Source: Trichosphaerium sp. ATCC 40318 (taxonomy: Eukaryota; Protista; Tubulinea). Taken from it: a stretch of 64,000 bases of DNA. Where the stretch lies: the NCBI GenBank assembly GCA_038496445.1, contig JALMLS010000578.1, positions 62,001 through 126,000 on the forward strand, written 5' to 3'. The notes under the pieces are model-generated. The model did not search any database, was not told the origin of the DNA, and was given only the letters and a program-made list of their open reading frames with translations. Of this stretch, positions 1 through 64,000 are shown piece after piece (positions within the stretch are counted from its first letter, which is position 1; each line of letters starts with the position of its first letter). Position numbers and translations under genes: made by a program.

Positions 1-330
1 TTGCTTTATAAGTGAATCTAAAAAAGACACCCCAGCCGAATTCTCCGCTCCCCAAACCTAGAAAAAATACCAATTGCTCATTGAGTACGCCCAACCTGAG
101 CGAAGCTAAGTTGACACCGTTGTAGAATCAGTAGTTGCCTTTTGTGTCGTCACATCGCTGGCAATTGCTGTATACTATGTATACTTGTAGATGCAATCCA
201 ATAATCACGTGTTTGCAAATGATTCTGAAGAGCATTGAGTGAACTTGAACAGTATTGAAAGGGAGTGGAATACCTCACTTGTTATACAACAAATACGTAA
301 AGTGCGACAGCTCGAACCATCAAAAACGGC
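1..330 (-). CDS. Probable 5' part of an unidentified spliced gene running off the window
   Basis: Splice-like sites and short open exons (VWGAENSAGVSFLDSLIKQ); no recognisable motif. Confidence 0.25.
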
Positions 331-551
331 TAGTTTGTGCAATAAGCTACAAAAAAAATAAACAAAAATCAACTAAAACCAAGTTTCTTGCAATTACACA
401 ATCCCTCTGCGAGAAAGAAAAAAATCAAAAAAAACAGTTTCGTATGTTCTTATTTCAGTAAAGATTACATATCAATCAATTGTATTTATTAACATTCTTT
501 TCCAAATAAAGTAAGTACAGAGCGCGAATCAATCTCTTTTCACGTTTAAAT

Positions 552-889
552 CTAGCCGAGGTGCATTCTTCGTTGCCTAACAAACCATAGGCTCACTTGC
601 CTATATTCATACCACATTCTTCGGCAATGGCGTTTTTCTGATCTATGCTTGGAAATGGGGTGTGCCACTGGTCATTGTACCACTGTTGTAATAAGATCAG
701 TTGTTCAAGTGATATCACGCTGTTGTTGTAGTACATTCTTCTTTGCGTAACGACCCATAGGCTCACTTGACCTACAGTCATACCACATTTTTCGGAAAGG
801 ACTTTTTTTTGAGCAGTGGTTGGAAATGGGCTGTGCCAGTGGTCATTGTACCATTGTTGTAATATGATGAGTTGCTCGAGTGTGGTCAT
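552..889 (-). CDS. Double TALE-like homeodomain-only protein; the second domain has an apparent 1-nt deletion near position 600
   Basis: Two tandem units QWYNDHWHSPFPT..KK.L...CGMTVGQVSLW..QRR with the TALE-type PYP-like loop. Restoring one base at ATA GG(C) CAA GTG gives QVSLWFVRQRRMHLG* ending at 552. Intronless. Confidence 0.8.
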
Positions 890-948
890 GCTGTTGGTAT
901 TGTTGGCGTTGCGTTATTATGTTTAAATAGGACGCTCTAGTGGTAGAA

Positions 949-1050
949 ATCAATCATCAACTTTTTTCGAAATACCAACATGAAAGCAGAAACAAGATAA
1001 GTGAAAACATGCAGCATTTTGCTGGTTTTGGTGGCACCCCTTTGATTGAT
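949..1050. promoter_or_regulatory. Inverted pair of TGATTGAT motifs upstream of homeobox gene A
   Basis: ATCAATCA at 949-956 and TGATTGAT at 1043-1050; the same arrangement occurs upstream of gene B. Confidence 0.55.
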
Positions 1051-1272
1051 ATTTAGTTACCTTTGATTCACCTAATTAAACAGTCCTTACGCTCAACAAA
1101 CATCAACGCTGTCGCTATAACGTGTAAAGTGCAGTTGCTCGAAATAATAAAAACTAGCAAAATTGACAATGAGTCGGTTATCGGTCCTCGTATCTAGAGG
1201 ACCAGAGGCATACAAAGTGACTACACTCATAAACAAATAAATCCAGGTACAAACTTGGGAAAAATAAACGGT

Positions 1273-1475
1273 AATAGCATGAAATGCATCAACTACGCAT
1301 GGGAATTGATAACATGAGGTCCTTTGTTGCGAAAATAAAACAAAAATGTTTTTATTGAAGAGCGACTCAAATTGACGTTTTACTGCGTAGTAGTGATCCA
1401 AAGTAGATATTAATACGTTTATTAAGAAAAATTATAACATTGATACAAAGGCTCCAAAACAAGCAAGTTCTGAAT
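1273..1475. repeat. Non-coding direct repeat, copy 1 (3' of homeobox B)
   Basis: Aligns with 2127-2319, e.g. aatagcatgaaatgcatcaactacgcatgggaatt...gatacaaaggctccaaa.caagcaagttctgaat. Confidence 0.95.
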
Positions 1476-1526
1476 ACTATCATTTCTCCTCCCTTTTTGG
1501 AATTCGGCTTTCGCTCATCTCAGCCT

Positions 1527-1721
1527 TCATTGTTGAGGATGTATTTCTTCTCCCTCAGCTTTTTTACTTTTTCGTAGTCTAGTGAGCCAGACGCTTACTT
1601 GGCCAATTGTTGCGCTGCATTCCTCTGCAAGAGCTTTCTTCTGTTCTACAGTCGCATATGGAGCGTCTTCATGTTCTTTGTACCAATGTTGTAAAACGTT
1701 GAGCTGCTCGAGTGTTGCCAT
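1527..1721 (-). CDS. 64-aa TALE-like homeodomain-only protein
   Basis: LQHWYKEHEDAPYATVEQKKALAEECSATIGQVSVWLTRLRK; paralogous to both neighbours and shares their 5' leader. Confidence 0.85.
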   Translation of the reverse strand: MATLEQLNVLQHWYKEHEDAPYATVEQKKALAEECSATIGQVSVWLTRLRKSKKAEGEEIHPQQ

Positions 1722-1786
1722 GCTGTTGATGTTGTAGATGTTGTGTTATAATGCTTAAATGGAACAAGATGTTAAAATTGATAAGC

Positions 1787-1913
1787 GATTGATATCAATC
1801 AAGGTGAGTTATCAATCATCAACGTTTTAGGAGACGAGTGTTGTGAGCTAACTGAATACAATGTGAAAAAAAACAATGTGAACAATAAACCGCAACTTTA
1901 GGTTCTGATTGAT
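1787..1913. promoter_or_regulatory. TGATTGAT motif cluster upstream of homeobox gene B
   Basis: Palindrome GATTGATATCAATC at 1787-1800, ATCAATCA at 1794 and 1811, TGATTGAT at 1906-1913. Confidence 0.55.
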
Positions 1914-2126
1914 ACCTTAGTTTTCATCCCCCATCGCCCAGTGTTTGCGCAACGCCTATATCAAGGATGGGGCTGTAACGTGTAAAACTGTTGATCAAAT
2001 TAATAAAACAATTGCCAACACCAAATAATAGTGTGTTGTTCATCAGGGCTAGTATCAAGAGGGTTAGAGAGATAAACAAACAAGCAACTGACAACTTAAA
2101 ATAATATTGTGAAAAATTTTAACGAT

Positions 2127-2319
2127 AATAGCATGAAATGCATCAACTACGCATGGGAATTCATAACATGAGGTCCTTTGTTGTGAAAATAAAACAAAAA
2201 ATGACAATATTGAAATTGAGGTTTTACTGTGCGGTAGTGATCCAAAGTAGATATTGATACGTTTATTATGTAGAATTATAACATAGATACAAAGGCTCCA
2301 AATCAAGCAAGTTCTGAAT
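2127..2319. repeat. Non-coding direct repeat, copy 2 (3' of homeobox C)
   Basis: Aligns with 1273-1475. Confidence 0.95.
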
Positions 2320-2363
2320 TTCCGTTTTGAATGTAAGTTGCTTTTTCGTGTTGTCTTACATCT

Positions 2364-2564
2364 TCACTCTAATGGATTGGTAATGTGATTTCTCGTGTTT
2401 GGGTCGTTGCGGAGATCTCTCAATCTTTTGACCCAGATGCTTACTTGCCCTACTGTTGTGTCACATTGTTTTGCAAGCATCTTCTTTTCAAAGGTTGAGT
2501 ATGGAGACGTATCACTTTCTCTGTACCAACGATCTAATATTTCAAATTGTTCAAGTGTGGCCAT
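2364..2564 (-). CDS. 66-aa TALE-like homeodomain-only protein
   Basis: LDRWYRESDTSPYSTFEKKMLAKQCDTTVGQVSIWVKRLR; third paralog with the same 5' leader. Confidence 0.85.
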   Translation of the reverse strand: MATLEQFEILDRWYRESDTSPYSTFEKKMLAKQCDTTVGQVSIWVKRLRDLRNDPNTRNHITNPLE

Positions 2565-2629
2565 GCTGTTGATGTTGTGCTATTATGTTTAAATAGATCG
2601 TTCTCGGTTAAAGTTGATAAACAGGTAAA

Positions 2630-2650
2630 ATCAATCATCCCATATCAATC
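2630..2650. promoter_or_regulatory. TGATTGAT motif upstream of homeobox gene C
   Basis: ATCAATCA at 2630-2637 and ATCAATC at 2644-2650. Confidence 0.5.
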
Positions 2651-3134
2651 TTGTACGTCGAACAAATGCCTGTTAAAGTTGTGATCCTAAACAAGGCTAC
2701 ATACACTTAGACTGTACTCATTTGTTTCGCTCACTCCAGCAATCGTCGCGTAACAATAAAAAGCTAAGTAACTTTAACTATTTTGAAGCGAATAACACGT
2801 GAACGTTGTAGACTTTTCCTTGTGTTTAACAAACAACCTCACCTAAATTTGCCTAAATTACCACACAATATGACAACTCACTTTAGTTGCTAGCTCCGTT
2901 ATTCGCACTACTTGCTATTAAAACACATGCACACAGCTACTTGTTTGAAGCAAAGGCTACATCAGGTTAAGAGGGATAGGTTGATTGTTGTAGAGTTGCG
3001 GTCAAACTGAGTTCAACAAACAACTTTATTTCGGCTTATGACAGGATTTAATCTGGCAAGCGTGGTGTCTTTAACATACGCAGAATGGAACTGCACAGTA
3101 CTCTTATCTTTATTTATTTTTTTAGACAACATAG

Positions 3135-6100
3135 CTATTCTGGGTATTGTTGGTATATATTACACGCAGCTTGAGTGATGAAACTGAAGCGAGTATTCGA
3201 TTTAGACAACAACTAATAATATTAGTACTCGATGTTAGAAAAATAAAATTGATAACTTACGTGTGCGCCTCAGGGTTTCTAGTTCTGCTCTTAATGCATT
3301 TCTCTCTCGCTTCACAGATTCGTATTTTTCCCTTAAACCATCATCCACACTTTCAGTGTGTACAGGTCGTTGACTATGATAGAAAAGTCAGTCAGTTAAA
3401 CACGTGATCAGTTTAAAATTTGATTTGGGAGAATCGTGCCTATTAGGATCGGAGTACTGTGATCCGTCCAGCTCTGTCCTTTCTTGATTGTAATCCGATG
3501 TAATCTTATCTTTACCGGGGTGGTATATAATCCACACTTTGATCGTGAACAGCATGAGCAACGTTCCTATGAAAAAGTTAAAGAAAACCTTCGAAGAGAG
3601 TTGCTGTTGCTAAATGTTTGACAAACAATAAGCTTTACTTGTCGTCATACATACCTGTTGTACTCATCCATATAGCCAAGCCAGTTGTTACACTCAATTG
3701 CGCTTCGCTTGTATTTACGATGAAGCCGAGAATGAGTAAAAGAGCCATCCATACACAGATGTTGTAGATCGAAAGGCCTATCCACTTTGATTCATTAAAG
3801 TGCATTGGTACTTTCCTTGCTACAAAAGCGAGCCAGCATCCCCATATCAAAAGACCGCCCTAACGAAAAAATGTAAGTTAGAGCGCATGAACTTTGTGCT
3901 AGTGCTTTGAAGAAACTGCCACACTTAAAAGCAAGCGTACATTGTATGCAATCAAAACAATCAAGAAAATAAGTGCTCTATCGCTATGACATTTAGCAAT
4001 AGTAAAATCGTCATTATTTGATCTAGGTATAAGTTCTTTTCGCGTTGGTGATGAAGCAGACCAGAGAATGAGAACAATCTACAAGTCAACGATTAATCAA
4101 AAAACCATGCATTGTATAAAACGAAGACTTACAATCTCAGCGGCTATAAAGGCAAGTGTCATCTGAACAATGGACCATACGCTAATTGTTACAACCTTCA
4201 GATTTTTCCTTGAAGAACGAACATAAGTTAAGAAAAATGAGAGATTATATAAGCTTACACGCCAGTAAAGATTCTGACAATTCTATATGTCTTTGCTAGA
4301 AGTGGTCTACGACAGATTGTAAATACTTGTCAAGAGTCGTATTAAACATACGCAAATAGTACAATAAAACCGACAAATGGAACCCAAATACGTAATTCAC
4401 AGATAACATCGTCAACAGGAGCCGCCCTGTCAAACAGTAAGAAAAAAATAAGATTTTTATCGTCCAGTTTTAAAAAACCAACCCACGTACCATATAATAA
4501 CGCCAATGTATGATATGAGAGCACCTAAAATCAGTGTGGCTAAGAACGGAGGACTGGAAGACTGAAGAATAAAACTTGAGCTCCTTTTTAAACAAGTTAG
4601 GCTAAAAACATCAAAAATACGAGTTCCTTTACCAGTGCGTTATTAATATCATCTGTAGACCAAACACTAGAATAATACCAAGTCCAGCAAGAACTAAAAG
4701 CACTAAAGAAGTAGAATCCGTCCATTTTGTTGGCTGAAAAATTCTCTCCTTGTCGAGCACACGAAGAACTACTTTCTCATCGTCATACACCAGCTCTCCG
4801 TTAAAATCTAAATTCGGCATTTCCAGATCGCTAAACACTCCACTCCTATTCTTGACTTCTGTAACAAAAATTAGACGTCAAAACCACTCAACAGGAGTAA
4901 AAATAAACCGTACTAAAAAGAGTGAATTCAAGACCAACACTGATAGTTTCTGGTAACGACACAATCTTCACTTTGCCTGCAATTTTAGCTCCATTAGTCA
5001 TTTCAAGCGTAGATAACCCTAAAGCCATCTCAATAATAGTCCCACGCTGCAATTCCCAAGGGACAAGTGTTTGTGACGCTCCCTTTAAGCAATTATTTTT
5101 AATATGTGCACAAAATTGTTTTGTTTTAAAAACGCACCTCAATCTTTATCGTAGCGTTTGCAATAAACGTAGAGTTTTCCCCTGCAAGCTCCACTCTGTT
5201 ACCCATCTCAAAATATCCAGACTCTATCAACAAAACTGAATTGTCCATAGTGAAGACGACATTCAACCGAGATTGTATTGTCAATGAACCTTCAAATACT
5301 AGTCAGCCAAAAAAGTCCCACGTGCTAGTTTTAAAAAATATACCTTGAGATCTAAGGACGATATGACGTAGATTTAAAGCACCAAGGATGAAAGTTGAGT
5401 TACTGGTAGGTAGTAATACCAATTCTTTGTCTGTAGCACGCTTTTCTGGATCGTCAAAACCCTGCTTTATTGTATAAGATTAGAGTAATTGCTTGTATCA
5501 TGCTACCTGAATAAGTCCGTTTTCGTCCCATATCATGCCTTCTTCGACCGCTAGTGCAGACGCTCTTATTTCCAGTGTACCGTCTACCATTCTCAAAGTT
5601 GGTACCTTTGTGATAAAAGCCATTAAGTCGCAATACTTAAAAACCTAACTTACTGTTGTAGGGATATCGATATTCCAGGTTGAGGATACATGTATGCTAT
5701 TTAGCGTGTTTCCTACAAAATTTTGCACTTCTCCAGAGACATCCTGAGGTTCATTGCCTTCAAAGACATTACGCTCCAAACTTCCAGCATCCAACATTTC
5801 GACCGCTACTTTGTTCAATAACCATCTAAAAAAGAGGAGGAAAATAAAGTACCAAATATCGTGTTGTTCGTAAATTTACAATCTTGTACTAAACCACTAT
5901 ACATTAGAATAGCTCCGCCTTGCTTTGGTGATATATTAGAATTGAATTCACATGAATCCACAAGCATGTATGTATCTTCAGCAGCCCACACTGCGCCTCC
6001 ATTCTCGGCAAGGTTTTTATTGAAGGTAGTCTTGTAAATCTCTAGAGATTGGAAATCGCCTGAGTCCACCAGGTACGCTATTCCTCCACCAAATTCTGTA

Positions 6101-7768
6101 ACAAGAAATGTTAAAAACCATAAACGATAAATAACCTAAAAAGCGCACGTGTTGCGTTGTTAGACGCAAAGTAACAATCCTGGATCACCATAACTGTCTC
6201 AGCTGAAACAACAAGACCACCGCCACCTAAGCCAGTGTTCCCAGTAAACCGTACATTAGTAAGCTGATAACTTCCACCACGCGCTATAATACATGTTAAC
6301 GAGCAATCTTAGATGTTTAAAATACGCTAACAGACCTATCATCCCGCCTATTTCAATGTTGTTAGTATGGATTGTAATTTAAAAAAATCTTACCTCCACC
6401 AGAGGGGCCTGAAGCAAAGTTTCCTGTTATATTAACATTCTCTAATATAACTGTAGAATTATCTGTGAGACCCCATGATGCTAAACTTAGCTGTAAGACA
6501 AACTAACAATCATAATTTTAGGTGAAAAATATTGATACCAATGCCGCCTGCTGAATCTGCTCTATTTCCAATAACTTCCGTATTTCGCATTACGACATCC
6601 ATTTCATCAAAGAAGCGAATGGCTCCTGTAACAAAGTGATGAGAAAAACTGTTACAGTTTTATCCTTTTGTTTATATTGGTCAACGCCTCATACCTCCTA
6701 TATCTAGGGCAGTGTTGTTTTTAAATACACAACCTTCGATCACTGCTTTAGTTCGAAAAAGCATGAGACTTCCATCAGAACTATCAACTTGAACGTCATT
6801 ATCTTCGAACGTGACACTATATGAGCATTGTTAAACAATTTGTTTCGTATTGATCCAAGCTTACTTTGTAAGCTCCAACGATGAGCCACGTATGTGTACA
6901 ACCCCACGTAATCCAGTTACACTCTGCTCAAGAATAGGTCCACAACGGTTCGCCTTAAAGTTACAGTTTCTACAATATTTATGAACACAACGGAAAACAA
7001 AACTTTAAGGAAAAAATTAAAAGAATTACATGAAAGAAATTGAGCAGTTGTTTCGAGCGTAGAAAGCTGATCCTCCAAAATTAACAAGCTCAGATGTTTG
7101 CTCGCACCTAGATATTATCCTTATTAACTGCGGCGGAGTTGAAAATTAAAAAAAGAAAGTGTGAGATCAACGTACTCTTGGAATAAACTTACATTGCAGT
7201 TTGCGCCTGTAAATGTAATGTCATAAAACTTAGCTAACGGCAAGTATGACTCTTCCAGTGCGTTTGGGTTGCCAAGACAAGATGATACGAAGAATAAATT
7301 GTACATTCCTTCACCATCAATAACGGTGAAGCCATCAGGATCACCTCGAAAAGTTTAAGAGAAAGATACTTTTTTACGAAATTTTTTTTTTAGCTAGGCC
7401 GGTGCAGTTTCTACCTCTTATTGTAATATTATAAACATCTAGTACGTTATCCCATCTTATTGCTGTATTACCTGGTCCTGTAAAAAAATGACAATTTAGA
7501 AATTGAGGTACGAACTACCACGTGCCTCTGTAATTACCGCTTGCTAGACGTATAACATCTCCAGGTCGAGACGCAGAAAACAATGCGTAATGAATAGTTT
7601 TACAAGGTGATTCTACATTCAAACAATCGCCAACATCAGCCCCTAGTACGTTCTTTTAAGGTTTAAAGCTTTTTAGGACTATTTACCAAAAGGGTTCACG
7701 TGTATATCGCATAGTGCTGTAGTAGACAAGAATATAACAAGCAAATATAGACGAGCACTATACGTCAT
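3135..7768 (-). CDS. Class C (GABA-B-like, 7tm_3) GPCR with a right-handed beta-helix (pectin-lyase/Pmp-like) ectodomain; multi-exon
   Basis: Signal peptide MTYSARLYLLVIFLSTTALC; FxxN..GGAI/GGAV repeats; 7TM motifs SSPPFL, ICELRIW, LLAKTYRIVRIF, ARKVPMHFNESKWIGLSIYN; short C-terminal coiled coil. The 3' end is approximate. Confidence 0.88.
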
Positions 7769-8094
7769 TTCGTGCCAACAAATAAGATACAAGAAAAGTT
7801 CCTTAACCACATAAAACAGTTAATGTATCACCCAATACGGCACGTGTCATGGATTATCAAGAGCAGTACACGCAGTAATTCAACTTGCGAAAGTGAGTAC
7901 AACAGTCCAAAAAAAACCTATGGGTGTATCAAAACAAGTGCGCTTCTTATTGATCTACGACGCGAGGGATTCTTAATTTTCTCGTGTAGACGCTTAAATA
8001 AAGTGCATGGATACGTCTACGCAGCGGGCGTCGCGTAGATGCGAATATTGCCTAAATAGTAAATCCCAACACTACGAGCCAACGATAAGAAAGG

Positions 8095-10027
8095 ATGAAT
8101 CGTGAGCACGATATAGTAGACAAAACACGGGTGGGATACAAGCCAGGGCATTTTATGTTGCCTGCAACCCCAAGGTACCTTCTAACCATTCATCCCTCCT
8201 TGCTCAGAAGCCCTTGGTACCATAGACTGCCTGTGCCTTTCGGGACTCCAACGAGAGACCCTCACAGTAATTCTCGCCTGTATTCTCCATCAACACTCGT
8301 TCCGTTCAATCTAGGTGCTGGAATAGTGCGTCCATCCCCCATAAAGTACGCTCGCGCGAGTCTACCGATATCCAACTAACGCAAATCAAAGGCTGATGTC
8401 TCCCTCGTCTAAGAGGGCGCGGATGGCTCCAAGTAGGAACAGCAACTTGGCGCTATTAATGAATCAAAATAACCAAACCAGAACTTCTCTTGTACGCTAG
8501 AACTCACTAGTCGAGCTAAATCAATACCAGGTTGCTAAACAAAAACATCCGATCAAAAAACGGAAGTTAACGTCAGCAGCGCCTGCTCGCTATCAAACAG
8601 TGACTGCACCAGAGCCAACCAACGAAAAGGTCGTTTGGCATGACGGCACTCCTTATTGCTTAGGCGGTACAAACGATACTACTAAAGCGTTCTAGCTAAC
8701 TCTTGATTTGTAGACAATGGCACAGTACGCCCAATTATAGGTGCACGTAGCGAAGATTGTTTTTCTCTCGTTCAACAACCGAACACTACTCAAAGCAAGT
8801 ACTCTTCTTTTGAAACCAAAAAAAAAAAAAACAATTCCTCACGATCCATCACTTACGAAGAAACAGGGAAAGCTTACAGAAAAGAAAACAGATCAATCCA
8901 GCCTGCACCACTAATCATTCGGTACAATGGAAAAAATGAAATCGTGAGAGGATTTGCACGTACGTTTTATTTCGAAGTGAAGTAGCTTAAGTTAACATAC
9001 CTGACTTAGTCGTTAATTTGTTGCGCCAAAGTCCTACCTCTCCAACACTTACAGTTGCTTCAAACTTTGTGTTCTCAGTGGACCCATCCAAGGTGATGAA
9101 GGCCATGATGGAGGGTAAAACCTTGTCGATCACGAAGCAAACGCCAGAGCCTGTCAAAAGAAAGCGAGGAAGACCAAAAAAGACGGATAATATAATTCAG
9201 AGTGACAATGACGGTAAAGTATTACTTGGAGATACTATCAAGCTCCTTGAGGGTAATGAAACAAATTTCATGGTCAAGATATGCCAGGTACCCTCAAACC
9301 TACATTTAAGATCTAACTGCCGAAATAGACTTCGCGTGCCGACCTTTTTCTTTTGGAGTTTAATATTGTGTACTGGGAGGCTGGAAAAAAGAATCCAATT
9401 CAAGAAATTGTAGTCAGTTCTCCATTCTCTGTGGCTTCGCATCAAGTAGCAGGTACAACTCTAGTTCAAGATCCCTTTAACGCCCAGTTTTTAGGTCAAG
9501 CAGCTCTTAGGCGCAAACCTACATCTCGTAAAAAAGTGCCCAGCAGTAAGAAGAATCCATCAGTAAAAACAAGTGAATCCAAGAAAAAAATACCTCGGTT
9601 AGTGCCTCTTAAGTATGATTCATCCAAGCCAACAGCTTTGGCGCCCCTTCCGTCCCCGCCACATGCTAAAACGCTTCCTTTGCCTGAACTAGTGCGTATC
9701 AATCCACAAAGCGGCTGTGCTGGTGACGAGGTACGGCTTTTTAACTGGTTTTTATAGAAACGTCTTTTTGACTTGACGTCTTAGGTCTGGATTCTTGGGC
9801 GCAATTTCGTGCCTCAACATTTAGCTGTTACCATTGGTGGTATCAGAGCTAAAGTTATATGTGCATATGACAACATGGTATCGTTTATTGTTCCAGAGGT
9901 GAAATCCAAAAAAAATATAAAGCAAGTCGTCACTGTGCTCCACATTCTCCAGTACAGCAATGATTTTCGTCTCCAAGAAAGCACCAATAGTTTGGAGTTC
10001 CAGTATTGCATAGAGCATATCGAGTAG
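8095..10027 (+). CDS. Putative transcription factor with an Ig-fold-like DNA-binding region, AT-hook and C-terminal IPT/TIG domain
   Basis: KRKRGRPKK AT-hook; spliced ELVRINPQSGCAGDEVWILGRNFVPQHLAVTIGG...SFIVPEV matches the IPT pattern; 5' exons uncertain. Confidence 0.65.
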
Positions 10028-10261
10028 CAGAAAATAATTATAGTAGCCTGCAATAACGTGTACAAACAAATATAGTATAGTCATTAAACTACTGGATACG
10101 TTTTGTTCAGAAAACGGTTGACAAAGTAAATTTCTCACAGTTTATTTTTTTTTTGAACTAAAGCCGTTGACTTCTGAAAGTCAAAAAATCAAGAAAAAGT
10201 GTAGGAATACTCAAGAACTCAAAAGCTTTACCATCTCGTTGTTTATTTATCTGAGGAAATA

Positions 10262-11570
10262 ATGCGCGTGGGCATTGCGTTCGTATTTGCTATCAGCTTC
10301 ATTACAGCGCAATCACTTGATTGTAAAAATATACAAGCACCAGACGGAGGCAAATACGACCTTAGCAACCTGGCTAAATTAGGTTCAAAAGTTGTAGAGG
10401 GTATGTTATTATTGTTTCTCCACTATGCTTTTAACCAAAACCCACGACGATGTATCTAGAAATAGCTGTTTTTAATCACGTGGTATTCGAAAACTTATTT
10501 TCGCGTGTTTTTGTGACAAATTGAATTTCTTGCCTTGTTCGCGTGTATATTCACGTGACACGCGTTGTAGGTGGCTCTCCTGGACAAAATTTTTATTACA
10601 AGTTCACTGTTTGCGGTAGCCCATTCTCTTGTGGCACAGCTGTACGTTTATGAGCGTAAATGGCTTGCTAAAGTACTTTCGTAGGGTTTTAGTCCAGAGT
10701 GCGCAAACGGTGGCGCAGCTTCGTGTAGAAGCATGAACCCAGAATTTATCAATCCAGCTCTTCAAACTTGCTGTGGTCAAATCAATGACGACACACAAGT
10801 CAGCCTGCGTGGCTTGGATGATGAAAAAGGTACTTTAGCAAGTAGTAGGTAACATTAAAGTACTGTAGGTGTACATTTTGAGTACACTGGAGGCTATCAG
10901 CAACGCAAGACTATCGTTGATGTTTTTTGTAACGAGAGGTACGATGGTGCGTACGCCGTCATAGCTTTGTGATGACTGTTATCGGAGACATTCGTTTTAA
11001 ATGATTCTCAAGGTCTTGAGAAGGTAATTTTCGATGACACAGACGAATTTAATTTAAAACTTGAAATCCTTTCGAAAGAGGTGAGGAGCAACCTATTCGC
11101 GTTCAATACATAAATTAACAGTACAGCTCAGGCCTGCCATGTTAAGAACACGTTACCCTTATCTATAGGCTCAATGATGTGCTTGGCTCTTGCTGGCCTC
11201 ATCATTTTGTACCTGGTGCGTACATTGTTACATTTTTTCTGGCTTTCTGACACTTTTTTCTCTACAGGCAATTGGCATTCCAATCAATCTTATTCGAAGG
11301 AAAAAAGGGTGGGAAATAATCCCTAATTGGACTTTGTGGAGCAACTTGCCCTGTACGTTCGGGACAGAAAAAAAAACTCTTTTCCATCAGTGGGCTAATA
11401 CGTTTGTTTGAAGCGTACGTCAAAGGTGGTTGCGGCTGTTTGAAGACGACATGTTGTGAAGAAGACAAATCTCAGAGGCCTGGACTACGCCCTATCATCA
11501 CATAGTTTTGGTGTGATTTATGAGCGGTTACAACGATTTGTTGATTGTAGCGTTATTCTGGAAGATTTGA
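10262..11570 (+). CDS. Mannose-6-phosphate receptor/ATG27-like type I membrane protein
   Basis: Signal peptide, C..KYDLSNL, YYKFTVCG, YTGG..RKTIVDVFC, TM followed by KGWEIIPNWTLWSNLP; end approximate. Confidence 0.85.
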
Positions 11571-11860
11571 TTTTTTTTTTTGTAAATCGTTTACCAATAT
11601 ATTCTTCAGTATCGTGAGTGTATTGTAGGTAGTGCGTTGTTTACAGGTTTGACCGTTTTTAGCCGTAAAAATATTTGCCTACTAAAGTCTAAAATTGTAT
11701 CTAAACACCACCAAGCGCGTGTGAGAATACAATACTCAACACCAAGTCTTAGTTTGGGGTTATATAGCCAATCGCGATTTAATTCGCGTTATTCGCCTAT
11801 ATTAGACTCTTCAGCAGTCTAAAAACGCAAGGGGAGACAATTGGAAACTATTGATCAAAA

Positions 11861-14540
11861 ATGGATGAAGACGAGGTGTACTTCTACCAGCACACTTGGC
11901 CTAGCGGTACAAAATACGATGGGCAATTTCGTAAATCGTTGATGCATGGCCACGGCAAATTGACGTTTGCCAACGGCAACAGATACATCGGCGAGTTTAA
12001 AAAAGGTAAAAGGGACGGTAAAGGCACTTTTATATGGTCAGACGGCGAAAGATACGATGGGGATTTTGTATCTGGGCACAGAACAGGGTTTGGCGTGTAC
12101 TATTACAATAATGGCAATATATATTTTGGAGACTGGCTAGACGGCAAGAAACACGGTCAAGGCACACATCAGTACGCAAACGGCGACATTTATAGAGGTT
12201 GTTACGAGAATGGAAACAGAAGTGGATCTGGCGCTATGACGTTCGTAAATGGTAATACATTTGTTGGGCAGTACGCAAACGACAAAAGAAATGGAAAAGG
12301 TCGTTTTGAATGGGCAAGTGGCAATTTTTACGAAGGGCAGTTCAGAGACGATAAACGCGATGTACGTGATCAATTATCTTTATTTTGGAAGGCAAAACTT
12401 TCGCTTTTTTGGGTAAAATGCCAATTAAACCTTTAAAAAGGGCTCTGGTACATTCAAATGGGCGAGTAGTGGTACCATATATACTGGAGAGATGCGAGAA
12501 AATAAAAGAACCGGATACGGCAGTCTTGAGGTCGTTTCTCAAGGATTGCACTATAGAGGCGATTTCTTGGATGGTAAATTTCACGGTCAAGGTACTCTTG
12601 TTATTGCGAATTGCAATACGTACGAGGTAAGCAGTTTTTTTGACATGTGAAAAAAAAAATATCATAAATGTGTTGTTCGGAATGTTTTGGTATTGATCAC
12701 ACTACAAGGGCGGCTTTTATCAAGGAGAGAAGCATGGAACTGGAATTGCTTACAATGACACTACACAAGAACTTTATAAGGAACAGTGGCATTATGGCGA
12801 GTTGAGAAGCAGAAGACGAAGTATGTCATTTGTTCTTTTTTTCTTGTGGAAACTTTTCAAAAATTATGACTTACACTCCTTGCGCTATAGCCGTTCCTCA
12901 AGTTAGTGCTTGGCCATTCATGGTAGCAAAGTACAATATTCATAATAGTAATGCAACCATGAGAGTTAACAGAGGCTAGGGGAATGGATAAAGGTCAATT
13001 ACCCCGTGCTCACAGGAAAAAGAAAAAAAGCAAAAAAGTGGAGTTCAAAAATTACTTGCGTTTACCAGGTACAACTTTGCATCTATGCTACGAAACTAGA
13101 TTATTGATGAGTGTTTTTAATTAGATTCTTTCGCGAAACTACCTTATCTCAAGCATAAAATCTTCATTCACATTCTAGAATTTTTGGGACACGTGGTAAG
13201 CGCAAACATAATGTTTTATTTGCCTTTTTCCTCATTCCTCTGTTTTAGGATGTTTGTGAAAGTTGCTGTGTATCAAAAGGGTACGTTTGAAGCTTTGTTA
13301 ATGAGGCCCTCTGTATTTTAGTTGTTGTATAAGTATAATTAATTGTATTTGTGTAGATGGAATCTTGTCATTAGCGAAAATGATGTTTTGTGGGAAGTCA
13401 TGTGCAAGCGCCAGTGGAAAGAACTTTACTCATTTGCGACACCATTTATCCTTCCTGATTGGAAGACACTATTCATAGCAAGAAACGTGCGTCTGCAACA
13501 AAAAACGAGAAAAAAAGATTTACCCATTTGTTGTTGTATGCTTGCTGACTCCGTTTCTCTTGGTTTAGAATGTGTTTGCAAGAGATGATCAAAGAGAAGG
13601 TTGGGGTACATTCTATTGGCCAAATGGTAACAAGTACGTTGGAGAGTGGAAAGACAACAAGAGGTGTGGTACAGGTACGGCTTTTTTCCTGTTTCCTTGG
13701 TGTGCCAGTTGATTTGATTTTTTGTGAAGGCCTCATGTACTACAGCAACAAGGATATGTACCGTGGTGGCTTTAAGGAAGGTCGAAAACATGCTTGGGGC
13801 ATTTATGACTTTTTCAACGGTGGTCACTATGAGGGTTACTGGGATCGCGGTAGACTCCATGGTACGTACTTTTGAGGATGATTAAACATGTGAGCTAACA
13901 TGGTATGCTGTAAAGGACAAGTTAACGTTCGATACAACAGTGGCGATCGATTCTCTGGAGATTTTTTCAAAGGTGAAAAGACAGGTGAAGGATCTATGGA
14001 TTTTGCAAGAGGGTTAATAAAATCGTACACTGGTGAATGGAAGAGCGGCAAGCAAGAAGGGAAAGGCACTGAACTAGGAAGAGATGGTGAAGAGTATGAA
14101 GGTATCTTTATTAACGGTCAGAACACATCAAAACCTCAGCGTCTATCATACCATTACGCCTTTCCTGTACGTTTTTTTTTTCTTGAGGTATTGCAATGTG
14201 CTTTGGATTGATTTTTTTTACAGATAGAAGAGTGGATTGAAGCTGATTCTGATAGAAAACTTGCGCGTAAGAGACGCCGCCAATCTATTGCAAGAAAGCG
14301 TAGAAGGCAGCAAACACGTATGCGAAGTCATGATAGAAGCACATCTAGCATGCAGTAAGTACAGATCTTGTTTTTATTGTTTCTGTACAAAATTTCTTAC
14401 TTGGAATGTCAAGGAGTAATGGAAATGGTATGCATTCTCGCATTAAATCATCGTCCTCGTATGTGGACTCTGAAAGATCAGCGCAAAGACGTGAAGAAAC
14501 ATCAAAGCTTCAAGCAGCTTTCTCAGCTTCACGACACTAA
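11861..14540 (+). CDS. MORN-repeat protein with a central F-box and a second MORN block
   Basis: Many YxGxF..GKRxGxG repeats; spliced FAKLPYLKHKIFIHILEFLGHVDVCESCCVSKGWNLVISENDVLW is F-box-like. Confidence 0.88.
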
Positions 14541-15157
14541 GCGTCGTAACTACACCCTATTTTCTGCGTAATGTACCACAACGAAACAAAATAAGTTATT
14601 ATTACACGCGTATAAAGTACCTTTTTTTTTGGGCGAGTTTTCGCCCGTGCAACTTCTCTATGTGGTCAAGAACCCTCCAATATTTTTAGATATTCTGAGT
14701 TATTGATAACTCCTCGTAGTTTATTAAGGCCAAGGTGGCGTTGAGCACCATACCTAACAATGATGCCTTGATTTTTCGGTCTATTGGCAACATTTTACAG
14801 TTTACAACTTTTAAACGGTTTTGCAACGTTTTTCTTGAGTTCTGAAAAAAGAGCGCCTCAAAGCTAGCTTGTGCCAATAGCTCGTTTTTTCACAAAACAT
14901 GTCTACTTTTGTACTTGATTTCGTAGCTTTGTAGTATAGTTCGCGTAGAAAAGCCAGATAATCGAACTAGAAGGAAGTTCTATACTATTACGCCAGTGCG
15001 TTTAGTTTTCCTATTTTGGCCGCCTTTTAAAAGTCGGAGGGAGTTGTGTACACATTGCATGAGTTGTTGATAGACGTTTTAAGCAAAGAAAGAGACTATC
15101 CAAATATTTTATTTAAGTTTCTTTTTTTAATTTACATACTATTTACACGGCTTTTAA

Positions 15158-18100
15158 ATGAGCCACAACGCGTTCGGCGTTTTGAATACGCTTTCATTGT
15201 ACTGTTTTCTCTGTGTTGTACTGTTTCACTTTTCTGATGCCAATACACAAGCAGAACTTCCAGAACGCGCTGGAGGATGGTCCCTAGTTGTGGAAGGTAA
15301 GAACCAATCATTTTACGCTTTGTGGAGTTTACGTTGTGTAGAGGAACAGTTTCACTCTGAAACGGCTCTATTCAGTGCTCCGAACATCGACCAAATAACG
15401 GTAGCTCTTTGGCTAAAAAATACAATCCCAAGCAAGTTTGGGACAGTTTTCCAATACGTAAATAAAGACGCACATACGTCTACAGACGCGTTCGCTATCT
15501 ACTGGTACGAATAAATATAGCGTCATAACAAAATGATTTATGACTTTACCTCCTAGGTATTTTGATCTCTCAGTGGATATTCTAGACCAACGGTACGTTT
15601 ATCTCGTCACGAGTTTTTTAGGGAACAAGAGAAAAAAACGCAAATGCCTCAAACTCTAAGTTCTTTTGTAGTGTTTCTCTTTCTACAGACTCCCACACAA
15701 TATCCGATGGCCACTGGCATCATTTCGCAGTCACGTGGGAGAGCACAACGGGAGCAATGAAAATGTACCAAGACGGACAAATTTTACAAACTTCCACTGT
15801 TGTACGCTGAGGTTTTTTTATTTTTTTTACGTTTTTGCTTACTATTTATTTTAGGCCGTTGGTAAGCAAATACCAATGAGAGGACAAATATTCCTTGGCA
15901 AGGAGAGATATGGAGAGAAGTTTTACGGTCAATTAGATGAAGTTGTAATGTTCACAAAGGCTTTGACAGAATCAGAAATTGCTACACTTGCGAACCAAAA
16001 AATAGCTCTGACAGACCCAAATTATTCATCTGTGTTTGTATATTACGACTTTGACGATAGTGTCAACCCTTCCATAAGTTCTGATGGTACCACTCAGAGG
16101 TATTTATTCGCCTACTAATCATCCATGTAGCATCTGACAAAGGACCTCAGAACATACCAGGCCGTCTTGTTAATTCAAATGGTATATTTTTTTATTTTAT
16201 TTTACAGTGTATCCATACTGACATGTTTTCAAGGTGGTAATCGTAGAACTGTTTCTTTGATAAATATTGAATCTAGTCCACTCCATGTAATCAAAGTAGC
16301 TAGCGCTGGTTCTCAGGAAGTAATCAATTTACGTCCAACCAGTACGCGTATTACTAGCCTTGATGTTGTACTTACAGCAATCCTTTTACAGCTAGCTTAA
16401 GTGTACTCAGTTTGCCATCTCACGGAGATATTTTCACAAATACAATGGTTCCTCTCGCCAATGGAAATACGATTCCATCTCCTTTCACATTTGTATATGT
16501 TCCTCGAGTTTCTTTGACATCTCAAGTGTCAGATTCTTTCACTATGAATGTCGATGGAGAAAATACTACCGTATTGGTCTACCTTAATAGGTAATTTCGT
16601 CACTACGCTATAGTTTTCTGAATCACGTGTATAGGGCTCCTACTGCTCTAAATTTTGTGTTTGAAGGCCGTGAGGATGAAGATTCAGATATTGTTCTTGG
16701 AAGACGACTATATCCGGATTTAAAGGCAACTGGCTTCACGTGCGTATAATAATAACTCCATGGAACAGTATCACAACTGTTTATTGACTTTAAATAGGAG
16801 TGTTGATGCAGACAGCGATGATGTCATGGCGTACAGTGCGTATTGAATCTACCACACAAGCGTCTAACTGCTTGATAGTCACTCGTTCACCTGTAAATGG
16901 TGTTCTTAAATTGGCTGGCGATGTTGTACAAGGTCCTCTTCCTGTTGGTGGATTTTTCATTAATGACACTTCAATAACTGTATGTCTTAACTTGTTGGTA
17001 GTAAAGTGACTAACAAGTTGTGTTGTAGATAACGTACAAAGGTAACAGCCACTTGTTTGGAGAACAAATCGATTCTTTCTCGTACTTGTTGGAAGATATC
17101 AACGGTGCAAGATCTCAAGAAGAGAATGTCACCATTACTTTGCTTTCAGTACCAGACATACCAGCTGTCGATGTACGCCAGAGAGATAGCAAAATAAAGG
17201 TGTCATGCTTATTTTACGTATAGGCTTCGCAAGTATCGACTGATGAAGATACCGAAGTAGTGGTTACCATTTCTTGGATGTCTCTAGATAATGAAACACT
17301 GGGTATGGATATACTCTTATTTTTTTCTCAACTAAATGGTTGTTAGACGACGTTCTTCGTATTACACAACTTCCAACTCAAGGCCGCCTATTTCAGTATA
17401 ATGCTACAAGCCAAACACGTGGTGAAGAGATAATTTTGGGATCAACGGTTGAATTGGCTAAAGGGTGCTTACTTACCCAATAAAACAACAAATTTGCTAA
17501 GCTTCTTTTAAGTGCTTGGGCTAACTCATCCGCTTCGTCATCTTTTTGGGATGGTGCCTCAGGAAACTGGCACGTGGAACAACTAGAAGGCCCTGCCGAT
17601 ACCTTCCCTGCATACGGTGATATTCCAACTTCATGGGCTCCTTCTGGGCCCAATAGGGCAGAGTGGGTTGAAGTTACGTTTACTGAATCCGTTTTTCCAC
17701 AACAAATTGAGGTACGAGTTTTATTTTACTTGCTTTGAAGTATGATTTCTAACATTATTGTAAACCAGATATACGAAACCTACTACCCTGGTAATGTTGT
17801 GGATGTACTAGTATTCAACGAAGAAGTAAACAGATGGTTGTCCATCTCTAATCCAGAAACAAATGAGAATTTGTTCATCTCTGGTAAGCTAAATCTTTGT
17901 TACAGCTAAATGTGAACTTGTTTTTTAGGTCAATCTCGTGTGTTTTCACCAAACATATGCCCTATACCTTTCAAAACACGCAAAGTTCGTATTGAGACCC
18001 AGCCGGGTGGAGAGGGAGCATTTGTGGAGTTTGATGCTGTAAGACTTTGGGGCACATCTCAAATTGACAGGCAAGAACGAGAACAACCCTTTTTGCATTT

Positions 18101-20185
18101 GCCAAGGTGTCTAACATCAATATTACAGTTCTATTGTTACTGATCCACAAGGACGAGTTGTATACGTTCCAAACCAAGACGCCAACGGATTAGATACATT
18201 CAAGTATCTCGTAAACGATTGCAAGTACTATCTACGATTCAGGGACTTGGGTTTGTTAGACTCTCACGTCAACGTACGTCCAGCCCTTTAGGTTGCCACA
18301 AGAATTATTAACAAATATGGTGCTCTAGGTTACCATCAATCCTATTAATGACGTTCCTGTTATTATACCTACACCGATTGACACTACTCTGGAAGAGACA
18401 ACAAATATTGTGTTAGATATAGGCGATGTGGATAATGATGCGCTCAGTGTCACTATTACAAAGCTCCCAGAAGGGGGCACGTTACAACAACTTGGGAAAG
18501 CGCTCACAAACGTACCTGTTCAAGTACGATTTAAGAGTGTGACTATGTCGTTCTCATTCACTTTAGGTAAACGCAAGTACACTATCATATGTATCAGATA
18601 AGTCACAATGTGTCACATTGCAAGAAAAGGCTCAGGTTTACTTCAAATACCGCGTTTCCGATGGAATCCTCTCTTCAGATGAGGCGCAAGTGAATATCAC
18701 CATAAAGTGCATAAGTACGTATCTCTTTTGAGCGCACTAATTCTGGTTTTTAACTTTTTCTGTAGACTTTGTGAGTACACGCGAAGTGAGCGATAGCGTT
18801 TCGTACTCACTCATCGTCTGCTCGATAATTTGTGTGATTGCTGTATGCGTTGCTTTGTTCCTCGTATTCTATTGGAGAGACACGGCTACGATGATTCGCG
18901 TATCGCCTCTATTCTGCGCCTTGAATCTGGTTGGAGCATTATTGTTGTGCATAAGTCCAATCTTGCTTGCTTCTGAGGTAATCCTTTGCACTGTTTTATG
19001 CCTATTCTAACCAATTAAACCCTAGCTCAATACATGTATGCCATGGTCATGGTTTGCGTTGTTAGGCATTACTATGTTTGTGTCACCTATCATCGTAAAG
19101 ACATACCGTGTCGATAAGATATTCCACGCCAAGAAGATGATTGCAAAAGTAATCACAAACAAAGATCTCGCTCCAATGGCTACCATTTTAACTGTCATCC
19201 AACTTGTACGTGTACTATACTTCTATAATGTAAAATTAATGGCGTTTTAGCTATTGTTGATAGTATGGACAGCCGGATGGAGGCTTGAGAAGAAGCTATT
19301 TGACGTGCCTAATGTTCCATTTGAGAACGTCAAGATCTGTTCAGGCCGCTTTGATGTTGTATTCTGGGGCATTGAGGCTGTTTACGTGGCTGCCATACTC
19401 GTTGCAGGATGTGTACTTGGTACGCATTTTAAAGGACAACGGATAGTCACAGGCAGAGTCCTTTATTTACATTCTTTTTCATACCTTTTTTTAAGACTAC
19501 GGATGCCCTCTTATTGTTATTTTAGCGCTACGAACAAGGAACATTAATCTGGGTAGTTACAAAGAGACAAAGGAGATCCTGTTTGCTATATATAACTTCA
19601 GTTTTGTTATTATTATACTGACACCCATTGCCATCTTTTTACGTCATGATCCTAATACTTTCACAATAATTATTGGATTTGGTACTTTGTTCGCTACTAT
19701 CGTCAGCGTTTTAGGTAATGTTTATCACTATTTCTTGAAGCTAAACTCACTTTATCATAGCCTTGTATGTCATGAAGTTCTATCGTATTGCAGTTGGCGC
19801 TGAAAAGTTAACAAACAGAAGCAGCACATTGACTAATGGCACTGGCGGAGGTACGGATTGAAAGCAATTTTGTGTTTATGCGACAAGTGTCTATTTAGGC
19901 CAATTCTTGCGTCGTCAGCTCTTTAAAAGAAGAGTTATAGACTACAATAAGCGTATGTAGTACTCACTAATTATGTGTAGATACTACCAGGGTAAGTGGT
20001 GCCGTATCAGAGGCCAAAAATCATAACAACCACAAATCACATCGAAAACTTAAAAAATCTAAAGCTAAAAAAGTACGTTGGTCAAACAAGACCATTGTAC
20101 ACAATTGAGCGCTAAATGGTTTACCTTTTAGGCAGATACAGTGGTTGAGATATCCATGGATGAAGAACAATCCATAGATGCTTAA
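15158..20185 (+). CDS. Class C GPCR with LamG/pentraxin, cadherin-like Ig repeats and a discoidin/galactose-binding-like ectodomain
   Basis: Signal peptide; ISDGHWHHFAVTWES and FYGQLDEVVMF (LamG); INDVP..EE...DVDNDAL.VTITKLP.GGTL repeats; SWAPS..EWVEVTF..IEIYETY; 7TM VSPLF, IIVKTYRVDKIF, ETKEILFAIYN. Confidence 0.88.
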
Positions 20186-20458
20186 AATCCATTCTTTTTT
20201 GTACCGTCATGATTCAAAATGGCAACAGTACAAGCAACACTTATGCAGGCTTCGCACCTACTATTTTGTACAATAAAAATACTGCACTTTTGCACAAGAA
20301 AATGTTAGCATTAGTAACAATTTCTTTGGCTAAGGAAGTAAACCAAACACGTTTTAATAGAATCTAGAAAAACAAGTTGCACATATCGTTTTTATTTATA
20401 TTTTTTGTCACGTGACAGGTTTGCACATTAAGCACAAGTCAAACACTTATTTTCACCA

Positions 20459-21914
20459 ATGGAACGTACTGGTGAAGGCGAAGCTGGGTGCCCATCGAAT
20501 ACAAAGGATATTGGTAAAGCATCACAATGCGCACAATGTCCTGGAAAGCAGCTATGCCAAAAAATGTCGAACGGAAACCCAGGTGCAATAGGGTAGCTTT
20601 ACAGCAGCCTATTTACTAATATATAGCCCAAAAAAACGTAAATGTACGCATGAAGGCAATTGGCCGCAAGATACTTGTAATGTCCGGTAAAGGAGGTGAG
20701 TGCGCGTAATTGGCCACTGTTTAACGTCTACATAAATTTTCATTCGCTTTCCAACGGGTTTAATCAATTAAGGTGTTCAACTGGTTTACGCGGCGTAGGA
20801 GTTGGTAAATCAAGCGTTGCAAGCCAACTAGCAGTATCTTTGGCCAAACAAGGATTCAAAGTTAGTAAATAGCGCCACAATCACTATTTACATAATGGTT
20901 AGGTTGGACTAGCGGATTGCGATATAACAGGACCAAGTATACCGAGGTAGCATGCTTTTCTGAAAGAAAATAGGATTGATTGTTGATCAAAATATAGAAT
21001 GTTTGGCGTAGATAACGAACAAGTACTGCAAACTGCTTACGGTTGGCTACCTGTCCAATCCAAGAAATACCCTGAACTGCACATTGTATCGATTGGATTC
21101 CTCCTAAAGTCTACAGGTAACCCCATTTGGTGCTTGTAATGTAGGTTGCTTATGTTTTAAAATCTGAAGGATCTGCAGTTATTTGGAAAGGACCAAGAAA
21201 GACATCCATGATACAAAGATTCTTCAAAGATGTTTATTGGGGAAAGAAAGATTTCTTGATTGTAGATACACCGCCTGGCACTTCAGACGAACACTTGGCT
21301 ATTGCTGCTTCCCTCAATCCAACACTCAATTCTGAGTCAGGCGATGGTGTCGTGCTTGTTTCAACGCCACAAGAATTGTGCAGAGTAACAGTAGCAAAAC
21401 AGGTGCGTCATAAAATTACTCTACACCTTCTACTCACTTAGGGTTCGCGTAGATAAACTTCTGTAGAAAATCCTCACTGCCACTCATTGGTCTCATTGAG
21501 AATATGGCGTACTTTCAATGTCCTTGTTGTGAGGCACGTGCAATGATGGCTTTATTTGTTGATTTTTTGGTTACAGCAAAGTTGACTAAAAATGAGTGGT
21601 AGGAGAAAACGCCAATATTTGGTAAGCCTCAGATAAATGCCGCTTCCTTGGGCAAAGAATATGACATACCAATACTCGGTTCGCTTCCTTTTGACCCGGT
21701 ACACTTTTTCGCACTTGATTTTTGTCTGAATAGTTTTTTGACTGTTCATCTCGTTGGTTGTTTGACAGTTTTGATTTTTTTCTTTAACTACGCCCATCAC
21801 TTTGCTTGCTAACCCATATATCAGACTCTTTGTAAGGGCACTGACACGGGAGATGTTATACCTTTGAAAGTGTTGGACGATATATCAATAGCGTTGGTAA
21901 AGTCAACGCGCTGA
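20459..21914 (+). CDS. NUBP1: Cytosolic Fe-S cluster assembly P-loop NTPase NBP35/NUBP1
   Basis: N-terminal Cys cluster CP...[52 protein letters not shown]. Confidence 0.92.
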
Positions 21915-21985
21915 AGTGAATTCTATCTCATTTTTTTCTGGTTGTACAACACGTGATCAGAAAAGAGTTGTGTACTCATGAGTAT

Positions 21986-23708
21986 TCAGACTAAATTAGG
22001 TGGATTATCTTGTAACATTGGATCGTTGCTCTGGTATATTGGGTAGTCTGGTGATGGGGCAGTGACGGTAGCAACTTGCCCAGTACTCACCTACACAAAT
22101 GATAAGGTTGCGCAATAATATACAAAAAAAAAACCGGATAGTTTTGTAACAAATAATAAAACAATGCATACCAACAAGTGAGGTTCCCGTAAAGCTACTA
22201 ATTGGGTAATACAGTCATCAGTCACCGCTTTACCAACACTTGGTACCACTGCAAACAAGTTTTTAGCGTTATTGCGTTCATAGTCATCCAAGAGAACATC
22301 TGGTATGCGTCAGTATATACAAACCACTAATAAAACGCGATAATGCGACGTACTGTACGCTGCTACTTTGTGATCCGGGGTTGTCCTTAAAAAAGAACGA
22401 CTTGCCATAGCTAACCCGTCGAACAAGGCATCTACTGCTTGCCATTTGTACCTGAAATTGGTCCAGGCATTCATTAACCCTTTTTTGCAGATTGTGAGCG
22501 GCCACTATGAAACTTATGCTACGTACAGTATGGACTTGGTGAGTCATTGTAATAATTACCTATGAAATCACCACCTATTAGTCCTCGTTGGTTGACACCA
22601 TTCTCGTCTGTCCCCAGGTCTACATCTAGCCATAGTTCTACAAATAGTGTAAACATATACTACTTCTTGACCTTGATAGCGCTCGTTGGTGTACCTGACC
22701 GCCAGTAGCTTCCTAAACTCAAAAACCTAGGTATTGCTCCGAGATTTGCTTCTTCCGAGAGGTACTCTTCAGCAACAGTTGACACAGATCCCAAACGCCT
22801 ATACTGAGTTAATTCGAGTTACCATAACTCATAGTCGCACTGTTTTATGGTGTTCAGCCTGTCGAATACGCCCTCTCCTATCAATACCTTAACATGTGCA
22901 TGCCTGTTCTTGTATGCAAGAGAATATCGGGAAAGTCGAACTGATGGAACCACTACAGCCTAATAATACTTGTTACACCATAGTCAACCACCCAAAAGAT
23001 AATTCATTTGTTTTTTTACATACCTCAACAAATCCAATGTGCGACTCAATAAAAGCTAGCTCTTCCACCTTTAATAACCCAGGAGCATACATGAGTAAGT
23101 TGCCGTTATTCATCCGATAAATACCAATATTACGGTGTGCATCGAGCGGATTGTAACACTCTGGTCTTACCTGTCACATGTGTAAGTGCCATGCATCCAA
23201 AAAAAAAAAAAGATGTGTCACGTACAACCCACAACCGATTTGGGTACACCTCTTCGGCTCTGCGCCAACCTCGTGGTGCGTTTCGTATGTTCAAATGAAT
23301 GGGTCTGCCCTCCCATCTTTGTCCACGCTTTGGAGTGTACATGAGAATTCTCGACTATCACCACTGATATTGACGTACGATCCATTTTTGCCCTCTGTAA
23401 AAACCCCATATTATCAACAACCCAGCCATTAATCGCCTTTGACGGTAGAAAAAGCCAAAATACCTATTAGTGACAATCTTCTCCCACAGAAACGTGCTCT
23501 TATACACAGTATACTTCCAGCGTTGCTTGCTGAACACTTTGAGCGCGTAGGGTGTCAAAAATTTAAAGCCCCGTACAAGACGGCGACGCCTCCACTTCAA
23601 AAGCTCTTCGCCAAGCTGTTCCCTCGTTTTCGTGCCGTCATCCCTTGGTGGAGGTTCGTAACGCCTTTTCTTTTGGGTTTTAGGGCGTGCTTTTGGTGGA
23701 TCTTCCAT
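21986..23708 (-). CDS. DUF4336-like (metallo-beta-lactamase fold) protein with an N-terminal hydrophobic segment
   Basis: Spliced RNIGIYRMNNGNLLMYAPG...FIESHIGFVEAVVVPS resembles the DUF4336 pattern; the metal-binding His residues look degenerate. Confidence 0.5.
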
Positions 23709-23826
23709 GGTGGCTGTAGGCACTTGAATTTAATAATTGAAATCACTTTCTGCATGACTTACTCAAGACTTCTTTGTACGCCTTAATCCATATATTTTTA
23801 CCGTAAAAGCACTTGAAACACCACCA

Positions 23827-24802
23827 ATGGCAGAAAAAAGAAAGCGTACTCCAAACACTGTAACGTTTGTGACAGGAAACGCCAAAAAGCTTGCTGAGGT
23901 ACAAGCAATACTTGGTACATCGCTGCCACTCGTATCTGCCAACATAGATCGTGCGTCATGTCTATCTTCGTTGAACAGTTTTCAATACATTTTTTAGTAC
24001 CCGAACTACAAGGAGAACCAAATGAAATATCCATTGAGAAATGCAAATTGGCTGTTAAAGAGGTACGGCAAAAATAATACAGTTAAGCTCTAAATTAGCG
24101 TAGGTTGATGGACCAGTCATTGTAGAAGATACTTCATTATGTTTCAATGCGTTAAATGGAATGCCAGGTTAGTAAGCTATACTTCAATGGCGCGTAACTG
24201 TTTTTAAGGACCCTACATCAAATGGTTCTTAAAGAAGCTTGGTCACGATGGTTTAAATAAGATACTAGCTGGCTATGAAGACAAATCTGGGTACACAGAT
24301 CTTAAACCTTTCCGATTGTAACATCATACACTAGATATGCTATGTGCGTCTACACTTTCATGGCAGACAAGGATGCTGAGCCAATTACTTTCGTTGGAAA
24401 GACACCTGTACGTGTACACGTAAAACACATGGACAAACCAACAACGCTATTGCACCTTTTTGTTCAAATTCCTCGATTGTAGTTTTGTAATTTATTCTGG
24501 CTGACATTACTACCAAAGGGCAAGATAGTACCTCCTAGAGGCCCAAAGGATTTTGGATGGGATCCAATATTCCAACCTGACGGCTACGACAAGACGTACG
24601 CAAATACAGAGTTAGTGCATGTAGGCTCATTAACACTGGTACAGATACGCAGAATTAGATACTGATGTCAAAAACAAGATATCTCACCGTTACCGTGCTG
24701 TTGTCGCTTTACGCAAGTATTTATTGGTACGTGGTTTACTAGCAAGCAACAGCATTGTACTAACACACGTTATCACTGCAGGCAAATCCACAATTGCTTT
24801 AA
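23827..24802 (+). CDS. ITPA: Inosine triphosphate pyrophosphatase (HAM1 family)
   Basis: [58 protein letters not shown]. Confidence 0.98.
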
Positions 24803-24931
24803 GTTCTGTACCAATAAACTTAACTTCATTTTGGAAAAATGTCAATATTTGGTCTTTTTCTGTAACTACATAATTTTTTACGTGTTTGTGGGATAAACCC
24901 GACCTTGCCCATTATTGCCCAAACTGTTTTA

Positions 24932-27413
24932 ATGGCAGAAGTGAAGGAACCTCTTAATGGTGCGACATACTTGAAACATAAGTTTAGGGTCCGTAGCTAC
25001 GCACGTCCCACGTTTTGCGAGGTAAATTACTGTAATTTGACGCCATTTACGTACAAATACGTGTAGGTATGCGGTAAATTGCTGTGGGGTTTAATGAAAC
25101 AAGGTGTGGAGTGCCAAGGCATGTTACTTGTCATTTAACGAAAAACATACTGATTGAGCTACAGATTGCCACTTTATAGCGCACAAGTCATGCGCTAAGG
25201 GTACTTTACCGAATTGTAGAATTGGTCACGATGAGGTACACTTGCATTTTTTACGCAATCAGTGAACGTCGCTCACTGTGAAAAGGAAACAGGCACCAAT
25301 TGCGACCACTCCTTCTATCAGAAGTCTTTTATGCGGCCCACATACTGTAACGTGTGCAGGTCGATGATTAAAGGTACAAAACCCGCTTTTCTTTGAAGCA
25401 TCCACTAACAAAGCCAGGCCTGAAAAAGCAAGGTTACGCTTGCTCCAGTACGTAACAAATTGCTCGTGTGAAATGATTGTTTTAACGCAAAAATAGTATG
25501 TCAGTTTGCGGCGCACCAGCGTTGTACTGTAGCAGCACCCGCAACATGCCCTCGTCTATCTGTTGATACTGCGCCACAAACAAAGGCAAGTAGTCAAACT
25601 ATGTTACGCGTTATAACGGCTTTAGTACAGGAAATCCAGCACTGCTGGATAGAAGGTAATATAGTAGGGAAATGTGATTTATGCAATAAAGGTCTCATGA
25701 GTCCAAACTGCATGTATGGTTATAGGTGCTACTGGTGTTGCAAACAGGTGGGGTCAAATAACTGCTACATTGTAATTTTGTTCTGACGTCACGGCCTAGA
25801 TTTGTGGAACAAATTGTATGGAATACTATTCCGGTACTTGCAATCTTGGCGACTACAAGTACGCTTTACCATCTCCGCATATCTACTTTACTAACTTTCT
25901 CGTGTCAAACAGAACAATCCGTATACCACCCACTTATATACGTACAAATGGATCTACAGACCGATCCAAATGGACTGCACGTTTTTTTTTGAATTTCGAA
26001 GATCCTTTACATAAAATAACGGCCTTGTCGTAGATATCAGCGCCAGTGGGTACTACGCCAATTTTAGTGTTTATAAACAAGAAAAGCGGAAACCAAGAAG
26101 GTCAAAAGCTGACAAATAGGCTCAACAGAGTATTGTACGCAGCCCCTTAAAACAAATGAGTTTATGGCAGTTGTAGCAATTCTGATTACTGACACGTGAT
26201 ATAGAAATCCAATACAAGTTGTGGACTTGGGGAATGGTGGACCCAAGAAGGGATTTGATCTCTTTAAAGATATTAAAAAATATACCGTTTTGGCGTGTGG
26301 AGGTGATGGCACTGCAGCGTGGGTGCTCGAAACAATGGACACGCTAAAACTTGACCCTCGACCTCCCCTTGCTGTTCTACCTCTTGGTACAGGAAACGAT
26401 CTTTCTCGTGTTCTTGGTTGGGGTCCAGGTATACTCCCAACATGATTTTTTTTGTTGAAGATTGCAATAGGATACAGTGGCGGAGATGTAGGCACTATTG
26501 TAAAGAAGATTGCAAATTCATCGGAGGGGAAGCTGGACAGATGGAAGGTTGACTTTATTAACAACACAGATGGCTCAGTAGAAACCAAGATTATAAATAA
26601 CTACTTCAGTATAGGTACGCACAACATAACTGAATTTTTATGGTGTTAACGTTTGTACTTTAGGTGTGGACGCTTCTGTATCATTGAAGTTCCATGAAGC
26701 GCGAGAAAAGAATCCTAAAAAATTTTCAAGTAGGAGTTTTAACAAATTGTACTATGGCGTGCAAGGTGCTGGACATATGTTCAAACCAGGAGATTCTAAA
26801 AACTTACACGAAAAGATATCACTAAAGGTACCGCCCCTTTGTCAATAACAAGTTTGATTTCAAAATATTGAATCTAACATAAAAAAACAGCTTGATGGTA
26901 AAGATGTTGCAATAAACAAACTTCAAGGTATAGCGTTATCAAACATAACAAGTTACGCAGGTGGTTCTGACTTGTGGGGTTCAAAAACAAAGGTAAGTGT
27001 TAGCTTCGGAGAGTAAATCAGCAGTCTTGACTTATGCTTCATTTAAAAAGGGTCAGTTTGTCAAGCAAGCACGTGACGACGGTATATGTGAAGTTGTTGG
27101 ATTAACAGGCGCATTTCACGTGGTACAGTACCATTTACCAGTTAATTCAGTATACTAACGAATCATCCACAAAAGGCCCAAATTGTTTCTGGAACTGCAG
27201 CTGCAATAAGGCTAGGACAAGGAAAATCGGTAACCATGAACATAAAATCCAATATAAATATCCCGTGTCAAATAGACGGTAAGTGTCATACGACGTGTTG
27301 GTAAATCTGTGACATACAACGTAGGTGAACCTTGGGAGCTCGATTGCACAAAAGTTAGCGAAATTCGTATAACGTTACACAATACTGTCCCTGTACTTGT
27401 TGCGCCTAAATAA
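24932..27413 (+). CDS. Diacylglycerol kinase with three C1 domains
   Basis: Three C1 zinc fingers; VFINKKSG, ACGGDGT, LPLGTGNDLSRVLGWG, NNYFSIGVDA, PCQIDGEPW. Confidence 0.96.
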
Positions 27414-27618
27414 AGTACACCAGCGACACTTCAACTCTAGGACTAAAATCGTATCTTCAGAATTTTTGGGCCAACTTTGAAAACTCAGCGCCATCGGTTT
27501 GTACCTCGCCATAGGCGTATGGCTTTGTTGAGGGGTTCTTTATATCTACTCAGAATAGTGTTGACGGATTTGAAGTAATTTTATTCTCCAGAACTGCTTG
27601 TTGCATGGTTTAGTGGCC

Positions 27619-30600
27619 ATGGCAAACTTTGGAAGTGCTGTTGATAAAGAAAAATGGATCAACACCCAAGAAAAGGTTCGTTTGTTGCACTTGTTCCCGA
27701 TCACCTTGCGAAACCGCATAACCAACCGCTATTGTAGGTATTTACGCGTTGGGTGAATACTCACTTGGAAAAGAGTGAACGGGACAACATAGATGGCCTC
27801 CTCAATTACCAGCTTCAAGATGGGCTCGCATTGATATCCCTGCTTCAGGTACTGCACGCAAAGCGCCTTTATTGTGCAGTAGGCGATTAAACACGCGAAA
27901 ACTAATAGCTACAAGGTATTGAGCGACTCTAAACTTGGTTCATACGCAAAAAAGCCAAAATTCCAAATACATAAGATAAACAACCTATCCATCGCGCTTT
28001 CCTTTATAACGGGTAAAGCAAAAATCAAAATCGTAGCGATTGGTCCTGCAGGTGAGCGTTCGCCATCAATGATGCAAAAACTCCTTTTAGAAGATACAGC
28101 TTTTTTTTTTTTTTTTGTTTTTATTATTAAAGCATCTTGTGCTGAAATACACGTCTCTAGATATTGAACAGAATAATACCAAGTTAATACTCGGCTTGAT
28201 TTGGTCGCTTATTCTCCATTACCATATTTCAAAACGCACTCCTGGCTCAGCCAGAGGTCCGAAACCTGCAGATAGCAAAGGTGGCAACAACGCGTCATGT
28301 ACGTATTAAGAAAGTTGTGCCGTAGTTTTTCTTTTTTTGGCAATTATTGGAGCTTTCCAATAATCCAAGCAACTCACTCCATCATTTTAGCTGGCGGCGA
28401 TAAAGGTGCACGTGGCGCGTTATTGGCGTGGTGTACTGATGTAGCAGGTTTGAACGTAAAAAACTTTGGCTCAGAGTACGTTCACTCATTTCCTTTAAAA
28501 TCCGTGACAAATTTTCTTTTTTACGTTTTCATCTCACGCCTTATGTTAGCTGGAAAGATGGAAAGCAACTGCGTAAACTCGTAGAATTTGTAGCTCCAAA
28601 GAGCATGGAAGGAGAACCAAACGTACGAGATGACAAGTCTGAGAGTCTTGATAAGACTTAAGGAAAAAAAGTGGCATTGTATTTATTCTCTATTTTAGAC
28701 ACCTCCCCTTGCCTCTATTGCAGCTTCTATTAAGGTGGCTACCGCCAAGTGTGAGATTCCTTCTCTTATTGATCCAGCTGATATGGCTGAAATCGGAGAC
28801 GAATTATCGAACATGACATACATTAGTTATTTCAGGGACCATGTACGTCACTCTTTACACCAATTTTGGACGGTCCGTGTTAACGTGCCGTAGCATGCTC
28901 GCACCGGATCTGAAGCCCCACTGATGAAGATGATATCTCCTAGACGCTCACAAAAGTTGGGCAGTCCTCTAACACTTGATACATCTGTGAAGTCGCCAAA
29001 AGCCGGCTCACGACAAAGTGCTCGCTTCGGAAATGCACCAGCATCTCCAAAACCAGCAAGTAAGCATTTGCATACCCTTTAGGCATATCCTTGTACTGAT
29101 GCACTACTATTAGATACTCCTTGGACATTTGAAGTACAGCATTGGCGCGAACCTAAAAATGTATTTAGCGTCCATGTAAAAAATATGGCTTTCACCACTT
29201 TGGTACCACACAATCTATTCTTTTTTTAGCTTCTAAGACTTATGCAATAGTGGACGAGCATACTCATGCAGTCAGAATTCCGACAGATGAAGTGCTTGTA
29301 CTATGTTAGCGAAGGCAATTGCACAAGGTAGTCCTTGTTTGCTTTTACTAGTTTTTTATTCATGCGTTTGTTGCTGACCTTTTTTGTAGAATTCGCAATA
29401 ATAGTCATGTTGCTGCAGCAAAGGGCCAGACGCTATTTGCCTACTCTAAAGAGTTACCAAAAGGGGTTATTCCTGTATCGAGCAGAGAAGATACTGCAAA
29501 CGCTGACGACAACGATGATGAGGACTTATTGCCTCCTGAGGGTGTCAACTTGCGTGCTGTATTTGATGGTACCACAGGTGCCTTTTCAGGCCATCCTGTG
29601 ACCGTATCAATGCGTCTAATGAATGTTGATACAAACCAAACCTACGTCACAAAAGACAAAGCCTTCACTGTTGCAGTATCAGGCCCAGAAACACACAGGT
29701 TTAAACCTCGTCCTACAGCCGATGGCATATACCAAGTTTCTTTCAAGCCTAAAGATGCTGGCGTGTACAAGTTTAGCGTGGACATGTACGGTTTAGAGAC
29801 CAGTGATTTTGCCAATCCAGTGCGTGTCAATATTGTACCAGGTGCGTTTATTATTACTGGGTTCAAGTTTCGATATTTACTCACATTGATTTGCTTAGGT
29901 AATATTATCATTGATACACATGATGCCCCTATACAATTGACGGCTGGAGACGCTGATCGTATATCTTTGGATCTTCCAAAGGACGACAAAGGCATCACCT
30001 ACCCACTTGCGGATCATATGAATCGATTTGACATTGAATGCACTCCAATTAATGGTGAAGGTGACTTGAAAGCCCACATGACCAAAGGTGCGCTTTAACA
30101 CAGAAGATTTACGGCTTGCTCTTTTTTTTAACTTCAAACGTAGGACCTTACAGCAGATCGCTCGCTCTAGTACTCGATAAGGCTGAACCTGGCATATTTA
30201 AGGTTAACGTATCGTTATTCGATGTACCATTGTTGTCTGCACCACTCACTGTTGAGATTGCAAGCCCATCCACAGCTGATGTATCACAAGGTACGTCTGT
30301 CGTATGCTGCAATCTGTTTTGAAGATGGCTAACAATCCCATTTTTAATAGTGGATTTGGACAACGAACTCGATTCACTTGTCAAACAAGTCGCGAGCAAT
30401 AGAAATAGTGCCAGCAAAATGGATGCCGATGACTTGGCTAAAGAGTTGGATGCATTGGACGATTTGTTGACACCTCTTGAAGCAAACATTAAACCATCAC
30501 GCGGTGACCACCCTGGCACTGTATCAATGGAATTGAACGCTATTGTATCATCCTTAAATCCTGACAAAATCGATGATGATGGTGTTGATGTCAATGCTGC

Positions 30601-33600
30601 TGTATCCGATCTGGATGGCATTATGAGCGAGTTCTCACGAGCTTCTACCAGAGACCTAAAAAAGCTTAAAGCAAAGCCAGTTTCTGACGGTGTTGGTTTC
30701 GCAGCTGAATTGGATGAACTAGACGACCTTGTAAATGATCTTGCGTACGAATAACCGCTCCAGGCTTAAAATAAGCTGACCAATATTTGTTTAGAGACCT
30801 TAATGGGGATTCTGGTTCTTCTTCATCTGGTGACGATGGTAAGAAGAAGAAAAAATCAAAAGGAGGGTTTGGTGTCAAAGTTGGTGGCAAAGCAAAAGGC
30901 GGTCTCAACCTCGGCAATGGTGACTCGTCATCTTCCTCTGATTCCGATGACGGCAAAAAGAAGAAAAAGTCAAAAGGTGGCTTTGGTGTAAAGATTGGAG
31001 GCAAGGCTAACCTTAACGCTGGTGGTGATACGTCAGACTCTGATGAATCGAAGGAAAAGGGTAAAAAGAAAAAGAACAAGTCCAAAGGTGGTGTTGGTGT
31101 CGACCTCGATGTCAACCTCGGTGGTAAATCTAATGGCGGCTCTGGCACTTCCTCATCTTCCTCCGATGACGATGCTGACAGCAAGAAGAAGAAAAAGGCA
31201 AAAGGCGGCTTTGGCGTCAAAGTTGGAGGCAAAGCAAAAGGTGGCCTCAAACTCGGCAACGGAGACTCTTCATCTTCCTCTGATTCTGATGATGGTAAAA
31301 AGAAGAACAAATCCAAAGGATTTGGTGTCAAAGGAGGTGTTAAACCGAAAGGCAAAGCCAAGGGCGGATTTGGTGTTGATGTAGACGCTGATCCATTTGA
31401 CGATATGGCTGATCTCGATGACCTCTTAGACGGCTTTGATGTGAAGGCATCAACCAGAGATAATGACGCAAATGTAAACGCGTCTGCTGGTATGTCACTT
31501 GATGACGATCTTGCCGACCTAGATGATGTTCTTGCCGGTCTAGACGACAATAAAAAGTCTAAAGGCGACTCTTCATCTTCATCTGATGACGATGGTAAGA
31601 AGAAGAAAAAGTCAAAAGGAGGGTTTGGTGTCAAAGTGGGCGGCAAAGTAAAAGGCGGTCTCAAACTCGGCAATGGTGACTCTTCATCTTCCTCGTCTTC
31701 CTCTGATGATGGTAAGAAGAAAAAGTCGAAAGGCGGCTTTGGTGTCAAAGTTGGTGGCAAGCCTAAAGGAGGCGTTGGCGCTGATATTGACATTGACGTC
31801 AACACCGACATTGATGGCTTAGACGATCTTGATGACCTTATCAGTGGTCTAGATGATGATGCAAAGAAGGCAGATGCTGATGTGTCTGTTGACACAGATG
31901 CTCTTGCCGATTTGGACGACATCGTTGCTGGACTTGATGCTGATATTGGTCTTGATGTTGATGGTTCTGCCAAAAAGAAGAATGGATCATCATCTTCGTC
32001 ATCATCATCATCAGATTCTGATGGCAAGAAAAAGAAGGGTAAAGCCAAGGGTGGCTTTGGTATCAAGGTGGGCGGTAAGCCGAAGGTCAAGGGAACCGTT
32101 GGCGCAGATGTTGATGTGGATCCTCTCGATGATTTAGCTGACCTTGATGACTTGGTTGCTGAATTCAACACTGGCGTCAGTTCTCCTTCAACACAGCGCT
32201 CTGACAACGTTGACCTTGAAGGTGATTTGGAAGGTCTTGACGATTTGGTAGCCGAATTTAACATTGGTATCAAACCCATGGCTCCAGGTGGCAAATCTGC
32301 TAAAAAGTCATCGTCTTCATCTTCCTCGTCTTCTTCTAGCTCTGATGGAAAGAAGAAAGCCAAGGGCGGTTTTGGCGTCAAAGTGGGCGGTAAAACAAAG
32401 GTGAGAGGCGGTATCGGTGCTGACATTGATCCTCTTGACAACATGGATGACATTCTTGACGATTTGGATGACTTGGATGACGTTGTTGCGTCACTCAACA
32501 CAGATGATGATAAAGTCAATGTCACAGCTTCTACACGATCAAATGAGCCTGTTTCAGCCTCAACACCATCGTTGTCAAAACCTGCACCTAAGATCAATAG
32601 CCGATCTTCCTCACGATTCAGTCTTGATGACGAACTTGATGACCTTGATGCGATCATTGATGACTACAAGCTCATTGAAAAGGACGAATCTCCAAAAGAA
32701 CCACAAGTTCAAGTTAAAGTTACACCAGAGTGCGTAGTTTTTATAACAGTAAACACATCATACAAGTGCTAATGTATCATCAAATAGGATCGCTGTTTCT
32801 AAGCCTAGAGTACTCGAACGTCCCGCTTCTGGTCCAGATTTCCCAGCACCTCCTTCTACAGGACCTGCACCACCAAGAGAAGACTTGATACGTATGGTCA
32901 TGCGTGCAATTGATACTCTCCGAAAACCTGCTGGATCTCCAGAAAACGAGGTACTTACATATTTTTCTTGTTCTTCAACAAAAAGAGATTGCGCTAATGA
33001 TCCTATTACAGAGACTCGAGCAAACAATGGAAGCTGCTGTAATGCACGCCAAGAAAATGTTTGGGCTCACTGAGAAACCATACGCAGAACTTGCAGTCGA
33101 CAGTGATGCTGCCCGCAGATCACTTGCAGATATCATCATTGTTGTCATTCTCTTTGTTCGCGACTTGTGGAGGGATGTTGCATTGATATTCGATCTCGAG
33201 ATTCGCGTAACCCTAATGTTACAATGCACAGACCTGGCCAATCGTGCTATACGCCTATTGGAGTTCTTTGATACAATATTCAAGCTTCAAGAAGGTGGTA
33301 GAAAGCAACACGCGATGGAATATGAGATACAAATAGCTGGTATGCCTTAAAATCTTGGATTCGCGCATAGTTTGGTTTTTTTCATCCTGACCTCGTTTTA
33401 GATATTAAAACACTTCTCGCGCAAATACTACGTAAGCTCAAGGCTTGCACATTGGAACAACATAATACCGAACAGTACACTGGTGGATTGGCAGCTACCA
33501 TTGAGAATATTGACCCAATCTTCAAACAATGTGTCTCTAATATAAGCATGGGCTTTATGACACACGAGGACATCTCAAACGCTTGCCATCCTGGACTACG

Positions 33601-34987
33601 ACCTGTAGACCTTAAACAAGGTATTACAACGCCCTCCTCATGGTTTTTTTAAAGAGCTTTTGAGTTCTAACCTTTTTTGTTAGGTATTACAGAGCTGTCC
33701 ACACGTGTTGGCTTGTTGACGGAGGTCATCAGTGGAGGAGAAATAGACCCACTTAAGTTCTTGGTGGCAGTTTTGCGTTTCTTGCATTACATAAGCGTTC
33801 TTGTTGCACTATTTATTGAAAACAACGCAGCACGAGAGGTAACAATGCATCCTTACTATCTTGTGGGTTGAATATACTAAAGTTGGTTTTAGAACATTAG
33901 CAAAGAAGCAAAATCACTAGCAGATGTCTGCATAGAGTTCTATGGCTTGTATAGCAGACATGACATGGCTTCTGCTGGTGTTGTTATTCAAAGGTTTGCT
34001 GCTGGTATACAAACTCTCATTGCGTACGTCAAATCAACTATTTAATTCGCGTATGTGTCTAATACCTGTCGATAGGGCAATAAATGCCAGCCCTGAGATG
34101 CAACCTGCAACGGAAAATCCTTCCAACTTACAACTACGTGGCCCACGTCGTACACGTGTATCCACACCAATCAAGTTCACTGTAACTTGCACTGAGAACG
34201 ATGGCAGTCCTACAAAGTACGACCAATACCACCTTTAACTTTTTTTTCCTTCTTGTTTTTCTCGTGTGCAGGCGAACTGACTGAGTTTGCTTTTGTAGTC
34301 TTGATCCGCGAATACTCGAGTATAGAATCGAGGCTGCGGATGGATCTGTTAACAAGAGCATTCAAGCTACCTCACCATCTATTGGCGTATGTGTATTTGA
34401 GCTATCGCTCATGAGTCCTGGAGATTTCCTTTACAATGTATTCGCCAATGGCGAGCCTATATACTCTGAGAGATGCAAACTCATTGTAGAAAACGGTAAG
34501 TGGACTTTTTAGTGCTACAGCACCCCAGAAGTTTTTTTTAACAAGTTTTTAGGACCTTCTGCAAGACACTGTGAGCTCCTCAGTCCGCCAAACGGTAAAA
34601 CAGGCCAAAAGATCACATTACAGGTTCAGGTTCGTGGTTATTTATTCATTTCTTTTTTTTGTTGGATCATAAACCTGATCATGTTATCTTAGGCACGTGA
34701 CATTGACGGCAAGGCGCTAAAGACCGGTAACGACGATTTTTGGGTTGCTGGCCGTGGACCTTCACTCCAGAACATCATACAAAGAGATAACCGTAATGGC
34801 ACTTACAACATATCGTTCGAACCACAACATAGCGTACGTCTCTTTTATATTTTTTCAGTGGCTACTCAAATACCTTGCCTGCTCGCTGAGTACTAACGTG
34901 AACCAATAATAGGGCAAATATGAAATTTTTGTCAAGTTCAATTCCGACAATATTCAAGGGTCGCCAGCCGTAATACACATTTTGTAA
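27619..34987 (+). CDS. Large filamin-like protein: tandem CH actin-binding domain, filamin Ig repeats, a long LD-motif/Lys-Gly-Ser repeat region, a helical domain and C-terminal filamin repeats
   Basis: KWINTQEKVFTRWVN, KLILGLIWSLILHYHI, ALLAWC, DELSNMTYISYF; filamin motifs DGIYQVSFKP and DNRNGTYNISFEP...IQGSP. Confidence 0.88.
30350..32665 (+). repeat. Coding low-complexity repeats (SSSSDDGKKKKKSKGGFGVKVGGK and DLDDLxxxL)
   Basis: Directly visible in the ORFs 30350..30754 and 30787..32772. Confidence 0.95.
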
Positions 34988-35227
34988 GCGCTTTTTACGA
35001 ATGCCGGCCTGCTTAGCCTTACGGTTTGTAAAAGTAGCAGCTTTTGTCGTGTAAGTAAAATTGTATTATACACTCCTAGCCCCGCTACCTTTTCTTTATT
35101 GAGATGACTAAAAAATGTTTTTCCGTCAGTCTGGTCCGTATGGAAGGAACTTGTCGTATTCATTGAAGCGTGTCTTGTTGTACCACCTTGCTTAGCGAAG
35201 CGTGCTTAGCGTTACCAATAGTATATA

Positions 35228-36299
35228 ATGTCTGTGAAGGGAGTACTATTTGATTTGGATGGTTTGTTGCTGAATACTGGTAATTCGTTGTTTTACTGTT
35301 TAAATGTCTGACGAAAAGTAGAACCATTGTATGAGGAGGCGATACAAAAGACCCTTACAGAGCTTGGAGGTGAGCATGTGTTGTACAGTCACTTGTGACG
35401 TTTAATAGCTGGTATCTACACCAGCGAACTGAGAAGCGCAGTTCTTGGGAGAGGAGAGGAAGAAGGGGCTGGAATAATCATAAAGGCGAAGAATTTAACA
35501 ATGGTATCCAATTGTCAATCATTTCTAAAAGCACAGGTCACGGATAATTATCTAGGAGCCAGAGGAGCTTCTAAAAATGCGTAACAAATACTTGGAGCAC
35601 CTGTTTCCAACTTGTACTTTGATGCCAGGTAATTCGACAATTGCAACGTCAGCAACATGCTGAAAACAGAACGTAGGTGCTGCGAAGTTGACTAAGCACT
35701 TGGCGCGTCACAAAGTACATTCTCTTGTAGCAGAACAACATGAACTGATGAGAGTAGGTGCCAGTTGCCGTAGCAACCTCATCTCATAGAAAATTTCTGT
35801 CAATGAAGGTGTCACACCATGGTGACTGGTTCAACATGTTCAAGTTTGTAGTAACTGGTAAGCCATACAACGACATATATTATTATAATCTGTTGGCAAG
35901 CATGTTAACAATAATATGATGACTAGGCGACCAGGTAGAAAATGGCAAACCTGCTCCAGACAGTGAGTATCGACTATTAGTTTTGTTTTCCTATCACATC
36001 ATGACTACTAACAACGCCCTAGTTTTCATTGCAGCTGCGGCTGGCATAGGTCTGGATCCAAAGCACTGTCTTGTCTTCGAAGATTCTCCAAGTGGCACAC
36101 AGAGTGGTGCAGCAGCAGGTTGGAGCCTTATCCTCATTTCCTTTTAATAACACTTCACTATGCAGGCTGTACAGTTATATCCGTCCCTTCACTAGACGAC
36201 AAGTCACGTTATAAACCCGCCACAGCTATTTTGACTAGCCTCAATGAATTCAAGCCTCAAGATTATGGATTGCCACCATATGACAGCACTCAGGAATAA
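35228..36299 (+). CDS. HAD-IA phosphatase, pseudouridine-5'-phosphatase (HDHD1/GS1)-like
   Basis: VLFDLDGLLLNTE, LMPGA, AVATSS, GKPAPDIF, CLVFEDSPSG. Confidence 0.92.
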
Positions 36300-36368
36300 A
36301 AAGCGCGTTGGTCATATCACGTGTATTAGTTTATGCCTTAATGTTAACTGAAATCACACACGTGTGTA

Positions 36369-37819
36369 CTACTTTTCTTTTTTCTTGTGCAATGCCATAC
36401 CAGCACGTGAAGCATTAGTTTCTGTAATTTGTGAGATCCAAGCACTGGTCTCTACCAGTTTGTCCATGTTTACCTTTATGATTTGTCTTGTTAGTTTTTT
36501 GGAAGTTGTTAAAGAACCTTAAATTATTCGCGTACCCCTGTATCTACATTCAAGCCGTGTAGCATGTACACTACGTCTTCAGTTGCTACGTTACCAGAAG
36601 CACCCTATGACGTCAGTGAGTAAAAGCCGCTAACCATAACTGCACTATTACCTTGGCGTAAGGACATCCACCAAGCCCAGCAACGCTACTATCAACGACT
36701 GACACGCCCATCTACAAAAACGGATGAATTGAAGGGAAAAAAAAATGATAAGTTTTGTAATATACCTGCAACGCTGCGAATATATTAGCTAGCGCTTGGC
36801 CGTAAGTATCGTGGTAGTGCACCGCTAATTTTTCGATAGGTACACGGCTTGACACTGCTTCAAGCATCTTAATTGTAGACGCCGGGGTTCCAACGCCTGG
36901 TGGCACCAATTAGTATCCAGAAACCAGACCGATAAACACGGAGAAACGGGATTTGTTACCTATTGTGTCACCTAGTGATATCTCATAACATCCCATATCT
37001 GCTAACGCAGCTGATACTTCTGCCACCTTTTCTGGAGCAATACTGCCTTCGTATGGACAACCAGCGACGCAAGATACTGGTTAAATGGAACGAGTTAGAT
37101 GACGCCAAAATATAGTATTTTAAAGCAGTACTGTACCATAGCCACGCACGCGGATATCGTGCTCTAGAGCTCGTTTGACTACCTTTTCGTACACCTCTAG
37201 ACTCTCCTTTATGGTCTTTCTAATATTCTTTCTGAAGTACGTTCGTTAAATACATACAAAGCTGCGTTGTTGATTGTGCACGTACTGCGTGAATGATTCG
37301 GAAGCGGCAGAGAAAATAGCAATTTCCTTGGCACCGGCCTTGATTGCCTGATCCAAGCCACGCATATTGGGTACTAGTACTGGCAAGTTTATGCCCGACA
37401 AGGCGTTCTTTACTGACTCAAATACAGCTGCAGTGTCAGCCATCTGCTACATGTCACAAATTTCCATCACTGCGTAATACGTACCTGTGGGATTGCTTCA
37501 GGCTTAACAAACGCTCCAGCTAAACAGAAACGGTGGTCAGACAATAATTGTAAGAACGCTCTCACCTTCAATATTTACAAGCCCAGCGCCTGCTAGACGC
37601 TCAATCAACTCAATTTTGGTCTCTGTACTAATCTATTCTCCGCTGTTACCAAAAACCGCTAAAACAATAGCCAACCTTTTTACGTTCGTTCTGTAAGCCA
37701 TCTCTAGGCCCTACTTCCACAATGCGAACGGATTTAGGAATGTTATCAAGAATAGCTGTGCTGTAGCCTCTGGTAGTACTATTACCCACTGTTCTACGCG
37801 CAACGATGCGATGTAACAT
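36369..37819 (-). CDS. HMGCL: Hydroxymethylglutaryl-CoA lyase, mitochondrial
   Basis: Transit-like N-terminus, [59 protein letters not shown]. Confidence 0.97.
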
Positions 37820-37878
37820 ATTGTTAGGTGGTTCTGTCAGTTAAAACAGTTGACTAGCGTCAAAGGCGTTATTTGACA

Positions 37879-38254
37879 ATGTCGCTGTTACACATCAAGT
37901 TTAAAATCTATGGAAAGGTACAGGGTACTAACAGATTTAACAATGTGTTCGTAACCAGTGCGCAGGTGTATTTTTCCGCAAATGTACTCAAAGGAAGGCG
38001 CAACAGCTAAATATTGTTGGTTACGTGCGTAATGTTCGCATGGATAAAACTGTGGAGGGTGAAGCGCAAGGACAAACGCAAAATATTAAAGAAATGTAAG
38101 CTTACTTTTGTCTGTTGATGTACATAATTAGCGTAGGCAACGCTGGCTTGAGGAAGAAGGCTCTCGAAACAGTAGGATAGACAAAGCCGTTATAACACAC
38201 CACGAGATCACGGAGCTAACGTTTTCTGGTTTTGCTGTGCGTCCCACTGTGTAA
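37879..38254 (+). CDS. ACYP: Acylphosphatase (not in the ORF track; 2 introns)
   Basis: Spliced IYGKVQGVFFRKCTQRKAQQLNIVGYVRN..TVEGEAQG. Confidence 0.93.
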
Positions 38255-38453
38255 GAGCGCGTTTGCGAAAGAAAAATATTGAGCAGTACACGTGATGCGT
38301 GTTAACGACAATAGCCTTCGCAATGAATCCGAGTAAGCTGCACAACGCTCCTCACCGCTCTCGGATTCAGCGAGTGATTCAACGATAAATAAATAAGTTG
38401 ACTTGCGCAATCTGCGCCTACAAAATAGTAACGGCAACTCTAAATAATCAAAC

Positions 38454-40255
38454 ATGAGCTCCACCGACCCAGCAAAGGTATTGGCGCATCGCCCAAAGCC
38501 TAAACCAGTATCATTCAACAAGCGCGATCTAATTCTGTACGCACTTGGCGTGGGCTCTTCTGATTTGAAGTTTACGTATGAAGGCGGTGAGTTGGTATTT
38601 TGAATACTCCCACAATGCTAAAACGTCCTTGTAGACTCTAACTTTGGTGCTCTTCCTACATACTCAACCGTTTTACCATTTAAGGGCACAAGCAGCGACA
38701 TTGTGCAATTTGGCGCATCAATGGAGTTTGTACCGGGCATTGAAATCAACCCAGGTACCTACAACTTTCTGCTCTTGTTTTTTGAAAAGTTTTCCAAGGC
38801 TGTTGACAACCCAATTTGCTTACTCTTCGTTTTTTAAAGCCATGGTCGTACACGGCGGTCAGGAGACTGAAATCTTGTCGTACCCACTACCAACTGAGGG
38901 CGAATTCCTCAACATTGGAAAGCCTATTGCCTTGTATGACAAGCGCAGCGGTGCAGTACTAGTAGAGGTATGTATAGTTGCCAAACAGTACTAGTTTTCC
39001 TTCATGCGTTGACGTTGTTAACGTCAAAAAGGAAATCCTCACTGTTGATGCAAAAACAAAAAAGCCACTGTTCAGAAACGTTCAAAGCACGTTTATCCGT
39101 GGCGCAGGTGGTTTCGGTGTACGTCATGATTCTTTCTAGTGATACTAGTCGTTTAAACTAATGATTCTCGTCACTGCAGGGCGACAAGGGTCCTAACGCA
39201 AAAGGTCTACACAAACCACCAAACAGAGCTCCTGATAAGAGCAAAGAGTACACGACCAACTCATTTCAAGCCATGTTATACAGATTGTCCGGGTATGTAG
39301 TTATTTCTGCTGAGTTCTCTTCTGTCTCATCTTTGTTTTCTTTTTTTTTTTGCAGTATCCTTCTCAAGTTCTACCGCGGTACTCATTGTCTTGTTATAGC
39401 GATTACAACCCTCTACACGCAGATCCTGGATTTGCAACAAGCGTAGGATTCCCAGGACCGATCTTGCATGGACTGTGCACATACGGATTCTGTTGTAGGG
39501 CAATCATGGAGAGTTGGTGCGACAACGACGTCAACAGATTCAAAAAGATTGGCGTTCGATTTGTGAGCCCAGTGATGCCTGGTGACACGTTGATCACGGA
39601 CATGTGGAAGGTCTCCGAGACGAAGATTGTGTTTATCACACGTGTCAAGGGCGGCAAGGTCGTTGTAGGCAACGCTTATGCTGAACTGAATCCAGCTTCT
39701 AAAGGGTGCGTATATACACTTGCCAAACGACTGCAACCCAGGGCCACACTAACGACAAGATCTAGTGCAAAACCTTCAGCAGGACCAGCACCATCCCTCA
39801 AGTCAGATGCCGTATTCAAAGCCATTGGCGCAGCCTTGAAGAACGACACATCTCTAGCAGGACGCATCAATGCTGTGTACCGATTCAACTTGAAGTACAA
39901 AGGAGGTAATTGCTACCAGTTTCGAGCGAAATGAACCTGTTTTTAATTTTGTTTTTCAGGCCAAGCTGTCTACACTTTGGATCTTAAAGGCGGCCCTGGT
40001 CGTGTCATCGTTGGGCCTGGACCAAAACCAGACTGCACTATCACTATTAGCGATAACGACTACTTTAATATGGCCACTGGAAAGCTCAATGCCATGCAGG
40101 TACGGTTGCAACTGCACAGCTCGATTGTTCATCTACATTTTTGTACTTACACGACAATACGTTAGGCGTTCATGCAAGGTAAGCTCAAGATCTCTGGAAA
40201 CATGGGGCTAGCACAGAAGCTCAACATCATCACTGCAGCTGCCTCCAAGCTTTAA
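38454..40255 (+). CDS. Peroxisomal enoyl-CoA hydratase 2 (MaoC) fused to SCP2, with PTS1
   Basis: RDLILYALGVG, YRLSGDYNPLHADP..GFPGPILHGLCTYG, SCP2 motif AFMQGKLKISGNMGLAQKL, C-terminal SKL*. Confidence 0.95.
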
Positions 40256-40433
40256 AGTTTAAAAGTCGTTTTGTACACGCCACAACAATAAATTCAGTAT
40301 TATCCACACTTGTTGGAAAACCACATAGCAAACTCTCATTGGAGAAAACCAACTGTTTTCTGTGTGGATTGAATGTGATTGACAAATAGGGCGGTTGACA
40401 AAATCAAGAAATTTTTAGTGCTTTTCAGCAAAC

Positions 40434-41329
40434 ATGGCTGAAGCTCCCGAACAAACGCCATTTACTGTTGAGAGTGTATGTAAACGATTTAATTTAAAAC
40501 CAACGGCTGTACGTGCAGTATTTGTTATTGGATCGCGGTACGTCGCTATAAACGTATATAACCACTAAACACGATCTATAAAGTCTCTGGGGCACACAGA
40601 ATTCGAAATCAGACTGGGACCTTGTACATTGCCCTAATCTCTTCTGTTTCGTTAATTCTACGCGTAGTTGATCGTTGCAAGCGGATTACCATCCAAAACA
40701 ACCAAAGGTTTCATTTCTGTGCATAACGTGCGTGTTTTCTCCTTTCTTGCAATAAACCTCACTCACCTCCTATAGGGCAATTTAGACGCGCTCATTGAGG
40801 TACCAGTCAAGTAGTAAAATCCTAATTAAGAATGCGTCACGTGATCTTACTTTCCGCATAGACTACACAAGAGTTTGAAACCAGGTTAGCAACTACAGGT
40901 GGCATGCTTGAGACAGTATGCGCGTACCTAGCCGCAAGTGGGCATCCATACTGCCTGCAAACTTATGACAAGGTGGTATTACCACAGTACGTTCAACGCA
41001 GAAGCCTTACAATTGAGGTAGCTAATGTGCGTAGGTCATATGCACACCTCTTAAAAAAAGTAGCTGAAGAGACAGACAGAGACATAAGAATGGCCGAAAA
41101 ATACATTGTCAAGGGCAACATAGCCAGAGGCAAAAAGACGATAGTGCATGCGCTCAGGGCTCTTTTATTGGTAGAACAGCTCGTCCAAAACAATACAATC
41201 ACTAATCTAGCCGCTGCTACCGACTGCCACACGCAGCTGCAACACAACTACCAAAAACAGTGGTCTCATTACAAAGAGAACTACATTCCACTCATCACTA
41301 CCACCAGAACGAGGCTCTTGGGCCTTTAA
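40434..41329 (+). CDS. DNA polymerase-beta superfamily nucleotidyltransferase with a C-terminal helical domain
   Basis: Spliced VFVIGSRLWGTQNSKSDWDLLIV...GNLDALI (GS motif, DxD, third Asp). Confidence 0.85.
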
Positions 41330-41449
41330 TCCAAACAACTGGTTCGTCCCAGAAACTAGCAAGCCTCATTGATCCGTTTTAGTGACGTACTCAATAATAT
41401 GAGGTTGGTGCTGCATCGTCATGACAGATACAACAATAAACAAGGATCG

Positions 41450-42195
41450 CTAGTATTTGCGTGCGTTCGCAACCTTGCGTAGAAAGCTGTTCATTTGCGA
41501 TGCCATATCCGATGAAGGCTCAAACGCTTTAGGATTTCTGCAGTTCTAGAAGGCACAAAAAGTCTGTAAAACAATAATAACAATAAAAAAGTAAAAATGA
41601 AAATGTTGTGTACAATGAAGCAGACTTGGCATCCATACTCTTCAAATAAATCAGGAATACCAGGATTGTTCTTGACCATGTCCTTCTTGGTGCCCAACAC
41701 CAGTATCGGCAACTGGCTAAATTTCAAGTGTCAGAAATGATAGCACTCTATACGCTCAGAAAAACGTACGTGTTGCCGTCTGCCTTTTTTTCTACTTCTT
41801 TGATCCACTTCTTTATTGACTTTAGAGATTTTGAATTAGTCAAGTCGTACACTACAACTACGCCAGCAGCATCATTGTAGAAGACCGATCTCGAATAACG
41901 GTACAACGGGTTTCCACCAATATCCCAAAGCTCTACAAAGTGATCAACACCATCTATGGTATGCGCCTACGCCAAATTTTTAGCACATCAGTGACTACGA
42001 AGCAAACGAACCTTGACATGAATGTTAACACCTGTTGTTGGCTGCGACTTTACTACCGAAGCGTTGCAGAACAGCTCAGAGAAGCTCGTTTTTCCTGGCT
42101 GTTTGTTAAAAAAGACTTACCACGTAGATTAATTATCAACCTGTAAAACAGTCACCTACAACCAGTATTTTGAATGACGGTAGATCTGTACTCAT
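41450..42195 (-). CDS. Rab-like small GTPase, RABL3-like
   Basis: KILVVGDCFTGKTS, TTGVNI, VELWDIGG, SRSVFY, VYDLTNSKS, LVLGTKKD; no C-terminal prenylation Cys. Confidence 0.85.
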
Positions 42196-42311
42196 TGTAC
42201 GCCTTTACACCTTGTTGTAATGAATTGTGTTGACCTCGATTTGCTGTCTGTTTAGCTTTTTTTTTGACTACAAGAACATCCTCAAGTGTGACAACAGTAC
42301 CTGGTACAAGA

Positions 42312-44229
42312 ATGTCGCGGAGTAGAACTAGAAGACAGCAGCAGGAGGACGATGAAGCCCAAAGCAAAACAAACTGGCGATTCTGGGCTACACAGCCCGT
42401 AATTCAAAAGGGTACGGTTTACACGCTATTTCTGACCTTAATTTTTTTGCAAAAGACGAAAAAGTGCTTGAAGACGAAGAGGGATCTCCTATCGATAAGG
42501 TGAAGGACCCTGAGAAAGACATTCAAGCAGAGCCTTATAATCTGCCAAGAGGGTTCGAGTGGGTTGACATTGATATCAACGACGAAAAACAGGCAAGTAC
42601 ATCGCTGAATGACACAAGCAGCGCTCGTCAGAAAAAAAAAAAACCATAAATAACCAAACCAACCAATCAATTACGGTTGGTGCCTGTTGCTCACTCGAGT
42701 GCCTTCTCTGAACGAAACGTTTGGTTGAACGGCAACGTCAGGTTTTTAAAGTAAAACCGACAAAAAAAATCTTGAGAAATGATCAGTTACCGGCTAATCA
42801 TAAATTTCCCTCGCATTGGCTAACTTGTTGCAGTTGACCGAAGTGTACGAGCTTCTCCGAGACAACTACGTTGAAGATGATGACAATATGTTCCGTTTTG
42901 ACTACAGTCGTCCGTTCCTCCAATGGTATGCACCCCCACACGTTCTACAAACTGCAACAACAACACTACCAACAACAATACCAACGACAATGATAGGGCG
43001 TTGAAACCACCAGGTTTTTTGAAACAATGGCATGCCGGTGTCAGACACAAGGAAAGAGGCACTCTCATGGGTTTTATCAGCGCAATCCCTGCAACCATCA
43101 AGGTAGATCTTGGCTTTCCCCCCCTAGCAGCCTCAGTATTGAGGGCTAATGCGGCTTTAGGTGTACAAGAAAAAACAGGAAATGGTTGAAATCAACTTCC
43201 TTTGTGTACACAAGAAGCTCAGGTCAGTCTTGCAAACCCACGTGATTTAATCACAAAAAATGTGGGTTAATAGTTTTTTTTTTTTAGGACTAAGAGGCTC
43301 GCTACTATACTCATCAAGGAGATTACCCGTCGCGTAAATCGTCAAGGCTTGTTTCAGGTAAGGCACCCCTTTGTTTGTATTTTTACCCGAATTATTATTT
43401 GGATAGCGATAAGCACCTACTGTCAACTCACTCTCTCTAACGTAGGCTGTTTATACTGCTGGTGTATGGCTACCTAGTCCAGTGGCGCGTTGCCAATACT
43501 GGCACAGATCGTTGAACCCTCGCAAGTTGATTGCCGTTGGGTTCTCGCACCTGAAGAAGAACATGACAATGCCTCGTACTGAGAAGTTGTACAGACTTCC
43601 TGCGGTACATATATAAATATAATTTTAATAACACGTGTTGCGTGTGTGCTCGTGCTAACAATTTTTTAGAAAACCAAGCATAACTTGCGTCCTATGACTA
43701 AAGCTGATGTGCCTCAAGTATTCAAATTGGTCACCACATATTTGGACAATTACGATCTGTCGCCTACTTTCACTTCTGAGGAGGAGGTCGAACATTGGTT
43801 AACGCCTACACCTGGCGTGATTGACACATACGTCATTGAAGATAAAGAAACCGGAGCCATCACCGATATGGCTAGCTTCTACACCATCTCATCAAGCGTC
43901 ATTGGACACGATAAATACACCAAGTTGAAGGCAGCTTATTCGTACTATAACGTCTGTACCAAAACCCCTTTGATTGAGGTAATGAATGATGCCCTCATTC
44001 TCGCTAAAAAGGTAACCATTGTGTTGTTTCTTGTCGGATAGTGACTAATCGTTTCTTCTTCAAATAATAGGCTGATTTCGACGTATTCAATTGCCTGGAC
44101 ATCTTTGAGAACTCTCAATTTTTGACCAAACTCAAGTTTGGAAAGGGCGATGGAAGGCTATCGTACTACTTGTACAATTGGCGCTGTCCTCCAATGGAGC
44201 CACCACGTGTTGGTCTTGTATTGTTGTAA
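42312..44229 (+). CDS. NMT: Glycylpeptide N-myristoyltransferase
   Basis: [52 protein letters not shown]. Confidence 0.98.
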
Positions 44230-44353
44230 TCCTTTTCTCCTAGAGTGGCGCAGGCTAGTATTGCCTAAATTGCTGGCCTGCACATCCAGTAATAAAGTTA
44301 CAATCAACAAAACTTTTTTTTCTCATAAAATTACGGTTTCTTTTGTTTTTTTA

Positions 44354-46527
44354 TTACTGGCTTGCTTCATCCTCTTCTGGACTATTTGCTTTTTTAACCA
44401 TTTCTTTTGTTAAATCCAAATCGTATGCGCTACCTTGCGCGTATCCTCGGCCATGCAAATGCTTTAAAATTTTGTTAAGGTGTTTGTTCCTTCCGGTCTC
44501 CAAGTATGACTTGATGTCGACCATAGAGGACAACAACGACGTCAAATCTTCAGCCATCCTACAGGCATCATTAACAACTCTGATTGCCTCCATTTAATCG
44601 ACTTATGCAACGTACTCTGTGCAGGCGGCTTCCTTTGCGGATGCTGAATTTTCTATGGCGGCTTTCGCTGTGCTTAGAATTTCACGTGCTTTTATTTTAG
44701 ACTCATTAGTCGTTAAAACCATGCTGCTGTTGCATACCTTTGCTTAGCCTTGTTGCATGATATGAGTCCTGTACTGCTTCCGCTGTGAGAAGTCTATTTA
44801 CTCCTGGTGTTAGTATTTGTTCTTGTTCACTTCACGTGTCACGTGCCTATTCAATTGTACGTCTAATTCGTTGGACCTAGAGCCTGTGCTTGCGTCCTTG
44901 CTCCGCTTTAGTTTCCACTGGAACGTCCTCGTTTGTGTTTTCTTTGCAAAAGGATTGAATAGCTCTAGCTTGCAATCGCATGCTACAAATTCATCTACAT
45001 AGCTGTTAGACCACCTGCCTCCACGGACAACAGTGACTTGCCCTCCTCTTTGTCTACAGCTGGTAACTCAACCTTGCACACTATGTCACGCATTTCTTTA
45101 GAGCAGAGATCGCCAAGCTCTACTACGTAATCACCTTCTTCATCTACTTCAGGCTAAACATGCCAAGTCAAATCAACTGCGTGCTCAATTTTCTGAAATA
45201 AAGGCGTACTCTGTGACCCATTACACGTTCAATTTGAACGTTTTCTTTTGGTGTAATAGTGAGCTTGACGTCTTGCGCCACAACAGAGTATAAGCGGCTC
45301 ATCGTTCCTGCAAAGCTACTGACAATATTTTCTTCAGTTGGATTCTCCATGTAGTGGTATCCTCCTTTGCTGGCTGCCTCGGAGGCTGTGCTACAATCGA
45401 GTAAGGCTAAACGCAAAAACTGTGTTGATGACGTACTATAGGATCTCTCCGTTGTGGTTTTTGCCAATGCCGAATCTATAAATGCGTTTGTAGGGAAGCA
45501 AAACAAAAAACTGTGATTACCCAACAATCTGTGCGGTGGCAACTTCGTCTTTAAGATGAGAAGCCAACATGCATTCCAACCCAGAGCCGTGCTCGACCCC
45601 CATCGTAGGTGCTCCATTTGTAATGAGAGCATTGCGTTGACTTTAGTTGGTTCTTCCCAAGGTCGTGATGGTGGGGCCACCTCAGCGCCAAACGCGCCGT
45701 CTCTACGGCCACGCACGTCTTGAGTCTCTTCTGGTTCTAGTTACGTATTTGTCAACACAGCGTCACACAAGCGTGGCAAGGTGGAGTACCATCTTTGAGC
45801 ACATCAATGGCTGTCACCAGTCCCGCACTGAGGTTCTTGTCGGTCTCAGTGGTCGTCTCGAGGTTGTCAATCTTGCTGAGGAACAATGCCTTTGCCATAT
45901 TGTTGGTTTTGCGCACGTGATATTATTGAACATGTTCATGACGTACGCTATCTTCTGGTATCATTTTTTTTAGTTGCAGATCCGTGTTGCTGGCCTTGTC
46001 AAAGCTTACGATTCCAAACTTGTCTTGTTCATTCATTTGCTTCATCATGAATTTTAATCCTTTTTTAACGCTTGGTAGAGTATCTTTCATGGACTCACTA
46101 GTGCTTGTGAGATGCGCTTCGTTGCACTTGAAAAGAAAACCAAACCGACGTACGAGCAATCGACTACAGCCACTACCGACATCGGTAGTCGCTCTTCAGG
46201 CTTTGGTGTGCCGGCCAAAGAGACACTAAGATAAGTTTCCACCTTTGACGTTGGTACTGTACTGTGTTCATGTTTTTGCTCGTAATCAAGGGGTAAGGGA
46301 ATCTCAGGTTCATCTACCGCATTTGTGCGTAGTTTGATCTTAGTAAGGTCGACTTCGCCTTCGGTACAGTTGTGTCGTCGTTGTTGTAGCGAATTTACGC
46401 TAATTGTTGTACTTTTGTGCGTTGAACTCACCAAGACGCGTCTGGAGGCATTTAATTGGTTTCTAGAAGACCTGGAGCACTTGTTGGCTTTTGCTGCATG
46501 TCTAACGGCACAACGCGAGAGTATCAT
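44354..46527 (-). CDS. VWA-domain protein with an Arg/Ser-rich (mitochondrial-like) presequence; apparent 1-nt deletion near 45627
   Basis: VVAVVDCSESM, DKFGIVSF, (L)ITNGAPTMG, GFGIGKNHN, GGYHYME..FAG..SVVAQ, LGDLCSKEMRDI. Confidence 0.8.
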
Positions 46528-46659
46528 GGTGCGAGGTGCTACGTCGTGTTGCTGTGCACGTAAATTGGTACTAAACCAAAAAAAACACGAAATGTCACAA
46601 TTAAGCCATTCCCATTTAGATCTGCGTAGAATAGCACAACAGCTTACTAAGAAGTCCCC

Positions 46660-48165
46660 ATGCGCGCCACTACGCATCAAGCGCGGCTACACGCCAGACA
46701 ACCGCTACTTAAAAAAACGTGCCCTCCACGCTATGGCGTGTCTCGCACAGCGTGCCATAATAAGCTCAAACGCTATAGCGAAGACTACAAGACAATTAAA
46801 GCAGTACGTGTATATTAACGTTTTAAACTAGTTACCAAAGCGTGGCGCTTACTTGTGCAGCTAGAGGAGCAGTTACGTTTAAAAACAATTGAAGATTGGT
46901 ACTCAGTGACACTGGCGCAATTGAGACAATGCTCACAATCTAGGTAAGCTCTGGGTTGTGTTTTTTAAATTTGACACTCACAATTCAGTGGGCTTGGGGA
47001 AGACTTGTTCCAAAGTTTATATTATCGGTTGTGCATTTTGTTACCTCGTATTTACGACATAGAATGGGAACCATGGAGATTTCGTGCGTGTGTTACACGC
47101 TATTACACTTGAGTAACACGTCGTCGGCAGGTTGCGCCCCTACAAACACCTGGTCGTATACCTATAACATCATGAATGCTTTGAGAGAGGTACGTCATCG
47201 ACTTTTTGGTATCCACATAATTCATTCTTTTTTTTTCAGTTTGAAGACCAGTTTGGTGTTGTATCACTGTCAGACTATAGGAAGATCAGCTATCGAGATC
47301 TGGCTGATGCTGGTCTGAAGGGTCTGTTAAATAAGTTTTCTTCGAGTATGCGAGAGCTCTTGTTGTTTGTCTATCCAGAATACAGTTGGCCACCCTGGCA
47401 TCTAGGTAAGCAGACAACCACATGTCTGTGGTGGTTTACTTTACAGTCTGTTCTTAGCGAATTGCCCTCGGGGCACGTGGCGCCTTGAAGAGAATGTTCA
47501 ATGGTTTATGCGTGAGATGGAAGAGCACCACAACATCACGGAGATTAGGCACTGGGAGAAGCTTACAATCTTGAGTGTTCGCAACTTTGGCGGTTGGGGA
47601 TTGATTCAGTGCGTACAAACCATACTTCAACGTTCTCTCTACCCCGAGCTCACACTTGCATCGTAGGCGTTTCGACTCATCGCTCAGAGTGTTGTTGGTG
47701 GCCATGTATCCTGAGCACGATTGGCCCCTTTCTAGTGCAGGTCAGTTAGTTGAATTGAACCGAATACTGTGTGGTTTAACATATCTGTTGCAGCACCTAG
47801 AAACTTTTGGCGCAATCACGCAAATGTCAAGGCATTCTTGCGTCAAGCTGAGCAGCAATTAAACATCAACTCTCCGGCTGACTGGTACAAAGCCTCGCGA
47901 AAACAGTTGGTGGATATAGGTGCCGGTGGGTTGGCGCCTGATTGGCCTCAGCCACTGAAGGTACTGTATCCAGACATTGAATGGGACGAAAGGATGTTCG
48001 CCGATCGCGCAAAACGCACTTATCAGTCGTACGCTTCTAATATGTCTTGTGTACAATGGACTCACTGTGCTCTTGCTGTAAAGGTGGCTCCTCTCATGTG
48101 TAGAAGATTTGTATCGTCTCCCACGCACGGTGCAAAAAGAAGCCAGAGGATACCACTTAAATTAG
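46660..48165 (+). CDS. Trp-rich ~70-aa repeat protein with a basic presequence
   Basis: About four repeats of P..FW....N...F...E..L.I....DWY......L...G..GL....YPE..W after splicing. Confidence 0.75.
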
Positions 48166-48316
48166 ATTGGCTTTAAGTCTCTTGGGCCGTATCACATTAA
48201 AGCACGATACATCGACGTAAGTACGGCGTAGTTACGATTACTGGGACGCTCCCCACTACAACCCGGTTATTTGCAGCTTTTTGTAACAAATCACGTGCGC
48301 TCAAAACCAAGCAATT

Positions 48317-50412
48317 ATGGACGTTATGGACGTGGAGCAGGCTTTCGACATTAAAATTGAGCTACAAGATGTTCAGCCAGTACAGAGGAAAAGAATTTAC
48401 GTACAACAAGGTATTAGCCATGTGGCGTTGATAAAGTTAATTTCTGAGTGCCTGGACATACGATCTGTTGCTCTCATACGACACGTTGCTTATGCGCAGC
48501 CGAACGGACCAGACCGGGTAATATCTAATACCAATGGTGTGTGAGCTCTTCTACAACACGTAGCAGTACAACTAAAACCCCGGTAGATCTGAGAGTGGCA
48601 CTTGAAGCTGCAGAAGCGATGGGGTTGCAGACTAAAGCCAGTCCACGCCTCACACTCAAGGTGCGGAAGTATTCAACTATTGTGACTTGTCTTGCGCTAA
48701 CTCATCATTCAGGTGTGGCTTATCGGCGCTTCGTCGCCTTTCGCAAGAAAAGAGCCTTTGAAAGAGTACGTGTTAATACTGTTTTTAATTTGGTTTATTT
48801 GTGAGTAGTTTGGAACGACTGCTACAACTCGACTGCATGCATGACTTTCGCGAATTTGTATTCAACTCGGAACCTATCGATAAGGGCAACTTTGGCAAGG
48901 TTTATCTCTGCGATTGGAAGGGTGAAAGGGTGGCCATCAAGAGAATAGGCGTGCCTAAAGGGTATCTAAAGCGTACTGGGAAAAGCTTCGCCCAGGTGGT
49001 CCACGTATGGTTGTTGTTTTTAGTCTGTACTTTCTGACTGAGGCACAGGAAGAGATCAGGATATTTAGCAAGCTTGACAATCCTCACGTCATGAAGCTTC
49101 GAGGCATAAGTGCGTTTAATTTTCAAGTTCAGAGGTATTTAACGAGTTTGGCTAATTCTTTGATTGCGTTATTTCAGCTACTGATGGTAGTTACCTTTTT
49201 TTAATCATGGACTACATGGCTAATGGTACTATCATCCATTCTTTCCGTTAAAATGGGCGGGTTGTTGTTTAATAGAGCATGCAAGGTAATCTTAAAACGC
49301 GCATTCAGCACACTGAATTTGAAAACAAAGAATTGAAGAAGATTGCTATTGACATTGTACGAGGCATGGTACACACAATCCACCAATATCAAATGCGTAC
49401 CTATACACTAATGCTTGTTTCTTAGATGTACTTGCACAACCACAAGCCTTGCATACTACATCGCGACTTACATGGAGGTACTAACTAATCCCTAAGTCCA
49501 TTCTTCTTTTTTTTTTGTGAAAATTTTTATCTAATGTCACACTACCTGCAGGGAATATTTTGGTGCGTACATACATAAATACATGGCTCAATTAAAGTGC
49601 GTGTCACATGAATAACAAGTGGCAGCTTGACTGTGATGGCAACTGCAAGATAAGCGATTTTGGATTGTCACGTGCCCTTGATGCCAACCAAGGGGACAAG
49701 TGGTACAGCGTAACAAAGGGGCATATGGGATACATGTGCGCAATCCTTGGTTTAGACATGGCATAGAGTTACTCACATTGTTAGGCCTCCTGAATCACTT
49801 GTAAACAGCCACCGTGGCTTCAAATTTACACGTGCTGGGTTGGTTCAAATGTTGTTGGCGTAGTATTTGACAATCCGTTTGATAGGGACGTGTTCTCATT
49901 TGGTGTCTTGCTGTGGGAGATGTTCATGGGCATAGAGGCACATGGTGATAACATGGACAAGTGGAAAATGATGGTTGCCACATGATACACAACATGCACT
50001 ACCGTTATTAACGCCAAATAGATAGTAAATGGAAAACGGCGGACTCTCCGTCCCACATGGCCTGTGCCAATACAGCAGATTATCACAGCTTGTTGGGCCC
50101 AATTACCATCTGAACGACCCACATTTGAAGCAGTATGTGCATGCACCATTATGGATTGTTTTTTAAAGTTTGATAGGTACAAGCTCAGCTTGTGGCGTGG
50201 GATGCTTCGGGAATGAACAAAGCAGAAGCTATTACATTTCCACTCCTAGTTTCATATGTACAAAAAAAGCAGCCAATTATCAACTAATAACCTAATAGAC
50301 CACAAATCCTTACACAGACACAGATCCATATTCTAATATGAGTATATCAGACTCAGAAGATTCAGAAGACTCAGAATCATCTGATGGCTATGAAAACAGC
50401 ACCATGAAATAA
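48317..50412 (+). CDS. Tyrosine-kinase-like (TKL) protein kinase with a PB1-like N-terminus
   Basis: IDKGNFGKVY, VAIK, HRDLHGGNIL, KISDFGLSR, YMPPE, DVFSFGVLLWE, CWAQLPSERPTFE. Confidence 0.93.
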
Positions 50413-50579
50413 AGTTAGATATTTACTTTTATTTGTTTTCTTTTTTCTTGTTTCAATAAAATTGTTTCTTTGGTGCAATAAATTCATTGTACATAAAGAC
50501 ATGGTTTTTAAACATATCCAAAAATTGACAGTTAATTCAAAGTAGCATTCAGACCTATGCCTTGGATTTTGACTCATAC

Positions 50580-51635
50580 TTAGCCTGTACAGCCCACACA
50601 TTTGTCCTGTACTTAATCTGTACATGATTATACTTAATCTATACAGGTGATACTATTGACCTGTATTCTACCTGTAAGTTATGTAAAAACATGTTATCAG
50701 TGGATAAGAGAGTTTTAATGTTATTAAAACATCTATCTAAAAAGTAAAGAAAAAAACTACAGTGGTGGAATCAAGCAGCATGTGAATTGTACTTTTTGAG
50801 CATGTTTTTTTTCCACACATATGGCACTGTATTTATGATAAGGCAGGATTGGCAAAAAAAGCAGGCAAAATGGCAAAAACATGTAGTTGGTTGATATAAA
50901 CTGGGTATTGTTTATGTGGAGATAGTTTTATGTAAAGGTTGTAATAATTGTACAGGTCAAAATTCCAATTCCAGACCTGTACTAAACCTGTATGAAACCT
51001 GTACTTTTGACACCTCTTTTCCATACAATGTATGTGTAAGCACCACATGTGTGCCAAAACCACAACCATCAAAATACAATGACAATCAAAAAATCCAAAA
51101 AAATTGGTGCAATTAAATGACAGCTTGTAATCATAAGGTACAAAACATGTATTATTAATAAAAGAGGGTGTTTTAAGGTTATTAGGACATTTACTTAAAA
51201 AGTAAAAGAGAAACTTAATAAAGTGCAAAATGTAGCTTTTTGCTGAATTTTATTGTTTTATTGCATAACTTTGGTCTGACTCCCACCATTTTTAGACAAA
51301 AATGACAGAAAATATGTATTTGGAGTAGAATAAGGATATTATGGCCTAATAGCTCTATTCCACCACTTTTTAAAGATGATCATGGGTTGCAAGTTTTTTT
51401 GAAATAGTCATTAAATTGTGGATATTAAGTTGGGTTTTAGGACTATCTTCCAAACAGGTCAAAAACATTGTTGTTTAGTGGTAATGGGGTGTATTGTAAT
51501 GTGTTGTAATGTAAATGTGCTTGTAATAGTTAAAAAAACAATAAACCAATTCATTGTTTTACTATTTTGTGTACTTAACCCATACAGGTTCCATACTTTC
51601 AACCCATACTTTACCTGTACATTATCTGTACTCCT
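50580..51635. mobile_element. Degenerate DNA-transposon-like remnant (hAT/MITE-like ends, ACC[TG/CA]TAC subterminal repeats)
   Basis: CAGTGGTGGAATCAAGCAGC at 50760 is an imperfect inverted copy of 53364-53383; about a dozen CCTGTA/TACAGG/CCCATAC units. Confidence 0.55.
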
Positions 51636-51873
51636 GATTTTACTGATGCAAAATAGCACATTTTGAGGATGCATATTTTCCACACATATCACACATTTTA
51701 GGCAAAACATCGCTTTATAGAAAAAAAAAAATAACAATTTAATACAACTATTACATTTCAACTTTTCAAAGCAAGATCAAAGATTAACTATGGGAGTACA
51801 ATCTCAAATTCTCTCTTTGGCTTCAAAAGAACTTTATGTTTAAAGCTACAATGAGTTTAGGGTTTAGAGAGTG

Positions 51874-52973
51874 CTCATACTTATAGGTCCTTCTTAGGTG
51901 CTCGTACTTGCTTACCCTTCCAATTAGGTGGTTTGTCTGTTTCTGATTTTTCCACCATTGCCAACAACTTCAAAGTGTCTTTATGGTACCGACATACCAG
52001 AGTTGATACTTTATATTCAGATTTGTGGGAATCTAAGCTTTTTAGTATAGGAAATAAGTGTTTCACCCAGTGGTATAAATTCACCAAAAATGTCAAAATA
52101 CCTCCTACCCAAAGGTATGCTAAAGTTTCTGACATTGTCAAGCACAACACACCCAAACCTTCTGAAGTCAAATGGCCTCCCACATTACAGGTTATGAGGG
52201 AAAAAGAATGGAAATTCCACAAAATGTTGAAATCTGTCAGCTCTCTTAGGGTGTCAATAGGCCACGTGATATTTTATGGCATTATTTACTAAAACTACTA
52301 CCAATTAAACACTCAGACTCTCAGTATCTGCTTCAACAACACTGTCTTTTTTTTGAATGGAAATATGCCATAGCTATAGGAAAAATGCTTATTAGCCACA
52401 TTTCTACTGATCTTAGTGGTTGGTCTGACAATACTTTGAAATATTCATCTAACAAAGAAAAAGCCATATCAGCTCTATTATGCATTGTATCTGAAAGTGT
52501 AGGAATTCACTTCTCTTTGACAATGAAATTCCACCCACACAAAAAGTCATATTTTGGCATCAACAAAACATTTTTGTTGCTCTTAATGTAGATAATTCTC
52601 AATGTGAATCTTTACCAGATGATAAAAAATACACAGATAGAAAGTTATTGGAAAGCTACCAACTGGATTGCTGACTTTAAAGATACATGGGAAGACTGGG
52701 GAGCTGGTTTACCTCCCACACCAATCTCCCCCTCCACTACCTTCTACTAACCCCAAAAACACTTATATCAACAAACAAGTTTGTCCACTAACTCCACCAA
52801 CCATTAGTAGGCAAAGACACAACTATTACTCAGATGACGAAAGCTCAGATGACTGGGATGAAGATCTTTACTTTGAACTATGATAAAACAATGTAACAAA
52901 AAACACGCATGGCTATTGTCGTCCACAGCACAATAAACCCACCTTTTTATTAAAAAAAAAAAAAATTAAAAGA
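51874..52973 (+). mobile_element. 5'-truncated, degenerate non-LTR retrotransposon (L1/Tx1-like 3' end)
   Basis: TCLPFQLGGLSVSDF..SLWYR (post-RT LP...GGL motif), HCLFFEWKYAIAI (zf-RVT-like), AATAAA at 52932, A14 at 52952-52965, 12-bp direct repeat GTTTAGAGAGTG at 51862-51873 and 52974-52985. Confidence 0.8.
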
Positions 52974-53260
52974 GTTTAGAGAGTGAGCTGCAATTAATTG
53001 TACCCTGTAAACCATGCTAGAGACTACACAAAGGAGCTATTGATGCTCTATTTTGTTTTTTTGAAGAAACAATGTAACTTTAAACTTAATACCATTTTAT
53101 CACACTTCAGCAAGCTTGGTGCTTGTTTGCTTTTGTACCAACTAATTGATGTTGAGTAGAAGGTAAAGTTTCCTTTGCACAGTCATTTACAAGTTAAATA
53201 ATGGGTACAAGCCAGTAAAAGTACATTTTTAAACAGTTTTGTTTGTAAACAAATTAATAA

Positions 53261-53383
53261 CAGGGGTGGAGTTGGACAAAATAAGCATGCCTAAAACATG
53301 TCATATGCATGGAAGAGAAATGTGCCTTTTGTGTGGAAAAAAAAAGAGTTCAAAATGTGTGGTGCTGTTTGATTCCACCATTG
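53261..53383. mobile_element. ~120-bp MITE-like element
   Basis: Ends CAGGGGTGGA...TCCACCATTG are imperfect inverted repeats; the left half recurs at 54028-54076 and the right half recurs inverted at 50760-50827. Confidence 0.55.
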
Positions 53384-54288
53384 AACATTTTAGGCTAACA
53401 TATTAACTGTATTTGCTGCAACTTCAATATGCAGGCATTTGGTGGCTTTTTGTATCTTCCAATGAAAGTGGCAATTGTATTTGGTATATTGAGTGCATGT
53501 GCATAAAGAAAATGTATGTTCTTTCTGTTGACCATTCAAATGGAGAATCACAATGTTTAGAAAGGTTTATCAAGGTTTGTTCCACACACTTTTTAGCTAA
53601 TTTGTGTTTGTTTACACTTTCATAGGTTCATAATGTTAATAGAAAAATGGTCAAGATCATTTTTTTGTCATTTTGAAAGTGATCAACCATTTTCAGGATG
53701 GGTGATTGATTATGCATCATTATGTGCAATACTTCATGATGAAGTTGAAAATGGGTTAAAAGTGCTAAGAATGACAGTTGTCAAAATCAGAAAATAACTG
53801 CTTCAAGTACTTTTGTACATAGAAAACTCACTACAAGACAAAGTAAATGTAGCAAGGTCTTTTGTAGTTTTGAGACACCTGTGGCCCAAAATCAGTCTAA
53901 TGAGGTAAAGTTGAAGTTTCTTTGTCATATTACCTAAATAAATGTAATGTTAGCTCTTATTTTTTTTTTTGGTAGAATCCATTCACAAACTCACAAATTC
54001 AACACAAATTTTTTTACAAACAGCATAAATGGTGGAATTGGACAAAATACACATGCCTAAAATGTGCCATTTGCAGATGAGGATTTGTACATGTGGTTGT
54101 TGTAGATTTTACAGACATTGTTAGTGTTGTTGTAGCAGCCATTGTATTGTTTTAACATAAATAACAATATGTGAGTTTTTATGAGGATGGTTTGGCATCA
54201 CCTTGTGGTGTGCACATATTTTATTGGATTCTACCTGTGAGACATTACTAAATATCAAAATTATACTAAATCAAACTGTACAAGGTAT

Positions 54289-57200
54289 TTATTGTTGTCC
54301 ATGAAGAGATTCTATATCTGAGTCTAAAGATATAATTTCAGTGTCAGTTTCTTTTGCAGGATCTGTTTTGGAGGTTACATCTGGTGTTGTTGTTTCATCT
54401 AATTCTGTAATTTCATCTGGTTTTGGTTGATCCACATCAAGCATTGGAGTCACTTCTCCACTTTCAAGTAATGCAAGGTCTTCACTTCTTTTACGAATAT
54501 AACATCCAAATCCAATACCAATAACAACACCAGCAGCAATAAGCAACAAAGCAATGGATACATACAGGTAAATTAAATTATTGGTATCAAACTGGTTTCC
54601 ATTTCCAACAACGACTGGAACAGCTGGTGGACAGTCATAACGGATGAATTTCATCAAGTTGAGTCCTGTTTGGAAGTCACAAGTATCGCCTGCAATTCTA
54701 CGATATCTGGCCATGTGTTAGTGGGCAAAACAAACATTAATACACTGTACCCTATTGAAGCAATAAAGTACTCGCTAGGTATACAACTGGAAGGTGGCAA
54801 AGGGCCAGTGGTGTTGACACAACGACAAGCCTACAACAAAGTTAGGTATGTTTGTAACCTGGATATTTGCGTGTTACCTCTGGCAAATCTTCTGCAGTAC
54901 CACTCTCCTCTGTGTAGTCGCATAGACTACCATCAATATCTCCTTTGCGTTCAAATCCATAGTCGCTACAAAGAGATTACACCTCGAGACTGCTAAAAAT
55001 AGAAAGTAGCGGTTTACCATTCGTAGTCATCATAGGCGCATTTACAATGTGACAGTGTCACCTTTTTACTATCCTCTCGTCTGTCAAAGCATTGCGCTGT
55101 CTGAAGCAATGAGCTTAAGGGTAGAATTCAGGTAAAAAGAGTACCGGCTTTTTTCTCGTGTAGACGACTTCATGCCCAAGCAAACACTTATCTTTCCTAC
55201 GACCATCATCAACTTGCCAGGTTTCATAGTCGGAGTCTGGAGTATCAGGTGCGTCATCGCCTGTACAATCTCTAAACTGCAACTGTTCAAAGTTGACATG
55301 AATCATTCTTCCGTTCTATGCAAGGTCAATCCACGTAATTGACGTTCAATCAGTACGCCAGTGTTTGCATCATAGCCATGCACCAGAAACCGCCTAGTCG
55401 TCTTTCAAAAACAAAATAACAAGCAAAAACGCTAAAAATAACACAGTGCAATAAGCTGAAGTGGTTAGCTTACCGTGCAGTTAAATCAGTCTCCGTTATA
55501 ATCTGTTTGACGGTAATTGGTGCTGGTAATGTTAGGACTTGAGGATCAGTTGCAAATTCGTCAGTTGTAAATAGAAGATTGGCGGTTTGTCCAATGGGCG
55601 CCATTACAACCACAGCGCCATGATAGCCTATGCTTACCATGTGTCTACCAGTTGTGACGTTACGCCATGTGAGGCCAGCATCCCGTGAGAAATATGTGCT
55701 GTGTCCAGTGGCAGTGAATTGAAAGCCAATATTGCCTTCAGCTACAACTAAGCCGGCCGCCTTTATTGTTGACACAGGCTTGTTATTTTGCGCCAAAGAC
55801 AACTGCAGCGCACACGGCAACTTTGTCTCGCCTGGTGGCGTAACCATTTCATTGCAAGTTGCTCCCTTTGGGTGGTGGACAGAGCTCCACTCACCTCCAT
55901 TATCGTACGTTATTAGAGTACGCGCTATTACGCCTATTTGTTGAATATCCACTGGGTTTTCCACTTGATTCGCAAAGTAGTGGCCTTCCACGCTTGAAAC
56001 AGTTGAAAACTGGTACCTACATGGCACATCTTAGCATCAACGCAAAAAAAAAACTCAGGCGATAAATTGATGTGCAAAGATTGTATCACGAACCTGTGTG
56101 GTGCCGACCTAACAATGTAGTCCATAGACTTTACAAAGTTAGAACCTATTGCATCACTCACATACAGCGTTCCTAAACCGTACACGTCAGCTGACACATA
56201 CGCGCACAAACTAGGCTATCTTACCGTAAGAAGCCGGGTCGTTGCCTGAATGATAACCCAGAAATATGGCATCGTCCATGTTCAGAACTGTCTACACCAA
56301 TTGTCAACAAACTACACAATGGCAACCAGAGATAGATTGACGTACAAACTGAGAGTTTAGAGCCAACTCCACAGGAAACGTTGAACGTATAAACCTGTCC
56401 GAATCGCTGCTAACATGGAAGGCCTGCTTGCTGTCTTTAAGCTATTAATAACTCCTGTCAATACAAGAAGTGCTCAGTGTACTTGCAAGCGGGCTGACGT
56501 ACTGTCACGACAAAAACGAAGCGAGGCGAAAAATAAAAACCCAAGGAAGCATCCAACAACACTGATGTTGTGCGTTCCGCTAGTACAAGTCGATAAACAT
56601 TTATCTCAGCCTAATTAACGCAAGCGGGATTCGTACGCACATTTTTTAAAGCCGACATACTTCTTAAACACAGCATCACCTAATTAAAGTGTTCCAAGTT
56701 AGTTGGGTGGCAATGAGGTTGGGTAGTGCGTACTTTGGCGTAGCTGTCTTTGAAAACCGGACTGTTTTGGAAAGGCGTCAATGTACATGGTTTCTTCAGT
56801 CACATTGCGCGTCCCAGCCCAACCCCAATCCATGTTTCTCACTACACAATAAGGGTTAATACTGTGGCTGAACGGATATTGTGGTAGTTGTGGTTGTGGT
56901 TGAGGTTGTACCATATTTCTCGATGAAGACTTCATTCGTTCCAAAATCTTTGGACACGTACAGCTCGTAGTTGCACCTGTCTCTCGTTATGTGCGAGAAA
57001 CACTCTTTGAGGAAAATGAGTCACTGACTAAACGTATAGAATTGATTTGCATACCACTTGATAGCGCCAAAGCCATGTACCACTCTGGTTGTGTTGGATG
57101 CAGCTTGAACTGCAAATACATTTTGCTTGATCGCATACTCTCAAATGTCTGTCCTCCATCCTTCGTTAGCCAATTCCAAGTGCCCCAACCTTCTAGAATA

Positions 57201-57677
57201 ATCTACACCTTGTTTTGAGGAGTTGTTGTTCGATTTGATTGGGAGGAGGAGCCCATTTGGCATCTTATCCAACGTGTCACTTACTTTGGTAGGATCCACT
57301 TTACTTTGGAACATGTGTCGCACTCCCTTGCGTCTTCCCACGTATTTTTCGGAATCGAACAGCTGGGAAGTAGCTTGCACCCACGAAGCGCCGTCATCAT
57401 ACGTCACGTACAAACTACCTGCATCTGTGATCGCTAGTATAGTCTAATAGCAACGTTAAATGACTGTTTTAAATTATAATCACGTATAGTTGTGCGAACG
57501 TACTTTATTACCCACAAACAATGTCTGGGAAACGCTTTTATCAAAGTCTGTCTAGTTTACGTCAATTCTTCTTCCACACACGTCACAACGCACGCTTGTT
57601 GCCGTTTGACACACACAGACGCCAAACAGCTGTACTACAACAACAAGTGCTATCCAAGTGACAGCTTTAATTTCCAT
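54289..57677 (-). CDS. VPS10/sortilin-family sorting receptor
   Basis: Signal peptide, Asp-box repeats (TYDDGASW, TYDNGGEW, SRDAGLTW), 10CC region (CLLGH, YRRIAGDTC), TM and acidic tail. Confidence 0.93.
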
Positions 57678-57873
57678 CGGCGATTATGAGCCAAACACAC
57701 TATTTAAGGCCGCAGTGTCACCGAATTAGACACGTTTGGGGAACGATTAAGTGCCTGTGAGTGTTTTTAAGTAGCGCTAGTACGAACTCTTCCAAAAATG
57801 CTTCTTTATTGGCAAAAAAAACATGGAGTGGATATGGTAATGTACAATCTTTTTATTGGCTACTGGATTATTA

Positions 57874-60498
57874 TTAGTCTTCTGGAATTGGCATGGTTAC
57901 AGTGTGATCGCTTCTATGCGATGTAGTCGCTGGTTCCAGCAATGGTGAATCGCTGCAGGTGCTAGAGGCGCTGGAGCTCGCCAGAGATGTGATTTCTGTG
58001 AGCACATCTTCTCGAAGATCAGCACCAGCCAACACTATCCTGGACTTGTCGTCATCACTATCAGTCGCTCCACTATTCGCAGTGCCTTTGTGGGTACCGC
58101 TGCTGGTATCATAGTCCGTGCTGGCTTGGTCGCTACCATCTTGGTGATTATCCATCTGCGCGTATAGGCTGTCTATGGAGGCGTTGTCGCCCACTGTAAT
58201 GGCATCCACCAGTGCATCTAAAAATACAAGCCGCTCCAGTGGCAGCATCATGAAACCCATGTCGCCCAAATGCGTGCTTGTCGAAAATCGTTTGTATACG
58301 TGTATTTGGCTCAACAGCTGTTCTAGGCGGTCCTGCGACTGGAGCCTGAGATTATCTGTGATTTGTTTGCTGAATTTGCTGCCGCCGGAGCCCATCGTCA
58401 AGTATAACGTTGCAAGTCGTATCTGTGCATGCAGTACGCCTACTGGAAACACACCTCCCTTACCGCCAATGTCTGCGAAGAACGCTTTTCGAAAGCCGCT
58501 GTCCTTGTTGACGACCAAATCGAAGAGCAGTTCGTGCACTGACGTCAGGTTCAGCAAAAAACTAGTCTCTGTGATGGAGACCATGCTATAGAACAAGTGC
58601 GTCACAGCTTCTTCTAGCCCACGTGCATTCGCCGCGTAAGCAAAGTAAAGCAAGTACTGAGACATGTCGACAGCTGGCTGCTTGAAGGAGCCGGTAGAGG
58701 CACTTTTAATCTCGGGCACGCGGAAGATATCTTCGCCGCCCATCGTAACCACGTTTGATGGGAATCTAAACTGATTCACTGCCTGAAGGCTGTCAGAGTG
58801 CTTTGTGCTCTCCAGGTAAAAGAGTGTGGCCATACTGTGCTCAATCAGGATCGCATAATGATGTGCTACACCAATCAGAGCAGGAGAATTCTTGACGCTG
58901 ATTGCATGACGCATAAAACCATTTAGGGTTTCGATAACGAGATCCAACATTGAGCTCATTTCCCTAGCGATGCTCAGCTTGCCTAGACTCACCAATGATT
59001 TGGCTATCAAGATACAGTTCGTCTCCTTTCCTTTGCTGCATGACTGCTTGAATATACTCTTTAGTTTTGCAAGGACCTTGTACTCCACCCACAACCCTAT
59101 ACACAGTACCGTTATTATTAATAAAAACCCAGTATTGGTGGCAAAAGCGGGGGTACAGAGGACAAGGCTACATACCAGTTTTTTTAACACGCTTCAAACG
59201 GCCGTGAGATAACACGGCGAATTCAGCGCCTTCTATGATCCAAGTATCTAGTTCTTTCCACTCCTCCGTGTTCTCGTTCCATGAACTGACAGATTCAAAG
59301 ACAATCGCATTCAAAGCATCTATCAACGCAATGAGAGCACCACTGTTTGTTTCTACCTTTGACGCAATATCCCCAAGCGTGTCTACAGCCGTAATCACTT
59401 TTAGTTTGTTAGCATTGAGGTAGTCCCCAGTGCCCCTCCCAATCGCGTTTGCCCCTTGCTTGCCGATGCGAACAATAATTTTGATTGGATCCAGCGCCGA
59501 GAAGATGTAGTAAAATAGAGGAAAGACGAAGATGACGTTGCTAATGACCATGACGTATGCAAATACCGCTGTAATACAAAACATCCAGTTAAAACACGGA
59601 TAACGTGGCACCACAACCCAATAAAATATACGTACTTGCTACACGTGGTACATACCACATGCCTGTGCACGTGTTAATTGTGCTGACATACATGAAGGTA
59701 AATGTGTAATAGATGGCCACCATGAGCGTCACACGTGAATTTAAAAAGATGTTCGATACCTCTTGTGTGAACCTGTTGGCCGATAACTGTATGACAACGC
59801 CTTGACAAATTAACCAATAAGACAATAGTGCACAAACAAGTAATTACATTATGATTAAAAAAAAACGTGATTTGAGCGTTTGTTGACGTACCCAGTACAG
59901 TGACGACTGTACCATACACGGTCGCTTCCACGCGCAATAGCTCCTTTACAGCGTTTGCAGCTTGAAGTCTGTCAGGGCTGTAGAATTGCTTGCCCAAAGA
60001 GAACCAAGCAGCTGGATGCAAAGAAGGACGGTCCGATATTAAAACGTCAATAGAGAATCCAACCATAAACACGACAATTGCCAAAACTATCTGCTGCGTC
60101 AGTTCAAATTTATGCAATCATGTTATTCAGTAGTTACCTGGCGCGATGAGGATGAACTCTGTTGATTTTACATTGGTTTTAAACGAATTTAGTTTCACAC
60201 GCTTAGTATCTGCTGATACCTTCAATACTGCACTATGACGCGTTCGTTCCTTTTGCACCTGGCGAAAACGCCTCAAGTTGGCCCCTTTGCCCCGTAACAA
60301 GCTTGGAAGCCCAATACGTTCTATTATATGGTCGTTTTTTGTGTTTTCAGCGACATGGGCTTTTTTCGAGGGTTGATGGCTGCTGGATTGGGGTTCATTG
60401 CCAGAATCGTTGGAAATAGGCGGTTTAGGATCTCTAGGCGCAAATAGCTCTTGTAGTGGAATTGATGTTCGAAGATCACGAGCTGCCACACTCTTCAT
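57874..60498 (-). CDS. DUF2254-like multi-pass membrane protein with a long helical C-terminus (about 4 introns)
   Basis: Spliced TVLGVVIQLSANRFTQEVSNIFL, YYIFSALDPIKII, WVEYKVL, GVLHAQIRLATLYL; the separate frames in the ORF track are joined by GT-AG introns. Confidence 0.65.
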
Positions 60499-60651
60499 TG
60501 TTATTGTCTATACAATTTCATGCGAACCAATTACGTTTCATGCGTGTGGTGTGATTCTGTACTAATTCAATGCAAAGGGAGGCTTAATCCGCATAACTTC
60601 TTTGGCAATTTAGTGCACCAAATACGCGATACTCTTCAGGGTCGCTAGCCA

Positions 60652-61748
60652 ATGGTTCAGCGGTTGATAATACCAGGGATAATTATATTCGGCATTTGTA
60701 TTTTAGAGCTAAGCCCAGCAATATATTACGTTCAATTACCGTACGTATCACCTTTACAACAAGAATACAAAGTACTTGGCACGTGCTTTTTGTTTAAATT
60801 AAGTATATTTGATCAATTCTTGAGTTTTTGTATCTTATTTCGACCGAGAGGCTGCGACGGAGCGGTATGGAACTATAGCCTATCGATTGTTTTCGCAAAC
60901 ACTCTCCTGTGCTTATTTTTAACTGGTTTCGCAATATCACGAAGTAGAAATAACTGTTCAGGCTTCAAAAGTACGCCAGGCGACGGTCATCGTGTTGTTA
61001 AAAAGTTTTTGTAGCATGTTTCTTTATTTTATCGGCAGTGGTGCTCTGTTCGAAGCTTTTATTTATCGAGTTTGTTTTCGCTATGGTCTTCATCAGGCCA
61101 GGCGTACGGAATGACTGCTTCGACACTACGCACAGGTACGCTGTTATACATTTGCATCAAGCAAAGTAGTGGCCGCTAATGGCAGTCGATATAGCGTCTG
61201 GAACATTCTATACTTTGTGATAGTATTAATAAATGGCGTTGTACCAGTCATTCTTGGACTTACGTGGTACTGCATTGAGCGACAAGGTATGCATTCACTC
61301 ATCCAATCCATTTTATCCGTTTGCGCTAATGTGGTCGGGTAGTTGCCAAACGCAAGGATCACGAACGAACACCATTGGTAAGCGGGTGTCCATCAGCCTT
61401 ATACACACTAATACATGCATAGCTTCGTACCAATTTTCTGACAACAGGTCAAGAGCTGGTACATCCCTAGCACTCTAACCCATTATCCTAACATTGAGTA
61501 CCCCCTTAGTCAACAGTCACTTCTGTTTTACAATCTCGAAACTCAAGTTCGTCATTGTTGCTGAGCGCTGAAACAGAGGTAACCCCCACCATAGCCACAT
61601 CGAAAAGGTGTCTGTACTAACGCGTTCACAGTCCATGTCTTGTCCCGATTGTGGTGGTAAGGGATCCAGACCTGCCGAGGACTATTTCGTCAAGTTTGAG
61701 GATCAAGAAACCATCTGTATCACTTGCCGCGGCAAAGGTCTCCTTTGA
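60652..61748 (+). CDS. Four-TM membrane protein with a dileucine motif and a C-terminal CxxCxGxG zinc finger
   Basis: Four hydrophobic segments; spliced tail DHERTPLL...SCPDCGGKG...CITCRGKGLL*. Confidence 0.7.
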
Positions 61749-61866
61749 AAAGCTTGGTTTCGCCATTTCTCAGATTTTTCTTACACGTGCACCCAGCATG
61801 CCATCCACAAACGCAATGCGTGCTTTTTGTTTAGTACACATACACACGTGCTGATAATGTAGGATG

Positions 61867-63041
61867 TTAGGCTATAATACATTGATTTATGCGCACGCCA
61901 TCTTCGTACATTTGAGTGGATTCCAACCTACCCAGCGTATCGTACAGCTTCGTTGTACCATGCAACTTATCTTGTTTGTAATAACGTCTTGATCTTAGTG
62001 TCCCATCCGGTTCCCAGACCTCTTCTAGGCCTTCAACTTTACCGTGATTGTACACAACCCTTCGCACAACATTACCATTCGAAGCGAATACCTCACGTTT
62101 ACCATGTGGCTTGCCGTCAACATAGAATATGCAGCAACGCAACTGCCCATTCGGGAACCATATCGTTCTTTTTAGTAAGTTACCTTTTGCATCACTTTCT
62201 CCTTCGTACTCTTTCTGACCGTTGCTGTGCCATTTGGTTACCAACACTGTATCCTCGAGGTATTTCGTATGAGTAATAAGGTGCCCTGAAGTGTCCCACT
62301 CTTTTTTTTCGTGTACTGCAACACCCTCATCGAATTGCTCTTTAGAACGCATTTGCCCATTGTAGTGCCCTTGAATCACGGTACCATGCAACAAACCATT
62401 GTTATAAGTACATTTGAGCATGATTGCACCGCCGTGGTGATATTCTGTGAGTGGCCCATGGAGCTGACCTGCTTTATATGTTCTGAGTGTTTTTAAACTA
62501 CCCGCCAAAAACCGTTTGTGTTGCCCCTCACGTTCTCCGTTGATGTAGTGCTTATCTACTACAACTGAACCGCGCCAATCATATTTTTTACAATGTCCAT
62601 GGCGTACTCCATGCTCAAAATGAGTTTCAGCCTTGAGTGTCCCTGTTGCAGTGGTGTCAGATGTTTTCCTTTTTTTTTCGTACAAATTAGGACGCTCACC
62701 TTTCCAAGTGTATTGACTCATTTTTCCGTGCAGTTTGTTTTCGAGAAACCTTGCTTTTGTTCTTAGCTTCCCGTTGAGTCTACCACGCTGTTCGGTCTTG
62801 CTGTATGGCTTTTGTTGGTCGTGCCAACGCTTCCAAACGCCTCTCTTGCGCAGCTCCTGATCGAATCTTGACGTTAATGCCGCATACACGCAGAGTTCAG
62901 GCCATTTGATGTAAATATCTGGAGCAAGACCATATATATGCATATGAAGCTCCACAGGTAAATCTAGGAGCGTCTGGACTTTTAGTCGGACAATTTAACG
63001 TTTATTTACTTATGAGCATCAAAACTCACCTCGCTAGCCAT
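61867..63041 (-). CDS. F-box-like plus MORN-variant (YwqK-like) repeat protein
   Basis: A short first exon MASE spliced to TLLDLPVELHMHI; repeats Y.NG.LHG....W..NG in a single 1.1-kb exon. Confidence 0.82.
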
Positions 63042-63185
63042 TACAGATAATAAAATATTGTTTGGCCTGCAAATTGTAGAGAATGAGGTGGATGGTGTAA
63101 GTGACACTTGAAATTTGAATGGGCAACTTATTCCAAGCGTTAAGGCAACGCCTTTATTACATCACGCACTGTTATTTACATATTT

Positions 63186-64000
63186 TACTCAAGCCCTGCC
63201 AAGCATCCTCTCAAAGTACGTCGGCACGCGCTTAACTTTGGTAGCACTAAAGACATTAGCATGCACCTTTGTGCATCGAAGTACCGCTCTAGAGCATGAT
63301 CGTGTGCTTGCACGTTATCCATGATATCCGACTTGGGAACAAGAGGCGCTTTTTGTGTGATACCTGCAAAAAGGGGTTGTCAGAAAAAAGCACTGACATG
63401 AGTGCCAAAATTTGGTATACACGTCTTCATGTGAAGCATGCGTGTTGTGCAAAAAGAATGTAAACAGCACCTTCACAAAGTTTGGCTTCTTCCTTCCATA
63501 CTGACTCGGCCTGTACTATATCAGGCCACCAAGGGTATGTACGGCACTGTACTGGGCGATGCGCGTAAATGCTACACGACTTTTTCTCCTCTGCTCCCTA
63601 AATGTCACCACAATGCTCAAATCGCCTAAACTACGCACTCAGGAATACGCAATCATAGTAATCATCGCGAAGAATCTCCTTTAAACTGTATTTCCGTTCT
63701 TCCGCGTCCCACACCAAATACTCACTGAAAAATTTGTGCTTGGGTATATCCAAGTGTTTAGCGATGTTGTCTATGTCTGTTTGCTCCACAAAGATGCGAC
63801 CTGTATTCAAAGTCACACAAATCGCTCACCCTTTGCGTACGTCACTATTGCAGGGCGCATACCTTGCGTTTTCGCAGTGCAGCATCCACCACACCCTGTA
63901 CATTTAAAATTAAGACCTTCAGGCTCAATCCAATCCATGTTATCGTTTTGTTGGCAAACTGTACGAATTCTGTTCTTGACACTTGTGCATCTTACCAATA
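63186..64000 (-). CDS. YkgJ-family Cys-cluster (CxxCxxCC) protein; 5' end may lie outside the window
   Basis: FKCTGCGGCC, DCVFL, CSIYAHRPVQCRTYPWWP, CEGI. Confidence 0.85.

What the first reader, a model, noticed from the sequence alone, without database searches (positions are those of the whole stretch)
552..2564. Tandem array of homeodomain-only TALE-like microproteins lacking Asn51 and the N-terminal arm
Seen: three intronless mini-genes (four homeodomains) begin directly at helix 1. Helix 3 reads WVVTQR, WFVRQR, WLTRLR and WVKRLR instead of WFxNxR. Established: Asn51 makes the key adenine contact; HOPX is a non-DNA-binding homeodomain-only cofactor; TALE heterodimers drive haploid-to-diploid transitions in Chlamydomonas and fungi; Dictyostelium MatA/MatB are small homeodomain-like mating-type proteins. 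Inference: a fast-evolving set of dominant-negative partners or mating/life-cycle switches.
Basis: partly seen in the sequence, partly recalled or inferred. Interest (0 to 1): 0.75.

Follow-up and report, generated by a model that had tools for sequence, protein, structure and literature searches.

The report
Three tiny homeodomain-only TALE genes
Three neighbouring mini-genes in a protist (probably amoeba) genome each encode little more than a PBX-like homeodomain that has lost its main DNA-reading residues, and PBX-type binding sites sit in their promoters, so they look like small modulators of a homeobox network, though nothing yet shows they are expressed.

Summary
On the minus strand, three ~835-bp tandem units each carry a short ORF (98, 64 and 66 aa). 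Each has a TATA-like box, a conserved start context, in-frame stops upstream and an AATAAA downstream. All are TALE homeodomains, closest to PBX/Extradenticle, and two were modelled as three-helix homeodomain folds. They start at homeodomain position 7, so they have no basic arm, and they lack Asn51 and Arg55.

One correction: the fourth homeodomain is cut by a 1-bp deletion at Gln44, so "WFVRQR" is out of frame.

The paralogues are old (synonymous sites saturated) and constrained (dN/dS about 0.1-0.36), not shown to be fast-evolving. I found no TE ends, no viral relatives and no close relatives among 1.84 billion representative proteins. Seven of the window's eight TGATTGAT (PBX dimer) sites lie in these 2.2 kb.

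Best reading: these are autonomous homeodomain-only TALE paralogues wired into the organism's TALE network as cofactors or decoys. That function is inferred.

Earlier scan notes report other TALE clusters with the same site in this genome, and one covers this same stretch. Verdict: new variant of a known kind, moderate interest.

The parts
593..889 (-). Mini-gene G1, 98 aa. It holds homeodomain 1a (722-889, complete, helix 3 WVVTQR) and homeodomain 1b (596-718), which is truncated after helix 2 at Gly-Lys-stop.
   Evidence: (Homeobox_KN E 4.6e-18, two stretches)
552..599 (-). Out-of-frame remnant of helix 3 of homeodomain 1b (QVSLWFVRQRRMHLG*). A 1-bp deletion separates it from helices 1-2.
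1527..1721 (-). Mini-gene G2, 64 aa. One TALE homeodomain, helix 3 WLTRLR, followed by a short acidic tail.
   Evidence: E 1.3e-7; pLDDT 82.7; TM 0.78-0.88 to MATalpha2 and Exd
2364..2564 (-). Mini-gene G3, 66 aa. One TALE homeodomain, helix 3 WVKRLR, followed by a divergent tail.
   Evidence: 16.9 bits, below cut-off; 1e-17 to G2; pLDDT 76.6, three helices
921..929 (-). TATA-like box TATTTAAAC of G1, about 35 nt before the ATG. The matching boxes are at 1753-1761 (CATTTAAGC, G2) and 2587-2595 (G3). All three genes share the start context CAACAGCATG.
   Evidence: (family D6)
1418..1423 (-). AATAAA about 100 nt after the G2 stop. The matching signals are at 2262-2267 (G3) and 485-490 (G1).
471..2637 (.). 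Seven exact TGATTGAT sites: 471-478(-), 949-956(-), 1043-1050(+), 1794-1801(-), 1811-1818(-), 1906-1913(+), 2630-2637(-). Each gene has at least one site 20-60 nt upstream of its TATA-like box. A 14-bp palindrome, GATTGATATCAATC, lies at 1787-1800.
   Evidence: 0.21 expected in this stretch; 0 of 5000 simulations reach 7
1260..1475 (-). Conserved non-coding block 3' of G2, 91-93% identical to 2114-2319 (3' of G3). Its role is unexplained.
   Evidence: families D3, D4; no Rfam match (16); no better-than-shuffle fold (52, 53)
2114..2319 (-). Second copy of the conserved 3' block, behind G3.

Best explanation
G1-G3 are three autonomous, tandemly duplicated small genes. Each encodes essentially only a PBC-like (PBX/Extradenticle-like) TALE homeodomain.

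The fold is kept by purifying selection, but three main DNA contacts of TALE homeodomains are gone in every copy: the basic N-terminal arm, Asn51 and Arg55. The proteins therefore probably cannot read DNA on their own.

Their promoters carry TGATTGAT, the tandem PBX core site. They are thus probably transcriptional targets of the organism's full-length TALE factors. They would act back on that network through homeodomain-surface contacts, as cofactors or decoys in a HOPX-like or microProtein-like feedback.

Shown: gene anatomy, fold, missing residues, constraint and site enrichment.
Inferred: loss of DNA binding, regulation by TALE factors and the feedback role.

Sub-confidences: real protein-coding genes about 0.75; weak or no autonomous DNA binding about 0.6; feedback modulator about 0.3.
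For: - Gene anatomy: each unit has a TATA-like box, a shared start context, in-frame stops 6-9 codons upstream, a stop codon and an AATAAA.
- Family: Homeobox_KN. The best solved relatives are PBX1/Exd at E 2e-9, aligned without gaps through the TALE loop.
- Fold: AF2 gives three helices at pLDDT 82.7 and 76.6. Foldseek gives TM 0.78-0.88 and rmsd 1.1-1.3 Å to MATalpha2 and Exd.
- Constraint: pS is 0.65-0.75 against pN 0.28-0.36, so dN/dS is 0.08-0.26 between genes and 0.36 between the two G1 repeats. Codon-position differences run pos3 > pos1 > pos2, and the chance of an open 63-codon frame is about 0.01.
- Missing contacts: positions 51 and 55 are non-Asn and non-Arg in all four copies. Among 278 related domains scorable at both positions, 60% have both.
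- Sites: 7 of the window's 8 TGATTGAT lie in 2.2 kb, against 0.21 expected. TGATTGAT is the site-selected tandem PBX1 core (PMC6426973).
- Precedents: microProtein feedback loops (PMC9638782), and the C. cinerea HD1 mating-type protein (an unrelated use of the label, not the HD1a/HD1b repeats here), whose homeodomain is dispensable (PMC4915694).
Against: - There is no expression evidence.
- The proteins lack the MEINOX/PBC dimerisation domains, so no known TALE-TALE interface remains.
- Helix 3 is still basic (Arg51, Arg53, Lys54/56/57 in G2), so some DNA binding is possible.
- Net charge over the core domain (0 to +2) is not different from canonical TALE domains (mean +1.7, sd 2.7).
- One of the four homeodomains is frameshifted.
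- The TGATTGAT sites at matching positions in the duplicated units are not independent events.
Confidence: 0.4

Rival explanations
1. They are still DNA-binding small homeodomain factors. They would work as one half of a heterodimer, like yeast MATa1 or Dictyostelium MatA/MatB, with binding through the basic helix 3 and specificity set by the divergent C-terminal tails. In that case they could be life-cycle or mating determinants.
For: - Helix 3 keeps Trp48, Arg53 and 3-5 basic residues.
- MatA and MatB are small homeodomain-like proteins that bind DNA through basic helix-3 residues, and their C-terminal tails confer specificity (PMC5580921).
- The G2 and G3 tails are unrelated to each other.
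- 28% of related domains also lack Asn51.
Against: - The arm, Asn51 and Arg55 are all missing.
- No second class of homeobox gene lies within 61 kb.
- There is no evidence of allelic or idiomorphic variation.
- No sequence match to MatA/MatB or significant match to MATa1 was found, even at E up to 10 (a1 at E 0.13, no Mat chain).
Confidence: 0.25
2. They are decaying, untranscribed relics of a duplicated homeobox exon.
For: - Homeodomain 1b is frameshifted.
- G3 falls below the Pfam cut-off.
- The recognition helix is degenerate.
- No relatives or transcript-derived proteins were found.
Against: - Three ORFs have stayed open despite saturated synonymous divergence, with a chance of about 0.01 each.
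- dN/dS is below 0.4.
- Core residues (Leu16, Trp/Tyr19-20, Pro24, Trp48, Arg53) are kept.
- The TATA-like box, start context and TGATTGAT sites are conserved within otherwise diverged promoters.
Confidence: 0.15
3. The ORFs are exons of one larger spliced gene that encodes a multi-homeodomain TALE protein.
For: - The top database hits are single proteins with 3-7 tandem TALE homeodomains.
- G1 itself carries two homeodomains in tandem.
- A CAG lies directly before each ATG.
Against: - In-frame stops lie 6-9 codons upstream of each ATG, and stop codons follow each domain.
- I saw no GT donor by eye between the G2 stop and the conserved 3' block.
- Spacers are about 640 bp, against a mean intron of 75 bp reported for the likely organism (PMC10521059).
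- Each unit has its own TATA-like box and AATAAA.
- There is no polypyrimidine tract before the CAG.
Confidence: 0.07

Closest known systems
PBC-class TALE homeodomains (PBX1, Extradenticle)
   Same: They are the best sequence match among solved structures (E 2e-9) and align without gaps through the three-residue TALE loop. The motif KCG-x-TV-x-QVS-x-W in helices 2-3 is shared. The flanking DNA is rich in the PBX dimer site TGATTGAT.
   Different: There are no PBC-A/B domains and no basic arm. Asn51 and Arg55 are replaced, and position 50 is not Gly. The proteins are 64-98 aa rather than about 400.
HOPX (homeodomain-only protein of vertebrates)
   Same: It is also a roughly 70-aa protein made of a homeodomain alone, lacks DNA-contact residues and acts as a cofactor (established knowledge). 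It is the second-nearest language-model neighbour, score 0.83, which is only a lead.
   Different: HOPX is a non-TALE homeodomain. No HOPX chain is matched even at E up to 10. This is convergent at best.
Plant and animal microProteins (LITTLE ZIPPER, MIF, KNATM, Id)
   Same: They are small single-domain paralogues of multi-domain transcription factors, often transcriptional targets of the factors they inhibit (PMC9638782).
   Different: Classical microProteins keep the dimerisation domain and lose the DNA-binding domain. Here the crippled DNA-binding domain is kept and the dimerisation domain is lost.
Dictyostelium MatA/MatB and yeast MATa1
   Same: They are small homeodomain(-like) proteins of about 100-130 aa with life-cycle roles, and MatA/MatB are from the Amoebozoa, the likely phylum here. 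Their tails confer specificity (PMC5580921).
   Different: They bind DNA through helix 3. There is no detectable sequence relationship. They are not TALE-type and not tandem arrays.
Basidiomycete HD1 mating-type proteins
   Same: They are TALE-type proteins whose homeodomain is dispensable for function (PMC4915694).
   Different: HD1 proteins are long, with dimerisation, NLS and activation domains, and they pair with an adjacent HD2 gene. No such partner lies in this window.

Membership tests
TALE superclass homeodomain (Pfam Homeobox_KN) | Profile match above the curated cut-off | tested here: met
   G1 scores 65.2 bits and G2 31.8 bits against a 24-bit cut-off. G3 scores 16.9 bits, below the cut-off, but is clearly homologous to G2 (1e-17).
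TALE superclass homeodomain (Pfam Homeobox_KN) | Three extra residues between helix 1 and helix 2 | tested here: met
   The alignment to PBX1 runs without gaps across the loop (H-x-x-x-P-Y/F-x-T).
Canonical DNA-binding homeodomain | Asn51, Arg53, Trp48 and a basic N-terminal arm (Arg5); Arg55 in TALE proteins | tested here: not met
   Trp48 and Arg53 are present. Position 51 is Thr/Arg/Arg/(Arg). Position 55 is Met/Ser/Leu/(Met). The protein starts at position 7.
PBC class (PBX/Exd) | PBC-A/PBC-B domains N-terminal to the homeodomain | tested here: not met
   The ORFs begin at homeodomain position 7, and in-frame stops lie 6-9 codons upstream. Pfam finds no other domain.
HOPX family | Sequence homology to HOPX (a non-TALE, 60-residue-type homeodomain) | tested here: not met
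   No HOPX chain appears among PDB matches up to E 10. The TALE insertion is present.
Dictyostelium MatA/MatB | Sequence homology to MatA/MatB; idiomorphic mating-type locus | tested here: inconclusive
   No Mat chain appears up to E 10.
microProtein (functional class) | Small (<20 kDa), single domain, paralogue of multi-domain factors | tested here: met
   The proteins are 64-98 aa with a single domain type. Relatives in the library are 180-990-aa TALE proteins.
microProtein (functional class) | Forms non-productive complexes with the related factor | not testable with these tools
   This needs two-hybrid assays, pull-downs or multimer modelling with the organism's TALE proteins.

The most novel reading that the evidence does not exclude
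This would be a self-limiting switch built from a homeodomain. Full-length PBC-like TALE dimers would activate the three mini-genes through TGATTGAT sites. The resulting homeodomain-only proteins cannot read DNA themselves. They would dock onto homeodomain partners, or onto the W-motif that normally fills the TALE pocket, and shut the circuit down or give it stage or mating specificity through their divergent tails. It would be the first microProtein-type feedback module in Amoebozoa, and one that keeps the DNA-binding fold rather than the dimerisation domain.
Probability: 0.2. Interest if true: 0.75.

Novelty: new variant of a known kind. Interest (0 to 1): 0.5.

Why it matters
[quoted passage not shown] The probable source organism is an amoeba with a famously complicated life cycle that has never been explained at the molecular level.

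A set of homeodomain-only TALE paralogues flanked by PBX-type sites gives a compact, testable handle on that network: three genes of about 200 bp and one 8-bp site. If they are active, they would show a second route to HOPX-like cofactors, starting from a TALE rather than a typical homeodomain.

Tried and rejected
- Word-index protein search with G2: no candidate.
- Exact-protein look-ups for all three ORFs: not on record. A control ORF of the window is not on record either, so these blanks say nothing about expression.
There was no RNA, strain or frameshift check.
- Viral contigs and metagenome contigs: no relatives.
- Rfam on 1-3200: nothing.
- RNA folding of the conserved 3' block: no better than shuffles.
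- TE hypothesis: no terminal repeats, and no copies elsewhere in the window.
- Net-charge argument for loss of DNA binding: rejected, because the core-domain charge is within the range of canonical TALE domains.
- GTAAGC/GTGAGC at Gln44|Val45 as a splice donor: rejected, because the downstream frame keeps Trp48 and Arg53 in all copies, and PBX-type QVS codons give the same letters.
- Earlier-findings search by sequence and by words: blank.
- Organism identity (Trichosphaerium) comes from earlier scan notes. It is only consistent with GC content and the published statistics, and was not verified here.

Full report
**What is there.** On the minus strand, window 450-2700 holds three head-to-tail units about 835 bp apart, with ATGs at 889, 1721 and 2564. 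Their ORFs are G1 (593-889, 98 aa), G2 (1527-1721, 64 aa) and G3 (2364-2564, 66 aa).
- Each unit has a TATA-like box about 35 nt before the ATG: TATTTAAAC at 921-929 and 2587-2595, and CATTTAAGC at 1753-1761.
- All three share the start context CAACAGCATG.
- An in-frame stop lies 6-9 codons upstream of each ATG, and an AATAAA about 100 nt after each stop.
- This is the anatomy of three autonomous small genes.
- A six-frame scan with two homeodomain profiles finds no other homeobox sequence in the 64 kb.
- The next gene to the right is an ordinary class-C GPCR exon (7tm_3). The window also holds MORN, sortilin and MaoC genes.

**Homeodomain identity.**
- Pfam Homeobox_KN matches G1 (E 4.6e-18, two stretches) and G2 (1.3e-7). 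G3 matches at 5.6e-3, which is 16.9 bits against a 24-bit cut-off. G3 is nevertheless plainly a paralogue, at 1e-17 to G2 by tblastn.
- A profile of the four domains finds PBX1 and Extradenticle as the best solved relatives (E 2e-9 to 8e-9). Meis follows at about 3e-7, then TGIF and PKNOX1. The alignment has no gap across the TALE loop.
- AlphaFold2 gives three helices for G2 (pLDDT 82.7) and G3 (pLDDT 76.6).
- Foldseek places the G2 model on MATalpha2 and Exd homeodomains, with TM 0.78-0.88 and rmsd 1.1-1.3 Å.

**Missing DNA contacts.**
- From the PBX1 alignment, residue 1 of each protein is homeodomain position 7. The basic arm (Arg5) therefore does not exist.
- Position 51 is Thr (1a), Arg (G2) and Arg (G3). 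Position 55, an Arg in most TALE domains, is Met, Ser and Leu.
- Trp48 and Arg53 are kept.
- Among 322 domains in the 150 best library hits, 72% have Asn51. Of the 278 scorable at both positions, 60% have both Asn51 and Arg55, and 19% lack both, mostly inside multi-homeodomain proteins.
- The loss is therefore unusual but not unique.
- The net charge of the core domain (0 to +2) is within the range of canonical TALE domains. Charge is no argument either way.

The second homeodomain of G1 is broken. Where repeat 1a reads GGTCAAGTGAGC, repeat 1b reads GGCAAGTGAGC. This 1-bp deletion ends the ORF at ...NIGK*. The helix QVSLWFVRQRRMHLG* (552-599) is in another frame.

**Selection.**
- Between genes, synonymous sites are saturated (pS 0.65-0.75) while pN is 0.28-0.36. 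Nei-Gojobori dN/dS is 0.08-0.26 between genes and 0.36 between repeats 1a and 1b.
- Differences run codon position 3 > 1 > 2 in every pair. An open 63-codon frame has a chance of about 0.01 in this composition.
- The fold-core residues are invariant, while the base-contacting positions 47, 50, 51 and 54 and the C-terminal tails differ.
- So these are old, constrained paralogues. 'Fast-evolving' is not shown.

**Relatives.**
- The word-index search was blank.
- The exhaustive profile search of 1.84 billion representatives gave 1064 hits at E ≤ 1e-3, but none is close. The best single-domain scores are about 50 bits, whereas the family's own members score 118-128 bits.
- The highest total scores belong to proteins with 3-7 tandem TALE homeodomains in one ORF, from unidentified eukaryotic metagenome contigs.
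- Viral and metagenome contig scans found nothing. No terminal repeats or dispersed copies suggest a transposon.

**Cis elements.**
- Seven of the eight TGATTGAT sites in the window lie in 471-2637. About 0.21 are expected in this stretch, and none of 5000 first-order simulations reaches 7.
- Each gene has at least one site 20-60 nt upstream of its TATA-like box, in the gene's orientation. G1 and G2 also have a conserved distal site in the opposite orientation.
- The G2 promoter holds a perfect 14-bp palindrome made of two GATTGAT.
- TGATTGAT is the tandem PBX1 core recovered in site-selection experiments (PMC6426973).
- The surrounding promoter DNA is only 55-70% identical between units, so the sites are conserved within diverged sequence. 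Sites at matching positions are still not independent events.
- Earlier scan notes (unchecked) report several large TALE clusters elsewhere in this genome with the same site enriched. They name the organism as probably Trichosphaerium. I could not verify the organism. GC content fits the published genome (PMC10521059), and that paper does not mention homeobox genes.

**Mechanism.** The best-supported reading is a set of homeodomain-only TALE paralogues that cannot read DNA unaided. Full-length TALE factors would switch them on through TGATTGAT, and they would modulate that network by protein contacts.
- Precedents are HOPX, the microProtein feedback loops of plants (PMC9638782), and basidiomycete HD1 proteins, whose homeodomain is dispensable (PMC4915694).
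- One weakness needs stating plainly. TALE proteins heterodimerise through MEINOX/PBC domains (PMC6219170), and these proteins lack them. Any decoy action must use the homeodomain surface, for example the TALE pocket that binds Trp-containing motifs. That is untested.
- The main rival is that the still-basic helix 3 binds DNA weakly within a heterodimer, as in MatA/MatB (PMC5580921) or MATa1.
- Relic and multi-exon readings are less likely, for the reasons given under the rival explanations.

**Unexplained.** A 215-bp non-coding block 3' of G2 (1260-1475) and G3 (2114-2319) is 91-93% identical, although the adjoining coding sequences have saturated synonymous sites. It has no Rfam match and no unusual RNA fold. 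It is either a strongly constrained cis element or local gene conversion that spares the coding sequences.

**Verdict.** This is a new variant of a known kind (homeodomain-only cofactors and microProteins) and of moderate interest.

Noticed in passing
window 1260-1475 and 2114-2319 (minus strand): A non-coding block 3' of G2 and G3 is 91-93% identical, although the neighbouring coding sequences have saturated synonymous sites. It is absent behind G1 and elsewhere in the window. It has no Rfam match and no unusual RNA fold. It is either a constrained cis element or local gene conversion.
   Followed up: partly
window 1787-1800: A perfect 14-bp palindrome, GATTGATATCAATC (two inverted GATTGAT half-sites), lies in the G2 promoter next to two further TGATTGAT sites.
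   Followed up: partly
P0001-P0008; L004:3588-5141, L005:266-1105: The library holds single-ORF proteins with 3-7 tandem TALE homeodomains (for example 517 aa with 6, and 439 aa with 7) from unidentified eukaryotic metagenome contigs. Many of their domains read WFxxER, with a non-Asn at position 51.
   Followed up: partly
P0105, P0127, P0129, P0143; L001, L002, L003: The best single-domain hits read QVSxWFS[T/N/D/G]LRKS, sharing the x-Leu-Arg pattern at positions 51-53 with G2 and G3. Contigs L001 and L002 each carry an ORF hitting MnmE_helical beside the homeobox gene. The organism is unknown.
   Followed up: no
window 3638-3850 (minus strand): The next gene to the right has a class-C GPCR (Pfam 7tm_3, E 4.9e-12) exon. 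This shows the array sits among ordinary host genes.
   Followed up: partly
window 30666-32772 (both strands): Two roughly 660-aa low-complexity ORFs overlap on opposite strands. The plus-strand one is rich in Ser/Asp/Gly/Lys repeats (GGFGVKVGGK units). I did not examine them.
   Followed up: no

Follow-up and report, generated by a model that had tools for sequence, protein, structure and literature searches.

A CpG desert between two genes of Trichosphaerium sp. probably marks a methylated, decaying nest of dead transposons

Why should a block of a few kilobases between two genes have lost nearly all of its CpG dinucleotides, when the surrounding genes have kept theirs? The question is raised by a 64,000-nt stretch of DNA from Trichosphaerium sp. 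ATCC 40318 (hereafter "the window"), in which a CpG "desert" of ~4.3 kb is bordered on the left by the stop codon of a kinase gene and on the right by the 3' end of a gene resembling sortilin. The original prediction, made from the sequence alone, had listed seven CpGs and two CpG-free stretches in this block, and a recount of positions 50210-54490 (4281 nt, GC 0.33) reproduced them exactly: the surviving CpGs are at 51711, 51903, 51990, 52265, 52838, 52906 and 52920, compared with ~103.6 expected at the observed/expected ratio (o/e) of the flanks (Poisson P(<=7) = 2.7e-35), and there are none across 50209-51710 and 52921-54493. CpG o/e is 0.06 in the desert, 0.885 in the left flank and 0.918 in the right flank (0.89 for the flanks together). 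The longest CpG-free gaps of the window (1574, 1503, 573 and 275 nt) all lie in the desert, and the longest one outside measures 200 nt. Among the 16 dinucleotides compared, CG alone is depleted, and the abundance of TG and CA words remarked upon earlier is borne out by TpG and CpA o/e values of 1.41 and 1.46, versus 1.19 and 1.18 elsewhere in the window.

The desert is poorer in G and C than the window as a whole (GC 0.33 vs 0.41), but local AT content does not account for the loss. GpC o/e in the desert is 0.97, which indicates that base composition is not behind the missing CpGs, and 15 tiles of 500 nt outside the desert with GC <= 0.36 still exhibit CpG o/e of 0.62-1.25, hence AT-richness does not explain it either. 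As a genic control we used 1.7-kb tiles from the window itself, for which the median CpG o/e is 0.90 (range 0.76-1.12).

The window was scanned by nhmmer with three element families from this genome and compared by blastn with 249 kb of TE-rich loci of the same genome. Matches were limited to 50469-54075, in agreement with the earlier remark that all transposon remnants of the window fall within the desert. The block turned out to be a nest of dead elements, comprising members of two related families of non-autonomous DNA transposons (A and B) and a 5'-truncated LINE of family C (Table 1). The larger family-B fragment starts with the 5' terminus CAGTGGTGGAAT at 50760, identified by a pattern search, and continues into a short array, now decayed, and an internal segment; it has >20 copies elsewhere (90-95% identical), and the solo family-B terminus has 24 copies in the genome (86-98% identical). 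The LINE possesses a poly(A) tail at ~52950-52965 and carries six of the seven surviving CpGs; in L002, to which it was matched, the homologous part is located 350 nt downstream of an RVT_1 domain (E 8.5e-31). Pfam scans of ORFs within the desert returned no significant match.

Table 1. Features of the CpG desert and its borders (positions in the window)
Feature	Position	Strand	Evidence or remarks
Final coding exon, kinase gene on the left flank	50064..50216	+	ORF; TGA stop 50214-50216
CpG desert	50210..54493	.	7 CpG, o/e 0.06, TpG and CpA raised
Family-A DNA transposon, 5' subterminal array (decayed)	50564..50676	+	nhmmer E 1.3e-4, weak match
Family-B DNA-transposon fragment	50760..51051	+	nhmmer E 2.3e-28 over 50827-51051
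Family-A copy (core, 3' array and 3' terminus)	51013..51648	+	nhmmer E 1e-47, 5e-54, 7e-6
Decayed family-B subterminal array fragment	51656..51746	-	nhmmer E 1.3e-7; side-by-side comparison with L003, L005, L019
3' end of a family-C LINE-type retrotransposon, 5'-truncated	51861..52971	+	nhmmer E 1.8e-193 vs L002
Miniature family-B element, ~130 nt, both termini	53261..53392	+	pattern search, nhmmer, copy comparison
Largest CpG-free stretch without another genome copy	53393..54029	.	own-genome DNA searches
Solo family-B terminus	54030..54075	+	nhmmer E 1.1e-4
Other CpG-free stretches without another genome copy	50210-50563, 52972-53260, 54076-54288		own-genome DNA searches
Final coding exon, sortilin/VPS10-like gene on the right flank	54289..54714	-	ORF; transmembrane helix and cytoplasmic tail

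Comparison with paralogous copies reveals what the missing CpGs have become. Of 248 CpGs that other copies show in BLAST alignments, 221 correspond to TG or CA in the window copy. Young family-A copies (e.g. L022:850-2119) are characterized by 35-nt subterminal arrays that are packed with CCGTAC/CCGTACGG and have a CpG o/e of 1.83; where young copies read CCGTAC or ACGTGCC, those in the window read CTGTAC, CCATAC, ACATGCC or ATGTGCC. The CCGTAC motifs of the family-A 5' array are now CTGTAC or CCATAC, and in the larger family-A copy none of the 23 aligned consensus CpGs is kept (19 are TG/CA and 4 something else), with an alignment-free motif count of 0 intact and 9 decayed. In the miniature family-B element all CpGs of the consensus array are now TG or CA.

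The same change is seen in 16 young family-A copies (non-CpG divergence 1.2-3.4%), which have lost 26% of consensus CpGs, nearly all to TG/CA. Non-CpG C/G transitions in these copies amount to ~1.4%, and the per-site transition excess at CpG is ~10-fold, with a range from ~1.4 to ~35 (~35-fold in the L016 copy). Methylated CpG in animals is known to mutate with an excess of this order (~10- to 35-fold). The losses are scattered across all sites, which indicates independent events. For the family-A copy in the window, whose non-CpG C/G to T/A divergence is 11.7%, the observed rate ratio would be enough to erase all CpGs. The extent of loss across the 16 same-age copies varies from 4 to 83% (chi-square P 1e-28), e.g. 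83% in L016 at 2.6% divergence and 4% in L017:2172-3333 at 2.4%, therefore not all transposons can be methylated alike. The footprint is borne by the elements of the desert but not by all mobile DNA, as is seen from this spread and from 30 intact reverse-transcriptase loci with a median CpG o/e of 0.78 (vs 0.90 in genic tiles). The CpG loss of a copy shows a weak, non-significant trend with how CpG-rich its surroundings are (rho 0.34, P 0.22, n=15), and the CpG-rich arrays are not shielded relative to the element core (73% vs 81% of CpGs kept, Fisher P 0.10).

Depletion extends beyond recognizable elements. The four single-copy stretches in Table 1 total 1493 nt and contain 0 CpG vs 32.5 expected (Poisson test), and the final 205 coding nt of the sortilin-like gene (54289-54493) contain 0 vs 5.6 expected (P 0.004). 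The upstream exon of this gene (55470-56027) matches Sortilin-Vps10 with E 3e-28. On the other side, the final CpGs of the kinase exon are at 50196 and 50208; this exon aligns with the last part of the PK_Tyr_Ser-Thr profile (C-terminal positions 233-255/258) with E 0.005, below the Pfam cut-off. The depletion of single-copy spacer and coding exon is more in keeping with a regional mark than with one triggered by homology. Our findings uphold one part of the proposal that CpG methylation is directed at mobile DNA with genes spared, as paralogues bear the TG/CA footprint and the flanking genes, like other AT-rich non-coding DNA, keep their CpGs, but contradict the other, since the depletion is not confined to mobile DNA.

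In line with the methylation proposal, the genome encodes a DNMT1-type enzyme and SRA domains. A gene at 645-648 kb of contig C7 (G000:C7:645-648 kb) combines a BAH domain with a DNMT1-type methyltransferase; three of its exons match DNMT1 structures best (PDB; E 7e-16, 3e-9 and 4e-7), and motifs I, IV (GGPPCQGFS), VI (ENV), VIII and IX-X can be recognized, as read exon by exon. SRA domains (PF02182) were found at four loci, in C547 (E 5.5e-20), C42, C91 and C615; these proteins may act as DNMT1 partners that read hemimethylated CpG. Six-frame searches of the genome, which cannot show absence, gave no match to the replication-foci (RFD) domain of DNMT1 or to a DNMT3-type enzyme, and a search for the Tet_JBP family, equally unable to show absence, gave none either.

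Taken together, we regard it as likely that the desert is a CpG-methylated silent domain, an old nest of dead transposons decaying by deamination of 5-methylcytosine. According to this explanation the whole kinase-to-sortilin spacer would long have been kept methylated and silent. Deamination of 5-methylcytosine to thymine would convert methylated CpG to TpG, or to CpA if the other strand is hit, and given enough time almost no CpGs would remain. A DNMT1-type maintenance methyltransferase, probably guided by SRA readers that recognize hemimethylated CpG, would restore the mark on newly replicated DNA, and the neighbouring genes would be unmethylated and hence keep their CpGs. The sequence data establish that CpG-specific loss with TG/CA products occurred after insertion, in this genome, and over the whole spacer beyond recognizable repeats, and that genes for the enzyme and the readers are present. 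We infer that methylation was the cause, that the DNMT1-type gene encodes the responsible enzyme, and that the mark persists to this day; a footprint, however, is a record of past events, and the mark may be gone by now.

A more specific version, which we consider speculative and rather doubtful, is that methylation is a heritable on/off state of each individual copy, propagated solely by the DNMT1-type enzyme in a genome that lacks a de novo DNMT3. It would resemble Cryptococcus, which reportedly has a maintenance-only methylation system. If true, it would account for the uneven CpG loss among copies of the same age as well as the untouched look of intact retroelements, and the CpG-palindrome end arrays (CCGTACGG, 35-nt period) would act as a filter of transposition competence, in which a methylated, decayed copy is no longer mobilized.

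An active, repeat-triggered hypermutation, either RIP-like or due to a CpG-preferring deaminase, could have acted in bursts instead of the slow decay of 5-methylcytosine. Such a process would agree with the large differences in CpG loss between same-age copies (e.g. L016 and L017) and with the strand bias of products in L016 (31 TG/12 CA) and L019 (15 TG/5 CA). Fungal RIP, and the CpG-biased transposon hypermutation reported from some basidiomycetes, likewise concentrate C-to-T mutations in repeats, with differences from copy to copy. However, every intermediate level of loss is found among the copies, and strand-specific clustering of TG/CA products, as in a burst-like process, was not found in L016, L023 or the window copy: the products are interspersed without significant runs, whose numbers (counted by hand) are near expectation, as expected for independent deaminations. 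Also the single-copy spacer and the coding exon are depleted, and many near-identical repeats (98-99.7%) are still CpG-rich. All this renders hypermutation improbable, and as an alternative offered in the original prediction it is not needed. RIP of the fungal type can be rejected, as its context is CpA rather than CpG, mutation in the desert is not limited to duplicated sequence, near-identical repeats are unmutated, and the desert indices point in the wrong direction: TpA is not raised and CpA+TpG is enriched, the opposite of Neurospora-type RIP, with TpA/ApT of 0.89 and (CpA+TpG)/(ApC+GpT) of 1.28 in the desert; the remainder of the window gives 0.97 and 1.11, respectively.

The desert might also have inherited its composition, with elements that were CpG-poor at insertion and a spacer that is merely AT-rich non-coding DNA, with no process specific to the locus. 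Judging from the copies, part of the depletion is indeed inherited: all 17 family-C LINE copies examined are CpG-poor, with just seven ancestral CpGs inferable, and family-A cores have CpG o/e of 0.39 already in the young consensus, so that LINE and DNA-transposon cores were CpG-poor when they inserted. The low GC content of the desert is in line with this view, but other AT-rich tiles of the window retain CpG, the non-repeat spacer has lost all of its expected CpGs, and a family-level depletion would itself require a CpG-specific mutational cause. As a full explanation, inherited composition is largely refuted by the comparison of family-A and family-B arrays, which are CpG-rich in young copies and fully converted in the window, and we hold it to be very unlikely. 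Finally, an assembly artefact or a contaminant block between two host genes is hardly credible, as the elements of the block recur >330 times across dozens of contigs in this assembly, the block is continuous with host exons on both sides, and the depletion extends into a host exon.

The methylated, decaying domain proposed here can be compared with known systems. CpG decay of old transposons in vertebrates involves the same chemistry and products, with a comparable rate excess. Vertebrate genomes are methylated by default, with unmethylated islands as the exception, whereas the genome studied here is CpG-normal (o/e ~0.9) and depleted islands are the exception; the genic tiles argue against default genome-wide methylation of the vertebrate kind. 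In Physarum polycephalum, an amoebozoan, restriction-enzyme studies of the 1980s revealed a hypermethylated repetitive compartment of clustered, scrambled transposon DNA, i.e. likewise methylation of transposon clusters, although the evidence there is biochemical and here a sequence footprint.

A close parallel is the amoebozoan Acanthamoeba castellanii, in which CpG-only 5mC (DNMT1/DNMT3), determined by EM-seq, WGBS and nanopore sequencing, is found on repeats, intergenic DNA and silent genes, with genes largely unmethylated and a small fraction of the genome affected (PMC12344493). Both share the CpG context, the targeting of repeats and intergenic DNA, the sparing of genes, the small part of the genome that is affected and a DNMT1-type enzyme. 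They differ in that 5mC has been measured there and is known here from its mutational scar, and in that a DNMT3 is present there and none was detected here by the six-frame search. Furthermore, A. castellanii methylation prefers LINE and LTR elements, DNA transposons not being enriched overall, whereas here derivatives of DNA transposons are hit hard and the 30 intact RT elements are not visibly depleted. In Naegleria gruberi, also an amoeboid protist, repressive methylation maintained by DNMT1 orthologues is found on young transposons and silent genes, but cytosines are methylated in all contexts (CX) (PMC12344493), and the footprint described here is strictly CpG. With EM-seq methylomes available for these two species (PMC12344493), the statement that such defence has scarcely been documented for amoeboid protists no longer applies.

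The desert pattern is real, but it represents a known kind of genome defence and reveals no new mechanism. Mapping of CpG deserts can serve as an inexpensive way to annotate old heterochromatic islands in the assembly, and given a methylome, the elements of families A and B, which have ~50 CpGs each and dozens of dated copies, would serve as a clock for methylation-driven mutation. At the level of sequence, our results provide evidence for a third lineage of amoebae, probably marine and amoebozoan, in which CpG methylation is restricted to dead-transposon islands and genes are spared. This agrees with recent thinking that eukaryotes originally used DNA methylation for repressive 5mC directed at repeats.

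The interval between the kinase gene and the sortilin/VPS10-like gene (window 50210-54490) contains 7 CpG dinucleotides by direct count (CpG o/e 0.06, GC 0.33), in exactly the number and at the positions given in the original prediction, as compared with 103.6 expected at the o/e of the flanks (0.885 on the left and 0.918 on the right; Poisson P 2.7e-35). All four longest CpG-free gaps of the 64-kb window lie inside this desert, and the longest gap outside it spans 200 nt. Local AT content, which could have explained the deficit away, is excluded as its cause, since 15 comparably AT-rich 500-nt tiles outside the desert retain a CpG o/e of 0.62-1.25. CG is the sole depleted member of the 16 dinucleotides; the o/e is elevated for TG (1.41 vs 1.19 in the rest of the window) and CA (1.46 vs 1.18), GC stands at a normal level, and TA shows no rise.

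Sequence from the interior of the desert recurs at more than 330 sites, spread over dozens of contigs, in the same assembly (70.28 Mb in 642 contigs, contig 1 exceeding 1.23 Mb), and three transposon families, A, B and C, together account for 2.4 kb of it. Family A is a non-autonomous cut-and-paste element of 1.2-1.3 kb (about 1.25 kb) with the termini CAGTACTGGAATCGGGA ... TCCCGATTTTACTACTG (CAGTA...TACTG) and a 2-bp target-site duplication of variable sequence. It comprises a CpG-poor core (o/e 0.39) and two subterminal arrays with a 35-nt period, based on the CpG palindrome CCGTACGG (CpG o/e 1.83), which look like phased binding sites for a transposase or a repressor. Family B, whose terminus CAGTGGTGGAATCGGACAG is related to that of family A and whose arrays consist of AAACGTGCCC and TTGCGTGG, exists as an element of ~1.1 kb and as many miniatures of ~115 nt with little beyond the two termini; these elements, too, are flanked by 2-bp duplications. 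Family C belongs to the LINEs. In locus L002 the segment homologous to the window copy lies 350 nt downstream of an RVT_1 domain (E 8.5e-31), and the poly(A) tail at the end of the window copy indicates a 5'-truncated insertion.

Locations of transposon copies, candidate methylation genes and desert borders (L, loci cut from the assembly; G000:C, its contigs)
Feature	Location	Strand	Remarks
Family-A copy, window	51013-51648		
Family-A copies elsewhere	L022:850-2119 (G000:C461); also L018, L021, L015, L017		
Family-A copy, strongly decayed	L016:853-2083 (G000:C2, ~1.148 Mb)		
Family-A copy, little decayed	L017:2172-3333		
Family-B miniature, window	53261-53392		
Family-B copies elsewhere	L005:107-1218; L030:192-306 and 529-644; L027:449-563		
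Family-C (LINE) copy, window	51861-52971		
BAH + DNMT1-type methyltransferase gene (L033)	G000:C7:645014-648181	(-)	PF00145, exon-wise motifs
Second PPCQ-type methyltransferase gene (L032)	G000:C59:69978-73133	(-)	much more divergent than the C7 gene
SRA-gene pair	L037 (G000:C91:166222-169338), L038 (G000:C615:1259-4375)		near-identical, each after a cysteine-rich exon
Desert left edge	six bases before TGA stop 50214-50216		last exon of the kinase gene
Desert right edge	205 nt into the last coding exon, 54289-54493	(-)	sortilin/VPS10-like gene

Comparison with paralogues reveals how the CpGs were lost. Where young copies carry ACCCGTAC, CCGTACGG, ACGTGCC and TGCGTGG, the window copies carry ACCTGTAC, CCATAC, ACATGCC/ATGTGCC and TGTGTGG/TGCATGG; in the BLAST alignments, the window copy has TG or CA opposite 221 of the 248 CpGs found in other copies. 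Against the consensus of eight young copies, the window family-A copy (non-CpG divergence 11.5%) has kept none of the 23 aligned CpGs and shows TG or CA at 19 of them, in agreement with an alignment-free motif count (0 intact, 9 decayed). The presence of CpG in young copies and of TG/CA in those of the window implies that the loss came after insertion, within this genome; as read from the paralogues, the mutational mechanism was demonstrably CpG to TpG/CpA conversion following insertion.

For an estimate of the rate we used sixteen distinct young family-A copies with a non-CpG divergence of 1.2-3.4%. Jointly they have lost 26% of the CpGs of the consensus, with TG or CA in place of nearly all of these, as compared with ~1.4% transitions at non-CpG C/G sites, i.e. 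a per-site excess of about ten-fold. The losses are distributed across all 57 sites, which argues for separate, independent events and against descent from a master that had already decayed; array and core CpGs decay similarly (Fisher P 0.10), and TG and CA products are intermixed, with the number of runs near expectation. In the window copy, non-CpG C/G to T/A divergence amounts to 11.7%, which suffices to erase every CpG if these sites mutate at 10- to 35-fold the rate of the others, so that no burst-like process is needed. Copies of the same age differ greatly in CpG loss (4% to 83%; chi-square P 1e-28). The extremes are the copy in L017 (4%) and that in L016 (83% at 2.6% non-CpG divergence), the latter biased by strand (31 TG vs 12 CA); neither this difference nor the bias was accounted for by any of the tests run. 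How much CpG a copy has lost correlates only weakly, and not significantly, with how CpG-rich its flanks are (rho 0.34).

The original prediction held that the loss is confined to mobile DNA. This holds for the dead transposons of the desert, which have decayed, but not in the strict sense. Own-genome DNA searches detected no other copy of 1493 nt of the desert, in four stretches, and this single-copy spacer contains 0 CpG vs 32.5 expected; likewise, the 205 nt of host coding exon within the desert contain 0 CpG vs 5.6 expected (P 0.004). Because the spacer and the exon are also CpG-free, the footprint tracks the interval rather than sequence homology. The sortilin-like exon is entered, yet at the other edge the kinase stop codon lies almost at the border, which indicates asymmetric spreading. 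The CpG-free part of the sortilin-like exon encodes a portion of the cytoplasmic tail of the protein. Past the kinase stop codon, close to the left edge within the desert, we also found a short ATG-to-stop frame (window 50339-50413), Ser/Asp/Glu-rich and built on three copies of a 9-nt AGACTCAGA-like repeat, which could be 3' UTR, an overlooked terminal exon, or nothing.

Depletion of transposons elsewhere in the genome was borne out only in part. All 17 LINE copies examined are CpG-poor, with only 7 ancestral CpGs inferable, and even the young consensus of family A has a CpG-poor core; some of the desert's depletion was thus brought in with the elements on insertion, and presumably goes back to the same process at work in their lineages. 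On the other side, the 30 best-scoring of at least 150 RVT_1 matches (L048-L077, on 29 contigs) have a median CpG o/e of 0.78 (range 0.46-1.10) vs 0.90 in the window's genic tiles, so CpG depletion to desert level is not a general trait of transposons in this genome. These 30 loci are the most intact and hence probably the youngest elements, and their near-normal CpG content is compatible with age-dependent decay. Reading frames in many of them run open for 750 to 2663 codons; intact retroelements of several types, which may be active, seem to be numerous in this genome.

Candidate DNMT-type enzymes and SRA readers are encoded in the genome. PF00145 matches occur at two loci. The gene on C7, which was searched exon by exon, the exons being kept separate rather than joined into a spliced protein, shows the complete set of catalytic motifs, I (FAGCGG), IV (GGPPCQGFS), VI (ENV), VIII (QxRxR) and IX-X (TVRECARGQGFPD ... 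GNAV), with a BAH domain upstream; three of its exons, each searched singly, have DNMT1 structures as their best PDB matches (E 7e-16, 3e-9 and 4e-7), and DNMT3 is absent from their match lists. The gene on C59 is too divergent in sequence for class assignment. SRA domains are present at four loci, two of which, L037 and L038, diverge by 1.8% (55 of 3112 aligned positions), as haplotigs or a recent duplication would. Of the 55, about 10 are transitions between CpG and TpG or CpA, although CpG accounts for ~5.6% of sites. Searches of the genome for Tet_JBP and DNMT1-RFD domains, in neither of which the positive controls were able to score, gave no match.

On present sequence evidence, the best-supported explanation of the decay to TpG/CpA is 5mC methylation, which we regard as its probable cause. 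Fungal RIP is rejected, its indices failing in the desert (TpA/ApT 0.89, (CpA+TpG)/(ApC+GpT) 1.28). The view that such a defence is poorly documented in amoeboid protists is out of date, as methylomes of Acanthamoeba and Naegleria have already been published (PMC12344493). In Acanthamoeba castellanii (EM-seq, WGBS and nanopore), methylation occurs at CpG only, at 1.3% globally, with 3.4% of the genome in hypermethylated regions; methylation is enriched on repeats and intergenic DNA and largely missing from exons and introns (PMC12344493). In Naegleria gruberi, young transposons and silent genes are methylated in all cytosine contexts (PMC12344493), unlike the CG-only depletion found here. The pattern in Trichosphaerium, deduced from its footprint where 5mC was measured in Acanthamoeba, matches the Acanthamoeba type, which, together with the failure of the RIP indices, suggests a system of a kind already known.
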